A stretch of DNA of 63,366 nucleotides, counting the filler. It is 3 parts of 3 records of this genome, joined end to end, with 100 filler letters (N's around TTAATTAATTAA, not from the genome) between each part and the next. Parts side by side here need not be neighbours in the genome. Positions count along the whole stretch, not along the records: positions 25,174 to 56,609 come from SRR20825006_1956; 2 more parts are not named here. One strand, 5' to 3'. Below are positions 1-63,366 of the stretch, piece by piece. The first letter of the stretch is position 1; every line of letters begins with the position of its first letter. Under the pieces are notes generated by a model. That model was not told where the DNA came from. It was given only the letters and a program-made list of their open reading frames with translations, and searched no databases. A program made the position numbers and the translations under genes.

Positions 1-750
1 CAGGTGATCTCGGAAGATCTGGGCATGAAGCTGGAGTCCGTCACCATGGACATGCTGGGTTCGGCCAAGAAAGTTTCGATCACCAAAGACGAAACCACCG
101 TTGTTGACGGCGCAGGCGAGAAGGCCGAGATCGAGGCACGCGTTGCCCAGATCCGTAACCAGATCGAAGAAACCACATCCGACTACGACCGTGAAAAGCT
201 GCAAGAACGCGTTGCCAAACTGGCAGGCGGTGTTGCCGTGATCCGCGTGGGCGGCATGTCGGAAATCGAAGTCAAAGAACGCAAAGACCGCGTTGACGAT
301 GCTCTGAACGCGACACGTGCCGCTGTTCAGGAAGGTATCGTTGTGGGTGGTGGTGTTGCTCTGGTCCAGGCCGGCAAAGTGCTGGAAGGGTTCAAAGGCG
401 ACAACAACGACCAGGACGTTGGTATCAGCATCGTGCGCAAGGCTGTGGAAGCACCGCTGCGTCAAATCGCTGAGAACGCGGGCGTTGACGGCGCAGTTGT
501 TGCGGGCAAGATCCGTGAAAGCAGCGACCTGACATTCGGTTTCAACGCGCAGACCGAAGAATATGGCGACATGTTCAAGTTCGGCGTGATCGACCCCGCC
601 AAAGTGGTGCGCACCGCACTGCAGGACGCGGCATCGGTTGCAGCTCTGCTGATCACCACCGAAGCCATGGTTGCCGACAAGCCGTCGAAAGACAATGGCG
701 GCGGCATGCCCGATATGGGTGGCATGGGCGGCATGGGCGGCATGATGTAA
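1..750 (+). CDS. groEL: Chaperonin GroEL, 5'-truncated by window edge
   Basis: [36 protein letters not shown] and the C-terminal GGM repeats. Confidence 0.99.
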
Positions 751-785
751 TCTGCCGTTCCTCACCGAACGCTTTGTTCTATAAG

Positions 786-815
786 AAGGGGCTGCCTGCG
801 GGCGGCCCCTTTTTT
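786..815 (+). terminator. Intrinsic terminator after groEL
   Basis: AAGGGGCTGCC-tgcg-GGCGGCCCCTT hairpin followed by a T run. Confidence 0.9.
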
Positions 816-840
816 CATGTGCCATTCAGGAGGGCAGTCT

Positions 841-1323
841 ATGCTGATCGGACCGGATTTTTCCCGCGAGTTGCGGCGGGGCGAAGAGGATGAGGTGGAC
901 GCGCTTTTGCGCAGCGCCTTTGACGGTCCGGATGAGGCGGAGCTGGTGCATGCACTGCGCAAGGCGGGTGCGATGGCGGGCGAAAGCGTGGCCACCTGGG
1001 ATGGGCGCATTGCGGGCTATTATGCGTTGTCGCACATGATCGCGCCAAAGGGCTGGCTGTGCCTGGCCCCTGTTGCAGTTTCGCCCGACCGACAGGGCCA
1101 TGGGCTGGGGCGACAGATGATGGGGATGCTGGCTGAATGGGCACGGCTGAGCGAGACTCATGTTGTCGTGCTGGGGCAGGTGTCGTTTTACGAACGGGCC
1201 GGGTTCTCTCTGGCGCGCGCACAGGGGCTGATCTCGCCCTATCCGCTGGAACACACGATGATTGCGGGACCGGGGACGGATGTGCCTGCGATCACTTTGA
1301 AGTATCCGAAAGCCTTTGGATAA
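841..1323 (+). CDS. GNAT family N-acetyltransferase (YhbS-like)
   Basis: LAPVAVSPDRQGHGLG acetyl-CoA motif and VVLG..FYERAGF; ATG 841 follows GGAGGG. Confidence 0.88.
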   Translation: MLIGPDFSRELRRGEEDEVDALLRSAFDGPDEAELVHALRKAGAMAGESVATWDGRIAGYYALSHMIAPKGWLCLAPVAVSPDRQGHGLGRQMMGMLAEWARLSETHVVVLGQVSFYERAGFSLARAQGLISPYPLEHTMIAGPGTDVPAITLKYPKAFG

Positions 1324-1335
1324 ACGGGCACCAGA

Positions 1336-2184
1336 ATGAAACTTGCGCTTCTCACCGCCCTCACGATGACGGCGTTCGCTGCCAACTCGGTGCTGAACCG
1401 CGCCGCTGTCGGCAGTGGCAGCATTGATGCCGCCAGCTTTGCGCTGATCCGGGTGATCGCGGGCATCGTGATCCTGTGCATGGCGCTGAGCGTGCGAGGC
1501 ACACCGCTGCCGTTGTTCCGCCGTGCGCGGGTGCTGGGCGCGGTGTCGCTGGCGGCCTATATGGCCGGGTTTTCGCTGTCCTATGTGGTGCTGGATGCAG
1601 GGCTGGGCGCGCTGATCCTGTTCGGGGTGGTGCAGATCTCCATGTTTGGCTGGGGTGCCTTTCGCGGAACTGCCCCCACGGCACGACAGATGGCGGGGGC
1701 GGGCGTGGCCTTTGCCGGTTTGCTGTTGGTGCTGTGGCCCGGACCGGGCAGCCGCACCGACCCTGCGGGCGCGATGATGATGGTGGTAGCGGGGCTGGGC
1801 TGGGCCGCCTACACGATTTCGGGCAAGGCCGAAGCAGATCCGCTTCCAGCCACGGCGGCGAACTTCCTGCTGTGCCTGCCGGTGCTGGCGCTGTTCCTGA
1901 TCGGGCCTGACATGCACGCGGGTCCTGTGGGCATCGGGCTGGCGGTGCTGTCGGGAGCGGTGACCTCGGGGCTGGGCTATGCGCTGTGGTATGCGGTGCT
2001 GCCGCGTCTGGCGCAGGCGACGGCGGCGGTGGTGCAACTGAGCGTGCCGATCATCGCGATTGTCGCGGGGGCTGTTATCCTGGGGGAAGCGGTGAACGCG
2101 CTGATTGTCGCCGCCGCCGTCCTCGTGCTGGGGGGCATTGCGTGGGCGGTCACAGCACCAAAGGTTCCAGCGGATCATAGCTGA
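1336..2184 (+). CDS. DMT/EamA family transporter
   Basis: About 10 hydrophobic helices; AFAANS and GAVTSGLGYALWY motifs. Confidence 0.92.
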   Translation: MKLALLTALTMTAFAANSVLNRAAVGSGSIDAASFALIRVIAGIVILCMALSVRGTPLPLFRRARVLGAVSLAAYMAGFSLSYVVLDAGLGALILFGVVQISMFGWGAFRGTAPTARQMAGAGVAFAGLLLVLWPGPGSRTDPAGAMMMVVAGLGWAAYTISGKAEADPLPATAANFLLCLPVLALFLIGPDMHAGPVGIGLAVLSGAVTSGLGYALWYAVLPRLAQATAAVVQLSVPIIAIVAGAVILGEAVNALIVAAAVLVLGGIAWAVTAPKVPADHS

Positions 2185-2605
2185 TCGCGCCATCGTCAAA
2201 GGCCACCGCCCCAAGGCTTGACGGTTTGTGCGGTACATCGGCCAACTCTGCGCGGGTCAACCAGCGGCGCCGGGTCACCACCGCCTCGGGGTCTTTCCAG
2301 CTGTCGGGCGTATCGGCGCTGCCCTCAAGGGTGCAGCGGAAGAACACCTCGACCTGATGGAAGTCGCGGTTGCGGTCGTGGAATTCGTTGACCAGGCAAG
2401 GCGCGCCCACGGTCACGCGCAGGCCGGTTTCTTCGTGGACTTCGCGGGCAAGGTTTTCGGGCAGGCTGCTATGCGCCTCGACCCCGCCGCCGGGGGCGCA
2501 CATCAGCGGGCTGCGGTTGCCGGCAAAGGCATTCACCAGCAGCAACCGCCCCTCGTGGACAATGACCGCACGGGCGGCAATGCGGGGTGGGCGCGGGCTG
2601 GACAT
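2150..2605 (-). CDS. NUDIX hydrolase
   Basis: Nudix box PGGGVEAHSSLPENLAREVHEETGL; start placed at MSSPRPP. Confidence 0.92.
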   Translation of the reverse strand: MSSPRPPRIAARAVIVHEGRLLLVNAFAGNRSPLMCAPGGGVEAHSSLPENLAREVHEETGLRVTVGAPCLVNEFHDRNRDFHQVEVFFRCTLEGSADTPDSWKDPEAVVTRRRWLTRAELADVPHKPSSLGAVAFDDGAISYDPLEPLVL

Positions 2606-2675
2606 AAGCGGCTTTCCGTAAAGTGTTGCGCGTGGGCCATTCCATAAGGCGCGCAATGGCACTATCTCACACCCC

Positions 2676-3467
2676 ATGAGAGTTTGCATGTCGATCTTGC
2701 CCCTGCTGATGCTGTTGTCCGCGCCTGCGCGGGCGGATTGCGTGATCCTGCTTCACGGGCTGGCACGCACCGAGACATCCTTTGCCCTGATGGAAGCCGC
2801 ACTGAAGGCGGACGGGTTTCAGGTTGTCCGCCCCGGCTATCCGTCGACCGAGGCGCGGGTTGGACCGCTGTCCGAGGGCGTGATGCCCGCCGCGTTGGCG
2901 GAATGCGGCGACCAGACCGTCGATTTCGTGACCCATTCGATGGGCGGGATCTTGGTGCGCGAATGGTTAAGGGATCACGATCTGCCGAACCTGGGGCGTG
3001 TGGTCATGCTGGCACCGCCGAACCATGGCAGCGAAGTTGTGGACAAGCTGGGTGATCTGGCCGCTTTCGAATGGATGAACGGTCCCGCAGGCGCGCAGAT
3101 GGGCACCGGCCCCGACAGCCTGCCGCGCAGCCTGCCGCCGGTGGACTATCCGGTGGGGGTGATCGCGGGCAACCAGTCGCTGAACGCCTATTTCTCGTCG
3201 CTGCTACCAGGGCCGGATGATGGCAAGGTCAGCGTGGCCTCGACACGTGTGGAGGGCATGACCGCGCATATCGTTCTGCCGGTCACCCATACCTTTATCA
3301 TGAACAACCCGCGCGTGATTTCACAGACCGTGCATTTCCTGCGCACCGGCACCTTCGAGGACAATATCTCGTGGCTGGACGCGGTGCTGGAACAGCTGGA
3401 TTGCCCCAGCGGCGATTGCGTAGCGCGTGGCGGGTTCTGGGGATCAAAGCGCAATGCTGACAATTGA
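2676..3467 (+). CDS. Secreted alpha/beta hydrolase (lipase/esterase-like)
   Basis: Signal peptide, ILLHGL, nucleophile elbow THSMGG, DDGKVSV, THTF. Confidence 0.88.
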   Translation: MRVCMSILPLLMLLSAPARADCVILLHGLARTETSFALMEAALKADGFQVVRPGYPSTEARVGPLSEGVMPAALAECGDQTVDFVTHSMGGILVREWLRDHDLPNLGRVVMLAPPNHGSEVVDKLGDLAAFEWMNGPAGAQMGTGPDSLPRSLPPVDYPVGVIAGNQSLNAYFSSLLPGPDDGKVSVASTRVEGMTAHIVLPVTHTFIMNNPRVISQTVHFLRTGTFEDNISWLDAVLEQLDCPSGDCVARGGFWGSKRNADN

Positions 3468-4593
3468 TGTGACAGGGGCCGAGGTGCTGGGCCCGCAGGG
3501 CTTTCACCGCGACGGGCTGAGCTTGGGCGATGGGTTGATTGCCGATGCACCTGTCGGGCGGTCGGTGGATCTGAGCGGTTATCGCGTGCTGCCTGGCATC
3601 GTGGATGTGCACGGCGACGGGTTCGAGCGGCATCTGGCTCCGCGTCGCGGTGCGATGAAACAGATGGCCGAGGGGCTGATCGCCGCCGAGGCGGAACTGG
3701 CCGCCAATGGCATCACCACCGGCGTTCTGGCGCAGTTCGTCAGCTGGGAGGGCGGCCTGCGCGGCATGGAGTTTGCCGATCAGGTGTTCACCGCCATCCG
3801 CGACACGGCCGCCGGGCTGGTCACCGACCTGCGCCCGCAACTGCGGTTCGAGACGCATTTGCTGGACGACTACGCGGGCCTGCCTGCGCGGATTGCGGAA
3901 TGGGGCGTGTCCTATGTGGTGTTCAACGACCACCTGCCGCACGCGCGTCTGGCCGAGGGGCGCAAGCCGCCGCGGCTGGTGGGGCAGGCGCTGAAGGCGC
4001 AGCGGAACCCGGAGGTGCATTTTCAGATGCTGCTGGACCTGCACGCGCGTCGCGCCGAAGTGCCTGCGGCTTTGGATGCGCTGTGCGCCGAACTGCGCCG
4101 GATGGGCGTCCAGATGGGCAGCCACGACGATCAGACCGCCGAAGATCGCGCCGCGTGGCGGGCGCGGGGCGTGAAAGTGTCGGAATTTCCCGAAACGCTG
4201 GACGCCGCCGAGGCGGCATCAGACGCGGGCGATGTGGTTATTCTGGGCGCGCCCAATCTGGTGCGGGGCGGTTCGCACAAGGGCAATGTCTCGGCGCTGG
4301 ATGTGGTCTCGATGGGGATGGCCGATGCGGTGGCCTCGGATTACCACTATCCCAGCCCGCGCCGCGCGGCGCTGATGCTGGTGCGCTCGGGCGTTATGGG
4401 CTTTGCCGATGCCTGGGCGCTGGTGTCTGCCGGCCCTGCGCGGGCGCTGGGGCTGGATGATCGCGGCGTGTTGCAGGCGGGCAAGCGCGCGGACTTGGTG
4501 GTGCTGGACGGCGCTGACCGTGTGGCGATGACGGTCAGCGGCGGGCGGGTCAGCTATCTGTCGGGCGACATCGCGGCGCGGTTGGTGGCGTGA
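3454..4593 (+). CDS. phnM: PhnM-like alpha-D-ribose 1-methylphosphonate 5-triphosphate diphosphatase (amidohydrolase)
   Basis: PGIVDVHGD, FNDH, SHDD, SEFP, GAPNLVRGGSH, SDY and GKRADLV motifs. Confidence 0.85.
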   Translation: MLTIDVTGAEVLGPQGFHRDGLSLGDGLIADAPVGRSVDLSGYRVLPGIVDVHGDGFERHLAPRRGAMKQMAEGLIAAEAELAANGITTGVLAQFVSWEGGLRGMEFADQVFTAIRDTAAGLVTDLRPQLRFETHLLDDYAGLPARIAEWGVSYVVFNDHLPHARLAEGRKPPRLVGQALKAQRNPEVHFQMLLDLHARRAEVPAALDALCAELRRMGVQMGSHDDQTAEDRAAWRARGVKVSEFPETLDAAEAASDAGDVVILGAPNLVRGGSHKGNVSALDVVSMGMADAVASDYHYPSPRRAALMLVRSGVMGFADAWALVSAGPARALGLDDRGVLQAGKRADLVVLDGADRVAMTVSGGRVSYLSGDIAARLVA

Positions 4594-4659
4594 CCCCGAC
4601 GGGGGGCGCTGGATGAAAGCGGCCCTCCGGGGGGGATATTTTAAGCCAAAAGAAAGCGG

Positions 4660-5727
4660 TCAGCGCGTGATGCGGTTGACGTGGCCCATTTTGCGGCCCG
4701 GTTTGGTGTCGGCCTTGCCATAGAGGTGCAGGGCGGTGTCGGGAGCAGCCGCCAGTTCGGGCACGCGGTCCATGTCGTGGCCGATCAGGTTTTCCATCAC
4801 CACGTCGCTGTGGCGCTGGCCGTCGCCCAAGGGCCAGCCGGCAACCGCGCGGATGTGCTGTTCGAACTGGTCCACGGCACAGCCGTTCTGGGTCCAGTGG
4901 CCCGAGTTGTGCACGCGCGGGGCGATTTCGTTGACGATCAGGCCGGTGGGGGTGACGAACAGCTCGACCCCCATGACGCCCACGTAATCCAGTGCGTTCA
5001 GGATGCGCGCCGCCAGCAGCACAGCATCCGTACGCGCGCTCGCGGGTAGCGAGGCGGGGACAGTGGTGGTGTGCAGGATGCCGTCGCGGTGGACGTTTTC
5101 GCCGGGGTCGTAGCAGGCGACCTCGCCCGTGGCGCTGCGGGCGGCAATGACGGACACTTCAATGGTGAAGTCGACGAAACCTTCCAGCAGAGCGGGGGCG
5201 CCTGCCATGTCGGCGATGGCCTGGGCCGCGTCGGCGTCGGTTTTCAGGCGAGCCTGTCCCTTGCCGTCATAGCCGAAACGGCGGGTTTTCAGGATCGATG
5301 GCGTGCCGATGGTGCCAAGGGCCGCGTCCAGTGCCGCGGCATCGGGAATGTCGGCGTAGGGCGCTGTGTTCAGGCCCAGACCTTTCAGGAAATCCTTTTC
5401 GGTAAGGCGGTCCTGACTGATCCGCAGCGCCTCGCGGTTGGGGTGGATCGGTTTGATCGCCTCGAGGATGTCGAGCGCCTCGGTCGGGATGTTCTCGAAT
5501 TCATAGGTGATGACATCGACGGACTGTGCAAAGGCGGTCAGTGCTGCGGTGTCGTCATAGGCGGCCGTGGTGCAGGCATGAGCCACATCGGCGGCGGGTG
5601 GATTGGCGCCCGGCTCGTAAATGTGGGTTTTAAAGCCCAGACGGGCGGCTGCGACCGACAACATCCGGCCCAGCTGGCCGCCGCCGAGAATGCCGATGGT
5701 GGCACCTGTGGGGAGGGGATCAGTCAT
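4660..5727 (-). CDS. purK: N5-carboxyaminoimidazole ribonucleotide synthase
   Basis: [38 protein letters not shown]. Confidence 0.98.
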
Positions 5728-6214
5728 CGGAAGGTTCTTCCGGGATCGATGCGGACAGGTCGGCACGCCATTGGTCCAGACGCTGTGCGAGGTCGGAGTC
5801 AGTCAGGGCAAGGATACCCGCCGCCATCAGGCCCGCGTTGGCAGCCCCTGCGGCACCGATGGCCATGGTGGCCACGGGAAAGCCGCGGGGCATTTGCAGG
5901 ATGGAATACAGCGAATCGACACCGGACAATGCCTTGGTCAGCACAGGCACGCCGATCACAGGCACGCGGGTCTTTGACGCCATCATGCCGGGCAGATGCG
6001 CGGCACCGCCTGCGCCCGCGATGATCACCTGCAATCCGCGATCCACCGCAGTCTTGCCATAGTCCCACAGCCGGTCGGGCGTGCGGTGGGCCGACACGAT
6101 ACGGGTTTCAAAGGTAACGCCCAGATCCTCCAGCATTTGTGCCGCTTCGCACATGGTGGGCCAGTCGGACTGGCTGCCCATGATAATGCCGACTTTGGGG
6201 GATTGGTCTGTCAT
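5720..6214 (-). CDS. purE: N5-CAIR mutase
   Basis: [28 protein letters not shown]. Confidence 0.99.
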
Positions 6215-6279
6215 CCTGCGCCTTCGTGTATTGCTGTTTTGTCCGGGAGTTATACGGACCTGATCCTGCGGAGCAAGGC

Positions 6280-6504
6280 TCAGGCGATGATGTCGGGGGT
6301 CAGCCGGTCCTCGATTGTCGCAATCAGGTCTTTCAGGCGTAATTTGCGCTTTTTCAACCGTTGCAAGGTCAGCGGGTCGGAGGTGGCGCGCTGTGTCATC
6401 GCGGAAATCGCCTCGTCCAGATCACGATGCTCGCGCCGGAATACTTCCAGTTCGACACGCAGGACGTCGTCGTTCTTCATCGAAAGATCTGAGGGCGCAT
6501 TCAT
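6280..6504 (-). CDS. YdcH/DUF465 family small coiled-coil protein
   Basis: EHRDLD...[11 protein letters not shown]...PDIIA; usual neighbour of purE in alphaproteobacteria. Confidence 0.88.
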
Positions 6505-6650
6505 GGGTCGTGATTCCCGCACAGTGAGGAGTTGTATACATAGGCGATGACACCCGCTGCGCATAGGGTCTTGGCGTTGCAAATGCCGTGATTGAGGGAC
6601 TGAAATTGTCGCTTTTTTAACAAAGCGCGGGCGCTTGGACGGCCAGACCT

Positions 6651-6679
6651 CTTGTCTGGGGGCGGAATTCTTCCCATAT
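6651..6679 (+). promoter_or_regulatory. RpoH (sigma32)-type promoter of hsp20
   Basis: CTTG-N18-CCCATAT directly upstream of a small heat-shock gene. Confidence 0.75.
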
Positions 6680-6682
6680 TCT

Positions 6683-6749
6683 GATCAAGCGGTTGCCAAT
6701 CGGGGCCGCATCTGACTGTCGCTTGATCTGATAAGGACGTGTCGCAATG
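6683..6749 (+). promoter_or_regulatory. ROSE-like RNA thermometer in the hsp20 5'UTR
   Basis: TGTC(G)CTT at 6717-6724 pairs with the SD region AAGGACG at 6733-6739, leaving the bulged G typical of ROSE. Confidence 0.7.
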
Positions 6750-7160
6750 ACGAAAATGACGCTAGGCTCGCATCCGCATATGCTGGGGTTCGAGCAACTG
6801 GAGCGCCTGCTGGAACGCACGGCGAAATCCGGCAACGAAGGCTACCCGCCTTTCAATATCGAACAAACTTCCGATTTTTCCTATCGCATCACATTGGCCG
6901 TGGCCGGTTTTGCCGAGGAAGATCTGCAAATCACGGTCGAGGACCGCACGCTGGTGATCCGCGGGCGGCAATCCGATGACGGCGAGGGCAGGGTGTTTTT
7001 GCACCGTGGCATCGCCGCGCGACAATTCCAACGGACCTTTGTGCTGGCTGACAGCGTTGAGGTTGGAGAGGCGATCATTGAAAACGGTCTGCTGCATGTC
7101 GATCTGACGCGGGCAAAACCCGAAACAGTCGTCCAGACCATCCGCATTCGGAAAGGGTAA
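6747..7160 (+). CDS. ibpA: Small heat shock protein Hsp20 (IbpA-like)
   Basis: YPPFNIE, LAVAGF, FLHRGIAARQFQRTF, NGLLHVDL. Confidence 0.93.
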   Translation: MTKMTLGSHPHMLGFEQLERLLERTAKSGNEGYPPFNIEQTSDFSYRITLAVAGFAEEDLQITVEDRTLVIRGRQSDDGEGRVFLHRGIAARQFQRTFVLADSVEVGEAIIENGLLHVDLTRAKPETVVQTIRIRKG

Positions 7161-7164
7161 CCAC

Positions 7165-7386
7165 ATGGAAACGCCATTTGACACAGAACCCAAGAGCAAC
7201 ATCGTGTACGTCAAAACAATTGATGTAAGCGACCTGCCGGAAGACGTGCAGGAACAGGCCGAAGGTCTGGAACATCTTTACGCCGTGCATGACGCACAGG
7301 GCACCCAGCTTGCCCTGGTCGCGGATCGCAAGATGGCCTTTGTGCTGGCACGGCAGAATGATCTGGCACCTCAGGCGGTGCACTAA
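7165..7386 (+). CDS. DUF1150 family protein
   Basis: IVYVK...LYAVHDAQGTQLAL..DR..AF..ARQ...VH; usual partner of alphaproteobacterial hsp20. Confidence 0.88.
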   Translation: METPFDTEPKSNIVYVKTIDVSDLPEDVQEQAEGLEHLYAVHDAQGTQLALVADRKMAFVLARQNDLAPQAVH

Positions 7387-8233
7387 AGCGACTGTGCTGC
7401 TGGTCCTTTGGGCCGGCAGCCCGTGGGCCGATGTGCCCATTCATGCCGCCAGCGTACAAGAGCGCGCATTGCTGCGGCAGACCGAAGCGCAGGTGCGCCG
7501 CTATTTCCGGACCACGTTTGGTGTTGAAGTGACCACACCATTCGCGCTTGTGGGCGCGGGTGATGCGGAGGCTCTGCTGTCGCAAGTGCAGGCCGCGCAG
7601 TCGGCAGGCGGTTGGCGGGTCCGGCGCAAGCCGCTGAATGCCGCACGGGTCTGTCCATCAGGACGTATCGGTGGTGCTGCGAACCGTACGTTCATCGCCC
7701 TGTGCTGGCCCATGCCGGTCACCGGGGGTGCCGGGTATCATGCGTTGCGATTGTCGGCGGGTGCGGTTCTAGCACATGAGTACATTCATCAACTGCAGTA
7801 TGATCTGGCGCAGGATCGCCCGGCACAGCGGTTGGGTGACGATTGGTTGCTGGGACCGGCCTGGCTGGTCGAGGGCACGGCAGAGGTGTTTGAAGAACAC
7901 TATCGCACAGGCGGTGCTGCGGTGGACGGGGCGGCATTGTTCAATATGCAATCCTCGGCACGGCGGTCGCGGCTGACACTGGATCAGATGCGGGTCACGG
8001 GCGCGCTCGCGGACGGGCAAGCTTATGGCGTGGCGCGGTTCGCGGCGTTCCTGTTGTCGGGACGGTACGGGCCGGATGCATTGCTGGACTATTTTGCGGC
8101 ATTGGGGCGGACGAAAGATCAGGACGCGGCCTTTCTTGCCGCCTTCGGGACGACTATGGTTGCCTTTGAAAGTGATTTTGAGGCGGTGCGCCGTGATTTT
8201 GGCGCGGCCAAGGCCTATGTGGGGATGGAATGA
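7289..8233 (+). CDS. Hypothetical protein with zincin HExxH motif; start uncertain, probably near 7357-7400
   Basis: LAHEYIHQLQ followed by PAWLVEGTAE, a gluzincin-like pattern. Confidence 0.6.
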   Translation: MTHRAPSLPWSRIARWPLCWHGRMIWHLRRCTKATVLLVLWAGSPWADVPIHAASVQERALLRQTEAQVRRYFRTTFGVEVTTPFALVGAGDAEALLSQVQAAQSAGGWRVRRKPLNAARVCPSGRIGGAANRTFIALCWPMPVTGGAGYHALRLSAGAVLAHEYIHQLQYDLAQDRPAQRLGDDWLLGPAWLVEGTAEVFEEHYRTGGAAVDGAALFNMQSSARRSRLTLDQMRVTGALADGQAYGVARFAAFLLSGRYGPDALLDYFAALGRTKDQDAAFLAAFGTTMVAFESDFEAVRRDFGAAKAYVGME

Positions 8234-9105
8234 CATTTGATTTTGATTGGGTGGATGCGTTCACGGACCGCGCCTTTGGGGGCAACGGCTGTGCGGTGGT
8301 GCATCAGGGCGCCGGGCTGAGTGCCGATACCTGCATGGCCTATGTGCGCGAGACGTCGCTGGTCGAGTGTACCTTTACCGGACCGTCAGAGGTGGCTGAT
8401 GTGCGGGTGCGCTATTTCCTGGCCAGCCGCGAAATTCCCTTTGCGGGCCATCCCACGATTGCCACCGTCGCCGCGATGCGGGCGCGGGGTTTGATCGGGG
8501 ACGGGCCTCTGGTGCTGGAAACGGGTGCGGGGCTGGTGCCGGTGACAGTGCAGGGCACGCGCGTGAGCATGACACAGGTGGCACCGCAGTTCGGCGCGCT
8601 GGTCGATCCCGCGCTGGTGGCGGCTGTGGGTGGTATTCGCGCCGATGACATCGTCAGCCCGCCGCAACTGGTCAGTACGGGCCTGCCCTTTGTCATCACG
8701 GTCCTGAAAGACCGCGCTACGCTGGAAGGATTGCAACTGAACCCGCAGGCGCTGGCCGATATGGCGGCGGCGCTGGGTGGGGATATCGATCTGATGGAGC
8801 CGTTCTGGTGCACGCTCGACGCCTTTACCGATGCCGGCGATACAGCCGCACGGTTGCTGCTGGCCCCGCCAAGCCCGCCCGAAGACCCGTTCACCGGTTC
8901 GGCGACGGGCGCGATGGCGGCCTATCTGTTGGCGCAGGGGTTGATCGAGAGGCCCGATTTCACCGCCGAGCAGGGGCACGGGATGGGACGCCCCGGACAG
9001 GCACAGGTGCGGGTTCTGGGACCGCGCGACGCGATCACGGGTGTCGAAGTCGCGGGCGACGGCTTTGTCCTGATGTCGGGTACAGTGGACCTGCCGCATG
9101 GATGA
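8230..9105 (+). CDS. PhzF family isomerase
   Basis: VDAFT..FGGN, EIPFAGHPT, EDPFTGSA, EQG..MGRP. Confidence 0.95.
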   Translation: MTFDFDWVDAFTDRAFGGNGCAVVHQGAGLSADTCMAYVRETSLVECTFTGPSEVADVRVRYFLASREIPFAGHPTIATVAAMRARGLIGDGPLVLETGAGLVPVTVQGTRVSMTQVAPQFGALVDPALVAAVGGIRADDIVSPPQLVSTGLPFVITVLKDRATLEGLQLNPQALADMAAALGGDIDLMEPFWCTLDAFTDAGDTAARLLLAPPSPPEDPFTGSATGAMAAYLLAQGLIERPDFTAEQGHGMGRPGQAQVRVLGPRDAITGVEVAGDGFVLMSGTVDLPHG

Positions 9106-9943
9106 ACCAGCGATTGCGGTTCTGCCCTATGGCAATGGCATCGGCAGGCGTGTGGCCGCTCTGCCGTTGAACATGCTGCACTGGCCGGTGGGACGCCCGG
9201 CACGGATGAGCAGCGGAACACTGGCCGATCTGGGGCCGAAGGATCACCTTTTGGTCTATCCCAAGACCTCGATGCATATGCGACCCTTTGGCGTGGCGGC
9301 GCAGGTCAGTGTCATGGTGGTCGAGCCACGGGCGATCCATGCCCGCCACCTGCGTCTGTTGCGCTGGACCCATCGGCGGTATCACCGGATTTTCACCCAT
9401 GATGACCGTCTTTTGCGATCCGCGCCGAACGCGCGTTTCCTTGCCGCGGCGCGCACCTGGGTGCCGGAATGGGATACGCTGGACCTGTCCAAGACCGAAG
9501 ACGTGTCGCTGATTGCATCCAACCGGCGCGACCTGGAGGGGCACAAGCTGCGTCATGCCGTCGCCGAAGCCACGCAGGGCGTCACGCTGATGGGGCGTGG
9601 CTATGCCCCGTTCGAGCACAAACACGAAGGGTTGGCGCAGTTCCGGTTTTCGGTGGTGATTGAGAACATGCGCGCGCAGGGGTATTTCAGCGAAAAGCTG
9701 GTCGATGCGTTGCTGTGTGAAACCGTGCCGATCTATTGGGGGGCACCGGACGTCGGGAAGTATTTCGACACCGACGGATTGATCATCTGTTCCAGCAAGG
9801 ACGAAATCCTGACCGCCATCGCACGCGCGGACGCGGACCTGTATGACGCCATGCGCCCCGCAGTCTTGCGCGCCAAGGTGCAGGCGGCGCGCTGGGCCGA
9901 TTATGAACTGGCGGCTGCGCAGATGCTGCGGGATGAGCACTAG
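9098..9943 (+). CDS. Glycosyltransferase family 10 (alpha-1,3/4-fucosyltransferase-like)
   Basis: FRFSVVIEN....YFSEKLVDALLCETVPIYWG is the GT10 alpha-1,3-FucT motif. Confidence 0.82.
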   Translation: MDEPAIAVLPYGNGIGRRVAALPLNMLHWPVGRPARMSSGTLADLGPKDHLLVYPKTSMHMRPFGVAAQVSVMVVEPRAIHARHLRLLRWTHRRYHRIFTHDDRLLRSAPNARFLAAARTWVPEWDTLDLSKTEDVSLIASNRRDLEGHKLRHAVAEATQGVTLMGRGYAPFEHKHEGLAQFRFSVVIENMRAQGYFSEKLVDALLCETVPIYWGAPDVGKYFDTDGLIICSSKDEILTAIARADADLYDAMRPAVLRAKVQAARWADYELAAAQMLRDEH

Positions 9944-9947
9944 GCCG

Positions 9948-11324
9948 CTATTCCGCAGCCTGCATGTTGGATTGCGCAACGACAGAGGCCACCGGGAGCA
10001 CGACATAGAACGTTGTGCCTTGATCGACTTGTGACGTGACGGACACATTGCCGCGCATCGCTTCGACAAGGTTTTTGACGATGCTCAGACCCAAACCGGT
10101 GCCGCCGGTATTGCGCGAATCCGAGGAATCGACCTGATAAAACGAGTCGAAAATTTTCGGCAAGGCATCATCGGGGATGCCGATGCCTTTGTCTGCTATG
10201 GCGATGACCACTTCGTCGGCTGACTGCGTCAGGTCGATATGTACGGCGTTGCCCGGCCTGGAGAATTTGACCGCGTTGTGGACAAGGTTCGACAGCACCT
10301 GTCGCATGCGTTTGGTGTCCACCTCGACCAGCGCGCCGTCGGTTTGGGTGTTCAGGACCACCGTAACGTCCGAGGCTTTGGCATAAGCGTTGAAGTTGGG
10401 CAATTCGTCGGCGATCAGGGCGCCCATGTCCACGATCTCGGTGCGCAACTCAAAACGTCCCGCCATCAGCTTTTCGATCTCCAGAATGTCCTCGATCAAT
10501 AACGAGAGCTGTTCGGAGTTCTTTTGTACCATATCCAGAAGCCTCTTGGCCTTGTCTGGAAATACCCCTGCGGCACCAGCGTTCAACAAGGTCACCGCAC
10601 CGCGAATGGATGTCAGCGGTGTGCGCAGTTCATGGTTCATTACGGAAATGAATTGCGACTTGGCCACGCCCGCGGCGGTTGCATCCCGCAACAGGCGTTC
10701 TTTTTCTTTCAGCGACCTTTTGGTTTGTGCGGTTTCAAGGATTTGCAATGCGCCAAGCACCACGAAGGCTGCGACAACCATCCCTGTCAGGATCGTGCTT
10801 TGGGTGTTGATATCGGCAAGTTCTTCACGTCGGATTTTCGAGGCGCGCGAAGAGGCCTGAAGCACGTCAAGCGACAGGTTGCGCAGGGGCGAGTTGTAGG
10901 TGACGATCTTGTCGAGAAATTCGCGCACGGTCGAGTCTTGCGCGATTTGTTGCGGCAGGTTTACGACAAGGCTGTCGTTGGCTTTGAGCATTGCAAAGAG
11001 GCTGTCGAGAACGGTCCGGTCAACCTGGTATCTGTCCAGCTTCTCTGCAGTATCACCCTTCTGGATGACGATCAGCCTGCTCCAAAGTATGTCGAACCGC
11101 CGATTTACATCCTCGGGACCAGACCGGCCCAGAGTGTAGTTTTTCAGCTCAAGCTCGAGTTGCAGCAGATCGTATTCGATCCCTGTCACGAACCAGATCG
11201 GCCCGGTTGGATTGCCTCCGTCAAGGCCTGATATACGCTCGCGCACGGACGTCATGCTGATCACAATCAACGCAAGCAGGATGAACAGTGACCCCAGCAC
11301 AAGTATTCGGAGTTTGCGCAGCAT
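9948..11324 (-). CDS. Membrane sensor histidine kinase with DcpA-like periplasmic domain
   Basis: Two TM helices; RFDILWSR in the periplasmic part; H box MNHELRTPL; N box NLVHNAVKFS; G boxes DKGIGI and GTGLGL. Confidence 0.93.
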   Translation of the reverse strand: MLRKLRILVLGSLFILLALIVISMTSVRERISGLDGGNPTGPIWFVTGIEYDLLQLELELKNYTLGRSGPEDVNRRFDILWSRLIVIQKGDTAEKLDRYQVDRTVLDSLFAMLKANDSLVVNLPQQIAQDSTVREFLDKIVTYNSPLRNLSLDVLQASSRASKIRREELADINTQSTILTGMVVAAFVVLGALQILETAQTKRSLKEKERLLRDATAAGVAKSQFISVMNHELRTPLTSIRGAVTLLNAGAAGVFPDKAKRLLDMVQKNSEQLSLLIEDILEIEKLMAGRFELRTEIVDMGALIADELPNFNAYAKASDVTVVLNTQTDGALVEVDTKRMRQVLSNLVHNAVKFSRPGNAVHIDLTQSADEVVIAIADKGIGIPDDALPKIFDSFYQVDSSDSRNTGGTGLGLSIVKNLVEAMRGNVSVTSQVDQGTTFYVVLPVASVVAQSNMQAAE

Positions 11325-11331
11325 ATTCAGC

Positions 11332-11808
11332 TCACTCTACGACTTGAATGCTCTTGAGCTGCCAGACCAGACGGTTGTTGATGGCATCATCTTCCAATTC
11401 CGCATGGTCCGAAATCGGGTACATGATCCAGATGGGCCCCTTCTGTCGCAACGACATGGTTTCACCGTCGCGGCGGGTCGCAAAAATCACGTCATAGTCC
11501 AGCAAGTCGGTCAGGGGCATGTCGATCTTGTAATCATTGATCGCAGTCACCCGCAGTTGCGCACCGTCGGGCATGTCCTGACCGGCATCGGCAAGAACCA
11601 CGCGCGCAAGCGGGCCGGAAAACTCGGACGTGTCGTCGATGTATGGGTTCTTTGTCACATAGGTCGTTTGGTCCAGCGCATCGAGCTGGTCCATCGAATA
11701 TGTTTTGACGGGGGACCCATCCGATCCGATTACGGATAAAATATCTTGGGTAAAGCCGGTGGCGGGCAGGGCAAAAGCCAATGCAGCAGCCAGATACAAA
11801 TGCTTCAT
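11332..11808 (-). CDS. Periplasmic PruR-like pterin-binding protein (molybdopterin oxidoreductase-like fold)
   Basis: Signal peptide; FSGPL, AINDY, KGPIWIMYP, VWQLKSI; short, no Cys; co-oriented upstream of the sensor. Confidence 0.75.
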   Translation of the reverse strand: MKHLYLAAALAFALPATGFTQDILSVIGSDGSPVKTYSMDQLDALDQTTYVTKNPYIDDTSEFSGPLARVVLADAGQDMPDGAQLRVTAINDYKIDMPLTDLLDYDVIFATRRDGETMSLRQKGPIWIMYPISDHAELEDDAINNRLVWQLKSIQVVE

Positions 11809-12089
11809 TCAAAGCTCCTTGATGGGTCTTTTGGCGCGCCAATCCGGTGTCGGATTGCGCGGCGTCGACGCCTGTCAGTTTTTGAGAGCGTGTTAAAAAG
11901 AATGCACTTGTTACAGAAAAAAGATGTGACGCAATCGTAGGTTGTCTGCTGGTCAACCCTTCAGACGGTCGAAAGTTCCAGCGCATTGAAAATAAGGGGA
12001 CACAATTTGCTCCGTTGTAGGGAAACGTCGCCACTTGGGCCGACCTGGATTTTCTGTTGCGTGGACCACGCAGGACAGAATAGCGCATG

Positions 12090-12122
12090 AAAAAAGGCCC
12101 CGCTGCGGACAACGGGGCCTTT
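12090..12122 (-). terminator. Intrinsic terminator after sat-cysC
   Basis: AAAGGCCCCG/CGGGGCCTTT hairpin with an A6 run on + (U tract on -). Confidence 0.8.
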
Positions 12123-12146
12123 GTGGATTGTAAGTGCGCGCGCGCC

Positions 12147-13865
12147 TTATTCGGCGGCGATCAGGCCCATGCTTTCCAGCTTCAGCAGAACTTGATGCGC
12201 ACAGTTGTCCACCTCGATGTTCTCGGTTTGCAGGCTCAGCTCGGGGTTCTCGGGCACGTCGTAGGGGTCGGAGATGCCGGTGAATTCCTTGATCTTGCCT
12301 TCTCGTGCCAGTTTGTACAGGCCCTTGCGGTCCCGGCGCTCGCACTCTTCGATGGTGGTGGCGACGTGAACTTCGACAAAGGCGCCAAAGGCTTCGATGT
12401 CTTCACGCACCGCGCGACGGGTTGTGGCATAAGGCGCGATGGGCGCACAAATGGCGATGCCGCCGTTCTTGGTGATTTCCGACGCGACATAGCCGATGCG
12501 ACGGATGTTCAGGTCGCGGTGCTCTTTCGAGAAACCCAGTTCCGAGCTGAGGTTCTTGCGGACCAGATCGCCGTCCAGCAGCGTCACGGGGCGGCCACCC
12601 ATTTCCATCAGCTTGACCATCAGCGCGTTGGCGATGGTGGATTTACCCGAACCCGAGAAGCCGGTGAAAAAGACGGTAAAGCCCTGTTTCGAACGCGGCG
12701 GTTTGGTGCGGCGCAGTTCCTTTACCACTTCGGGGAAGGAGAACCACTCGGGGATTTCCAGACCTTCTTGCAGACGGCGGCGCAGTTCGGTGCCCGAGAT
12801 GTTCAGGATGGTCACATCATCCTTGTCCTTGATCTCGTCCATGGCCTCGTATTGGGCGCGTTCCTGCACCCAGACCATGTGTTTGAAATCGACCATTTCG
12901 ATGCCCATTTCTTCCTGATGCGCGCGGAACAGGTCCTGTGCGTCATAGGGGCCGTAGAAATCTTCGCCTTTGGAGTTCGAGCCGGGGCCCGCGTGGTCAC
13001 GACCGACGATAAAGTGGGTGCAGCCGTGGTTCTTGCGGATCAGACCGTGCCAGACGGCTTCACGGGGGCCGGCCATACGCATGGCAAGGTTCAGCAGCGA
13101 CATCGACGTGGTGGCCGCCGGATACTTGTCCAGAACCGCCTCGTAGCAGCGCACGCGGGTAAAGTGATCGACGTCACCCGGTTTGGTCAGGCCGACAACG
13201 GGGTGGATCAGCAGGTTGGCCTGTGCTTCGCGCGCGGCGCGGAAGGTCAGCTCCTGGTGGGCACGGTGCAGCGGGTTGCGGGTCTGGAACGCAACAACCT
13301 TGCGCCAGCCCATTTTGCGGAAGTAGCTGCGCAATTCGTTGGGCGTGTCGCGGCGGGCGCGGAAATCGTAGTGCACTGGTTGCTGGATGCCGGTGACCGG
13401 ACCACCCAGATAGATCTTGCCAGCCTGATTGTGCAGGTAGTTCACCGCGGGGTGCTTGTCGTCATCGGCACCAAAAACCTTTTCCGCTTCGTTGGCCTTG
13501 TTCGGCTCCCAACGGTCGGTGACGGTCATGGTCGCCAGAATTACGCCTTCCTGGTCACGCAGGGCGATGTCCTGACCGATTTCCAGAGCTTCCGCGAATT
13601 TTTCGCTTACGTCCAGCGTGATGGGCATCGGCCACAGGCTGCCATCGGACAGGCGCATGTCTTCGACGACGCCGTTGTAATCTTGCTCGGACAAGAAGCC
13701 CTTGAGCGGATTAAAGCCGCCGTTCATCAGCAACTCCAGATCGCAGATCTGGCGCGGTGTCAGGTCATGGCTGACCAGGATGGCTGCTTCGAGTTTGAGC
13801 TTTTGCGCGGAATCATAAGAAACATAGAGTTCTGGAATCGGGGCGAGATTATTCTGCATCGGCAT
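12147..13865 (-). CDS. sat: Bifunctional sulfate adenylyltransferase / adenylylsulfate kinase
   Basis: AFQTRNPLHRAH and HFIVGRDHAG (Sat); GFSGSGKST P-loop and FTGISDPY (CysC). Confidence 0.97.
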   Translation of the reverse strand: MPMQNNLAPIPELYVSYDSAQKLKLEAAILVSHDLTPRQICDLELLMNGGFNPLKGFLSEQDYNGVVEDMRLSDGSLWPMPITLDVSEKFAEALEIGQDIALRDQEGVILATMTVTDRWEPNKANEAEKVFGADDDKHPAVNYLHNQAGKIYLGGPVTGIQQPVHYDFRARRDTPNELRSYFRKMGWRKVVAFQTRNPLHRAHQELTFRAAREAQANLLIHPVVGLTKPGDVDHFTRVRCYEAVLDKYPAATTSMSLLNLAMRMAGPREAVWHGLIRKNHGCTHFIVGRDHAGPGSNSKGEDFYGPYDAQDLFRAHQEEMGIEMVDFKHMVWVQERAQYEAMDEIKDKDDVTILNISGTELRRRLQEGLEIPEWFSFPEVVKELRRTKPPRSKQGFTVFFTGFSGSGKSTIANALMVKLMEMGGRPVTLLDGDLVRKNLSSELGFSKEHRDLNIRRIGYVASEITKNGGIAICAPIAPYATTRRAVREDIEAFGAFVEVHVATTIEECERRDRKGLYKLAREGKIKEFTGISDPYDVPENPELSLQTENIEVDNCAHQVLLKLESMGLIAAE

Positions 13866-14084
13866 GAAGATTACTTTCGTTCAACGGGTGGAGTCGGCCC
13901 TGCGGGCGGCACTTGTGGCGCAATAGCGGGCTGGGCGCCATGCGTCCAGATGCAGCGCGCGCCCAACATCGCATATGACGTAAAATCGGCACAAATTCCC
14001 CGTTTTTTGCGCGATTCTGGGCCGTTTTGCCCATTTTCAGGGGGGTGTGCATGGCGGAAATGCGCCTGCGGCATAGGTATCGGG

Positions 14085-15749
14085 TCAGGCGCGCGGGGCT
14101 TGGGGGGCATCTGCGGCCTTGGGGACGGGCAATGCGTCAATGACGCCGTCTACCCCGCGCAGTTCGAGCGGCACCAAGTCGTCGGGGCGTTTCAGTCCTG
14201 CGGCCTCCAGGACTGCGGCACTGATCAACAACTCGACCTTCATCGGCTTGGTTTGCGCCTCAAGGCGGCTCGCTGCGTTGACCGCATCGCCGATCAACGT
14301 GCGGGGGGCGTGGCCCGCGGCACCGATCTCGCCCAGCACGACGTTGCCCAGGTGCAGCCCGATCCCGATACCCACGGGCGGCGCACCTTCGGCCTGTAGC
14401 CCTGCGTTGAACGCATCCAGCGCCCGCCCGATCCCCGCCGCGGCGTCCAGCCCGGCCTGTGCGGATGATGCGGTGTCCGCTGTTTCGAAAAGTGCCAGAA
14501 ATCCGTCGCCCAGATATTTGTCGATCTTGCCGCCTGATGCGGTGACCGCCGGGACAACGGCATCAAAGAAACGATTGAGCAGAAACACCACGTCATAGGG
14601 CAGTTGCCCCGCCGTGCGCGCGGTAAAGCCGCGCATGTCCAGAAACAGAATGGCCAGCGGCCGTTCCTGTCCTTGCGATGCGGACCCGCGCCATGTCTGG
14701 GTGCCGCCTACAAAGACGCGGTGCACGGTCATCGGCTGTTCGGGCCGGATCTGACAGGCAAGCCGCGCACCGGGGGCTGCTCCGACAGCTTTCAGGCTGC
14801 GCGCTTCGGCCTCCGATGGCGGCGGCAGGTCATCGGCACCCGCTTCGATCATCACGCGGCAGGTGGTGCAGCGCCCCTTGCCTCCGCAGAGCGAGGTATG
14901 GTCCACGCCCGCGCTGCGCGACATTTCCAGCAGCGTCTGACCGCGTGCTGCGGTGATCGTTGGCCCGTTGGTGTATGAGATGCGCACGCTGGTGCGGCGG
15001 GCGTTCAGACGCAGGACAAAGTGGATTGCCAGCGCCGAGGCCAGAACCGCGACAAACCCCCAATACAGCGTGGCGTCGATCCGGATCAGCCCGTCAAACT
15101 CCTTGGGGCCGGGGAAGTTGTAGGCATCCAGCATGTCCAGCCGCGTGTCTTCATCCTGCGCGACCAATTGCAAACGACGGCTTTCGGTCACGAAGCCGGC
15201 CAGCGCAAAGGCGGGCACCAGCACCGCCAGTCCCGTCAGAAGGTGTGTGTTGTGCCGCCACCAGGCACGCCCACGCAGCCACAGGTGCAACCCGATGCAG
15301 CCGTGCGTCCAGACGATCAGCAGCAGGATTGTCTGTGTCCAGGCTGAGGCCGTGCCCCAGATCAGATACATCAGATAGCCCATCTCGTCCTGGACGTCGA
15401 AGACCTCGTGGGCGATGCGGGTATAGGTGATGTGGGTCAGCAGCAGCAGCGGAATGGCGAAGCCGAACGCATATTGCACCGCTTCCGCGCGGGGCATCCG
15501 AAGGCTCCGTCGCTCTATCAGCCGCCAAAGCGCAAGACCTGCGTGCAGGATCAGCGTCGTGTACAGGACCACTTCGCCGACCGGGTTGCGGGTCACGATC
15601 TGGCGCAGGTCCTGACCTTCATCCAGCCACTCGGGCGAAAACAGGCCCAGTCCGATGTTCAGGAAATGCAGAAGCGCATAGAGCATCAGCGCCAGCCCGC
15701 TGACGATACGGGCACGGGTTGCCCAATTGCCGCGCCAGAGGTCGGTCAT
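14085..15749 (-). CDS. Class III adenylate cyclase with His-rich membrane domain and 2Fe-2S ferredoxin (CyaC-like)
   Basis: TM histidines; CGGKGRCTTC...RLACQ ferredoxin; FLDMRGFT, DKYLGDG, IGDAVNAASRLE. Confidence 0.92.
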   Translation of the reverse strand: MTDLWRGNWATRARIVSGLALMLYALLHFLNIGLGLFSPEWLDEGQDLRQIVTRNPVGEVVLYTTLILHAGLALWRLIERRSLRMPRAEAVQYAFGFAIPLLLLTHITYTRIAHEVFDVQDEMGYLMYLIWGTASAWTQTILLLIVWTHGCIGLHLWLRGRAWWRHNTHLLTGLAVLVPAFALAGFVTESRRLQLVAQDEDTRLDMLDAYNFPGPKEFDGLIRIDATLYWGFVAVLASALAIHFVLRLNARRTSVRISYTNGPTITAARGQTLLEMSRSAGVDHTSLCGGKGRCTTCRVMIEAGADDLPPPSEAEARSLKAVGAAPGARLACQIRPEQPMTVHRVFVGGTQTWRGSASQGQERPLAILFLDMRGFTARTAGQLPYDVVFLLNRFFDAVVPAVTASGGKIDKYLGDGFLALFETADTASSAQAGLDAAAGIGRALDAFNAGLQAEGAPPVGIGIGLHLGNVVLGEIGAAGHAPRTLIGDAVNAASRLEAQTKPMKVELLISAAVLEAAGLKRPDDLVPLELRGVDGVIDALPVPKAADAPQAPRA

Positions 15750-15882
15750 GTACTGCTCCTTGATCCTGCGCAGAATGACCCGTGGACGCGGGCGGCGTCA
15801 ACGGGCCTATTGCGGGGAAGGCTGCTCGACAGGTGTGGGGGGCTGTGCGAAAAAGCAGACCACAACCAAAGGTGGACCCCGG

Positions 15883-17781
15883 ATGACCAATCCCTATGAC
15901 AAGACCGCGCCGCATGGGTTTTGGAAGACCGGTGTCGAGGCCGCTGATCCGGCTGCGATGTACGATATTCACGCGCCCAAATGGCAGGTTCAGCCGGAAA
16001 TGCGCGTGGCCACTGCAGGCAGCTGTTTCGCACGTCATCTGGCGCGGTTCCTGACGCAGAACGGTTTTGACGTGATCGATGCCGAACCTGCGCCCGAGGC
16101 GCTGACGCCCGAGCAGGCCGAACAGGACGGCTTTGGCCAGTTCTCGGCGCGGTACGGCAATATCTACACGGCCCCACAGTTGGAGCAGTTGCTGCGTGAG
16201 GCGCAGCGCGCCAAGCCGCGCAAGGGGGTCACATGGAAGCGTGGCGACCGGGTGATTGATGCCATGCGACCCCGTATTCCGGCACAGGGGTTCGATTCGG
16301 CGGCCGATATGCTCGCGGCGCGCGGGCAGCATCTGGCGGCGGTGCGCGAGATGATCGAGGGACTGGACCTGTTCGTCTTTACGCTGGGTCTTACCGAGGC
16401 GTGGGAACATCGTCAGCATGGCACGGTCTATCCCGTCGTACCCGGTGCGGTGGGCGGTACGTTCGATCCCGACACTTATGCCTTTCGCAGCTTTGGCTAT
16501 GCCGACACGATGGCCGCGCTGGAAAACAGCCTTGAACTGATCGGCGACATGCGGGGCGGACGCGCGTTTCGGGTGTTGCTGACTGTGTCGCCCGTGCCAT
16601 TGACCGCGACGGCGACGGGTGGCCACGTGCTGCCCGCCACGGTCTATTCGAAATCGGTGCTGCGGGCCGTGGCCGGAGACTGTGCCGCGCGGCACGATTT
16701 TGTCGATTACTTTCCGTCCTATGAAATCATCACCAACCCTGCCGCCCGGTCGCGGTTCTACGACGCCAACCTGCGCACGGTCACCGAAGAGGGCGTGCGC
16801 GCGGTAATGAAGGTGTTCTTCCACCACCACGGGGCAGGAGGCACCGGCGTGCTGGACACGACCAAGGCCGAAAAGGCGCTGGTCGATGATGGCTGCGAAG
16901 AGGCGTTGCTGGACGCCTTTGCGCCCGGGGTGAAACCTAAAAAGCAACCGGTTCTCGGGGCGCCGCGTCTGAACATCGGCGCCACACCGCAAGATCCGAT
17001 CCTGTTTGCGGGCAACAGCCATCTGGCCAGTTTCAAGGATGCGGTGCTGGCCGCAGCACCTGATCTGGACCCAGCGGCGCATTGGTTTGTACCGATCGAC
17101 TGGACCACGGCAACTCAGAGCCGCGGGCGCTGGCCCCGTTTGCGGCGACGCAGCGGTTACGAAAAAATCTCAATTCGCCCGGAATACCGCAACCGGATGC
17201 AGGACATTGACCTGTCCATGCATCGTGGAAGGGTGACCCTGTGTCTGGTGGGGCGGAATTTCATCGGCGATCAGGTGCTGCGTGCGCACGGAGACCTGAC
17301 GACAGGCCAGCCAGGCTTGCGCGACGGCAAGAAGGTCACGCAGCAGCTGCCAATGGTGGGCCGCGATGATGCGGCGCTGGAGGATTTTTATCGCGGCGCG
17401 TTGCAACCACGGGTCGCCTGGGCGCTGAAAATGCTGATGGACCCGATTTTCAAACGTGCGATCTGGGTCGCGTCACCCGACCTGCCGGAACATGCGGCAC
17501 GGGTCCGGTTGGGCAATGCCTTTGTCGACAGCGGCAGCTACCGCCACCATCAGGCGGCGGCGCTGCGTGCCACATTGTCAATGATGCCGAAACAGGACGA
17601 ACGCCTGCGGCTGATCCAGCACGATCCGGCTATGCGGATGCCCAGCGGGTTCATCCGAAATGAATTCGCAGCCCACCCGTCCACGATGGACATCCACGCA
17701 AACGCCGCTTTTTACCGTGGAGCTTTGGAGCAGATGTTCGGCGCGGGCGCTTATGCGCCCTCTTTGACTTCCGCACCGTAG
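15883..17781 (+). CDS. GSCFA domain protein with extra C-terminal domain
   Basis: TAGSCFA, FSARYGNIYT, FTLGLTEAW, TVSPVPL, YFPSYEI; C-terminal FAGNSH...DIHAN. Confidence 0.88.
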   Translation: MTNPYDKTAPHGFWKTGVEAADPAAMYDIHAPKWQVQPEMRVATAGSCFARHLARFLTQNGFDVIDAEPAPEALTPEQAEQDGFGQFSARYGNIYTAPQLEQLLREAQRAKPRKGVTWKRGDRVIDAMRPRIPAQGFDSAADMLAARGQHLAAVREMIEGLDLFVFTLGLTEAWEHRQHGTVYPVVPGAVGGTFDPDTYAFRSFGYADTMAALENSLELIGDMRGGRAFRVLLTVSPVPLTATATGGHVLPATVYSKSVLRAVAGDCAARHDFVDYFPSYEIITNPAARSRFYDANLRTVTEEGVRAVMKVFFHHHGAGGTGVLDTTKAEKALVDDGCEEALLDAFAPGVKPKKQPVLGAPRLNIGATPQDPILFAGNSHLASFKDAVLAAAPDLDPAAHWFVPIDWTTATQSRGRWPRLRRRSGYEKISIRPEYRNRMQDIDLSMHRGRVTLCLVGRNFIGDQVLRAHGDLTTGQPGLRDGKKVTQQLPMVGRDDAALEDFYRGALQPRVAWALKMLMDPIFKRAIWVASPDLPEHAARVRLGNAFVDSGSYRHHQAAALRATLSMMPKQDERLRLIQHDPAMRMPSGFIRNEFAAHPSTMDIHANAAFYRGALEQMFGAGAYAPSLTSAP

Positions 17782-18758
17782 CCCAGCGGCAGGGAGGTGT
17801 CTTTCTCCACCTCCGTGTCGCTGTTCTCGGCCAGCCAGCGTTCGGCTTCGAGGGCTGCCATGCAACCCATGCCGGCCGAGGTCACGGCCTGACGGTATTT
17901 GTGATCGGTCAGGTCGCCCGCTGCAAACACGCCCGGAATCGAGGTTTCGGTGCTGTCGGGTTTGGTCACGACGTAGCCGCCCATATGGGTTTCCAGCACA
18001 TCCTTGACCAGTTCGTTCGACGGGGCGTGGCCGATGGCGACAAAGACGCCCTTGGCGGGAATGTCGGTGATTTCGCCGGTGTTCACGTTCTTGACCTTGA
18101 CGCCTTCGACGCCCAGCGGGCTGTCGGTGCCATAGACCTCTTCCAACTGGTGGAACCACAGGGTTTCGATCTTTGGATTCTTTTTCAGCCGGTCTTGCAG
18201 GATCATTTCGGCGCGCAATTCGTCGCGGCGGTGGATCAGCGTGACCTTGGACGCAAAATTTGTCAGGAACAGCGCCTCTTCCACGGCAGTGTTGCCGCCG
18301 CCGATCACGACGATTTCCTGTCCGCGGTAGAAGAACCCGTCGCAGGTGGCGCAAGCCGAGACGCCGAAGCCTTTGAATTTCTCTTCCGATTCCATGCCCA
18401 GCCATTTGGCGCGTGCGCCGGTGGCCAGAATGATCGCATCGGCCACATAGACCGTGCCGCTGTCGGATTGGGCAACAAAGGGACGTTTCGAGAAATCGAC
18501 GGAGGTGATGATGTCACCGATGACCTCGCAACCCATCGCCTTGGCGTGGGCCTCCATGCGCACCATCAGGTCCGGGCCCTGCACTTCGGTGTCGCCGGGC
18601 CAGTTCTCGACTTCGGTTGTCGTGGTCAACTGGCCGCCGGGTTCAATGCCCTGCACCAGAATCGGTTCAAGCATGGCGCGGCTGGCGTAGATGCCTGCGG
18701 TATAGCCCGAGGGGCCCGATCCGATGATCAGAACCTTGGTTTTGCGTGTCTCGCCCAT
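17751..18758 (-). CDS. trxB: Thioredoxin reductase
   Basis: GSGPSG, GVSACATCDGFF, GGGNTAVEEA, YRQAVTSAG. Confidence 0.98.
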   Translation of the reverse strand: MGETRKTKVLIIGSGPSGYTAGIYASRAMLEPILVQGIEPGGQLTTTTEVENWPGDTEVQGPDLMVRMEAHAKAMGCEVIGDIITSVDFSKRPFVAQSDSGTVYVADAIILATGARAKWLGMESEEKFKGFGVSACATCDGFFYRGQEIVVIGGGNTAVEEALFLTNFASKVTLIHRRDELRAEMILQDRLKKNPKIETLWFHQLEEVYGTDSPLGVEGVKVKNVNTGEITDIPAKGVFVAIGHAPSNELVKDVLETHMGGYVVTKPDSTETSIPGVFAAGDLTDHKYRQAVTSAGMGCMAALEAERWLAENSDTEVEKDTSLPLGYGAEVKEGA

Positions 18759-19002
18759 GATGATCCCCTTAGGTCGGTCAGATGAGGCCCGTATGGTCCC
18801 GGGCGCGGTGTGATGCTAGGTTTATGCAGCCTCTTGGATATAGTCACCTGCGCTTTGTGATTGAACCCCGCAATTGCATGACCGATATGCAGCGCTAACA
18901 GGCGCTTTTGGCCGTCGGGCTTGCAAGAATCTTGCGCTTTGGCGAAACAATATTGCGCGCAACGCGGTCGGTGTTATAACAACCGCAAATTTCGGGGGCA
19001 AA

Positions 19003-19503
19003 ATGGCGAATACGCGGCTTGATCCAATTGATCGCAAGATTCTCGCAGAACTGCAGGCGGACGGGCGTATGACCAACGTCGAGTTGGCGAAGCGGGTGGG
19101 CATTTCTGCGCCCCCTTGCTTGCGGCGGGTACGGACCCTGGAAGAATCCGGGTATATCCGCGGCTTTCATGCGGATGTGGACGCGCATGTTCTGGGATTC
19201 GAAGTGCAGGTTTTTGCGATGGTCGGTCTGGCCAGTCAGGCTGAAAGTGATCTCAGCGCCTTTGAAAACCGCTGCCGTGCGTGGCCGCTGGTGCGCGAGT
19301 GCCACATGCTGAACGGCGAAGTCGACTTTATCCTGAAATGCGTGTCCCCCGATCTGTCGGGGTTTCAAAGCTTTCTGACCGGCGAGTTGCTGACCACGCC
19401 GAACGTGGCCAGCGTCAAGACGTCGCTGGTGATTCGCCAGGCCAAGGACGAGGCTGGCGTGCCCTTTGACGTTCTGGAAGAACGGTTGAGCAAAACAGCC
19501 TGA
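19003..19503 (+). CDS. Lrp/AsnC transcriptional regulator
   Basis: LDPIDRKILAELQADGRMTNVELAKRVGISAPPCLRRVR. Confidence 0.96.
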   Translation: MANTRLDPIDRKILAELQADGRMTNVELAKRVGISAPPCLRRVRTLEESGYIRGFHADVDAHVLGFEVQVFAMVGLASQAESDLSAFENRCRAWPLVRECHMLNGEVDFILKCVSPDLSGFQSFLTGELLTTPNVASVKTSLVIRQAKDEAGVPFDVLEERLSKTA

Positions 19504-19544
19504 CCGGGCGACCCGCGCATCTTGCGCGGGCCGGATGCCTGGGG

Positions 19545-20297
19545 TCAGGCGGCCGTGCCGACCTGTTCTGGTGCGCGCGGATGGGCCAGCGGGCCAAAAT
19601 CCGTCACATGGGAAATGCGCGGGAACATCGACAGGAACATATCGCGCACAGCGTGGCTGACGTTGCGTGTCGCTTGGGCGCCGGGGTGGAAGGTTTCCAT
19701 CGGCATACCGCAGGCATAGATCGCTGCGTGGCGCGTCAGGCAAATGTGGAACAGCCGCACCGACGTCGGCGGGGTCACTTCGATCACGTTCACACCATCC
19801 ACGAAATCGCGTGCGGGCGTCAGCATTTGCGCCCCTGATGTCAGATTTCCACGCAGATTGTGCGGCGTTTGCAGCAGACGAGCCGATGGCCCCACCGTCA
19901 GAAAACTTTCGGGGCGGGCAGGGCCGAAGGTATCGGCCATGATACGGATCAGCGATGTGCGCCGTCCGGTGTCGGCGGGGACAAAGTTTGTCGAGCCGAT
20001 CCAGACGGCCTGTGCCGCGTCGCCGTTCGTGGTGCGCAGCCAGTCGCCCGGTTGCAGGTCTTCGATGGCAATGGGGCCGTCGCGCCCCTCAAGGACAGTG
20101 CCACGTGCAAAGGCGGAGTACGCCGATTCGATCAGCGGCAAAGCGGGCGCCTTGGTCTGGGCGACAAGGCGGCTGCCATCGGCGCGCAGGGCAGCGAACT
20201 CATAGGTTCGGGTCGGCGGCGGAGTGCTGCCCATGGCGGTCGGGGCATATTGGGTAAATCGGCGCGGTTGCCCGGCAAGGGCCATGGTCGTGTTCAT
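19545..20297 (-). CDS. Hint_2 (BIL-type Hint) domain protein lacking the catalytic N-terminal Cys
   Basis: AFARGTVLEGRDGPIAIEDLQPGD, VWIG, IYACGMPMETFHPG follow the Hint_2 pattern. Confidence 0.8.
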   Translation of the reverse strand: MNTTMALAGQPRRFTQYAPTAMGSTPPPTRTYEFAALRADGSRLVAQTKAPALPLIESAYSAFARGTVLEGRDGPIAIEDLQPGDWLRTTNGDAAQAVWIGSTNFVPADTGRRTSLIRIMADTFGPARPESFLTVGPSARLLQTPHNLRGNLTSGAQMLTPARDFVDGVNVIEVTPPTSVRLFHICLTRHAAIYACGMPMETFHPGAQATRNVSHAVRDMFLSMFPRISHVTDFGPLAHPRAPEQVGTAA

Positions 20298-20573
20298 GCG
20301 AATAACCTTGTTCTGGTCGGTCACATCTGATGTCGGCCCCCACCGACGACGACAGATGAACTGAGGTTCACGTGTCTGATGAACCACCAATCGCTGAACA
20401 TTGGATTAACTGTCAAAATTTAGGGAACATTTACATCCTGAAACGGATCAATCCGCCCCCGGGAGGGCGGATTGTATGAGACATCGGAAATTTATCGCCA
20501 CATTTGCCGCATTTCCGCCCGAATCAATGAGGCGGGTGAGGATCAGATCAGGGCGGGCCGGATCAAGGCGGTA

Positions 20574-20714
20574 TCAGGCTGCCTTGCGGTCCAGATCGGC
20601 CTTGCGCTTGGCGATGAATGCAGCGCGGCGTGTGCCACGGGCCCAGGGCATCACTGTCTTTTCGTCTGCGGCGGCTGCGACCACGGATTTGATGAAGCGA
20701 GTGTTGGTTTTCAT
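20574..20714 (-). CDS. Small basic 46-aa protein (MKTNTRFIKSVVAAAADEKTVMPWARGTRRAAFIAKRKADLDRKAA)
   Basis: Hand-translated and absent from the ORF track; ATG preceded by AAAGGG; host-like codon usage; hairpin at 20449-20474 downstream. Confidence 0.7.
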   Translation of the reverse strand: MKTNTRFIKSVVAAAADEKTVMPWARGTRRAAFIAKRKADLDRKAA

Positions 20715-20885
20715 GTCGGTGCCCTTTGCTCTGTCGTCTGGACGGCGTGTGTGCCGCTGTTGACATCATTTCTGACAGGGGTTTCGGGCGCACTTGGGAC
20801 CGGTTTCAGCCAATTTGAAGAAACATTGCGGCGGAATTGGAACAATTAAGGCACTGGTGCCCAATTTGTTTCCTGTTTTTAAGGG

Positions 20886-21641
20886 TCAGAGCCTTATGGC
20901 GGCGATCAGGCGGCCATAATCGGCGGCCCGTTCGTGGACCGAGCGGCGGTACGAGAAGAATTGCGCCGGATCGGAATAGGTACAGTGCCGCGTCCACTCT
21001 GCCGAGGCGACGCCCCGGCTGCGCAGACGGTGCAGGCCATAGCCGGGCAGGTCGTACATCATCCGGTCACCTGCGCCATTGGCAAAGTAGCGGGCGCTCG
21101 CGTCGTCTTCGGCCATGTGTGTTTCGAAAAACTCGGGCCCGACCTCATAGGCGCGCTGGCTGATCGACGGGCCGATCACCACGTGGATGTTCTCCGCGGA
21201 CGCGCCCAGGGCTTCCATCGCGTCCACCGTCGCCTCGAGCACGCCATCCAGTGTGCCGCGCCAGCCCGCGTGCGCTGCGCCGATCACCTTTGCCTTGTGG
21301 TCGGCAAACAGCACCGGCTGGCAATCCGCCGACAGCACCGACAGCGCCAGACCCGGCGTGGCGGTGACCAGCGCGTCGGCCTTGGGTTTGTTGGCCAGCG
21401 GGGCCGTTACCGGAATCACCTTGGTGGAATGGACCTGATGCACGCTGATCAGATGGTTGGCGGGCACGTCCAGATTTGCTGCCACACGGGCACGGTTGAT
21501 TGCCACGATCTCGGATTGGTCAGTGCTGCCGCTGCCGCAGTTCAACCCTGCAAAGACACCGGAGGATGCGCCGCCTGCGCGGGTGAAGAACCCGTGTTGC
21601 AGCGGGTCCAGCGTGTCATGTGTGAGCGGCTTGAGTGTCAT
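20886..21641 (-). CDS. pgeF: Peptidoglycan editing factor / purine nucleoside phosphorylase YfiH
   Basis: HGFFTR.GG.S, QVHS, ADCQPVL, AAHAGWRG, FFSYRR. Confidence 0.95.
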   Translation of the reverse strand: MTLKPLTHDTLDPLQHGFFTRAGGASSGVFAGLNCGSGSTDQSEIVAINRARVAANLDVPANHLISVHQVHSTKVIPVTAPLANKPKADALVTATPGLALSVLSADCQPVLFADHKAKVIGAAHAGWRGTLDGVLEATVDAMEALGASAENIHVVIGPSISQRAYEVGPEFFETHMAEDDASARYFANGAGDRMMYDLPGYGLHRLRSRGVASAEWTRHCTYSDPAQFFSYRRSVHERAADYGRLIAAIRL

Positions 21642-22696
21642 GGTTCCAGACCTGGTGGCGGTGTGGCCCCCTGTGGATAGAGGCCCAGCACTTTGAACAG
21701 GTTTCCCATTTCTGCAGGGTGCGTCAACCGGCGATGTGCTGCAACATGCGCCTCAAGCGGGGCACCGTGCAGGCTTTCGGCCAATGCTTGCGCCCGCTGG
21801 GTGATGCCCAAACGCTCCAGGAACACGCCCTGCGGGGTGACGCGGGTAAAGGGGCAATTGGCCGCCTGCGTCAGCGCCTCGAAATCCACATGGGTGGTCA
21901 GATCGGCGGTGCCGGGATCGGTCAGCGGGTCGGTGGCCTGATGCGCTTTCAGCGCCTGCAATGTGTCGCCCAGAGACCGCCAGTCACCATAGTCGATGAT
22001 CAACGCCGCACCGCCGTGGTCCCGGATGCGGGCGCTGACGGTGTCGATGACCGGGCTGGCCGAGGGGCAAACTTCGACGATGTCATCCTGTTGCGTGTCT
22101 TCCAGCCGGTGCGCCAGCGCGGGTTGCGGCGTGGCGGGGCCAAGGCCCATGCGCAGACGGTCGCCTTCAACCCCCACCATCCGCTCGCGCCAGCGGTCGC
22201 CGTCGCGTTGGTATTGATGGACGGGCAGAGCATCGAAGAATTCATTTGCCACCAAATAAGGCGGTTGGTCCGGCAGGTCGTGCACGCTGTCCAACCAGCG
22301 CGGCGCGTGGCCTTGCAGGGTCGCGGCTTGCAGGGTGCGCAGGGTGGGCGAGGCCTCGATCAGCACGATCTGCAGGGCTGCATGGAACCCCGGCACACGT
22401 GCGGTGGTGCGCAGGATGTCGGCCATCAGCGTGCCACGTCCCGGTCCCAGCTCGGCCAGCGTGATGGCCGCAGGTGCGCCCTGATCCAGCCAGCTTTGCG
22501 CAAGCGAGAGGCCAATCAGTTCCCCGAACATCTGGCTGATCTCGGGGGCCGTGGTGAAATCACCTGCCACCCCCAGCGGGTCGCGTGTGGTGTAGTAACC
22601 GTGGGTCGGATGCAGCAGCGCCTCGGACATATAGTCGGCCAGTGTGATTGGACCCGTGGCCGCGATCCGGTCGGTCAGTATCCGCTGCAGGCTCAT
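21638..22696 (-). CDS. SAM-dependent methyltransferase, MidA/NDUFAF7 family
   Basis: GYY...[41 protein letters not shown]. Confidence 0.95.
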
Positions 22697-23601
22697 GGGG
22701 TGGCTGTGCTCTGACTTTGTGGTCGGGTACGGGCGCGCAGGATCAGCCACAGGCCCAGAGCGATCATCGGCAGCGACAGGATCTGACCCATTGTCAGCCC
22801 CCAGCCGTTCACGTGCCATGCCAATCCCAACGGGTTGCCATCGGAAATGAACTGCGCATCCGGCTGGCGGACGAATTCGACCAGAAACCGCGAGAGACCA
22901 TAGCCTGCAAAAAACGTGCCCGCGACCCGTCCGGGGAATTTCAACGCGCCTCGTCGCCAGACAAGGATCAGCAGGACGGCGCCCAGAATCAGCCCTTCTA
23001 GCAGCGCCTCGTACAACTGGCTGGGATGGCGTGCGCACAGGCCTGCCACATCGGGGCAATATTGTGCGGCATCACCGGGAAAGGCGACGCCCCAGGGCAG
23101 GTCTGTGGGGCGGCCCCACAATTCGGCGTTGATAAAGTTGGCGATGCGTCCCAGCAGCAATCCCGGCGGCACGCCCAAGGCAATGGCATCGGCGGCCGAG
23201 GTTTTGGGGATGCCGTGCCGCGCAGTAAAGATGAAGGCGGCCGTGATCACGCCCAGCAACCCGCCGTGGAAGGACATGCCGCCCTGCCAGATTGCAAGTA
23301 TCTGCATCGGGTTGGCCAGGTAATAGGCCGGTTGATAGAATAGGACATAGCCCAGACGCCCGCCCAGAATCACACCGACGATGATCCACGTCAGCAGATC
23401 CTCGATCTGTGTGGTGGTCATCGGTGGGGTGTCATTGCGCCACAGGGCCGGGCGTTTGATCGCGCTGATCACCAGCCGCCAGCCGGCAAGGATGCCCACG
23501 ATATAGGCCAGTGCGTACCAGCGCAGGGCGATGGTCATGCCAAAGATGGACACCGAAAAGATGTCGGGCGAGATGTCGGGAAAGGGGATCAAACCGGTCA
23601 T
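22693..23601 (-). CDS. lgt: Prolipoprotein diacylglyceryl transferase
   Basis: [47 protein letters not shown]. Confidence 0.98.
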
Positions 23602-23638
23602 GGGTGCGACATGCATGTGCGGCGTGGGGGAAGTCAAC

Positions 23639-23667
23639 CTTGCGGGCGCGGGCAGAGCGCCCCATAT
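23639..23667 (+). promoter_or_regulatory. RpoH-type promoter upstream of the ubiK-family gene
   Basis: CTTG-N18-CCCATAT, same boxes and spacing as the hsp20 promoter. Confidence 0.55.
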
Positions 23668-23697
23668 AGATAACAAGCCAGTTACAGGAGAATGCAC

Positions 23698-23937
23698 ATG
23701 CAGGCGCGTGGCAAGATTTTTGACGATATTTCGCAACTGATGACCAATGCCATGGGTGTGGCGCAGGGGGCGAAGGACGAAGCCGAAACCGCGATGAAGT
23801 CGCTGATGGACCGCTGGTTGGCGGACCGCGACTTTGTCACCCGCGAGGAATTCGACGCGGTGCGCGCGATGGCGCAGAAGGCACGTGAAGAGAACGAGGC
23901 GCTGAAGGCGCGTCTGGACGCACTGGAAAGCAAGTAA
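23698..23937 (+). CDS. Accessory factor UbiK (BMFP) family protein
   Basis: [33 protein letters not shown]. Confidence 0.88.
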
Positions 23938-24039
23938 GTCGCGGCTGGAGCAGGCGTGACAACCGTCCCGACGGTTTCACAGGTCTGACCATTTTCGCAA
24001 GGCAGCCCGCCAGCGGTTGATTGCGGTACACCATTCGAG

Positions 24040-24083
24040 AGGCCGCCCCCGACCTGTCCGAGGTCAGGGGCGGCCTTTGTTGT
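24040..24083 (+). terminator. Probable terminator hairpin
   Basis: AGGCCGCCCC-GACCT...AGGTC-GGGGCGGCCT followed by TTGTTGTT. Confidence 0.55.
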
Positions 24084-24310
24084 TAACGAAGTCCGTTCAG
24101 CATCCCCGTCAGGCATCCATTTTGTGCGCCTTGGAACCTTTTCCACAACTTATTGAAGTTATCCCCAAATAAAGGGTTGCCACAGAGCCGCCCCGCCTGC
24201 ACCATATTTGGTAGAGGTTAGGGGATCATCCCCCGATACCCAGAGCAGGCACCTAGCGCTTGGGGGCGCGGCAATGCCCCGTCGCTAGAGCGAGAAAAAG
24301 AGGTGGCGAC

Positions 24311-24811
24311 ATGGCCCTTTCCGAGCATTACCTGGAAGACGAGATTCACCCGATTGATATTGTCGAGAACATCGCGGCACATCATGACTGGGATTTCGAC
24401 CGCATCGCAGACGATCAGATCGCAATGGCCGTCGAAGGCCAGTGGCGGACGTATTCGCTGACCCTGGCATGGTCCGGCTATGATGAAACCCTGCGTCTGG
24501 TCTGCACCTTCGAGATGGAACCGCCCGCCGAAAAGCTGGCCGATCTTTATGCGCTGCTGAACCTGATCAACGACCAGTGCTGGGCGGGTGCCTTTACCTT
24601 CTGGGAAGAGCAAAAGCTGATGGTCTATCGCTATGGTCTGGTGCTGACGGGCGGTCAGATCGCAGGCCCCGAGCAGGTCGATACCATGATCAACGCCGCC
24701 GTGATGAGCGCCGAACGCTACTATCCCGCGCTGCAACTGCTGACATGGGGGGATCGCACCCCCAAGGAAGCGTTGGATGTCGCCATTGCAGAGGCTTATG
24801 GCCGCGCGTAA
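24311..24811 (+). CDS. YbjN domain protein
   Basis: HPIDIVE..A....W.F.R...EI...VEGQW..Y pattern; usual neighbour upstream of proC. Confidence 0.85.
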   Translation: MALSEHYLEDEIHPIDIVENIAAHHDWDFDRIADDQIAMAVEGQWRTYSLTLAWSGYDETLRLVCTFEMEPPAEKLADLYALLNLINDQCWAGAFTFWEEQKLMVYRYGLVLTGGQIAGPEQVDTMINAAVMSAERYYPALQLLTWGDRTPKEALDVAIAEAYGRA

Positions 24812-24848
24812 ACCTTTGCCCTGAACCATATGAGGGGAAGGGCAAACC

Positions 24849-25073
24849 ATGACAAATGACGTGATCGCACAGCGCGGCCTTGTGCTGCTGGGCTGTGGCA
24901 AGATGGGGTCGGCGATGCTGGCGGGCTGGCTGAAACGCGGTCTGCCCGCCACGTCGGTCTGGGTGAAAGATCCCAATCCCTCGGACTGGCTGAAGGGCAC
25001 GGGCGTACATATCAACGCCGACCTGCCTGCGCATCCGGCGATTGTTCTGGTGGCGGTCAAGCCGCAGATGATG
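24849..25073 (+). CDS. proC: Pyrroline-5-carboxylate reductase, truncated at contig end
   Basis: LLGCGKMGSAML and VAVKPQ. Confidence 0.93.
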
Positions 25074-25173
25074 NNNNNNNNNNNNNNNNNNNNNNNNNNN
25101 NNNNNNNNNNNNNNNNNTTAATTAATTAANNNNNNNNNNNNNNNNNNNNNNNNNNNNNNNNNNNNNNNNNNNN
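25074..25173. other. Artificial contig spacer
   Basis: N44-TTAATTAATTAA-N44 gives stops in all six frames; codon style and gene content change across it. Confidence 0.99.
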
Positions 25174-25830
25174 CTCGAGCGCGCTCGTCAGATCCTCGCT
25201 CTCTGCTCGGAGCAGGGGGTCTTGAACCTGTACGGCGAGCAACGATTTGGCGCCGCTGGAGACACGGGCGAGCAAGGTTTTGCCTTGCTCGCCGGGACGG
25301 CGGACAAAAAGCTCCAGAGCAAGATCAAGCGAGACCGCTTCTTGAAGCGCCTGGTGCTCAACGCGGCGCAGAGCGATCTGTTCAACGCGGTCGCCTTCGA
25401 GCGTCAGGCGCGAGGCGCCTTGAACCAGGTGTGGGAGGGGGATGTCTTGAGCAAGCGCGAGAGCGGCGGTGTGTTTGTCTGCGAAGATCCCGAGACGGAT
25501 CAGGCGCGCCTCGACGATGGAGAACTCGTCCTGGCCGGTCCGATGTTTGGCCCAAAGATGGTGCAGGCGACGGGGCAGATGGGGGAGCTCGAGGAGGAGA
25601 TCCTCGCGGCGCGCGGGCTGGCGATTTCAGACTTCGAGAAGTTCCCAAAGCTTTGCTCGGGGACGCGTCGGCCGATGCTTGTCTGGCCAGAGAATGTCGA
25701 TGTCTCGGCGTTGTCAGAAGAACACGCGCTGCGCGTCAGGTTTTTTCTTCCTTCAGGAAGTTACGCCACGATAGTATTAAGGGAGTTGCTGTCCCCAATA
25801 GATGGTGCTGAATTCGAGCAGTCACCTTGA
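25174..25830 (+). CDS. truD: tRNA pseudouridine(13) synthase, 5'-truncated
   Basis: NLYGEQRFG, AAQS.LFN, GTRRP, FFLPSGSYAT..LREL. Confidence 0.93.
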   Translation, partial: LERARQILALCSEQGVLNLYGEQRFGAAGDTGEQGFALLAGTADKKLQSKIKRDRFLKRLVLNAAQSDLFNAVAFERQARGALNQVWEGDVLSKRESGGVFVCEDPETDQARLDDGELVLAGPMFGPKMVQATGQMGELEEEILAARGLAISDFEKFPKLCSGTRRPMLVWPENVDVSALSEEHALRVRFFLPSGSYATIVLRELLSPIDGAEFEQSP

Positions 25831-25917
25831 TGATAAACCGCGCGGTTCGGTTTTGTTGAAGTTGGTCTGCAAACAAGAGCAAGGAGGAAGTGACTCGTGA
25901 GTCGATATCCGATTCAA

Positions 25918-28617
25918 GCCATGTCACTCGAGGCGTTTGCCTCGTTGGTCGAACAGGTAGGGATGCCCATCGAGCTCGATGACTTCGAGCAATTGATCGA
26001 GCGCAAGCTCTTGCTCCCGCTCGAGGGAGAGCAGGAGGATGGCTCCCCCGAGTTTTGTTTGCTCCAGCTCTTCGGGTTGGCGCGCTATGTCGATGCAGTC
26101 ACGGTCCTCCACCATCCCTGGTTGGGGGCGCCCGAGGACCTCGAGGGCGCCATCGATGAGGCACGTCATGTCACCGTGCATTTGACCACGCTGGCCAACA
26201 GACTCCGCGGTGAAGCCGAGTTCGTGCGAAAGGAAGAGCTCGAGCAGCTCGTCCTCGAGTTCGAGCGAGAGCTCGAGCAGTCCAACCCGTTCGGCCCGCT
26301 CGCTGTGATTATCGACTTCGCGCGTCGCGATGTGATCGAGCAGTTGCGAGGGGCGGCGCGGTTTTGGGCCGAGATGCACTTTTGCGCGAGCGAGCTGTCT
26401 CGAATGGCTGATGAACTCGCGCGCGGCGACCTCGCAGAGACCGCGCCGATGGGGCACGCGAGCGTCTCCGGGCTCGCCTCTCGCGGCCTGCGCACGACCC
26501 AGGATATGGAGGCGGTCGATACCGCCGCGCTGCGCTCGACCCTCGAACTCGAGACGCCAGAAGAGGGCGATGCCGCGGATGCGAGCGCCACAGCCCCGGC
26601 CATCAAGACGGGGATCAAACCTCCGACCTCATCGCCTCGCGTGACCACCGAGATGGACGCCGTCGAGCGCCCCGAGGGAGAGGCTGCGGATGCTTCCGCC
26701 GAAGAAGGGGAGGGGGACCAGGAGGAAGAGGGCGCCAACCCATTCAAGCGCGATGCGTCGCAGTCGACCTCGAGCAATTCGGATCTCCAGCACAGGTTGG
26801 AGGCGTTGCGCAACCTCGATGGCAGGCGCGCGCGCGCATCCTCGATTGGCGCCAAGGCGATCGCGCTCGCTCAGGCCAAGGCCGAGGCCGAGGCTGATGA
26901 TGACGTCGAAGAGGAGGGCGCGGTCCCTGAGTCAGCGCAGGTGTTCGACGAGGAGACCGTCGCCAGAGAGGTCTCTCCAGACGCCCTCGCCGAGACGGTG
27001 GGAGAGGGCGAAGAAGAAGATGCCGCCGCTCCTGATGGTGAAGAAGATGGCGAAGACAAGAACATCTTCGCCGTCGAAGAGAACACCTTCATCCTCGACA
27101 ACGAGATCGAGGGCGAAGACGAGGACGCTGGAGAAGGCGGCGAAGAGTCGGACTCCGCTGGCAACAATGACGACGGCGGTGACGACGGAGACGAGCTCGT
27201 CTCCGAGCAAGCGCAGGAGCCAGAGTCAGCGCCAGATCCTCGACCTGAAGAGCAGGCCGACCACGCGTCGATGGCCGAGAAGATCCAGGAGCTCAACCAG
27301 AAGCGCGAAGCGTATATGCGCGAGCAAAACTGGGAAGGGCTCGTCGCGCTCTATGAAGACGGGATCACCCTCTTCGAGGCGCAGGAGCGCCAACAGGTGC
27401 ACCTGACGTTGGCCAAGCTCTACGAGCTCAAGCTCCAGGATAGCGCCAGGGCGTTCGAGAATATGACGGCGGCCTTCTCGCTCGGCGGGCCACGCGCGAT
27501 CCAGGAGAAAATCATCGAGGCGATGCAGCGCTCGGGTGGTGGCGGCGCGCAAAAAGAGTCTTACCTGGCATGGCTCGAGGAGCAAGCCGGGGCGACAGAC
27601 CTCGCGCCCGACTCCATGGAGCTGTTGCAGATGACCTGGTCGCGCCATCTGCGCGCCGAGGATCCTCAACGCGCGTTCTTCTCGTTCGCCTCTTATCTCG
27701 CGGACAACCCGGAGGAGCGCGCCAGCGAGAGCACGCTCGCCTTCTTCGAGGAGCTCGGCGAGGGCGTCGAGAACGAGGAGCTCTACGCGCTCTACGATGA
27801 TCTCTTGGAGCAGGTGCGACGTGGCGAGACGTTGGCGTTGATTGGCGAAAAGGCTGGGATGCACGCGCTCGAGAACGCGGGTAACGCGCTCGCGCTAGGC
27901 TACCTCTCGAAGGCTTACGCCGCCGATCCATCACGCGAGCAATGTTATCACATCCTGGCGCAGCTCTACGAAGAGGAGGAGCGCTGGAGCGAGCTCGCGC
28001 TGCTGCACGAGCGTCGCGCGGTCTACGATCCATCGCAGGCCGAGGCGATGGCGGACGCGCTCCGAGATGCGCGCGCCAGGGAGCTCGAGAGCCCGGATGA
28101 TTCGATCGCGTTCTTCACCGAGCACCTGGACGCAAACCCTGGGGACACCATCGCCAGGGATCGCTTGCTGCATATCTTTATGCATCACTCCAGGCACGCG
28201 GAAGCTTACGCGTTCCTCAACCGTCATATCGAGCAGCTCGAGAGCCCGGAGCAGCGCGCGCGCCTGCTTCAATCGATGGCGACCATCGCGCAGAAGCACC
28301 TCTACGCGCCCGAGGAGGCGGTGGTGCACCTCGAGGAGGCGTTGCGACTTGGCGGCGAGGATCGAGGCGTGCTCGAGGGGTTGATCGCGCTCCAGATCGA
28401 GCTCCAGCAATGGCCGCACGTGATCAAGGCGATCGAGCGCTTGACGGGGAGCTTCGAGCTGGAGAACTCGCAGCGTATCACCATGTTGATGAAAGGAGCC
28501 CAGGCCGCACGCCACGGGGCTGATCCAGAAGCGGAGCGCCGCTTCCTCGAGCATGTGCTCGCGCTCGAGCCTGCGCACACGCAGGCAAACGCAGCGCTCG
28601 CCGAGCTCGCAAACTAG
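25918..28617 (+). CDS. Large protein: N-terminal globular domain, acidic disordered linker, C-terminal TPR repeats; start 25897 or 25918
   Basis: Long ORF with host codon usage; D/E-rich middle; TPR-like helices such as ALGYLSKAYAADP and AVVHLEEALRL. Confidence 0.75.
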   Translation, partial: AMSLEAFASLVEQVGMPIELDDFEQLIERKLLLPLEGEQEDGSPEFCLLQLFGLARYVDAVTVLHHPWLGAPEDLEGAIDEARHVTVHLTTLANRLRGEAEFVRKEELEQLVLEFERELEQSNPFGPLAVIIDFARRDVIEQLRGAARFWAEMHFCASELSRMADELARGDLAETAPMGHASVSGLASRGLRTTQDMEAVDTAALRSTLELETPEEGDAADASATAPAIKTGIKPPTSSPRVTTEMDAVERPEGEAADASAEEGEGDQEEEGANPFKRDASQSTSSNSDLQHRLEALRNLDGRRARASSIGAKAIALAQAKAEAEADDDVEEEGAVPESAQVFDEETVAREVSPDALAETVGEGEEEDAAAPDGEEDGEDKNIFAVEENTFILDNEIEGEDEDAGEGGEESDSAGNNDDGGDDGDELVSEQAQEPESAPDPRPEEQADHASMAEKIQELNQKREAYMREQNWEGLVALYEDGITLFEAQERQQVHLTLAKLYELKLQDSARAFENMTAAFSLGGPRAIQEKIIEAMQRSGGGGAQKESYLAWLEEQAGATDLAPDSMELLQMTWSRHLRAEDPQRAFFSFASYLADNPEERASESTLAFFEELGEGVENEELYALYDDLLEQVRRGETLALIGEKAGMHALENAGNALALGYLSKAYAADPSREQCYHILAQLYEEEERWSELALLHERRAVYDPSQAEAMADALRDARARELESPDDSIAFFTEHLDANPGDTIARDRLLHIFMHHSRHAEAYAFLNRHIEQLESPEQRARLLQSMATIAQKHLYAPEEAVVHLEEALRLGGEDRGVLEGLIALQIELQQWPHVIKAIERLTGSFELENSQRITMLMKGAQAARHGADPEAERRFLEHVLALEPAHTQANAALAELAN

Positions 28618-28705
28618 ACCTCGGTGTTGGCTTCGCTCGGGAATAGCACACGAGTGAAATGCCTTACCGACAAGGCGGCATGGCGTCGCGAAGACCGCGA
28701 GTTCT

Positions 28706-28735
28706 TTGACATGTATGGTCTTCCGTGCCTATGCT
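28706..28735 (+). promoter_or_regulatory. Sigma70-like promoter
   Basis: TTGACA-N18-TATGCT upstream of the 28841 gene. Confidence 0.6.
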
Positions 28736-28840
28736 ACGCTTGCCGTAAACCCCCTCGAATGGTGTGTTCGCTGTGAACGAGAAGCATCACACCTCTCATG
28801 AGGGTATGGCTTATGCCTCGGCAGCCCAGAGGAGGCCCCG

Positions 28841-31489
28841 TTGAAGCAGTGCCCGTCCTGCAATAACTTGATCGAAGAAGCACTCGCTGTGTGTCCACAT
28901 TGTGGCCACGCTTTCGATAGTGAAGATACGTCCAAAAAAACGATGATGGGGATCCCTGGCGTCGACGCCAGCGCCCTTCGTTCCAAGAGCGAGAAGCAGC
29001 AAGCGAGCGCAGGTCGGAACACGATGTTCGGACTCCCTGCGCAGCGCGTTCAGCAGAACACTCCCGTACAGCAGCCCTCTCGCTCTGACCTCGACGACTA
29101 CGATGATGGCGCGACACAGGTCGTCGCTGGCGATCTCGCCTCCGCGTTCGATTTTGGCGGGGATGGCCCCTCGCTTCATATCGCTCAGGATCAGCAACGA
29201 GGAGAGGAAGTCCGCACGACCTCTCCTGGCGGGCTCCCCTCGATCAAGTCCGCGCAGCAACAGCAGGACAAAACCCCCATGCCGCCGCGCGCGCCGGACC
29301 CCTGGGGGCTCGGGGAAGAATCGAGCAGCGAGGGGAACGACGCGACCGTCGTCGCCAGCGCCAACCTCTTCGATGGCACCGCCGAGCCCGATCCTCGCGA
29401 GCAGTCTGGATTCTCTCAATTCCGTGGCCCTGTCCACTCGGCGCCCAGAAAGCACGAGACGTTGATGGGGATGAACCTCGACGAGCTTACCGGCTCGGCG
29501 AGGCAAACGATGTTCTCGATGCCATCGCCGATGGGGGATGGTCTGAGCGAGGCGAGCGAGGAAGAAGAAGTCGACGCGCCGACGCAGGCGATGAGCGGGG
29601 CGGTCGCCAACGCCTTCCTCGAACAAGCCGAGGATGACAAGGCAAAGGAAGAGGATAACCGCCGCCGACTCCTCCAGAAACTTCGCAGCAACTCCAAGTC
29701 CTCAGAAGAGAAGAGCGAAGAGAGCGGCAGCGAAGAGGCCGTGCGCTCGACCATGTTCGGGATCCCGAGCATCGACCTCGACGCGCACTCCGAGCCCACA
29801 GCAGCTCACTCCGACGTCGATGAGGTCGAAGACGCTGATGATGTCGACTCGCGCATGACGCCTAACACCGGCGTCCTCAAGGTGCGAAAGCGTAAGTCCA
29901 ATATTTCATCGGAGGGTCGCCCTCCATCCGGCTCGACCGGGGTGCTCGGCGGGTCTTCCTACCTCGTCAACAAGGACGGGATGTCCGACAACCGCGTCGA
30001 GACGGCGGATGCTCCAAAAGAGCGCAAGATCCCGAACCTGCGCCTCGATGTCCCCAAAACCTCCGAGCCTGAAGATCTCGAAGAGGGCATCGCGCCTGCC
30101 TCTGTGACTGGCCAGAGCCACGACAACGGGGATGATGGCTTCGAGCGCACGCGCGTCGCCAGCGGCGAGCTCGCGCAAGCGCAGCTCGCCAAGATGCAAT
30201 CGTTTGGCAGCAAGCCCGCGCCTTCGCAGGACAAAGACGCGAGCACGCAAATCGCCGACGCCTCGCTCGCCGCATCGCTGCAACATTCCAGCATGCTCGA
30301 CGAGTCGCCAGGGCAACCTCGACCGCCAGAACAACATATCGACGCCACGCGTGAGCAGAACCTGAGCGATCTGCGCGCGAAGCTGCGCGATTCGATCGCC
30401 AGCAAGGACGATACATCGGCGCCAACCACGGTGGCATCTGCTCAATCGATCGCCGATGCTGGAGGGTTCGATGCCGACGCGACGCGCCAGCAAAACATCG
30501 ATGACCTTCGCTCCAAGCTCGGCTCTGGTTTGTTTAGCAAACCAGGTGAAGATGCAGGCGCAGGAGGGGCAGGAGCAGGAGGCGCGCGCTTCTCGATCCC
30601 GTCCGCGTTCGGCGCTGGTAACAACCCGCAGACGGATCACGAAGAGACCGTCGAGAAGGCCCCCGCGGTCAAGGCGCCGCTGCCTCAACAGCCAACGCCT
30701 TCGCCTTCTCCTTCTTCTGCGTCTCCTGTCGCGGATGTCGAGCCGATGCCGATCGATATCGTCGAGCCGCTCGATCCATTCGATGCTCCCGAGTCAGCGC
30801 CTCCCACGCCGCAAGATCCTCCCGCGGCGGATCCTGCGCTCAGCGCGCAGTTGTTCGGTGAAGAAGAGCCACAACCCGAGACTTATGGGCAGGACCCTTT
30901 CTCTCAGTCAGGTCAATACGGCAACCAGCCAGAGCCTGTGCATACGCCCATGCTCCAACCCGAGCCAGTGTTCCAGGCAGATCAGATCCAGCCCGAGCCA
31001 CACTTCGAGCCTGGCTTCCAGCAGCCTCAGCAGCATCCTCAAACACCCCAACAACCCGCCACGGGTCAGGGGCAGCAGATGCAAGGACAGGCTCAGCAAC
31101 AAGCCGCGCCTCCAAAGGACAAGAGCAAGGGCTCTCCAGGGCGCGTCTTCCAGATGGTCTTTGGCGTCCTCGCGCTTCTTGCCTTCGGTGGCGCGACCGC
31201 GGTCGGCTTCTCCGCTGCTGGCGGAGTCCCCGAAGATCCGATGGAGATGGCGGTGGTGTTTGGCCCCGCGGGCCTCGCGCTGTTCGCGTTGATCGGTTGC
31301 GTGATCCCGAGCGCAGGAGCGCGCGCTGGGCTCCTGGTCCTCACGGGCCTGCTCGGTATCGGCATCTTCGCGCTCGGCCTTACGATGGGCGCCGCCGAAG
31401 GCGTCCTGGGGCTCGTGATTCTCCTCGTCGCGGTGTTGCTTTGCTTCGCCGCCGCTGTCTTCCCTGCCATCGCCAAGGCTATCTCCTGA
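28841..31489 (+). CDS. Zinc-ribbon, low-complexity, C-terminally membrane-anchored protein
   Basis: TTG after GGAGG; CPSC...CPHC; repeated TMxG motifs; P/Q-rich linker; about 4 C-terminal TM helices. Confidence 0.8.
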   Translation: MKQCPSCNNLIEEALAVCPHCGHAFDSEDTSKKTMMGIPGVDASALRSKSEKQQASAGRNTMFGLPAQRVQQNTPVQQPSRSDLDDYDDGATQVVAGDLASAFDFGGDGPSLHIAQDQQRGEEVRTTSPGGLPSIKSAQQQQDKTPMPPRAPDPWGLGEESSSEGNDATVVASANLFDGTAEPDPREQSGFSQFRGPVHSAPRKHETLMGMNLDELTGSARQTMFSMPSPMGDGLSEASEEEEVDAPTQAMSGAVANAFLEQAEDDKAKEEDNRRRLLQKLRSNSKSSEEKSEESGSEEAVRSTMFGIPSIDLDAHSEPTAAHSDVDEVEDADDVDSRMTPNTGVLKVRKRKSNISSEGRPPSGSTGVLGGSSYLVNKDGMSDNRVETADAPKERKIPNLRLDVPKTSEPEDLEEGIAPASVTGQSHDNGDDGFERTRVASGELAQAQLAKMQSFGSKPAPSQDKDASTQIADASLAASLQHSSMLDESPGQPRPPEQHIDATREQNLSDLRAKLRDSIASKDDTSAPTTVASAQSIADAGGFDADATRQQNIDDLRSKLGSGLFSKPGEDAGAGGAGAGGARFSIPSAFGAGNNPQTDHEETVEKAPAVKAPLPQQPTPSPSPSSASPVADVEPMPIDIVEPLDPFDAPESAPPTPQDPPAADPALSAQLFGEEEPQPETYGQDPFSQSGQYGNQPEPVHTPMLQPEPVFQADQIQPEPHFEPGFQQPQQHPQTPQQPATGQGQQMQGQAQQQAAPPKDKSKGSPGRVFQMVFGVLALLAFGGATAVGFSAAGGVPEDPMEMAVVFGPAGLALFALIGCVIPSAGARAGLLVLTGLLGIGIFALGLTMGAAEGVLGLVILLVAVLLCFAAAVFPAIAKAIS

Positions 31490-31628
31490 CCTCTTCTTGC
31501 CTTCAGGCGGTAAAGGCTGACAGCAAACGCGCGTGATGAATCGCCTGACGATTCATCACGCGCGTTTGCTGTCAGGTTCCGCCTCGGGACACCTTCTTGC
31601 AAACCCGCGTGATGTTCTGGAGGTTCGT

Positions 31629-32825
31629 TTGCCTATCCTCGTTCAAAAGTTTGGTGGGTCCTCTGTGGCGGACCTCGATCGTCTGCGCAAGGTCGCACGT
31701 CGCATCGTCGAAACCCGGAGAGCAGGTTACGACCTCGTGGTCGTCGTCTCTGCGATGGGTGACACGACCGACGAGTTGTTGGCGATGGCCAGGGAGCTCG
31801 CGCCGTCCCCTTCACGGCGTGAGCTCGATATGCTGCTCTCTGTCGGGGAGCGCATTTCGATGACCCTGCTCTCGATGGCCATCCACCAGGAGGGCTTCGA
31901 GGCGATCAGTCTCACCGGGTCGCAATGCGGCATCATCACGACCTCGAGTCACTCCAACGCGCGCATCATCGACGTGCGCCCCTTCCGCGTGCAGGATGAG
32001 CTCGCCGAGGGGAGGATCGTGATCGTGGCAGGCTATCAGGGGACGAGCTACAAGCGCGAGGTCACCACGCTGGGGCGCGGAGGGAGTGATACCACCGCGG
32101 TCGCGCTCGCTGCGGCGCTCGGCGCCGAGGCGTGCGAGATTTACAGCGATGTGGATGGCGTCTTTAGCGCCGATCCTCGCGTCGTCCTCGATGCTCAGAA
32201 GCTCGAGTCACTCGGTCACGAGGAGATGCTCGAGATGGCGCGCGCTGGCGCGAAGGTGCTCAACGAGCAAGCCGTGGAGTTCGCGCGCCGCGCCAAGATC
32301 GCTCTCTACGCCAGGAGCACCCACGAACCTCGCTCCAGGGGAACAGTCATCCGGCCCGATGGTTTCGAGCAACGCGCCGCCCTCGCCGAGCGAGGACGGC
32401 CAGCCGTCGCGGTGAGCCATATCGAACGGGGGCTCTGGATCAGGGCGGCGCAGAGCGCTGATGCGGCCTTCGCGCTGCTCGATGATGTCGATATGGTCGT
32501 CACCGAGTGGCTCCCCGGATCGCGTCTGGCGGCGTTTCTTAACGTCGAAAACCTCCCGGAGCACGAGGTGCTCGTGGAATCACTCGAGGCGCTGGGGGAT
32601 GATGTGCGCTGCGATTGGAGAGGTTGCGTGAGCGTCGTGGGGCAGGGAATCGGCGGCGTCGCGCGTTGGGTCAGGCTCGCCAGCGAGAAGCTCGTGAGTC
32701 AGGAGCCCGAGATGATTTCGATCCACCCCGCGCGCCTCTCCTTCGTGTTGCCGAGCGAGGCGACAAGGGAGAGCGCGAAGCTCTTGCACGATGCCTTGAT
32801 CACGAAGCTCGAAGAGAGCAGCTAA
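31629..32825 (+). CDS. lysC: Aspartate kinase
   Basis: [45 protein letters not shown] start after GGAGG. Confidence 0.95.
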
Positions 32826-32828
32826 CGC

Positions 32829-33470
32829 TCAGAGCCATCCCTTCAGCGGATCGAGCAACAACGCGGACCACGTCTCGAGCTTTTCCTCGCTTGCCTCCAG
32901 GACAAGCTCATCGAGTTTGCTCCAGCTCCCCTCGAGCTTCTCCGTCTCGCGTACCGAGACCTCGACGCTCTCCGCGATGTTCAGGTGGTATACGATGCCG
33001 AGGTGGACTTGCCCGACCTCGTTGGTGTCGTCGTTGATCAGACCTCGGTAGAAGATCTCGTGGGTCGCGGGTCGAGAGGAGAGCGCGAGCTCCTCCTCGA
33101 GTTCCCGCATCATCCCAGCGGTGATCTCATCGAAGGCGCTCGCTCGCCGAGGCGCGCCATCCTCGGCGCAGAGGTGCCCTCCCACACCGATCGATCTCTT
33201 GTCGTGAAGCCTCGCTTCACGCGAGGCGCGCTTTCGCCGCATCGTGAAGATATCCTCTCCGCGCGTGACGACGACGTAGGGGATAAGCTGCTTGCGTGAT
33301 GGGTCCTCTTCGAGCGGGCCTCGTTTGGCGTAGTCGAGGTTCGCGAGCAGGAAGGTAAGCTCGTCCTCACCATCGAGCATTCGCTTGGGTGAGAACCCGT
33401 GTGAGAGCAGCCCGTGGGATTCGAGCACCTCGCGTGACACAAAACCGATGATCTCGTCGTATTTGGACAT
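32829..33470 (-). CDS. NUDIX-family phosphoesterase (YmaB/COG4112-like)
   Basis: EEDPSRKQLIPY, RLHDKRSIGVGGH, RELEEEL, GLINDD.NEVGQVHLG. Confidence 0.85.
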   Translation of the reverse strand: MSKYDEIIGFVSREVLESHGLLSHGFSPKRMLDGEDELTFLLANLDYAKRGPLEEDPSRKQLIPYVVVTRGEDIFTMRRKRASREARLHDKRSIGVGGHLCAEDGAPRRASAFDEITAGMMRELEEELALSSRPATHEIFYRGLINDDTNEVGQVHLGIVYHLNIAESVEVSVRETEKLEGSWSKLDELVLEASEEKLETWSALLLDPLKGWL

Positions 33471-33589
33471 CGTCGCCTCTTCTTGCTTTAAGGGAGGGGG
33501 CGGATTTGCGAGGGGGCAACGTGACACGAATCGAGAAGGCCCGGTAGTCGAAATCAGAAGATCGGCTCGGGTCGAGCGCGTGAGGAAGG

Positions 33590-33790
33590 CAAGAAACTGA
33601 AACGGCAGGCTCCCTGGAGAGCCTGCCGTTTCAGTTTTGGTCGCGTCCCTTCGTGTGCGAAGTAAGTCGGAGGGATTTGGGATAGGATTTCCAGGAGGGA
33701 AACCAGGTAGGTAGTTGGGGAGGGAACTAAGAAGTGATTCAACCTACCTCACACACGAAAGAACACGACCGCTGTGTCCGTCTGTTGATG
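33590..33790 (-). ncRNA. Candidate small RNA with long closing stem and three UCCCUCC motifs
   Basis: Upstream TTGACC-N16-TAATAT; 33743-33769 pairs with 33640-33666 over 27 bp only on the minus strand (G-U pairs); terminator at 33594-33637. Confidence 0.7.
33594..33638. terminator. Intrinsic terminator hairpin, potentially bidirectional
   Basis: Perfect 19-bp stem AAACTGAAACGGCAGGCTC / GAGCCTGCCGTTTCAGTTT with 6-nt loop. Confidence 0.85.
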
Positions 33791-33792
33791 TA

Positions 33793-33820
33793 ATATTACG
33801 GTATTTGTGTAAAAGGTCAA
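33793..33820 (-). promoter_or_regulatory. Sigma70-like promoter driving the candidate sRNA
   Basis: Minus strand TTGACC-N16-TAATAT, with an AT-rich UP-like tract at about 33830-33860. Confidence 0.6.
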
Positions 33821-33960
33821 CTCCACTGTAACGATTTTTTCAATTTTATTGGAAAAAATGTTCTTCAGTAGAAGTGAGATGCCTGAAACACCTGCAAAGA
33901 TGCTTGAGAAATCAACGTTTTACCCAAAGAGTGCTGCTACAAGTGTAAAATTACACCAGA

Positions 33961-35367
33961 TCAGTCCCTCTTCTCAAGTAATATCCGAAGATTTTGTGCA
34001 TCCGTGTTGGATCGGACCTCGAAGAGGAGGTCTCGATAGCCGGGTTTGGTGACCCTGAGACGCAGCGTTTCCTCGCCAGCCAGCGAGGGATCAAGGGGGA
34101 AGGGGGTTTCGCCGAGCGGCTCATCACCCTCGGGGGTCACGCGCATCAGCTTGGCTTTACCGGGGTTGCTCTCGAGCATGATCGGGTTGTTGTCGATCTT
34201 GACGGTCGCGGTGGTCGAGGTGGCGGTGGTCGTGTTCGTGGAGGTCGCGTTGTTCGTATCTGGCGTCGAAGGTGTGAGCGCGTACATCGCCCAGGCGACG
34301 TTGGTCAGCAGCGCGAACAGGAGCGCGCCGCCGGTGAGCGCGCTCCGGCGGTCAGGTTTCGGGAGGGCATCTTCAGCGGCGAGCTCCTGTCGCCTCGGTG
34401 TCCTGGCCTCGGCGGGAGATGATGGCGGCGATGAGGATGTCGCGGTGTTTGCCTGGCTCTTCGGAGGCTCCTCGAGCAGATCGAGCCCCACGGCGCGCTT
34501 GAGGGCAGCGGCGAAAGCGCGCGCGCTCGTCCAGCGCGCTTCGGGAGAGGTGGCGAGCGCGCGATGCACGATCTCGCTGATCTCCTCGTCGATGCCAAGC
34601 TCGGTGAGCGCGCGCGGATCTTGCTGCAGCTGGATCATCCCCGCGGAAGGATCCTCTTCATCCTGGAAGAAGGGGTGGAATCCAACCAGGCAGGTGTACG
34701 CCAGCGCGCCGAGCGCGTAGACATCTCCCGCGCGCGAGAACGTCGGCTCGCTCACGTTCGCGTCGGCGGCGATGCGCGCGTCGGCGTCCGCGAAGACCTC
34801 TGGAGGGAGCGGCGAGAGGGATGGCGGTGAGAGCGTGGGCGTGGAGAGCGATCGCTGCTCGACGATATCGAGGCCGAGCTCGAAGTGTCCCAACCTGGCG
34901 AGGTTCGGGTCATCCTCGGGGAGGAAGACCCAACCTGGCGCGATGCTCCCGTGGTAGCGCTCCTGGCGATGGAGTGGCCCGAGCAGGTTCGCGATGCGCT
35001 CGATCAATTGCGCGCACTCTTCCGGCGAGAGCGTGCCGTCTCGATCGAGGATCTGTTGCAGGGAGTTCCCCTCGCAACGCTCCGTGATGACAAACGGGAC
35101 CCCCTCCTCGAGCTCGCCATAATCGATCGCAGAGAGCAGCGCCGCGTTGTCGAGCTGGCTCGTGCTCTGCGCCGAGCGCCGCAGGCGCTCGGTGATCGCG
35201 AGTTGGATGTGGCGAGGCGCGTCGAGCTCGAAGATATGGATCCAGACCTTCTTGTCGAACGGATCGCGGTGACCTTCGTAGATGTATTCGTGGCCGATGC
35301 GTCGAAATATGGCGCCCACCTCGTAACGGTGTTCGAGCGCGATCAGACCTCCCTCCAAATTCTCCAT
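33961..35367 (-). CDS. Membrane-anchored Hanks-type kinase-like protein (pseudokinase) with C-terminal PEGA-like domain
   Basis: Kinase scaffold (DYG...PFVITE, PPE, DVYALG..Y..L.G..PF, P..R) with catalytic motifs replaced; one TM; ESNPGKA...LGETP...KPGY. Confidence 0.85.
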   Translation of the reverse strand: MENLEGGLIALEHRYEVGAIFRRIGHEYIYEGHRDPFDKKVWIHIFELDAPRHIQLAITERLRRSAQSTSQLDNAALLSAIDYGELEEGVPFVITERCEGNSLQQILDRDGTLSPEECAQLIERIANLLGPLHRQERYHGSIAPGWVFLPEDDPNLARLGHFELGLDIVEQRSLSTPTLSPPSLSPLPPEVFADADARIAADANVSEPTFSRAGDVYALGALAYTCLVGFHPFFQDEEDPSAGMIQLQQDPRALTELGIDEEISEIVHRALATSPEARWTSARAFAAALKRAVGLDLLEEPPKSQANTATSSSPPSSPAEARTPRRQELAAEDALPKPDRRSALTGGALLFALLTNVAWAMYALTPSTPDTNNATSTNTTTATSTTATVKIDNNPIMLESNPGKAKLMRVTPEGDEPLGETPFPLDPSLAGEETLRLRVTKPGYRDLLFEVRSNTDAQNLRILLEKRD

Positions 35368-35412
35368 GCCCTGCTGCCTCCCTGGCGTGTCCTTGCTTGG
35401 CGTGCGTTCGTT

Positions 35413-37146
35413 TCAGTGTTTTCCTGGCGCAGCGGGGCGCCCATCCTTGCGCGGGTCCGAGACGGCTTCCCACCCTTGCTCGGTTTTTACCACGACCTGA
35501 ATGCTGTTGTAGGCGCCTCTGACATCGACCTTGTGTCCAGCCGATTCGAGCCCTTCCTTGACCTCTTCACCGCCCGGCTCGAGGTAGAGCTTGTGAGGCA
35601 TCCATTGATGGTGGAAGCGGGGGTATGAGACGGCCTGTGTGGGCGTCATCCCGAAGTCGATCACGCGCAGCAGCGCGAGCAATGTGCCGGTGATGATCGT
35701 CGGCCCGCCGCTTCCTCCTGCGACCATGAAGGGCTCCCCCTTCTTGAGCACGAGCGTGGGGCTCATCGAGCTCAGCGGGCGCTTGCCCGGCGCGATCGCG
35801 TTTTGCTCGTTGCCGATCAACCCATAGGCGTTCGGGACGCCTGGTTGCGCGCTGAAGTCATCCATCTCGTTGTTCAGGATCAAGCCCCACTCGGGGACGT
35901 AGACCATCGAGCCAAAGCTCGTGTTCACCGTCGAGGTGCACGCGAGCATGTTGCCCTGGGTATCGAGGATGCTGACGTGAGTGGTGCCCGAGTCATCCTT
36001 TGGCGGCTTGCTCGTGCCGTAGGATTTGAGCCCCTTGGTTTTGTTTGTGTCGACCTTGGCGCGCAACTTGTCGGCGTATGCGCGCGAGGTGAGGCGCTCG
36101 ACGGGGACTTTGACAAAGTCCCCGTCTCCGAGCCAGGTCGCGCGATCTGCGAAGGCGTGCTTGAGCGCCTCGACGATCAGGTGCACCGCTGGCGCGGTGT
36201 AGCCCATGCTCGCCAGATCAAACCCTTCCAGAATATTGAGCACCTCGATGATCACGATCCCCCCGGAGGAGGGCGTGGGCATCGCGTAGACGGTGTAATC
36301 CTTGCGGTAGGTGCTCTGGAGCGGCTCGCGCCAGGTGACCTTGTAGCTGGCGAGATCCTTTGTGGTCAGGATTCCGCCAGATCGTTTCACCGCCGCGGCG
36401 ATCGCTTCTGCGACGGGCCCCTTGTAGTAACCGTCGGGGCCTTCGTCTCGAAGTTTGGCGAGCGTGCGCGCGAGATCCTCGCGCACGAGCAGCTGCCTCG
36501 GCTTTACCCATCCCTCTCCATCGCCAAACGCCTGCACGAAGTCTGGCAGCACGCGCAGCTTATCCTCCTTGCTCGCCAACCTCTTGGGGAGCAAGTCGCC
36601 GACGAAGAAGCCGCGCTTTGCCACATCATGAGCGGGCTGGACGACCTCTCTCCATGGGAGCGCGCCGTACTTCTCGTGCAGCGCGTAGAGCCCCGCAGGT
36701 TCTCCCGGGATGCCCACCGCGAGGCCGCCGTAACGGCTCAGGCTCGAGTCGGCCTTTCCCTTGACGATGTACATGTCACGCGATGCCTTTGCGGGCGCCC
36801 ACTCGCGAAAGTCGAGCGCCTCGACCTTCTCGCTCGCTGCGTCACGATAGACACAGAAACCACCCCCTCCGAGCCCGGAGGCGAAGGGGTTGATCACCCC
36901 GAGGGTGAGCAACGTCGCCACTCCGGCGTCTGCAGCGCTCCCTCCACGCTCGAGAACACCCGCTCCGACCGCGCTCGCGAGGGGGTGATCCGCCGCCACG
37001 GCTCCGTTTTGTGACAATACCGTGACGTTTGGTGCCTGAGGTGCTGACTTGTCTTGTGCGATCAGGGTAGAAGGTGCGTGCAGAAGTGAGAGGAGCACTG
37101 CGCAAGTGCTTGAAATTCGCTTGAGATTGTACGGAAGGGAGCGCAT
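35413..37146 (-). CDS. ggt: Gamma-glutamyltransferase; start uncertain (37146-37173)
   Basis: ASGLGGGGF, DFRE.AP, catalytic TTHVS, LNNEMDDF, PGKRPLSSMSP, SDPR. Confidence 0.96.
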   Translation of the reverse strand: MRSLPYNLKRISSTCAVLLSLLHAPSTLIAQDKSAPQAPNVTVLSQNGAVAADHPLASAVGAGVLERGGSAADAGVATLLTLGVINPFASGLGGGGFCVYRDAASEKVEALDFREWAPAKASRDMYIVKGKADSSLSRYGGLAVGIPGEPAGLYALHEKYGALPWREVVQPAHDVAKRGFFVGDLLPKRLASKEDKLRVLPDFVQAFGDGEGWVKPRQLLVREDLARTLAKLRDEGPDGYYKGPVAEAIAAAVKRSGGILTTKDLASYKVTWREPLQSTYRKDYTVYAMPTPSSGGIVIIEVLNILEGFDLASMGYTAPAVHLIVEALKHAFADRATWLGDGDFVKVPVERLTSRAYADKLRAKVDTNKTKGLKSYGTSKPPKDDSGTTHVSILDTQGNMLACTSTVNTSFGSMVYVPEWGLILNNEMDDFSAQPGVPNAYGLIGNEQNAIAPGKRPLSSMSPTLVLKKGEPFMVAGGSGGPTIITGTLLALLRVIDFGMTPTQAVSYPRFHHQWMPHKLYLEPGGEEVKEGLESAGHKVDVRGAYNSIQVVVKTEQGWEAVSDPRKDGRPAAPGKH

Positions 37147-37450
37147 GGCAAAGGTGCTCCTTGGCAAGAGCATGATGTTGGTTTGATTCGATCTGACGTT
37201 GACCCCCTCGCGACGAGAGAAAGAAGGAGAGGGGAGCGCCGAGCAAACATAGCGCACAGGACAGCAGCATATAAGGGAAAAGGCGCGAGGGTTCGAACCT
37301 CGCCAGTGTCGAGGAAGCGACTTCCCACAGCATCCTGAAACCTTGCGCTACAGAATCTTGGCGATCGGGTCAAGCAACACATCCTAAGGTCATGATGAGA
37401 ACACGAGCCCCTCTTTCTGTAGACATCCGATCATATCCTCGCAGCCCAGG

Positions 37451-38803
37451 TTGTACACCGTGGTAGCAATCTTCTGGATCGCACTCGTTTTTGGTTTCTA
37501 CATGGCATGGAGCATCGGCGCCAACGACGCCGCCAACGCCATGGGGACCAGCGTCGGATCGAAAGCCGTCTCTTTTAAAGAGGCCGTGATCATCGCCGCC
37601 ATCTTCGAATTCTCGGGCGCGTTCCTCGCTGGCGCCGGTGTCACTGACACCATGCGCAAGGGGATCATCGACCCGATGCTCTTTAACAGCATGGAGTTCG
37701 GCGGCGAGATCTTCGCGCTCGGGATGCTCGCCGCGCTGATGTCAGCCGCGGTCTGGATTCACGTCGCCGCGTTTCTTGGCTGGCCCGTCTCGACCACACA
37801 CTCCATCGTCGGCGCCATCACTGGCTTCGGGATCGTCTCCCTCGGCTGGGACGCGATCCAGTGGGGTAAGCTAGGGTTTATCGCCGCGAGCTGGGTCACG
37901 AGCCCGCTCTTTGGCGGCATCCTCTCGTTCATCGTGTTCACCGCGGTCAGAAAGCTCATCCTGGACACTGGCGATCCGGTAAAGGCCGCCAAGAGATGGT
38001 CTCCGGTGTTTGCCTTCCCGGTCTTCCTGGTGCTCTCGCTGGTCCTCTTCTTCAAGGGGCTCAAGAACCTCTATGACAAGAAGCTCGAAGTGTTCGTCCT
38101 CTTCAAGGACGCCGCCGGTAACCCGAGCGTCTCGCTCGATAACACCGAGGCGATGATCGCCGCGATCGCTGTTGGCCTCATCGCCGCCATCCTCATGGGC
38201 GTGCTCGTCTCGCGCATGGAGCTCGCCGATGGCTCCAAGCAGGACACCGCCGAGGAGCGACGCTCGGTCGCCACCTCGAGCGTCGAGAAGATCTTCCGCT
38301 GGCTCCAGGTCATCACCGCTTGCTTCGTCGCCTTCGCGCACGGCTCCAACGATGTCGCCAACTCCATCGGACCGCTCGCCGCCATCGTCGGCCTGTTCGA
38401 CCTCGAGAAGATGGCCTTCATCGGCGAAGTCCAGGCCAAGGTGCCCGTGCTCAACTGGGTGTTGTTGCTCGGCGGCGTCGGCATCGTGATCGGCCTGGCG
38501 AGCTACGGCTGGCGCGTCATCGAGACCGTCGGCACGAAGATCACCGAGATCACGCCGAGCCGCGGATTCGCCGCAGAGTTTGGCGCGGCCTCGACGATCC
38601 TGCTCGGCTCACAGCTCGGCGTGCCGCTCTCGACCACGCACACCATCGTCGGCGCGGTCATCGGCGTGGGCTTCGCGCGCGGCGTGAACGCGCTCAACCT
38701 CAAGATCATCTGGAGCATCGTGAAGTCCTGGATCCTGACGATCCCATTCACGGCCATCCTGACGATCCTCGTCTTCTTCGTCCTGCGCGCGATCTTCATC
38801 TGA
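37451..38803 (+). CDS. PiT family inorganic phosphate transporter
   Basis: GANDAANAMGT, PVSTTHSIVG, HGSNDVAN, PLSTTHT. Confidence 0.96.
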   Translation: MYTVVAIFWIALVFGFYMAWSIGANDAANAMGTSVGSKAVSFKEAVIIAAIFEFSGAFLAGAGVTDTMRKGIIDPMLFNSMEFGGEIFALGMLAALMSAAVWIHVAAFLGWPVSTTHSIVGAITGFGIVSLGWDAIQWGKLGFIAASWVTSPLFGGILSFIVFTAVRKLILDTGDPVKAAKRWSPVFAFPVFLVLSLVLFFKGLKNLYDKKLEVFVLFKDAAGNPSVSLDNTEAMIAAIAVGLIAAILMGVLVSRMELADGSKQDTAEERRSVATSSVEKIFRWLQVITACFVAFAHGSNDVANSIGPLAAIVGLFDLEKMAFIGEVQAKVPVLNWVLLLGGVGIVIGLASYGWRVIETVGTKITEITPSRGFAAEFGAASTILLGSQLGVPLSTTHTIVGAVIGVGFARGVNALNLKIIWSIVKSWILTIPFTAILTILVFFVLRAIFI

Positions 38804-38805
38804 TA

Positions 38806-40599
38806 TCAATCGCGTAGCGCGGCCATGATTTCGGCGGGGTGGGTCAACTGAGGATAGTGACCCGCGCCGCCGATTTCGATCACGCGGCACCTCGCGGGAG
38901 CATCGCGGATCAGGCGATCGTGCTCGCCGACCACGATCGTCACCGGCACATCGAGCGTTTGCAGTGCTTCCGCGAGCTCATTTCGCACCCTGTCCTTTGA
39001 CGCCCACGCGAGCCATCGCGCGGTGTGTGACGCGACGCTCGGGCGCCTGATCAGGTCATATGCATCCTCGGTCAGGTGAGCATCGAGCGGGGCGCCGAGC
39101 AATCCTTCAAAGCGCTCGGCGCCGATGCGCCTGAGCGCGGCGCATGTCAACCAAGGTTGCCTGGCCATCATCCCCGGTTTGGACTGCAGAAAGAACGGCG
39201 AGACGAGCACCAGCTCGCTCACACGCTCCGGGTGTGCGCGCGCGTACTCGATGGCAAACGCAGTACCGAGCGAGTGCGCGATCACTCTTGGCGCCGTCGT
39301 GCTCTCTGCCAGCAGGCTCGTCATCCACTCGCCGCGCGTGCCGCCACCCGGAGCGCTCCTCCCCAACCCGGGAAGATCTGGCGCGATGTAGGGCTGCTCG
39401 AAGCGATCGGTGATCGCTGCCCAGCTCTGCTCGTTGAGCAAGAGCCCGTGCAGAAAGACCGCGCTCGGTGCGGTTGTATCACCCCTGACAAACACGCGCG
39501 CGCCGCCGACCTCGACGTGATGTCCGCCTCGCGGCGCGCGCTCGAGAAAGCGCGTGTCCAGCAGATGATCCACCCAACGGTCCAGGCATTCTTGCACGGG
39601 TGGGAGTTCGATCCCTGTGCGCGCAGCGAGCGCTCGCATCGGCGCCGGATCATAGCGGTCCTCGCTGATGAACGAGAGCGCCTCCGGGTCGAGGTTGGTG
39701 ATCGCCTTTGGCAACTTCGCGAGCACGCTGACAGGGATCGTGCGTCGCGGCGCGCGTACATCCATCCGCTGCGCCGCGCGCTCGAGCACCATCGGTAGCG
39801 TCGGCGTGTGCTCGTCGAAGACCACGATATGTGCTCCCCTCGACTCGGGATCATCGGGGATGGCCGCGAGCATCTTCGCCAGAATATCCACGGCGATCAC
39901 GGGCATCCAGGTCTCGCTCGATCCCGCCATCACTGGCAGCTCGCGTGACCACATCGCCTGGATGACCTCGGCCAGACCGGTCATCTGGGTAGTCTCGCCA
40001 GTCTCACTGTCGCCAATCACGATCGCTGGGCTGACGCGTGTAAGCGGCACCTCGTGGCGTGCGGCGGCGCGTCGAACGCGCTCGTGAGCCTCGATCTTCG
40101 AGGCCTCATAGGAGCCATGGCTCTTATAAAAGTGAGCCAGCGCTGCCTCGTCATCGACATCCAGGACGCGCGCTTCGCCGCCCTCGGTGCGATAGCCGCT
40201 GATATGAATGAAGCGCTCGAGGTTGTGGTTCTTCGCGGCGAGCTCGACGAGTTGTTCTGTGGCGAGCACGTTGCAGGTTCTGGCGTCCTCGACCGAGAGC
40301 CCGAAGCCAAACAACGCCGCTGTATGATAGATCACGCGCGCTCGCTCGAGCGCCTGTTTGCCATCGGAGTCGAGCCCGAGATCAGGTGCTGCCAGATCGA
40401 GCGCGCTCACCTCGAGCAGCTCGGGATCTCCTCCGTGTGTGGCGAGCCACTCGCGCAGCTCCGGCGCGCGATCCTCTGGGCGACGCACGAGCGCCATCAC
40501 CGCCACCCCGTTCGAGGTGAGCTCCGTGATCAGCCAGCGTCCAATGAAGCCATTGGCTCCTGTCACGACGGCGAAGTTTGTATGTAGACCGGTTGTCAT
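38806..40599 (-). CDS. Fusion of extended-SDR (thioester reductase-like) and alpha/beta hydrolase
   Basis: VTGANGFIG and YEASK in the N half; FLHGLL, DLPGLG, AHSLG, GAGHYP in the C half. Confidence 0.88.
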   Translation of the reverse strand: MTTGLHTNFAVVTGANGFIGRWLITELTSNGVAVMALVRRPEDRAPELREWLATHGGDPELLEVSALDLAAPDLGLDSDGKQALERARVIYHTAALFGFGLSVEDARTCNVLATEQLVELAAKNHNLERFIHISGYRTEGGEARVLDVDDEAALAHFYKSHGSYEASKIEAHERVRRAAARHEVPLTRVSPAIVIGDSETGETTQMTGLAEVIQAMWSRELPVMAGSSETWMPVIAVDILAKMLAAIPDDPESRGAHIVVFDEHTPTLPMVLERAAQRMDVRAPRRTIPVSVLAKLPKAITNLDPEALSFISEDRYDPAPMRALAARTGIELPPVQECLDRWVDHLLDTRFLERAPRGGHHVEVGGARVFVRGDTTAPSAVFLHGLLLNEQSWAAITDRFEQPYIAPDLPGLGRSAPGGGTRGEWMTSLLAESTTAPRVIAHSLGTAFAIEYARAHPERVSELVLVSPFFLQSKPGMMARQPWLTCAALRRIGAERFEGLLGAPLDAHLTEDAYDLIRRPSVASHTARWLAWASKDRVRNELAEALQTLDVPVTIVVGEHDRLIRDAPARCRVIEIGGAGHYPQLTHPAEIMAALRD

Positions 40600-40602
40600 A
40601 AT
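40585..40602 (-). promoter_or_regulatory. LmrA/YxaF-like TetR operator 1
   Basis: Minus strand ATTATGACAACCGGTCTA, overlapping the SDR start codon; near-copy at 41318. Confidence 0.7.
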
Positions 40603-40702
40603 TTTGTCCTGAAAGAAAGTGCAGTTAATGTGCGTGTTACTCACACGGCGTGCGCATGAAACGACGGTGGGTGATTTTTTGAGTCTTTCGAGTTTCGGTG
40701 TT

Positions 40703-41272
40703 TTAGGTCGGCAAGAGACGACCGAGCGAGGACCTGAGATCGCGGATCGGTCCTCCATCGCCATAGGCTCGCGCGAGGATCTGCGCGCCCTCGAGCATGG
40801 AGACAAGCGAGCGCGCCAGCGCGCTCGCTTCCTTGTCTGGGAAGCCCTCGACCACGAGGTGTGCGGTGAGCAGCGAGCGCCAGCGCTCGAATGCTTGCCT
40901 GGCAGCGTCGCGAAGCTCCGGTGATACAGACGCCGCCTCCACCGAGATGGCCATCACGGGACACCCCGATTCACACTCGCCAAGATCCGCCTGCGTGGCG
41001 AACTCGTCGAGCAACCTCGCCAGGCCCTCCATCGCGCTCGAGGTCTCCTTGAAGGCGCGCCGCATCTGCGCGACGACTTCCTCGGTGTGCTGCTCGACGA
41101 CCTCGCGCGCGAGCTCCTCCTTGCCGCCCGGGAAGTGATAATAGAGCGATCCCCTCGGGGTCCCGCTCTCCTCGATGATCTGCTTTAACCCCGTGGCGCT
41201 AAACCCCTGGGTGCGAAACAGGCGCGAGGCCTCTTCCACGATCTTGCTCTTTGTACGCTCGCCCTTGGTCAT
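40703..41272 (-). CDS. TetR/AcrR regulator, LmrA/YxaF-like
   Basis: GFSATGLKQIIEESGTPRGSLYYHFPGGKEEL, GCP, EGA. Confidence 0.93.
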   Translation of the reverse strand: MTKGERTKSKIVEEASRLFRTQGFSATGLKQIIEESGTPRGSLYYHFPGGKEELAREVVEQHTEEVVAQMRRAFKETSSAMEGLARLLDEFATQADLGECESGCPVMAISVEAASVSPELRDAARQAFERWRSLLTAHLVVEGFPDKEASALARSLVSMLEGAQILARAYGDGGPIRDLRSSLGRLLPT

Positions 41273-41317
41273 CTCGACGTATCCCTGAATGAGTTCGGGA
41301 GTGTTCGAAATAAAAAG

Positions 41318-41335
41318 TAGACCGGTCATCATAAA
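41318..41335 (-). promoter_or_regulatory. LmrA/YxaF-like TetR operator 2 (autoregulation)
   Basis: Minus strand TTTATGATGACCGGTCTA, about 45 nt upstream of tetR. Confidence 0.7.
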
Positions 41336-41446
41336 AGGCAAGCGATGAGGGCAAGGAAAATCACCGCTCCGTTGTCGTTGTCGACAGCGACCGCGAGTAG
41401 TTCGCCAACTTTGGGGGGACGAAGAGGTGGTTCGCGGACCTCTCGC

Positions 41447-41531
41447 CCAGACCGTTTTGGGGCCATTTTTTTGCTGCCGGATGTCGAACGAACAATCCGG
41501 GTATCAAAAAAATGGCCCCAAAACGGTCTGG
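41447..41531. repeat. Perfect 26-bp inverted repeat with 33-nt partly paired spacer
   Basis: CCAGACCGTTTTGGGGCCATTTTTTT ... AAAAAAATGGCCCCAAAACGGTCTGG. Confidence 0.95.
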
Positions 41532-41559
41532 CCACCGTGGGGGTGGCGCGCGCACTTTT

Positions 41560-42525
41560 TCAGTCGTTTTCTTCGAGCCAGGTCAGGATTCTCTTGCGGT
41601 CAAAGGGGTAGATGCCGCGTTCTCCGAGAAAGTCGATGATCGGATCGAGCAGGACGATGTAGTTGGCGGCTAGCTCGGCCGCGTGTCGCTCCTGCTCGTA
41701 CCAATCACTCGAGAGGTAATCCTGTAGCTTGGGCGTGATCGGCGAGAGCATTGGCTCGAAGAACCACTCGGCGCGCTCGTTGGTTTGTTTGTCGATCAAC
41801 AGGCGCTCCTTGACCGCCCATGACTTGGCCGCGAGGTGCAGGTGCGCTGGCAGAGTGCTTTGATCGATGGCGGCGTCGAGCGCGCTCGCGAGCGCGTCGA
41901 ATCGACCCTCGTAGTGAGGATCCATATAGGAGAAGTTCTGCGAGTAGAGCAGCGCGTTGTGGAAGAATGAGGGGACGGTCGCCAGGCCAGCGAGCCCGAT
42001 CCTGAGGCAGACATTGCGCAACAGCTCGAAGATATTCTCGGCCAGGCCAGAGCCCCGGTGTCGCTGCCCCGGGAGCGGTGGACGGCGCGCGTCGAATACA
42101 CCCAGTGGGTTTTGCAGCAGCAGCCACTCGATGCTCAGGATATTTGGCGAGGGCCCATCGAATTGTTCGCCGAGCTCTCCCGAGAGGTTGAGGTAGCTTC
42201 GCCTCGAGACGAGTTCGATGAGCGGCTCCGGGACCTTGGGGAGGATGCTGTGGATGCGCAGCAGGTGTTCGTCCGCGTCCTCGGTGCCTGTGCTGACGGT
42301 GAACTCCTCGTAGCCCAGGCGCCGGATCTCATCGAACAGGCCATAGCGCTCGAGCCCCACATGCAGCCCCTCGGCCGTATAGAACCCCATCCAGAGCTCG
42401 GTCATCGGCTCGAGCAGATCGCTCGGGTTAAAGTCGTCCAGCTCCAGAGCGCCTGTTTGCAACTCGGCGCGTCCCAGAGAGTGGAACACTCGTGCGTATC
42501 GTTTGCGTAGATCCTCTCGTGACAT
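41560..42525 (-). CDS. Conserved hypothetical protein, possibly GNAT-like
   Basis: IEWLLLQNP...RPPLPGQRHRGSGL...VPSFFHNA..Y; host codon usage. Confidence 0.7.
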   Translation of the reverse strand: MSREDLRKRYARVFHSLGRAELQTGALELDDFNPSDLLEPMTELWMGFYTAEGLHVGLERYGLFDEIRRLGYEEFTVSTGTEDADEHLLRIHSILPKVPEPLIELVSRRSYLNLSGELGEQFDGPSPNILSIEWLLLQNPLGVFDARRPPLPGQRHRGSGLAENIFELLRNVCLRIGLAGLATVPSFFHNALLYSQNFSYMDPHYEGRFDALASALDAAIDQSTLPAHLHLAAKSWAVKERLLIDKQTNERAEWFFEPMLSPITPKLQDYLSSDWYEQERHAAELAANYIVLLDPIIDFLGERGIYPFDRKRILTWLEEND

Positions 42526-42607
42526 CGTGGTGCTCGATGATCCCTTTGGGCGTGACCCCTACCTTTTAGTTGTGGTCTTCCCATCGAACGTTTTTAAATC
42601 ACAAACG

Positions 42608-43378
42608 TCAAGGGGTATCCGCAGTACGCGTCTTCACGTAGAACTCGCCAGACGGAGCGCCATAGATGGGAACACCAGACTCCATGCGCACGTAAGCGAT
42701 GCGATAAGCGTAAACCTTGCCTGGCTTTACGGTGCGGTCCAGATACGTCGACGCGTGCTCGAGTGGGAGGTTGCCGACGCGCTCGATACGCGGCGGCCGC
42801 TCCAGGACATCGCGACGAAACACCGCCACACCCCAACCTTGCAGCGGCTGCCACGAGAGCTCGACGAGCGTCGTGTCGAGGGCCATGGCCTTTGGCTCAC
42901 CGGGCGGTGCCGGAGGTTCTTGCCACGAGATCGCGATCGGCTTCGACGCCGCTTCGGCGTCCTCTTTTTCGCCGAGGAATCTGAGCAGGTAGGTGTAGCG
43001 ACTCCCTGGCGTCAGCCCGGTGTCGAGCAGTGAGATGCCGCCCTCGAGCATACGCTCGCGCATCGCTTCATCGAGCACGATCTCCTGCAAGACGATCGCC
43101 TGCTCGCCGTCTCTCGAACGCAACAGCTCGACCCGAGTCCAGCTCGGGTCGCGCGCGGACTCTTCGGAGTGAAAGAGGAGCAGGACCCCGCTCGGACGAG
43201 CTTCGGTGATCGTGAGCTCGGGGTCCGTGTTGCCTTGCTCGGGCGAAGGCTCGACCTGGGGTGGCCCGGGGGATTGCGTGAGGAGGGGAGAGAAGGACGC
43301 GCACCCGTACATCAGCGTGGCCACCACCGCGAGGGTGGTGGCCCTTGCCGAGAGCCTTGCGAGCCTCCAGTGGTCCAT
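42608..43378 (-). CDS. Putative lipoprotein with fibronectin type III domains
   Basis: Lipobox-like LMYGC; DTGLTPGSRYTY, VELSWQP, YLDRTVKPGKVYAYRI. Confidence 0.75.
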   Translation of the reverse strand: MDHWRLARLSARATTLAVVATLMYGCASFSPLLTQSPGPPQVEPSPEQGNTDPELTITEARPSGVLLLFHSEESARDPSWTRVELLRSRDGEQAIVLQEIVLDEAMRERMLEGGISLLDTGLTPGSRYTYLLRFLGEKEDAEAASKPIAISWQEPPAPPGEPKAMALDTTLVELSWQPLQGWGVAVFRRDVLERPPRIERVGNLPLEHASTYLDRTVKPGKVYAYRIAYVRMESGVPIYGAPSGEFYVKTRTADTP

Positions 43379-43380
43379 CT

Positions 43381-45561
43381 TTAGAACATCCAGTTCGCGT
43401 TAAACTGAACGGTCCAGGCGGTCGAGGGGTCCTGGTTTTCGGAGAACGCGGGCGCCTCCGAGCCAGGGATGGTCAGGCGAGGACGATCCACGCGCGCGCC
43501 CATTCCTTGCAGTGGGAAGAGCAGGCCGCCCTGTACGCCAGCGTGGAAGGAGTCCTTGAGGAAGAAACGGAACGCCGTGTCGACCTCGACGCCGAGCCAG
43601 GAGTTGTCACCTGCTGGCGTGCCGCCCATGTCGAAAGCGCGCGAGACGACCGTGTCGACATCCAGGCGCAGCTTGTACTCGTTGCGATCGAGGAACGTCG
43701 CCTCCATATGAGGCTTGAGGTAGTAGGCGTTGGTGACGGTCCCGATGACGCGGCGGAAGAGGATCAGGTCGACCTGATAATCGGGGTCGAAGCGGAAGAA
43801 GTCGAGGTCGCGACCGTTCATGTAATCGTCCGAGCCATAACCCCAGTTCGGCGCGTCGCCGCCCGAAGCGAAGCCGCCATCGAGGCCGAACGTGATCGGG
43901 CCGCCGACGGCGAACTCACTCTGGAGCGCGAGACCGAACTGACGGAAGTCTCGCGAGTTCCCCGTACAACGCTCGCTGTTCGCGTTGCGCACATCCTCGT
44001 TAAAGCAGTTGATGTCCGAGCTGTCCTCGTCCTCCTCGTTCGCCTGACCGACAGGGTTGTAGGTCTGGTTGTCGAGTTCGCCAAAGATCCCCATCGCCTC
44101 GAGCTCGATCTTCATGCTCGTCTTGGAGTTTGGCTGGTAGAGGAAGCGGCCCCAGGCGTTCCCGATGTACATCCTCATGCCGCGATAAATCAGCGCGTTC
44201 TCACTGTTCGGGTCGAGCCCGAACGGATCGGCGTAGGTGCCCTCCTGGCTGCGCCAGCTAAAGAGCGCGCCGCCGTTGACCACGGGCTTTCTGTCGACGG
44301 TGAGGCGCTTGCGTTGGCGCTCCTCCTCGGGCTTGGTGGCGGGCTCGTAGGAGACCGTCACGGTGTACTGCGAGATGTCATCGACCTGCGCCAGATCATA
44401 GGGCTGCCCGGCTGGCGTCTCGGCTCGTCGCGAGGTCAACCCTTCGCCAGGATAGTCCATCGAGAAGGAGCCGTTGATCCCCTTGAACGAGGAGCTCAAC
44501 TGCGCGCGATCGATCGAGTCACCAAAGTTGCAATCGGCGCAGTCGCCGCCGTTGTAAAACATCCCCAAGCCCCAGTGGTTATCCATGCGGCCGATGCGGA
44601 GCGATCCGAAGAAGCCAGTCAGCTCACCGTAGGCTTCTCCGACGGAGAGCGTGTTGGAGAACCACTCGCGCTCCCTGGTCGAGAACTGCCCGCTGCCCGC
44701 GAGGTTCCGGCTCGGGTCAGGGTGCAAGGGGTTGAGCGCGAGCCCGTTGACAGGGAGCGAGCCGAGCATCTGATTGCCAAGCAGGTCCGCCTCGATATGC
44801 AGGCGAATCCCCTCGGTGATCGAGAAGGTCGGCTCGAAGCGCGCCAACATGTCCGCGCTCCAGAGCGTGCGCGCGTCCGGGTCGACCGGGTTGCCCGTCG
44901 GCGTGTAGGTCTCTGCCGGTGGCAGGATCGCCGAGGTGCCCGTGGTGCCCAGGTGATAATTGATCGCGGCGATCTGACGGAAACGGAACATCCCGTCCCA
45001 TTCCACGTGAGGATACATCTCGGCGGGGAAGATCGGATCGACCGATTCCTCGTCGATGTCCTCGAGCGCCACGAAGCCATCATCCTGCGAATCGGCCAGA
45101 TCTGCGATCGGGCTCTCTTCAGCGGGTGGTGGTTCGAAGGGGGGCGGCTCCTCTGCTGGAGGAGGCGTCTTCTTCTCGGCCGGTTTTTTCACCGGCTTCT
45201 TCTCGGCGGGTGGTTTTTCGGCGGGAGGTCTGGTCTGTTCGCCATCCCCTCCGTCCGCGTCCGCGTCGCCATCCGCGTCGCCATCTGCGGCGTCGCCGTC
45301 TGAATCAGCGTCAGCCGTTTCAGCAGGCTTCTTGTCGCCTTCACCCTGGGGCTTTTTCTCGCCCTCCTTTTCATCAGCGCCCTCGCCCTCCTTCTTCTCG
45401 GGGGCGGTTTCGGGCTTTTCGCCGGGCTTCTCCTCGCCGTTTTCATCGGCTTCTGGTGAGGTCTCCGGTGGGGAGTCGCTCCCCCCCTGAGCCAGGGCCG
45501 AGCCTGCTGGGAAGCTGGCCAGCGCCAGTGCGAGGATGCATCGAGGAAACCATCTATTCAT
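43381..45561 (-). CDS. TIGR04551-family outer-membrane beta-barrel (myxobacterial type)
   Basis: Signal peptide, P/E/K-rich linker, GRMDNHWGLGMFYNGGDCADCNFGDSIDR, FRFDPDYQVDLILFR, terminal F. Confidence 0.8.
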   Translation of the reverse strand: MNRWFPRCILALALASFPAGSALAQGGSDSPPETSPEADENGEEKPGEKPETAPEKKEGEGADEKEGEKKPQGEGDKKPAETADADSDGDAADGDADGDADADGGDGEQTRPPAEKPPAEKKPVKKPAEKKTPPPAEEPPPFEPPPAEESPIADLADSQDDGFVALEDIDEESVDPIFPAEMYPHVEWDGMFRFRQIAAINYHLGTTGTSAILPPAETYTPTGNPVDPDARTLWSADMLARFEPTFSITEGIRLHIEADLLGNQMLGSLPVNGLALNPLHPDPSRNLAGSGQFSTREREWFSNTLSVGEAYGELTGFFGSLRIGRMDNHWGLGMFYNGGDCADCNFGDSIDRAQLSSSFKGINGSFSMDYPGEGLTSRRAETPAGQPYDLAQVDDISQYTVTVSYEPATKPEEERQRKRLTVDRKPVVNGGALFSWRSQEGTYADPFGLDPNSENALIYRGMRMYIGNAWGRFLYQPNSKTSMKIELEAMGIFGELDNQTYNPVGQANEEDEDSSDINCFNEDVRNANSERCTGNSRDFRQFGLALQSEFAVGGPITFGLDGGFASGGDAPNWGYGSDDYMNGRDLDFFRFDPDYQVDLILFRRVIGTVTNAYYLKPHMEATFLDRNEYKLRLDVDTVVSRAFDMGGTPAGDNSWLGVEVDTAFRFFLKDSFHAGVQGGLLFPLQGMGARVDRPRLTIPGSEAPAFSENQDPSTAWTVQFNANWMF

Positions 45562-45607
45562 GAGCCAATATCCGGGTTCTGACAAACAAGACAGAGAAAG
45601 CGCGCGG

Positions 45608-45637
45608 AACGTAGCACGCCCATTTTTTGAGTGTCAA
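45608..45637 (-). promoter_or_regulatory. Sigma70-like promoter for the barrel-lipoprotein genes
   Basis: Minus strand TTGACA-N18-TACGTT with extended -10 TG. Confidence 0.5.
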
Positions 45638-45851
45638 GAAGGGCGCAAACCCCGCTTTCAATGCGAAGAATCGCGCTCTCGTGAGCCCGTATCCCCGGGC
45701 TCCTTCATGGGTCACTCGCTTGATTGAGTCTCGCGAGAGGTTGGATTTTGTGCGAAGAGTTGCAGCCAGGGCGCGCTTTATCCATGTGGCGCATCCCCTT
45801 TTATCATCGCCGCCGTCGAGCGGACACCCGACCGGATAAGGAGAGGCAACC

Positions 45852-46262
45852 ATGTTTGATAAGATCGATCACATCGGCATCGCGGTCCATTCCATCGAAA
45901 ATAGCGCGCCGCTCTACCGCGACACCTTCGGGATGGAGTATCTGGGCGAGGATGTCGTCGAGGCGCAAGGGGTCAAGGTCGCCTTCTTTCAGGTCGGCGA
46001 GTCGATGATCGAGCTGCTCGAACCCCTGAACGATACGGGGCCGATCGCGAAGTTTTTGGAGAAGAACGGGGAGGGCGTCCACCACGTGGCGCTCGGGTGC
46101 GCCGACATCGAGGAGACGCGCGCCACGCTCGAGAGCAAGAGCATCCGCCTGCTCTCTGATAAGCCGCTCGATGGTGCTCACGGCAAGCTCATCACCTTCA
46201 TGCATCCAAAGGACACGGGCCGCGTGCTGCTCGAGATGACGCAGCGCAAAGAGGACCACTGA
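45852..46262 (+). CDS. mce: Methylmalonyl-CoA epimerase
   Basis: IDHIGIAV, IELLEP, KFLEK.GEG.HHVAL, GAHG...F.HPKDTG.VL.E. Confidence 0.95.
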   Translation: MFDKIDHIGIAVHSIENSAPLYRDTFGMEYLGEDVVEAQGVKVAFFQVGESMIELLEPLNDTGPIAKFLEKNGEGVHHVALGCADIEETRATLESKSIRLLSDKPLDGAHGKLITFMHPKDTGRVLLEMTQRKEDH

Positions 46263-46274
46263 GCCCTGCCTCCT

Positions 46275-46865
46275 TCAGTTCGCCTCGAGCTGTTTGACCA
46301 CGCGGTCGAGCTCTGCGGCGAGCTGCGCCTGCGTCTCGGTTGGCCACCGCTTTGCCAGAAACGCGTCCGCCAGCGCGCGGTAGTACCAGAGTGATTGATC
46401 CCTGCTCGCCTTGAAGCGATCCCAGATCTCATCGCCGATGACGTTCAGGTCGCGAAGGATCGTGCGCGCGTTGTAGAGCTTGTCCGCCACCGAGATAAGC
46501 AATGATGGATCTGCATCCTCGGCCTCCTCGACGTGCGCGATATAGGATCGCTTGCGATCCTCCCACGGCGGCTTCGGGTGAACCTCTGTGTCGCTGACGG
46601 CCTGGACCATCGCGAGCACATCCTCTCCATAGCGCGCGGTGATCTCATCGGGGAGATCGGGGCGCGTCTTGATGCAGTCCTCGATCGCGTCGTGGAGCAG
46701 GGCGCCGATGACTTGCGATTCGCTCCCGCCGTGATCGCCCACGAGCGCGGCGACGCCGATAAGGTGTGTGATGTAGGGGACGCCCGAGCCCTTGCGCGTT
46801 TGCTCGGAGTGGAGCTCGGTGGCGAATTGGAGCGCGTCAGCGAAGCGCTCGGAATAACCGCTCAT
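46275..46865 (-). CDS. HD domain protein, RelA/SpoT-hydrolase (Mesh1/SAH)-like
   Basis: H..Q.RKGSGVPYITHL, ALLHDAIED, ADKLYN. Confidence 0.88.
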   Translation of the reverse strand: MSGYSERFADALQFATELHSEQTRKGSGVPYITHLIGVAALVGDHGGSESQVIGALLHDAIEDCIKTRPDLPDEITARYGEDVLAMVQAVSDTEVHPKPPWEDRKRSYIAHVEEAEDADPSLLISVADKLYNARTILRDLNVIGDEIWDRFKASRDQSLWYYRALADAFLAKRWPTETQAQLAAELDRVVKQLEAN

Positions 46866-47593
46866 GATTCTTCCTCGTCGGTGTCTGTGTCAGTGGCGGA
46901 GATCTTCTTTTGACCATGGACGCAGAGTGACAAAAGCACGCAGCTCTCGCAAGCGGGAGAGCGCGCGTGGCAGGTGCGCCGCCCGTGCCAGATCATGGCC
47001 ACGTGCGCCGGGTCATGGTCTCCTTCTGGGATGTGCGGCAGGAGCGCCTCGTGGGCTTTCGTGTCCGAGAGCGTCGGCGAGATCCAGCCAAGCCTCCTGG
47101 CGAGCCTGAGGATGTGCGTGTCCATGGCAAACAGCGGCATCTGGGCGGCGCGCATCAGCACGAACGCCGCGGTCTTTGGCCCCACGCCCTTCATCGAGCG
47201 CAGGTAGCGCTCCGCTTTCTTGACCTCCCAGGTCCGCAAGTCCTCGAGCGAGTGCTCGCCGAAGTCTTCGTACACCTTCTCCAAAATCGCCTGGATTCTT
47301 GGCGCCTTCTGGTTCGAGAGCCCGCCGATGGCGATGGCGTCAGCGACCTCGTCGACGTCTGCATCCTGGACCTGTTGCCAGTCTCCCTGGAACCTGTCGA
47401 CGAGATCGCCAAAGGCTCTGTCGGAGTTGGCGTTGTTGGTCGACTGCGAGAGGATCGTCGCGACCAGAGTCGCGAGGATGTCGTCCTCAGGTTCGGGCGC
47501 AGGTTTGCCGTAAGCGTCGTAGAGAAGCTCGAGGACGGTGTCGATATCGGGCGTGAGCTGGAATCTGTCGTCGGGTTTACTGGTTGATGACAT
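46862..47593 (-). CDS. nth: Endonuclease III family DNA glycosylase
   Basis: ILSQST, HhH KGVGPKTA, DTH, 4Fe-4S motif C-x6-C-x2-C-x5-C. Confidence 0.88.
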   Translation of the reverse strand: MSSTSKPDDRFQLTPDIDTVLELLYDAYGKPAPEPEDDILATLVATILSQSTNNANSDRAFGDLVDRFQGDWQQVQDADVDEVADAIAIGGLSNQKAPRIQAILEKVYEDFGEHSLEDLRTWEVKKAERYLRSMKGVGPKTAAFVLMRAAQMPLFAMDTHILRLARRLGWISPTLSDTKAHEALLPHIPEGDHDPAHVAMIWHGRRTCHARSPACESCVLLSLCVHGQKKISATDTDTDEEES

Positions 47594-48029
47594 GACGAAT
47601 GTTCCTCTCTCTCGCATCGCTGATTCCAGGATAAACGGGTGAATGGCGGTGATGTCCCGGCGTGATTTCTTCGAGGCGAATCTCGCCCATCGAGCATCAC
47701 ATACAGTGCGACGCCAGACCGCACGAACATCGATGCGAGCAGGGCGCGGCGGTTTCGTCAAACGCGGATCGAATTTGAGAACGGGCTTGCTTGTACTCGC
47801 CGAACAGAGGGAGTATCGTAGCGGCCCAATCCCCATGCCTGTCCTGAATCAATCCCTCGACAGAGGTGGATTCTTCAGAGCGACATTTCTTTTTCAGACT
47901 CACCATGATGGCTGCGCATATTTTCCCTCCTGCCACGAGCCCTGACTTCCCCGAAGTGGAAGGGCACAGACTCGATGGCGGCGCGTGGGTGAAGGCGCAA
48001 GAAACTCGAGCAAAGGGCAATCCGAAAAG

Positions 48030-50081
<2,052 letters not shown>

Positions 50082-50111
50082 GACGCTCACAGTGTGACCA
50101 CTGTGCCCGGC

Positions 50112-50164
50112 CGACGAGCCGGGTGGCGCGGCATGTGTCACATGCCGCGCCACCCGGCTCGTCG
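50112..50164. repeat. Perfect 53-bp palindrome (26-bp arms, 1-nt centre)
   Basis: CGACGAGCCGGGTGGCGCGGCATGTG-T-CACATGCCGCGCCACCCGGCTCGTCG between prkA and yeaH. Confidence 0.97.
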
Positions 50165-50213
50165 ACAACGATGCACATTCACCATCTCCTCACCACCCCG
50201 AGCAGATAAGCCC

Positions 50214-51344
50214 ATGGCTGACTTCATCAGCAAAGACATCAATAAGATCAAGAAGGATCAGCGCCGCTTCAAGCAGATCGTCCGGGGCAAGATCAAGCGC
50301 AACCTGCGCAAGTATATGAGCCACGGCGAGCTGACCGGGAAGCAGGGCAATGACGTCGTCAAGATCCCGATCCCCCAGATCGACATCCCCCGCTTTCGCT
50401 TCTCGAGCGAGCAGCAGGGCGGCGCCAGTCAAGGCGATGGAGATCCGGGCGACGCGCTCAATCCGGGCGATGCACAACCCGGCGCGCCTGGTCCCGCCGG
50501 CGATCAGGATGGCGACAAGTCGCTCGAGGTCGACGTCTCCCTCGATGAGCTCGCCGAGATCATGAGCGAGGAGCTCGAGCTCCCCAACATCGAACCGCGC
50601 GGCACCAAGCGCCTCGAGACCATCAAGGATCGCTACACCGGCATCCGAAACACTGGCCCCGAGTCGCTGCGCAGCTTCCGTCGAACCTACAAGGAAGCTC
50701 TAAAGCGCATGATCGCCACCGGGAACTACGACGAGGACATGCCGATCATCGTCCCGATCCGCGACGATATGCGCTATCGCTCGTGGAACGAGACGACCGT
50801 GCCGCAGTCCAACGCGGTCATCCTCTATATGATGGATGTCTCGGGCTCGATGGGAGATGAGCAAAAGGAGATCGTGCGCATCGAGTCCTTCTGGCTCGAT
50901 ACCTGGCTCAAGAGCCAGTACAAGGGGCTTGAGAGCCGCTTTATCATCCACGATGCCTCGGCAAAAGAGGTCGACAGAGAGACCTTCTTCCGTACCCGCG
51001 AGTCGGGCGGCACGATGATCTCTTCTGCCTACAAGCTCGCGCTCCGCATCATCGAGGAAGAATACCCCGTCTCCGACTGGAACATCTACCCGTTCCACTT
51101 CTCCGATGGGGATAACTGGTCTGTCGATGACACCTCCGAGTGCATGCGCATCTTGCGCGATGGGATCCTCCCCTCGAGCAACATGTTCTGCTACGGCCAG
51201 GTCGAGAGCCCCTACGGCTCGGGTCAGTTCATCAAGGACCTCGCCGAGCACTTCTCGGCCGAGGATCGCGTGGTCCTCTCCGAGATCAAGAACCGCGACG
51301 CGATCTATGACTCCATCAAGGAGTTCCTCGGCAAGGGTCTCTAA
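50214..51344 (+). CDS. yeaH: YeaH/YhbH (DUF444) vWA-domain protein
   Basis: [13 protein letters not shown] motif, [23 protein letters not shown]. Confidence 0.93.
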
Positions 51345-51424
51345 AGCGCTGCGCGCCGCGAGCAAAAGCTCGCGGCTGCCATGCTCGCAACCGTTTCGAA
51401 TACAAGAAGAAGAGGCGCACTGAT

Positions 51425-54127
51425 ATGGCACCGATTCCACTGCAACTGTGGGAGATCAAGGAAAAGATCCGCGAGGCTGCGGCCGATCGTTGGGGGCTTG
51501 ATTTCTTCGAGACGATCTTTGAAATCGTCGACTACAAGAAGATCAACGAGATCGCCGCCTACGGCGGCTTCCCCACGCGCTACCCGCACTGGCGCTTTGG
51601 CATGGAGTACGAGCAGCTCTCCAAGAGCTCCGAGTACGGCCTCTCCAAGATCTACGAGATGGTCATCAACAATGACCCCGCCTACGCCTACCTGCTCGAG
51701 GGGAACAACCTCGTCGATCAGAAGACCGTCATCGCGCACGTCTACGCGCACGTCGACTTCTTCAAGAACAACTACTTCTTCTCCAAGACCAACCGCCGCA
51801 TGGTCGACGAGATGGCCAACCACGCCGCGCGCGTGCGCCGCTACATCGACAGAAAAGGCATCGAGGCCGTCGAGGACTTCATCGACACCTGCCTCTCGGT
51901 CGACAACCTGATCGATTACTACAGCCCCTTTATCGAGCGGAAACGCTCTGGCGGCGAGCCAGAGGACGAGGACGCCGCGCAGGAGATCCCGAAGTTCGCG
52001 GCCAAGGACTACATGGAGTCCTACATCAACCCGCAGGAGTTCCTCGACGAGCAAAAGCAGAAGATGCAGGACGAGGCCGCCAAGCGCCGTCGCTTCCCAT
52101 CTCAGCCCGAGCGAGACGTGATGTGGTTCCTGCTCGAGCACGCGCCGCTCGAAGGGTGGGAATCCGACATCCTCTCGTTGATCCGCGAGGAGGCGTATTA
52201 TTTCGCCCCGCAGGGTCAAACAAAGATCATGAACGAAGGATGGGCCTGCGTGGACCCCGAGACGCTGCTCTTTACCGATGGCGGCGTGATCACCATGCGC
52301 GAGCTCGTCGAGGAGCAGTCGAGCTGGATCGTCAGCGACGGCGAGGGCGAGCGCGAGGTCTACGATTCGCACATCATCCCTGAACATGCGACCGTGACGA
52401 TCACCACACGCCGCGGCCTCGTCCTGAAAGGATCGGACAATCACCGCATCCTCGACGCGGATGGCGAGTGGAAGCGCCTCGATGCATTCGCCGTCGGCGA
52501 TGCTGTCACCATCTCCGGCGGCGCCGATGTGTGGGCGAGGGAACAGGTCGCGCTCTCCTGGGAGCAGAGCGAGCGTGTGTCGCTCCACGATGTCGCCGCG
52601 CGAGCTGGGGTCAGCATCGATACTGTGCTGCGTCACCGCGCTGGAAAGCGCGTGCGAAGCGCCGCAGCTGCCGCAGAGGCGCTCGTCGCCTACGATTCGA
52701 TCGAGAATCAATCGCTCACGCAAGCACACAACAAGCGCGTGACGATCGAGGTGCCCGCTCACGTCGACGAACATCTGGGCGCGTTCCTTGGCTACCTCGT
52801 CGGTGATGGTCACATCAGCCGCGTCAAACGTCACCTCGGCTTGACCAGTGGGGATCTCGAGCAGGCGAATCACTTCGCGAAGCTGGGAGAGTCCCTCTTC
52901 GGTATCACTCCGGTGGTGAAAAAGGACGAGGGGCGCTGGCGTGTGCTCTTGCACTCAGAAGAGCTCTCCGATTTGTTGACCGATGAGATCGGCCTGACCG
53001 ATGGCCCGAGCGCGGCGCAAAAACAGGTGCCGCTCGCGATCCTCAAATCACCCAAGGCTGTCGTCGCCTCCTTCCTTCGCGCGTTGTTCGACTGTGACGG
53101 TTACGCTGGCAAGCAAGGGGTGATCCTGAGCACCAAGAGCGAAGAGCTCTCGAAACAGGTCCAGCTGCTGCTGCTTAACTTCTCCATCCTCTCTCGCCGC
53201 AGGTTGCAGTCGGATGGTTGCTGGCATGTGCATGTCACGGGCGCTTCGGCCAAGGTCTACTCGAGCGAGATCGGCTTTGGCCTCGAGCGTAAGCAGGAAG
53301 CGCTCGCGGCCTATATCGAAGAGCGGCAATACTTCAAGGCCGAGAAGTGGGAGGATGAGGTCGTCTCCATCGAGCATGGCGTCGGGGCTGTTTACGATAT
53401 CTCGGTTCGCGAGACGCATCGTTACGCCGCCGCGGGCTTCATCAACCACAACTCTTTTTGGCATAGTCGCATCCTCACAAACGGCATCCTGACCGACGCC
53501 GAGATCCTCGACTTCGCCGACATCAACTCGCGCGTGTTGCAGACCTCGCCAGGGCAGCTCAATCCCTACAAGCTCGGCGTGGAGTTGTTCCGCGACATCG
53601 AGGATCGCTGGAACACGGGTCGCTTTGGCAAGGAGTGGGAGGAAGAGGATAGCCTCGAGCGCAAGGCGGACTGGAACAAGGATCTTGGCCTCGGGCGAGA
53701 CAAGCTCTTCGAGGTGCGTCGTCTCTATAACGACATCACCTTCATCGACGAGTTTTTGACCGAGGACTTCGCGCGCCGCAACAACATGTTCTCCTACATC
53801 TTCAACCAGAAGTCTGGTCAGTGGGAGATCGAGAGCCGCGAGTTCCAGAAGATCAAGCAGCGCCTGCTCGACCAACTCACCAACTTCGGGCAGCCCTTCA
53901 TCTACGTCAAAGATGGCAACTTCAAGAACCGCTCCGAGCTGCTGCTCCACCACAAGTTCGACACCGTCGAGCTTCGCGTCGATTACGCCAGAGGCGTGCT
54001 CCAGGCGCTCCATCGCATCTGGAAGCGCCCGGTGAACATCGAGACCGTCTTCGACGGCAAGGGAGTCCTGCTCACCTTCGATGGCAACGATCACACCGAG
54101 AAGTCGATCGACTACCAGCCGATCTGA
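51425..54127 (+). CDS. spoVR: SpoVR family protein containing an intein
   Basis: [55 protein letters not shown]. Confidence 0.96.
52247..53452 (+). mobile_element. 402-aa intein with HTH and LAGLIDADG homing endonuclease
   Basis: Starts Cys (CVDPETLL); block [17 protein letters not shown] and [10 protein letters not shown]; block F VYDISV; ends HN with +1 Ser. Confidence 0.96.
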
Positions 54128-54155
54128 CTCGACAACTCGGCACCCAGCATGTACC

Positions 54156-54189
54156 AGTCCCGGCGAGCGCTGCTCGCCGGGACTTTTTT
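54156..54189 (+). terminator. Intrinsic terminator of the prkA-yeaH-spoVR operon
   Basis: AGTCCCGGCGAGC-gct-GCTCGCCGGGACT followed by a T run. Confidence 0.88.
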
Positions 54190-54240
54190 CGTTCCGGGCC
54201 GCTTCGAGTGATGCGTGGACTCTGGGAGAGGTCGTTCGCC

Positions 54241-55338
54241 ATGTACCGCCTGATTCGCCCCATTCTGTTTCGCTTCGACGCCGAGACGATTCACCACAAG
54301 GTGATGGCGCTCGCCGCGTTCTTCCTCTCGCTGGGACCGATTCGGGCGCTGTTTCGATGGTGGTGCCGCGTCGAGGACGCTTGCCTCGAGCAAACGCTCT
54401 GGGGCCTGGAGTTTGACAACCCAGTGGGGCTCGCCGCTGGTTTTGACAAGAACGCCAACTACTTCAACGCGCTCGACGCGCTCGGGTTTGGCTTCATCGA
54501 GATCGGCACCGTGACCGGCGAGGGGCAGGTTGGCAACGAGCGCCCCAGGATGTTTCGTCTGCCCGCCGACAGAGGGTTGCTCAACCGCATGGGCTTTAAC
54601 AACGACGGGAGTGATGCGGTCAAGAGAAGGCTCGATGGTACGCCAGTGATACATCCCTTGCTCGGGGTGAACATCGGCAAGACCAAGGTCGTGCCGCTCG
54701 ATGAGGCGCCTGCGGATTACGAGAAGAGCTTTCGCGCGCTCTACGCGCACGCGAAGTATGTGGTCGTCAACGTCAGCTCCCCGAACACGCCGGGATTGCG
54801 CGAGCTCCAGGAGCGGGGGCCGCTGCTCGAGCTGATGCGCCGGTTGCGCGAGCTTAACGTGGAGCTTGCTGAAGGGCGTGGCGAGGAGCCGAGGCCGCTG
54901 CTGCTAAAGATCGCGCCGGATATCTCTGATGCGCTGCTCGATGACATCCTGAGCGTGATCGAGGAGGCAGAGGTCGATGGCATCATCGCCACGAACACGA
55001 CCATCCAACGCGACGCGTTGAAGACGCCGGGGCAGGGCGAGCTTGGCAACGGCGGTGTGTCTGGCGCTCCGGTGAGGGCACGCTCGCTCGAAGTCATCCG
55101 CGCGATTTATCAGAAGACCGAGGGGCGGTTGCCGATCATCGGCGTCGGGGGGATCTACACCTGGGAGGATGCGCTCGAGACGATCGAGGCGGGCGCGAGC
55201 CTGGTGCAGGTCTGGACGGGCTTCGTGTACGAGGGGCCGATGATGGTGCGTCGCATCAACAAGGGGCTCGTCAGCGCGTGCTCGCGGCGCGGCGTGAAGG
55301 ACATCTCGGAGCTTGTCGGCGCGAGCGCTGCGGCATGA
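54241..55338 (+). CDS. pyrD: Quinone-dependent dihydroorotate dehydrogenase
   Basis: GLAAGFDKN, NRMGFNN, NVSSPNTPGLR, KIAPD, TNTT, GGVSG. Confidence 0.97.
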   Translation: MYRLIRPILFRFDAETIHHKVMALAAFFLSLGPIRALFRWWCRVEDACLEQTLWGLEFDNPVGLAAGFDKNANYFNALDALGFGFIEIGTVTGEGQVGNERPRMFRLPADRGLLNRMGFNNDGSDAVKRRLDGTPVIHPLLGVNIGKTKVVPLDEAPADYEKSFRALYAHAKYVVVNVSSPNTPGLRELQERGPLLELMRRLRELNVELAEGRGEEPRPLLLKIAPDISDALLDDILSVIEEAEVDGIIATNTTIQRDALKTPGQGELGNGGVSGAPVRARSLEVIRAIYQKTEGRLPIIGVGGIYTWEDALETIEAGASLVQVWTGFVYEGPMMVRRINKGLVSACSRRGVKDISELVGASAAA

Positions 55339-55364
55339 ATGCTGCTGTGCGATCGTGATGCCTG

Positions 55365-55451
55365 GCAAAAAGAAGCCGCCGAAAAATAATGCTGTGAGGT
55401 TGGCGTTGATCGAAGACCGGCCAGCATTATTTTTCGGCGGCTTCTTTTTGC
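55365..55451. repeat. Perfect 30-bp inverted repeat with 27-nt spacer after pyrD
   Basis: GCAAAAAGAAGCCGCCGAAAAATAATGCTG ... CAGCATTATTTTTCGGCGGCTTCTTTTTGC. Confidence 0.95.
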
Positions 55452-55598
55452 GCGCCGCGCGCTGGCGGTTCGCAAAACATGAGGATCGGCGCATGAGCGC
55501 TGGTCGAAAATGTTTCATAAAAAAGTTGAACAAAGATGGTCCTCGTTACGTTAAAGTAAATAGATGACTTCACCCACCCAGGAAACGCAGGCAAGCCG

Positions 55599-56027
55599 AT
55601 GGCGACGCGAAAACAAATCAGTCATGTGAAGAGAGCCGCCGCGCTCGGGCTGGCGTTGGTTCTCGCGGTCGGGTTTGTCTCGAGCGCGAGTGATGCGCAG
55701 GCTGTGGCGAGGGATGCTGACGGGAGTCGCATGCAGGCGCGCTCGATAAAGCTTGGCTCGACGCAGCGCGACACGTTGCGCCCACCGAGCGATCGCGTCG
55801 ATTGGCGCAGCGTCAAACTCAGCAAGGCCTCTCGCCTGAGCGCGAGCGTCTCCCACGATGGCGACGGCGCGGTGGCGATCCGATTGACGGACTCGAGGGG
55901 ACAGGCCAAGGGGAGCGCCACGACACGCAAGGGGCGCGGCGCGGTCTCGGCGGACCTGAAGCCCGGGATTTACTACATCTCGGTGAGCTCGAAGACGCCC
56001 GTGAGTTATTCGATCACGGTGCGCTGA
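55599..56027 (+). CDS. Secreted small basic protein with PPC-like beta-sandwich
   Basis: Signal peptide ending AQA; DRVDW...LKPGIYYISVS...YSITVR. Confidence 0.7.
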   Translation: MATRKQISHVKRAAALGLALVLAVGFVSSASDAQAVARDADGSRMQARSIKLGSTQRDTLRPPSDRVDWRSVKLSKASRLSASVSHDGDGAVAIRLTDSRGQAKGSATTRKGRGAVSADLKPGIYYISVSSKTPVSYSITVR

Positions 56028-56044
56028 ACCGCTCGAAAGAAAAG

Positions 56045-56107
56045 AGAAAAGCAGAAAGGCGCGAGGATCTTCTTCCACAAGAGATCCTCGCGCCTTTCTG
56101 CTTTTCT
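56045..56107. terminator. 26-bp perfect inverted repeat; likely bidirectional terminator between convergent genes
   Basis: AGAAAAGCAGAAAGGCGCGAGGATCT-N11-AGATCCTCGCGCCTTTCTGCTTTTCT. Confidence 0.8.
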
Positions 56108-56125
56108 TGAACTCGCGAGTTGTCT

Positions 56126-56452
56126 TCAGGAGACCTTGCTCAACGGAGGTGTGTCGAGCGTGGGGAGATCCTGTTCGGTCTCCAGGCTGCGGACCTTGAG
56201 GAGATCGGGGAGCACGCGCGCGAAGACTTCTGTGTTGATCGGATCGCTCGGGTGCTTGGGAGGATCGATGGCGCGCGTGATGTGAGCCGCGAGCGTGGTG
56301 AGGTTCTCCTCGGGGTAATGTTCGAGGAAGGTGGAGAAGCTTGTATTGAAAGCCGAGACGAGCGTCTGTTTTTCTGGCTCATCTTCGCAGGTCATGCAGT
56401 GGCCAAATTGTTTTATCAGGTGTGCGATTTCGAGAGCTTTTTTGTGCGTCAT
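56126..56452 (-). CDS. Hypothetical protein with CxxC
   Basis: ATG after GGAGGAG RBS; GHCMTC; no family recognised. Confidence 0.6.
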   Translation of the reverse strand: MTHKKALEIAHLIKQFGHCMTCEDEPEKQTLVSAFNTSFSTFLEHYPEENLTTLAAHITRAIDPPKHPSDPINTEVFARVLPDLLKVRSLETEQDLPTLDTPPLSKVS

Positions 56453-56609
56453 GGTGGACTCCTCCATGCATGGTTCGTTGCCTTCCACCTAGAAAGTTAA
56501 GAGGGGAGGGCGAAGTCCACAACGGGTCAGATGATCGTCAAGCGAGCGAAACAAATTGGGGTCAAATGTACCCTGCGGGGGGGAATTAGCGTTAAGTTTG
56601 TAACCTGAA

Positions 56610-56709
56610 NNNNNNNNNNNNNNNNNNNNNNNNNNNNNNNNNNNNNNNNNNNNTTAATTAATTAANNNNNNNNNNNNNNNNNNNNNNNNNNNNNNNNNNN
56701 NNNNNNNNN
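56610..56709. other. Artificial contig spacer
   Basis: N44-TTAATTAATTAA-N44; GC drops sharply after it. Confidence 0.99.
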
Positions 56710-57699
56710 TTCCAAATCAACGCTTTCAACCGTTCCGACCCGGATACCATTAAAATCCACCGGCGCACCACGTGATAACCCACGTACAGAAGAATCAAAA
56801 TAAAGGATGTATTTCTGGCTATATCCTTGCGCAAGCAACTCGGCCTTTTCCAAACTGCTATGCAGGCGGAAAATTGTTTCAGCCGGTGCCTGATCTTCAT
56901 TCACACTTACATCTGGCGTATAGAAATTGATCCCCCCCGCCAGAACAGAACGCACCGATTGCGCACGCACCGAAAGCCCATCTGCATTCAGGTCAAGTGC
57001 GATACCGCTTGAATCCCAAAACCGCGTATCGCGTTTCACAAGCGCATCAAACGGTTTGCGGATAAAGACCGGGATGGAAACGCCGTCAGCATTTTCATCA
57101 AGTTCTGTTTCAAGAACCTCGCCAACTTCAATCCCGCGCAACAAAACTGGCGTCCCGGACCCCAAGGACCCAAGTTCTTCAGCTTTCAGGACAAACCGGG
57201 TGCCGTCTTCGTCATCATGAACAAGTTGCGGTTCTTCTTCCCCGACAAAGCTTCGTTCTCGTTCGCCTGTCTTATCGGGAACCACTTCGATATAGGCGCC
57301 TGAAACAATCGTATCCAGGCCCGTGATACCCCGCACGGTTACACGGGGCCGCACCACCCAGAACCGGGTTTTTTCAGTAAGATACTCGCTAAAATCCGCA
57401 TTCATTCTGATGGTTAAGCGAACATGATCCAGATCTTCTGCAAGATTGATCCCAATCACCTGCCCGACATCAACATCACGATATCGAACGGCCGTTTTAC
57501 CTGCGGAAATTCCATCAGCCGTTTGAAAGGTCACACTAATTTCCGGCCCCTTTGACACGATATCGCGCCAAAGCAACCACCCGCCAATGATCAACGCAAC
57601 AAGCGGCACCAGCCAAATGATGGAAAACCGGCTCCAGCCTTTTTTGACATCAGGCACGCCCGGCCGCCGGTCAAATGAAGAAGTATTCTCGTCAATCAT
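56710..57699 (-). CDS. pqiB: PqiB (multi-MCE intermembrane transport protein), 3'-truncated
   Basis: IWLVP, G...GKT.V.YRDVDVG.V, TRFWVVRPR, GLDT..SGAYI, SVRGL..GAPVDFNGI. Confidence 0.93.
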
Positions 57700-59027
57700 G
57701 ACGGCGTCCCCTGTTTTTCAACTTGGTCTTGTGCGTAAACATCTGGCGTACTGGATTGTGATCCGCCCATTCCTGTCCGGTCCCATATGAGACGTGGATC
57801 GAATGCCATCGCTGACAACATGGTCGCAATAACCACCCCGCAAAAGGCAACCGCGCCAAAGCCCGGCTGAACGGACGCGATATTGCCAAGCTTGACCAAT
57901 GCAGCGAGGATCGAGACCATGAAAACGTCAACCATCGACCAGCGCCCGACCAGTTCGGTAACCCGATAGATCAATGTGCGTTCCTTAAGGGGTCCTGAAA
58001 GCCCTAAATAGGTTGTCATATAGACCCAGCTCAACATGACGATCTTGACGATTGGCACCAGAATGCTTGCGGTAAAGACCACAATCGCAATGGGCCATTC
58101 CCCTGCCTTAGCCAATACAGCCACGCCAGATAGAATGGTATCGGCCTCTGATCGTCCCAGATAAGTCACGGTCATAATCGGAAAGATATTGGCAGGCACA
58201 TATAATATCACGGCTGTCGCCAACAACGCCCATGCCCGTGAAAGACTTCTGGCTTTCCGTTGATGGACAGCATCCCCGCATCGCGGACAGCGCGTATGAC
58301 CGTCTTTTTGGTCCTGTACCACCATCGCACATGTGTGACAGGTCAGAAGACCGTAATGCCGGGCCTGCGAAACACTGTTTCCGTTCGAAAGCTCGGCAAG
58401 ATCACTTTGATCAAGATATCGCAAGCTAGCCGGGGCAATGCGCCGCCAGACATTGCGTGGATCAAGGGTCACATTCATCAGCAAAGCCACCGGAATAAGG
58501 CAGCAAATTGCAAAAAATGCCGGCCCCGCAATTACTTGGGCAAAATCGGTCAGTTTGGTAAGTGCGACTAGCAATCCAATCAGGAAAACATCAAGCATTG
58601 ACCAAGGCCGCACCATCGCAAGAATACGCCAGACCTTTTGCATTCCGGGCAAACGGATATTCAGCGAGATCGGCAGCAAGACGTAGATATGCGCAAAAAT
58701 CAGAAATAACGGCGCAACAATCGACGTCAACGCAACCATAAAGGCCAGAAAAGGAAACCCTTCCTGCCAAAATGTCACAACGCCACTGCCCAGTGTGTTG
58801 GTTTCAACCCGCCCTTCCATGGCAAAGGTCAAGATCGGATAACTGTTGGCGATGATGAACAGCAAAAGCGCGGTAACAGCAAACGCCAACGGCTTGTCAA
58901 ACCGTGATTGTTCCGCAGAATATAACGGTGACCCACACCGAACACAGCAAGCCACACTACCTGCCGGGATGTTTTCCTCGACATGAAGATAGTCGCAATG
59001 CTCACATGCAATCAGTCGATGCGACAT
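57696..59027 (-). CDS. pqiA: Paraquat-inducible protein A (two PqiA domains)
   Basis: CxxC pairs, PWSMLDVF, GRWSMVDVF, FDPRLIWD. Confidence 0.94.
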   Translation of the reverse strand: MSHRLIACEHCDYLHVEENIPAGSVACCVRCGSPLYSAEQSRFDKPLAFAVTALLLFIIANSYPILTFAMEGRVETNTLGSGVVTFWQEGFPFLAFMVALTSIVAPLFLIFAHIYVLLPISLNIRLPGMQKVWRILAMVRPWSMLDVFLIGLLVALTKLTDFAQVIAGPAFFAICCLIPVALLMNVTLDPRNVWRRIAPASLRYLDQSDLAELSNGNSVSQARHYGLLTCHTCAMVVQDQKDGHTRCPRCGDAVHQRKARSLSRAWALLATAVILYVPANIFPIMTVTYLGRSEADTILSGVAVLAKAGEWPIAIVVFTASILVPIVKIVMLSWVYMTTYLGLSGPLKERTLIYRVTELVGRWSMVDVFMVSILAALVKLGNIASVQPGFGAVAFCGVVIATMLSAMAFDPRLIWDRTGMGGSQSSTPDVYAQDQVEKQGTPS

Positions 59028-59174
59028 GGTTTCCCTGTTTAAACAAACCGTTATACAAAATGGCTCGTCTGGCAAAGTAAGCGACAAATTTTACTTTAAG
59101 TCAAATTTGATCCGCGTATCAAAGCCTTCCTCTGATCGAACCTCGTCCCTTAAAAATCCAAACCCATCAACTTG

Positions 59175-60074
59175 TTACGCGGTAATTTTGGGCAAAAAAC
59201 GGCGGGCTTGGGTCGATACAATCTCGTTGACCTGATCAAGAAGACGGCTTTGGATGGTTTTGTGATGCCAATAAAGCGGTCGGTCTATCGCATGCTGACA
59301 GGGCTGAACCAGACTTCCGTTCCGCAATCCTTCTTCGGCCTGTTGTTGTGCTACAACGGCATAGGCGATGCCCTGCTCGGCCACGGTGACGAACCCTTGC
59401 GAACTTGGAACCATATGTGCGGGAAATTCACCGGGATTTAGTCCGAAATACTGTTTTAAAAACTGATTTTGCAATTCATCATGTTCTGAAAAATTTACAG
59501 CCGGACATGCGCGCAAGGCATCTGGCGTCACGCCATTGGCGAAATACCGCGCGTTAAATTCAGGCGATACAACCATGACATAGCGCATTACCCCTAACGG
59601 GCGCACCCGACATCCCTGGATGGGTGCGGATCGCATGCTGATCGCGCCCAACACCGTACCATCCTGCAAGGCTGTGTGGTTCAAGGATTCATCATCAACC
59701 GTCAGATGGACCAGAAGCCCCAAATGTTCGAACAGATGTTTGGGCACATCAACAAACCACGTCGCAAGGCTGTCGGCATTGACCGCCAATGCCACCTGCC
59801 CGAACCGGCCATCGGTTTGAATGACGGGAAGTTCTTCATGGAGTTCCTGTTCTAGCAACCGCACACTTTGATAATGCGCAAGCAACCTTTGCCCTGCCGC
59901 GGTCGCGGCGATCGGCTTGGCCCGAATAATGACAGGTTGCCCCAAGCGTTCTTCCAACAGCTTCACACGTTGCGATACCGCAGACTGGGTAAGGCCCAAT
60001 TCACGTGCTGCCTTTTCAAAACTGCCGTGGCGAATGACCTCGGCACTGGCCTGAAGCAATTTGTAATCGAGCAT
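59175..60074 (-). CDS. argP: LysR regulator ArgP/LysG
   Basis: GSFEKAA..L..TQSAVSQRVK.LE, AVNADSLATW, LYWH; divergent from argO. Confidence 0.93.
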   Translation of the reverse strand: MLDYKLLQASAEVIRHGSFEKAARELGLTQSAVSQRVKLLEERLGQPVIIRAKPIAATAAGQRLLAHYQSVRLLEQELHEELPVIQTDGRFGQVALAVNADSLATWFVDVPKHLFEHLGLLVHLTVDDESLNHTALQDGTVLGAISMRSAPIQGCRVRPLGVMRYVMVVSPEFNARYFANGVTPDALRACPAVNFSEHDELQNQFLKQYFGLNPGEFPAHMVPSSQGFVTVAEQGIAYAVVAQQQAEEGLRNGSLVQPCQHAIDRPLYWHHKTIQSRLLDQVNEIVSTQARRFLPKITA

Positions 60075-60095
60075 ATCTCACCATTATTTTTTCTA

Positions 60096-60110
60096 ATGAT
60101 ACTTTATCAT
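60096..60110. promoter_or_regulatory. LysR T-N11-A palindromic box, probable ArgP site
   Basis: ATGATA-CTT-TATCAT in the divergent argP/argO gap. Confidence 0.6.
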
Positions 60111-60175
60111 AATTCGATTTTTTTATTTCGAAAAATTGATATCACTGGCGGACCAACAAACACTGGAATGCTAAA

Positions 60176-60802
60176 ATGCTTTTGACCTATGCGACCGGAT
60201 TTGGCCTTGGCAGCGGATTAATCATCGCCATTGGTGCGCAAAATGCCTTTGTCCTTGGACAGGGATTGCGGCGCAATCATCCGATGATGGTCGCGTTTGT
60301 TTGCGCATTCTGTGATGCGATTTTGATTGCTGCTGGCGTTGCCGGACTTGGGACATTGATTGCCGCCTACCCGATTTTGACAAAGATCGCGGCATGGGGT
60401 GGCGGCGCATTTCTGATCTGGTACGGGTTTGGTGCGCTCAAACGGTTATTCGAAACCGAAACACTGTCCGACGAGGCCATAAGCAAAACCGGATGGCAGG
60501 CTGTTCTTTCGACCACCTTGGCGGTCACACTGCTCAACCCGCATGTATATCTTGATACGGTCGTGATGCTGGGCGGCATTGGCGGGCAATTTCCAACGGA
60601 CCAGCGGCTTTTCTTTGCACTTGGCGCAATGAGTGCGAGTTTCGTCTGGTTCTTTGCCATCGCCTTGGGGGCGTCATGGCTTGCGCCTTATGTCGCGCGT
60701 CCGATCACGTGGAAAATCATTGATGGACTGACCTGTGCTGTCATGTGGCTGGTGGCTTATAGCATGCTGGCACCGGAAATCTCAGAAATGATGGCGGGCT
60801 GA
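60176..60802 (+). CDS. argO: LysE/ArgO amino-acid exporter
   Basis: LIIAIGAQNAFVL.QGL, TLLNPHVYLDTV. Confidence 0.93.
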   Translation: MLLTYATGFGLGSGLIIAIGAQNAFVLGQGLRRNHPMMVAFVCAFCDAILIAAGVAGLGTLIAAYPILTKIAAWGGGAFLIWYGFGALKRLFETETLSDEAISKTGWQAVLSTTLAVTLLNPHVYLDTVVMLGGIGGQFPTDQRLFFALGAMSASFVWFFAIALGASWLAPYVARPITWKIIDGLTCAVMWLVAYSMLAPEISEMMAG

Positions 60803-60864
60803 ACCGCCAAATCAATTCCTCATACAATTGAAATGACGGGCGCTATCAACGCAATAATAGGCGG

Positions 60865-61443
60865 TTATTTACCCATCGCATCCTTGAAATGGCGCCGACA
60901 TACCGGGACATAGCGATCATTGCCGCCGATTTCGACCTGTGCGCCCTCTAGGACCGGGGTACCATTTTCATCGACGCGTAAAACCATCCCGGCCTTACGC
61001 CCGCAATGGCAAATGGTCTTGAGCTCATTCAGCTTATCCGCCCACGCCAAAAGCCATTTCGATCCTTCGAACAGTTGTCCCTGGAAATCAGTGCGAATGC
61101 CATAGCACAACACGGGAACATTATGCTTGTCTGCAACATCGGAAAGCTGCCAGACCTGATCTTTGGTCAGGAACTGTGCCTCGTCGATCAACACGCAATC
61201 GACCTTGCCTTTGGTCATCTGATCCAGAATCAAGGCACACATATCGGTTTTGGCATCGAACAAAAGTGCCGGGGCCTCCAAGCCAATGCGCGATGCGATT
61301 TTACCTTCGCCAAAACGGTTATCAAACGCCACCGTCAACAGCAGCGTTTTCATGCCGCGTTCGTGGTAATTGAAACTCGCCTGAAGCAGCGTGGTCGATT
61401 TCCCCGCATTCATCGACGAGTAGTAAAAAAACAGATTGGCCAT
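60865..61443 (-). CDS. tdk: Thymidine kinase
   Basis: MNAGKST.LLQ, DEAQF, YGIRTDF, KTICHCG, YVPVCR. Confidence 0.98.
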
Positions 61444-61483
61444 AGGTCCCCCGTTAAGTCGTTCAAGGGAAATAGCCGATCAA

Positions 61484-62425
61484 TCAGAATTGATCAATAT
61501 GGCTCTCGCCTCCAACCGCATCATTCCGCGAAATATCGACATCACGCAATGCACGGCGCATGAATTCCAAAAGTGACTGCACCTTTGCGCTGCGCGTAAC
61601 ACCCGACGGATAAACGGCATATACTTCAAGATCTTGCAAAGCACATTCAGGCAGAACCCTGATCAAATCTCCATTCCTGATTTCCTGTTCGATATCGCAC
61701 AGTGGCACAATAGCCAATCCATGCCCGCCTCGCACAAACTGCAAGCGCGCCGTTGCATTATCGACCCGTACATTGCCCGAGACACGCACCCGTTTCTCAA
61801 CACCATCACAGCTAAGCGAAAGGGTTTCAGGAACGCGGCTATACATCACCCATTCATGCTCCGCCAACGCATCTGGTGTTTCAGGCAGGCCAGCCCGATC
61901 AATATAGGATTTGCTCGCCGTAATAATCCGCTGCGTTTGATAGAGTTTGAAACTTTTAAGATCGGAACTTTTAAGCGGCCCGGAACGAATTCCGATATCA
62001 ATCCCCTGCCCGATCAGATCGACGACCTCGTCGGTTAAATGGACATCAATGGCAACCCCGGGATAGGCCCGCCGGAATTGATCAAGGATCGGCACAATGC
62101 GCATTGTGCCAAGATGCACCGAGGATGTGATCGAAATTTTACCGACCGGTTCATCACGCAATTCTTCCACCCGCTTACGCGCAGCTTCGGCTTCCAACGT
62201 TATGGTTCGGCAACTGTCGTAATATCGCGTTCCTGCATCGGTCAGACTGAAATTGCGTGTACTTCGACGCAGAAGCGGCACACCAAGTTTGCCTTCAAGC
62301 TGCCGGATCTGATGGGAAATCGCTGCGCGACTTAACCCCATCTTGCGCGCAGCAGCAGAAAAGCCACCTTCTTCAACCACACGGGCAAAAATCATCATGG
62401 CCCGGACTTCGTCTAATGCCGACAT
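61484..62425 (-). CDS. LysR regulator (CrgA/DmlR-like)
   Basis: FARVVEEGGFSAAA, LE..LG..L.RSTR, DEVVDL...GIDIGIR. Confidence 0.95.
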   Translation of the reverse strand: MSALDEVRAMMIFARVVEEGGFSAAARKMGLSRAAISHQIRQLEGKLGVPLLRRSTRNFSLTDAGTRYYDSCRTITLEAEAARKRVEELRDEPVGKISITSSVHLGTMRIVPILDQFRRAYPGVAIDVHLTDEVVDLIGQGIDIGIRSGPLKSSDLKSFKLYQTQRIITASKSYIDRAGLPETPDALAEHEWVMYSRVPETLSLSCDGVEKRVRVSGNVRVDNATARLQFVRGGHGLAIVPLCDIEQEIRNGDLIRVLPECALQDLEVYAVYPSGVTRSAKVQSLLEFMRRALRDVDISRNDAVGGESHIDQF

Positions 62426-62530
62426 TTACATGCTCATTTAATTTGACAATCTGTTCATATCTTCGATCTATCGCAAATTTTGTCAGCCAGTTATCGTCAT
62501 GGCAAATGAATTCGACGCAAGGAGGATCCA

Positions 62531-63211
62531 ATGCGTATTCTGATGATTGTCACATCCCACGACCAAATGGGCGACACCGGCCACAAGACCGGTATCTGGC
62601 TTGAAGAATTTGCTGCCCCCTATTACCGCTTCCTGGATGCCGGAGCCGAAATTACGCTGGCATCCCCAAAAGGCGGTCAACCACCACTTGATCCCAACAG
62701 TCAGGTGTCTGATGCCCTGACCGATGCGACCAAGCGGTTTGAGAACGATGACGCGGCAAAAACCGTCTTTGCCAATACCGTCAAGCTGGACGGATTAAAC
62801 GCCGATGATTATGACGCGCTGTTTTATCCCGGTGGTCATGGTCCACTTTGGGATTTGGCAACCGATGCCAAGTCAATCGCATTGGTCGAGGCTTTTGTCG
62901 CTCAGAACAAACCGGTCGCCGCAGTCTGTCACGGCCCTGCTGCACTGGTAAATGCCAAGGGTTCGGATGGCAAACCGCTGGTGGCTGGCAAGAAAGTCAC
63001 CGGTTTCACCAATGACGAAGAAAAGGCAGTTGGCCTTGAAAAGGTTGTGCCCCTTTCGATTGAAGACGAATTCAAAAAACAGGGCGGCCTTTATGAGCGC
63101 GGCGATATGTGGGCATCCTATGCCGTTGTCGATGGCAAACTGGTGACCGGTCAAAACCCGGCATCAAGCGATGCCACAGCCGATGAAGTTATGAAGCTTT
63201 TGCAAGCGTGA
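62531..63211 (+). CDS. DJ-1/PfpI (type 1 glutamine amidotransferase-like, glyoxalase III-like) protein
   Basis: TG.WLEEF..PY, PGGHGPLWDL, AVCHGP, TGQNPAS. Confidence 0.94.
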   Translation: MRILMIVTSHDQMGDTGHKTGIWLEEFAAPYYRFLDAGAEITLASPKGGQPPLDPNSQVSDALTDATKRFENDDAAKTVFANTVKLDGLNADDYDALFYPGGHGPLWDLATDAKSIALVEAFVAQNKPVAAVCHGPAALVNAKGSDGKPLVAGKKVTGFTNDEEKAVGLEKVVPLSIEDEFKKQGGLYERGDMWASYAVVDGKLVTGQNPASSDATADEVMKLLQA

Positions 63212-63234
63212 TAAATCTGACTCTTTGATTGAAC

Positions 63235-63273
63235 AAAAAAAGCCGCCCGTCTCCTTAGAAACGGGCGGATTTC
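63235..63273. terminator. Terminator hairpin after the DJ-1 gene
   Basis: A7 run, CCGCCCGT...ACGGGCGG stem, then ATTTC. Confidence 0.7.
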
Positions 63274-63366
63274 TATTAGTCTGATGATTAAAATCAGCCA
63301 AGTATTTTGTCGCGAAGCATCTTGTTGACCATCCCAGGGTTGGCTTTGCCACCCGTGGATTTCATG

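Follow-up and report, generated by a model that had tools for sequence, protein, structure and literature searches.

The C-rich, chaperone-independent small RNAs (sRNAs) of Gram-positive bacteria act by direct pairing with G-rich RNA, and RsaE/RoxS, 6C, LhrC, and IsrR carry motifs such as UCCC. Cuckoo RNAs are built of hairpins in tandem that present CCUCCUCCC in each loop, and their genes are often multicopy. CsrB and RsmZ titrate CsrA, CrcZ is a sponge for Hfq/Crc, and in Y RNAs, a long stem formed between the two ends encloses a large pyrimidine-rich loop. Bradymonadales is an order of predatory bacteria that is common in saline habitats. Searching of main article texts found no paper on regulatory RNA in this order, and no sRNA analysis was found in the available text of the Bradymonabacteria paper (PMC7460792), which includes transcriptomes, among them dual RNA-seq of Bradymonas sediminis FA350 from TruSeq stranded libraries. 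Here, we describe a structured minus-strand RNA that belongs to a conserved RNA family restricted to Bradymonadia. We class it as a new RNA family and a new architectural variant among C-rich sRNAs.

The analyzed stretch of DNA (63,366 nt, hereafter the window) consists of three contigs separated by N-linkers at positions 25074-25173 and 56610-56709. Contig A (1-25073) has 97 to 98% identity to genome G001. The sRNA locus lies on contig B (25174-56609), which is not related to G001: the aspartokinase encoded there shares 47% identity with that of G001, versus 93% with that of the Myxococcota metagenome-assembled genome (MAG) L029 and 61 to 69% with those of Lujinxingia, Persicimonas, Microvenator, and other Bradymonadales records. 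The 2.6-kb sRNA locus has no DNA match in G001. Searches for relatives that were centered on G001 yielded nothing because this genome is not kin of the contig that carries the sRNA. The true kin of contig B were reached by using the aspartokinase as bait. From 5' to 3' along the RNA, the locus contains the following features.

33977-33972 / 33953-33948, minus strand: weak distal promoter-like pair TTGAGA / TAATTT, recognized by eye and not reported by the promoter scan
33885..33960, minus strand: upstream conserved block, 100% identical between the window and L029
33955-33944, minus strand: palindrome TGTAATTTTACA within the upstream conserved block
33793..33831, minus strand: conserved promoter, from the promoter scan and the same architecture in most members
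33831-33826, minus strand: TTACAG box, promoter element
33820-33815, minus strand: -35 element TTGACC, from the promoter scan
33812-33807, minus strand: TTACAC box, promoter element
33798-33793, minus strand: -10 element TAATAT, from the promoter scan
33740..33770, minus strand: 5' arm of the closing stem, from the MFE fold and family covariation
33670..33739, minus strand: G-poor, largely unpaired 70-nt loop, from sequence and fold
33729-33712 and 33704-33686, minus strand: two small local hairpins, from the MFE fold
33724-33719, minus strand: motif CCCUCC, from the sequence
33711-33706, minus strand: motif CCUACC, from the sequence
33699-33694, minus strand: motif CCCUCC, from the sequence
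33686-33681, minus strand: motif CCUAUC, from the sequence
33674-33669, minus strand: motif CCCUCC, from the sequence
33639..33669, minus strand: 3' arm of the closing stem, CCGACUUACUUCGCACACGAAGGGACGCGAC, from the MFE fold and family covariation
33588..33636, minus strand: intrinsic terminator, a 19-bp GC-rich hairpin (33636-33595) with the U-rich tail GUUUCUUG, from the fold
33554..33742, minus strand: 62-amino-acid (aa) open reading frame (ORF), not a gene, with no conserved frame and no Pfam hit

The original prediction had proposed a 27-bp pairing of 33769-33743 with 33666-33640 that includes six G-U pairs. This pairing is present in the minus-strand sequence, and the MFE fold lengthens the helix to 31 bp (33770-33740 with 33669-33639). 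The 196-nt minus strand folds at -95 kcal/mol, compared to -50.4 ± 4.4 kcal/mol for 200 shuffled sequences, none of which was as good (z score of -10.1), whereas the plus-strand fold has a z score of -4.5. In an alignment of 21 family sequences (A1), a 30-pair closing helix is paired in 94.4% of the cells, while slid controls of the same helix are 35 to 47% paired. Compensatory changes occur in 15 of the 30 pairs, and none of 500 column shuffles reached as high a number. A second alignment (A3), in which 43 sequences were aligned to the covariance model and which leans towards that model, gave 94.9% paired cells and compensatory changes in 20 of the 30 pairs. Covariation, proposed earlier as a check on the stem, is thus found in both sets. 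The inner half of the 5' arm, GUGUGAGGUAGGUUG, is near-invariant in sequence across the family, and three helix positions are almost fixed as G-U or U-G in A1 as well as in A3.

The wobble pairs bear on the strand. It had been argued from the window alone that they point to selection on the minus-strand RNA, and this holds family-wide: A3 contains 142 G-U cells versus 26 A-C cells, and the complement would pair at 85.8% only. Scored at the same place with a model built on the forward strand, the complementary strand reaches 37 to 48 bits versus 63 to 138 bits for the minus strand. Because G-U cells outnumber A-C cells, and because of the orientation of the promoter and terminator, the minus strand is the functional RNA, and it is structured.

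The promoter scan recovered the predicted TTGACC-16-TAATAT at 33820-33793 on the minus strand, one of two promoter-like sites in 33000-34500, where shuffled sequences give 0.4. The sequence 5' of it is A/T rich at about 33860-33835, as had been described. Most family members share the architecture TTACAG-N4-5-TTGAYW-NN-TTACAG-N7-8-(T)GGAATAA / TGAAATAA, while the promoter of L153 differs and is of an ordinary sigma-70 type. The promoter-box pattern occurs once per genome, at the sRNA locus only, in four of five genomes, with no control hits. A regulon search through these boxes was therefore dropped, since a pattern unique to the sRNA locus offers no regulon clue. Further upstream, 33885-33960 is 100% identical between the window and L029, although the two contigs are 81 to 86% identical overall. 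In several members, an inverted CTGTAATTT element is located approximately 55 to 60 nt 5' of the -35 element. This upstream block may be bound by a regulator, or it may form the 5' portion of a longer precursor RNA.

The claimed 19-bp terminator lies 3' of the closing stem and appears in the MFE structure at 33636-33595 as a GC-rich hairpin with a U tract immediately after it, the arrangement of an intrinsic terminator. Comparison of the window with L029 shows compensatory changes in the hairpin and conservation that starts at the end of the kinase gene, extends through the tail GUUUCUUG, and then collapses. In 35 of 45 members, a scripted search located a hairpin and U tract 3' of the core; part of its misses arose where the hairpin spans the cut. 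The 62-aa ORF, whose conservation as a protein would have spoken for a coding locus, was ruled out as a protein gene, as it is not conserved across members: the frame that opens at a conserved UUG stops after 1 to 55 codons in 29 members, remains open to the end of the fetched DNA in 11, and has no UUG in 5. The ORF also has no match in Pfam.

Homologs were searched with nhmmer using a 241-nt stretch and then with a covariance model of the minus strand (R1). The nhmmer homologs adjoin the aspartokinase gene in about 20 Bradymonadales loci, and the covariance model gave a single strong match in each of the five genomes behind these loci. In total, 43 of 113 Bradymonadia genomes contain a match; these 43 are concentrated among the genomes listed first after G042. 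A phylum-wide sample of 151 Myxococcota genomes yielded 14 matches, all of them Bradymonadia already found, and none outside the class. The search for homologs in Bradymonadia and Myxococcota thus uncovered a family that is confined to Bradymonadia in this sample. The gene is usually single copy; L148 and L150 have it duplicated in tandem, and a partial second copy follows L151.

Neighboring genes were surveyed in 42 loci of about 3 kb outside the window. A kinase-like gene is within reach in 38 of them, upstream and on the same strand in 27, and the RNA unit is inverted between the same neighbors in 11 of the 38. The downstream h213 gene was seen in 16 of the 42 loci only and was not found beside the unit in the other 26. 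L153 and L154, the most distant members, have different neighbors, with neither the kinase-like gene nor h213. Because the unit is inverted between the same flanking genes together with its own promoter and terminator, it is autonomous: the sRNA gene is a unit with its own conserved promoter and terminator. The view of the locus as a stand-alone minus-strand sRNA of Bradymonadia is upheld.

The stretch was retrieved in 19 rows of sequencing runs, of which 6 are metatranscriptomes from six studies, each containing 0.77 of the sampled words; in DNA runs, all sampled words of 33590-33830 are present. Contig mapping covered four of the six metatranscriptome runs and returned contigs at 33639-33927, 33645-33916, 33639-33941, and 33639-33917, with depths of 37, 4.5, 142, and 16, respectively. 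These contigs attest to presence in RNA libraries, as distinct from strand, level, transcription, true ends, or a library free of DNA, and their depth is a poor measure of expression. On the 5' side, they reach 130 to 150 nt beyond the predicted start at 33787, into the block 33885-33960. On the 3' side, they stop at 33639, the last pair of the closing stem, in three runs and at 33645 in one. At most, these stops at the stem base hint weakly at 3' trimming or hairpin drop-out. No contigs of the four runs map to 33200-33403 or 33948-34200, where missing cover is no evidence, and run X14 has one low-depth contig at 33412-33562.

The closing helix surrounds a loop that measures about 68 to 76 nt in the family and whose base composition over 45 members is A.23, C.38, G.058, and U.33, while G makes up.29 of the stems. 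The original prediction had reported three UCCCUCC motifs spaced 25 nt apart, seen as GGAGGGA on the plus strand at 33669, 33694, and 33719. All three are in place, but the loop has five motifs, with successive spacings of 13, 12, 13, and 12 nt. The three reported motifs are every second unit of this five-unit array. GGAGGGA occurs 8 times in the whole window (8.9 expected); the word itself is thus not unusual, but its clustering is. Family-wide, the motif is UCCYWCC, with UCCCUCC as a lineage-specific variant of the window and L029. The 45 loops contain 204 motifs of the UCCYWCC type, compared to 86.8 ± 7 in shuffled loops; this and the other family counts for the loop overstate the significance because kin are not independent. 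Each RNA carries 3 to 7 motifs, with a mode of 5. Among the 159 spacings between adjacent motifs, 12 nt is found 51 times, 13 nt 29 times, and 11 nt 15 times; 11 to 13 nt thereby accounts for 59.7%, versus 18.6 ± 3.1% under random placement (maximum of 29.6% in 2,000 trials).

The individual motifs are variable. The most frequent forms in the 45 members are CCUUCC (42), CUUUCC (33), CCUACC (29), CCCUCC (20), CCUUUC (20), and CCCACC (19), and the center differs even between orthologous positions. Motifs within one RNA resemble each other more than by chance (likeness of 0.185 versus 0.116 ± 0.017), and the L145 loop has five CCUACC. The two small loop hairpins exist in the MFE structure of the window, yet they are not kept family-wide, being clade dependent or absent. 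UCCCUCC as an anti-Shine-Dalgarno (anti-SD) word did not stand as the defining feature. The loops of 28 of the 45 members contain no CCUCC, and the median of the best pairing energies with a generic SD is -9.9 kcal/mol for real loops and -10.3 kcal/mol for shuffled loops. At least one site pairing with the generic SD at -7 kcal/mol or better exists in 45 of 45 members.

Tentatively, and at slightly less than even confidence, we read the RNA as an Hfq-independent base-pairing sRNA aimed at G-rich sites. This reading is favored because the characterized sRNAs of such an appearance, 6C, IsrR, RoxS, and LhrC, act by pairing; in the available text of their descriptions, C-rich motifs bind mRNAs and 6C is described as chaperone independent. 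The search for Hfq returned none in five genomes, and with no Hfq in the hosts, G-C-rich seeds would be needed. The conserved sigma-70-type promoter would drive minus-strand transcription, and the intrinsic terminator would end the transcript. In the mature RNA, the two ends are predicted to pair into the 30-bp helix and to clamp the G-depleted loop of about 70 nt, which would stay single-stranded and display some five UCCYWCC motifs, one every 12 to 13 nt. The exposed C/U-rich motifs could then pair directly with G-rich RNA stretches (GG-N2-GGA, resembling ribosome-binding sites). Several target sites might be bound simultaneously or in turn, which would lower translation or stability, and the stem would keep the array unfolded and protected. 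We infer both the binding partner and the regulatory effect, for which these are the most likely assignments by analogy with the characterized sRNAs. Translational repression by the sRNA is possible and is not indicated by the family data.

Counting against pairing, the motif center drifts, and an A/U swap alters the pairing partner; moreover, base pairing does not need a strict 12- to 13-nt phasing. Candidate targets were looked for in three ways. The complementary array GGTAGG-N4-20-GGTAGG has four hits within the sRNA gene of G047 and two elsewhere, below the 11 to 14 control hits, and a partner array elsewhere in this genome was dismissed. For the start region of the kinase gene in 20 species, the species' own loops scored -12.7 and swapped loops -13.5, with the own loop better in 8 of the 20. 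The neighboring kinase was accordingly rejected as a co-evolving target, its own pairing being no better than swapped pairing; the G-rich stretch of the kinase gene from +13 to +20 encodes a conserved Gln-Gly-Gly. Among 22 crude genes of contig B, the scores were like those of shuffled loops.

The regularity of the array that base pairing does not need would follow readily if the RNA were a protein decoy or sponge, whose phased motifs titrate a multimeric single-strand RNA-binding protein, possibly Rho. We regard this as unlikely, though a serious competitor: besides the spacing (59.7% at 11 to 13 nt versus 18.6 ± 3.1% at random), the motif tolerates Y and W at its center, as is typical of protein sites, and the RNA offers 3 to 7 copies (mode of 5) in a loop of about 68 to 76 nt that is rich in C (.38) and poor in G (.058). 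All five genomes encode a Rho of canonical size (a 418- to 435-aa frame) with a strong RNA-binding domain, and contig depth, itself a poor expression measure, reaches up to 142. Against a decoy, an array that gains and loses 12- to 13-nt units keeps its phase automatically; as the array may turn over in such units, with the motif likeness within an RNA of 0.185 versus 0.116, the phase may be kept without selection. A Rho primary site, furthermore, needs YC only, and the conserved heptamer is more than that requires. No RNA-binding protein gene linked to the sRNA locus was found, and we know of no bacterial protein that reads UCCYWCC. In its more specific form, which is improbable and is drawn by analogy with Rut sites, the decoy would be a dead-end Rut, an abundant sRNA that titrates Rho and holds it inactive. 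In this form, the G-poor 70-nt loop would wrap around the Rho hexamer, its five or six pyrimidine units occupying the six primary sites, and the 30-bp helix would bar the 3' strand from the central channel. Rho would thereby be held inactive, and regulated expression from the TTACAG-box promoter would tune Rho-dependent termination genome-wide. According to the available text of PMC6144790, an ideal Rut measures 78 nt and consists of YC dimers with 9- to 13-nt linkers, and 12 to 13 nt spans adjacent subunits; the same text also notes that genomes contain many [(YC)N9-13]6 strings by chance. Why the inner helix half is near-invariant and keeps its wobbles fixed is explained by neither the base-pairing nor the decoy reading.

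If the plus strand were functional, as a CsrB/RsmZ-like CsrA sponge with GGAGGGA or GGWRGGA in hairpin loops, the five GGA-containing motifs of the complement and the presence of CsrA in all five genomes would find a use, and the RNA-library contigs give no strand. However, the G-U pairs, three of them nearly fixed, become A-C on the plus strand (85.8% versus 94.9% paired), the plus-strand fold is the weaker one (z score of -4.5 versus -10.1), and the promoter and the terminator U tract face the minus direction family-wide. With the minus strand fixed by these features, and its loop having 5.8% G and almost no GGA, a CsrA sponge was rejected and its probability is negligible. Hardly more probable is a cis element that would act as leader or attenuator for h213 downstream or would be a processed 3' untranslated region (UTR) of the kinase-like gene. 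In the window, the RNA does sit between these two genes on the same strand, and the RNA-library contigs reach within 20 nt of the kinase stop codon. Yet 11 of 38 loci carry the unit in the opposite orientation to both genes, 26 of 42 show no adjacent h213, and in L153 and L154, the most distant members, both neighbors are missing. The unit also brings a conserved promoter and terminator of its own. As it flips along with these, it is neither an h213 leader nor a kinase 3' UTR.

It is just as negligibly probable that the locus encodes a known housekeeping RNA (6S or Y RNA) or a small protein, or is an inverted repeat at the DNA level, even though a long terminal helix, a large internal loop, and seeming abundance would suit a housekeeping RNA. 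Rfam 15 has no match at the gathering score in the whole window, the locus surroundings give chance-level rows only (E up to 10), and the 20 member loci tested against Rfam are without a match, in agreement with the earlier view that this is not a known family. No Rfam match was obtained for 6S, Y RNA, CsrB, cuckoo, RsaE, or Pxr at E values up to 10. 6S RNA (RF00013) has no match at the locus even with E raised to 10, its apical stem is beyond what the G-poor loop can form, and separate full-length 6S-like candidates lie elsewhere in four of the five genomes (35 to 44 bits, under the 46.4 cutoff). Y RNA and YrlA were discarded, as the Ro/TROVE protein is found in none of the five genomes (the control was positive in Deinococcus and Bacteroides) and Rfam gives no match. 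The small protein fails on its nonconserved ORF, and a mobile or DNA-level repeat on the single copy and the G-U covariation. Cuckoo, CcsR, and alpha-r14 were likewise set aside: no Rfam match, 28 of 45 loops without CCUCC, and inner hairpins that are not conserved.

The RNA is a well-supported candidate regulatory RNA of Bradymonadales with order-wide conservation and covariation that is present in marine metatranscriptomes, and its locus is fixed and easily deleted in cultured species. A phased pyrimidine array held open by a half-invariant helix falls outside the usual picture of seed-pairing sRNAs. It may exemplify either a new, multivalent mode of recognizing G-rich RNA that dispenses with Hfq or a new RNA that titrates a protein, and the RNA would be of a categorically new kind only if it turned out to be a protein decoy. 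In that case, it may be the first example, in a lineage without Hfq, of a sponge RNA acting on a multimeric pyrimidine-binding protein. A full-text search and one 2026 review, within their available text, revealed no sRNA that sequesters Rho, and should Rho be the partner, the RNA would represent a kind of global regulator for which that literature gave no description.

Compared to described systems, the Bradymonadia RNA is like RsaE/RoxS, 6C, LhrC, and IsrR, as far as the available descriptions of these go, in that multiple C-rich motifs are left unpaired, the gene has a promoter and a terminator of its own, and the host offers no working Hfq route. The known C-rich sRNAs, however, have two to three motifs in hairpin loops or linkers, with the seed as their most conserved part, whereas the Bradymonadia RNA has three to seven motifs in one 70-nt loop, a 30-bp clamp, and a drifting motif center. 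With cuckoo, CcsR, and alpha-r14 of the Alphaproteobacteria, it shares repeated pyrimidine, anti-SD-like words (UCCCUCC three times in the lineage of the window), but its motifs lie mostly in an open loop, it is single copy save for three tandem duplications, and it belongs to another phylum. The CsrB, RsmZ, and CrcZ sponges also display many short degenerate motifs in accessible RNA and are likewise seemingly abundant, although the motif here is UCCYWCC, not GGA or A rich, and its spacing is regular. Like Y RNAs, its ends form a long stem around a large pyrimidine-rich loop. The loop also resembles Rut sites as characterized in the available text of PMC6144790, being C rich, G poor, unstructured, and about 70 to 78 nt long with YC units 12 to 13 nt apart; where a Rut-like ligand calls for an excess of C over G across about 78 nt and at least four YC units at 9- to 13-nt spacing, the loop has C at.38, G at.058, and a mode of five motifs with 59.7% of spacings at 11 to 13 nt, which is a resemblance only. 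Rut sites are parts of nascent transcripts, with a loose sequence and an open 3' side. The Bradymonadia RNA, in contrast, is free-standing and displays a defined heptamer; the closing helix locks up its 3' side, and an intrinsic terminator follows.

The genes on either side of the RNA differ in how consistently they accompany it across the 42 loci compared outside the window. The two window neighbors are as follows.

32832-33470, minus strand, h213, a 213-aa protein encoded downstream of the RNA
33964-35367, minus strand, protein-kinase-like gene upstream of the RNA (Pkinase, E value of 9e-10)

The kinase-like gene, with a strongly conserved N terminus (MENLQGGTLALEH), still adjoins the RNA in 38 of these loci. 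The h213 protein has no Pfam match; its conservation within the Bradymonadales is 44 to 69%, and it borders the RNA at just 16 of the 42. The C-rich word CCCCCUCCC also occurs within the h213 5' untranslated region.

The -35 element of the RNA promoter is flanked by TTACAG/TTACAC boxes (window 33807-33831), which are also found in family loci. Farther upstream lies an inverted CTGTAATTT or a palindrome TGTAATTTTACA (window 33944-33955 and family loci). The full box pattern is confined to the small RNA locus, occurring once per genome in four of five genomes. Together, the boxes and the upstream inverted element or palindrome likely form a regulator binding site. At the other end of the RNA, UUUCUUG directly follows the terminator stem (window 33594-33588). 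This tail recurs in many family members and is kept although the hairpins preceding it are otherwise unrelated; its specificity extends beyond a plain U tract.

In one clade, the RNA is duplicated in tandem, head to tail, at three loci.

L148, 1501-1809, tandem duplicate
L150 (=L050), 1501-1792, tandem duplicate
L151, downstream of 99-241, tandem duplicate with a partial second copy

Because the first copy of the tandem pair lacks its own terminator, the pair is likely transcribed as a dimer.

The window joins three contigs through N-linkers (25074-25173 and 56610-56709) carrying TTAATTAATTAA. The first (1-25073) is colinear with and 97 to 98% identical to the compared genome G001, whereas the second (25174-56609), which carries the RNA, is of Bradymonadales origin and unrelated to G001, its aspartokinase being only 47% identical. 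The source assembly thus mixes organisms, and relatives chosen around G001 are misleading for the second contig. The third contig (56710-63366) has a GC content of approximately 0.50, versus 0.59 to 0.66 in the rest of the window.

Elsewhere in the genomes, four of five Bradymonadales contain full-length 6S-like candidates.

G047:C1:3247588-3247772 (L157), 6S-like candidate
G042:C47, G049:C1, and G074:C1, 6S-like candidates

These score 35 to 44 bits, just below the Rfam 6S cutoff of 46.4, and are probably divergent 6S RNAs that the model underscores.
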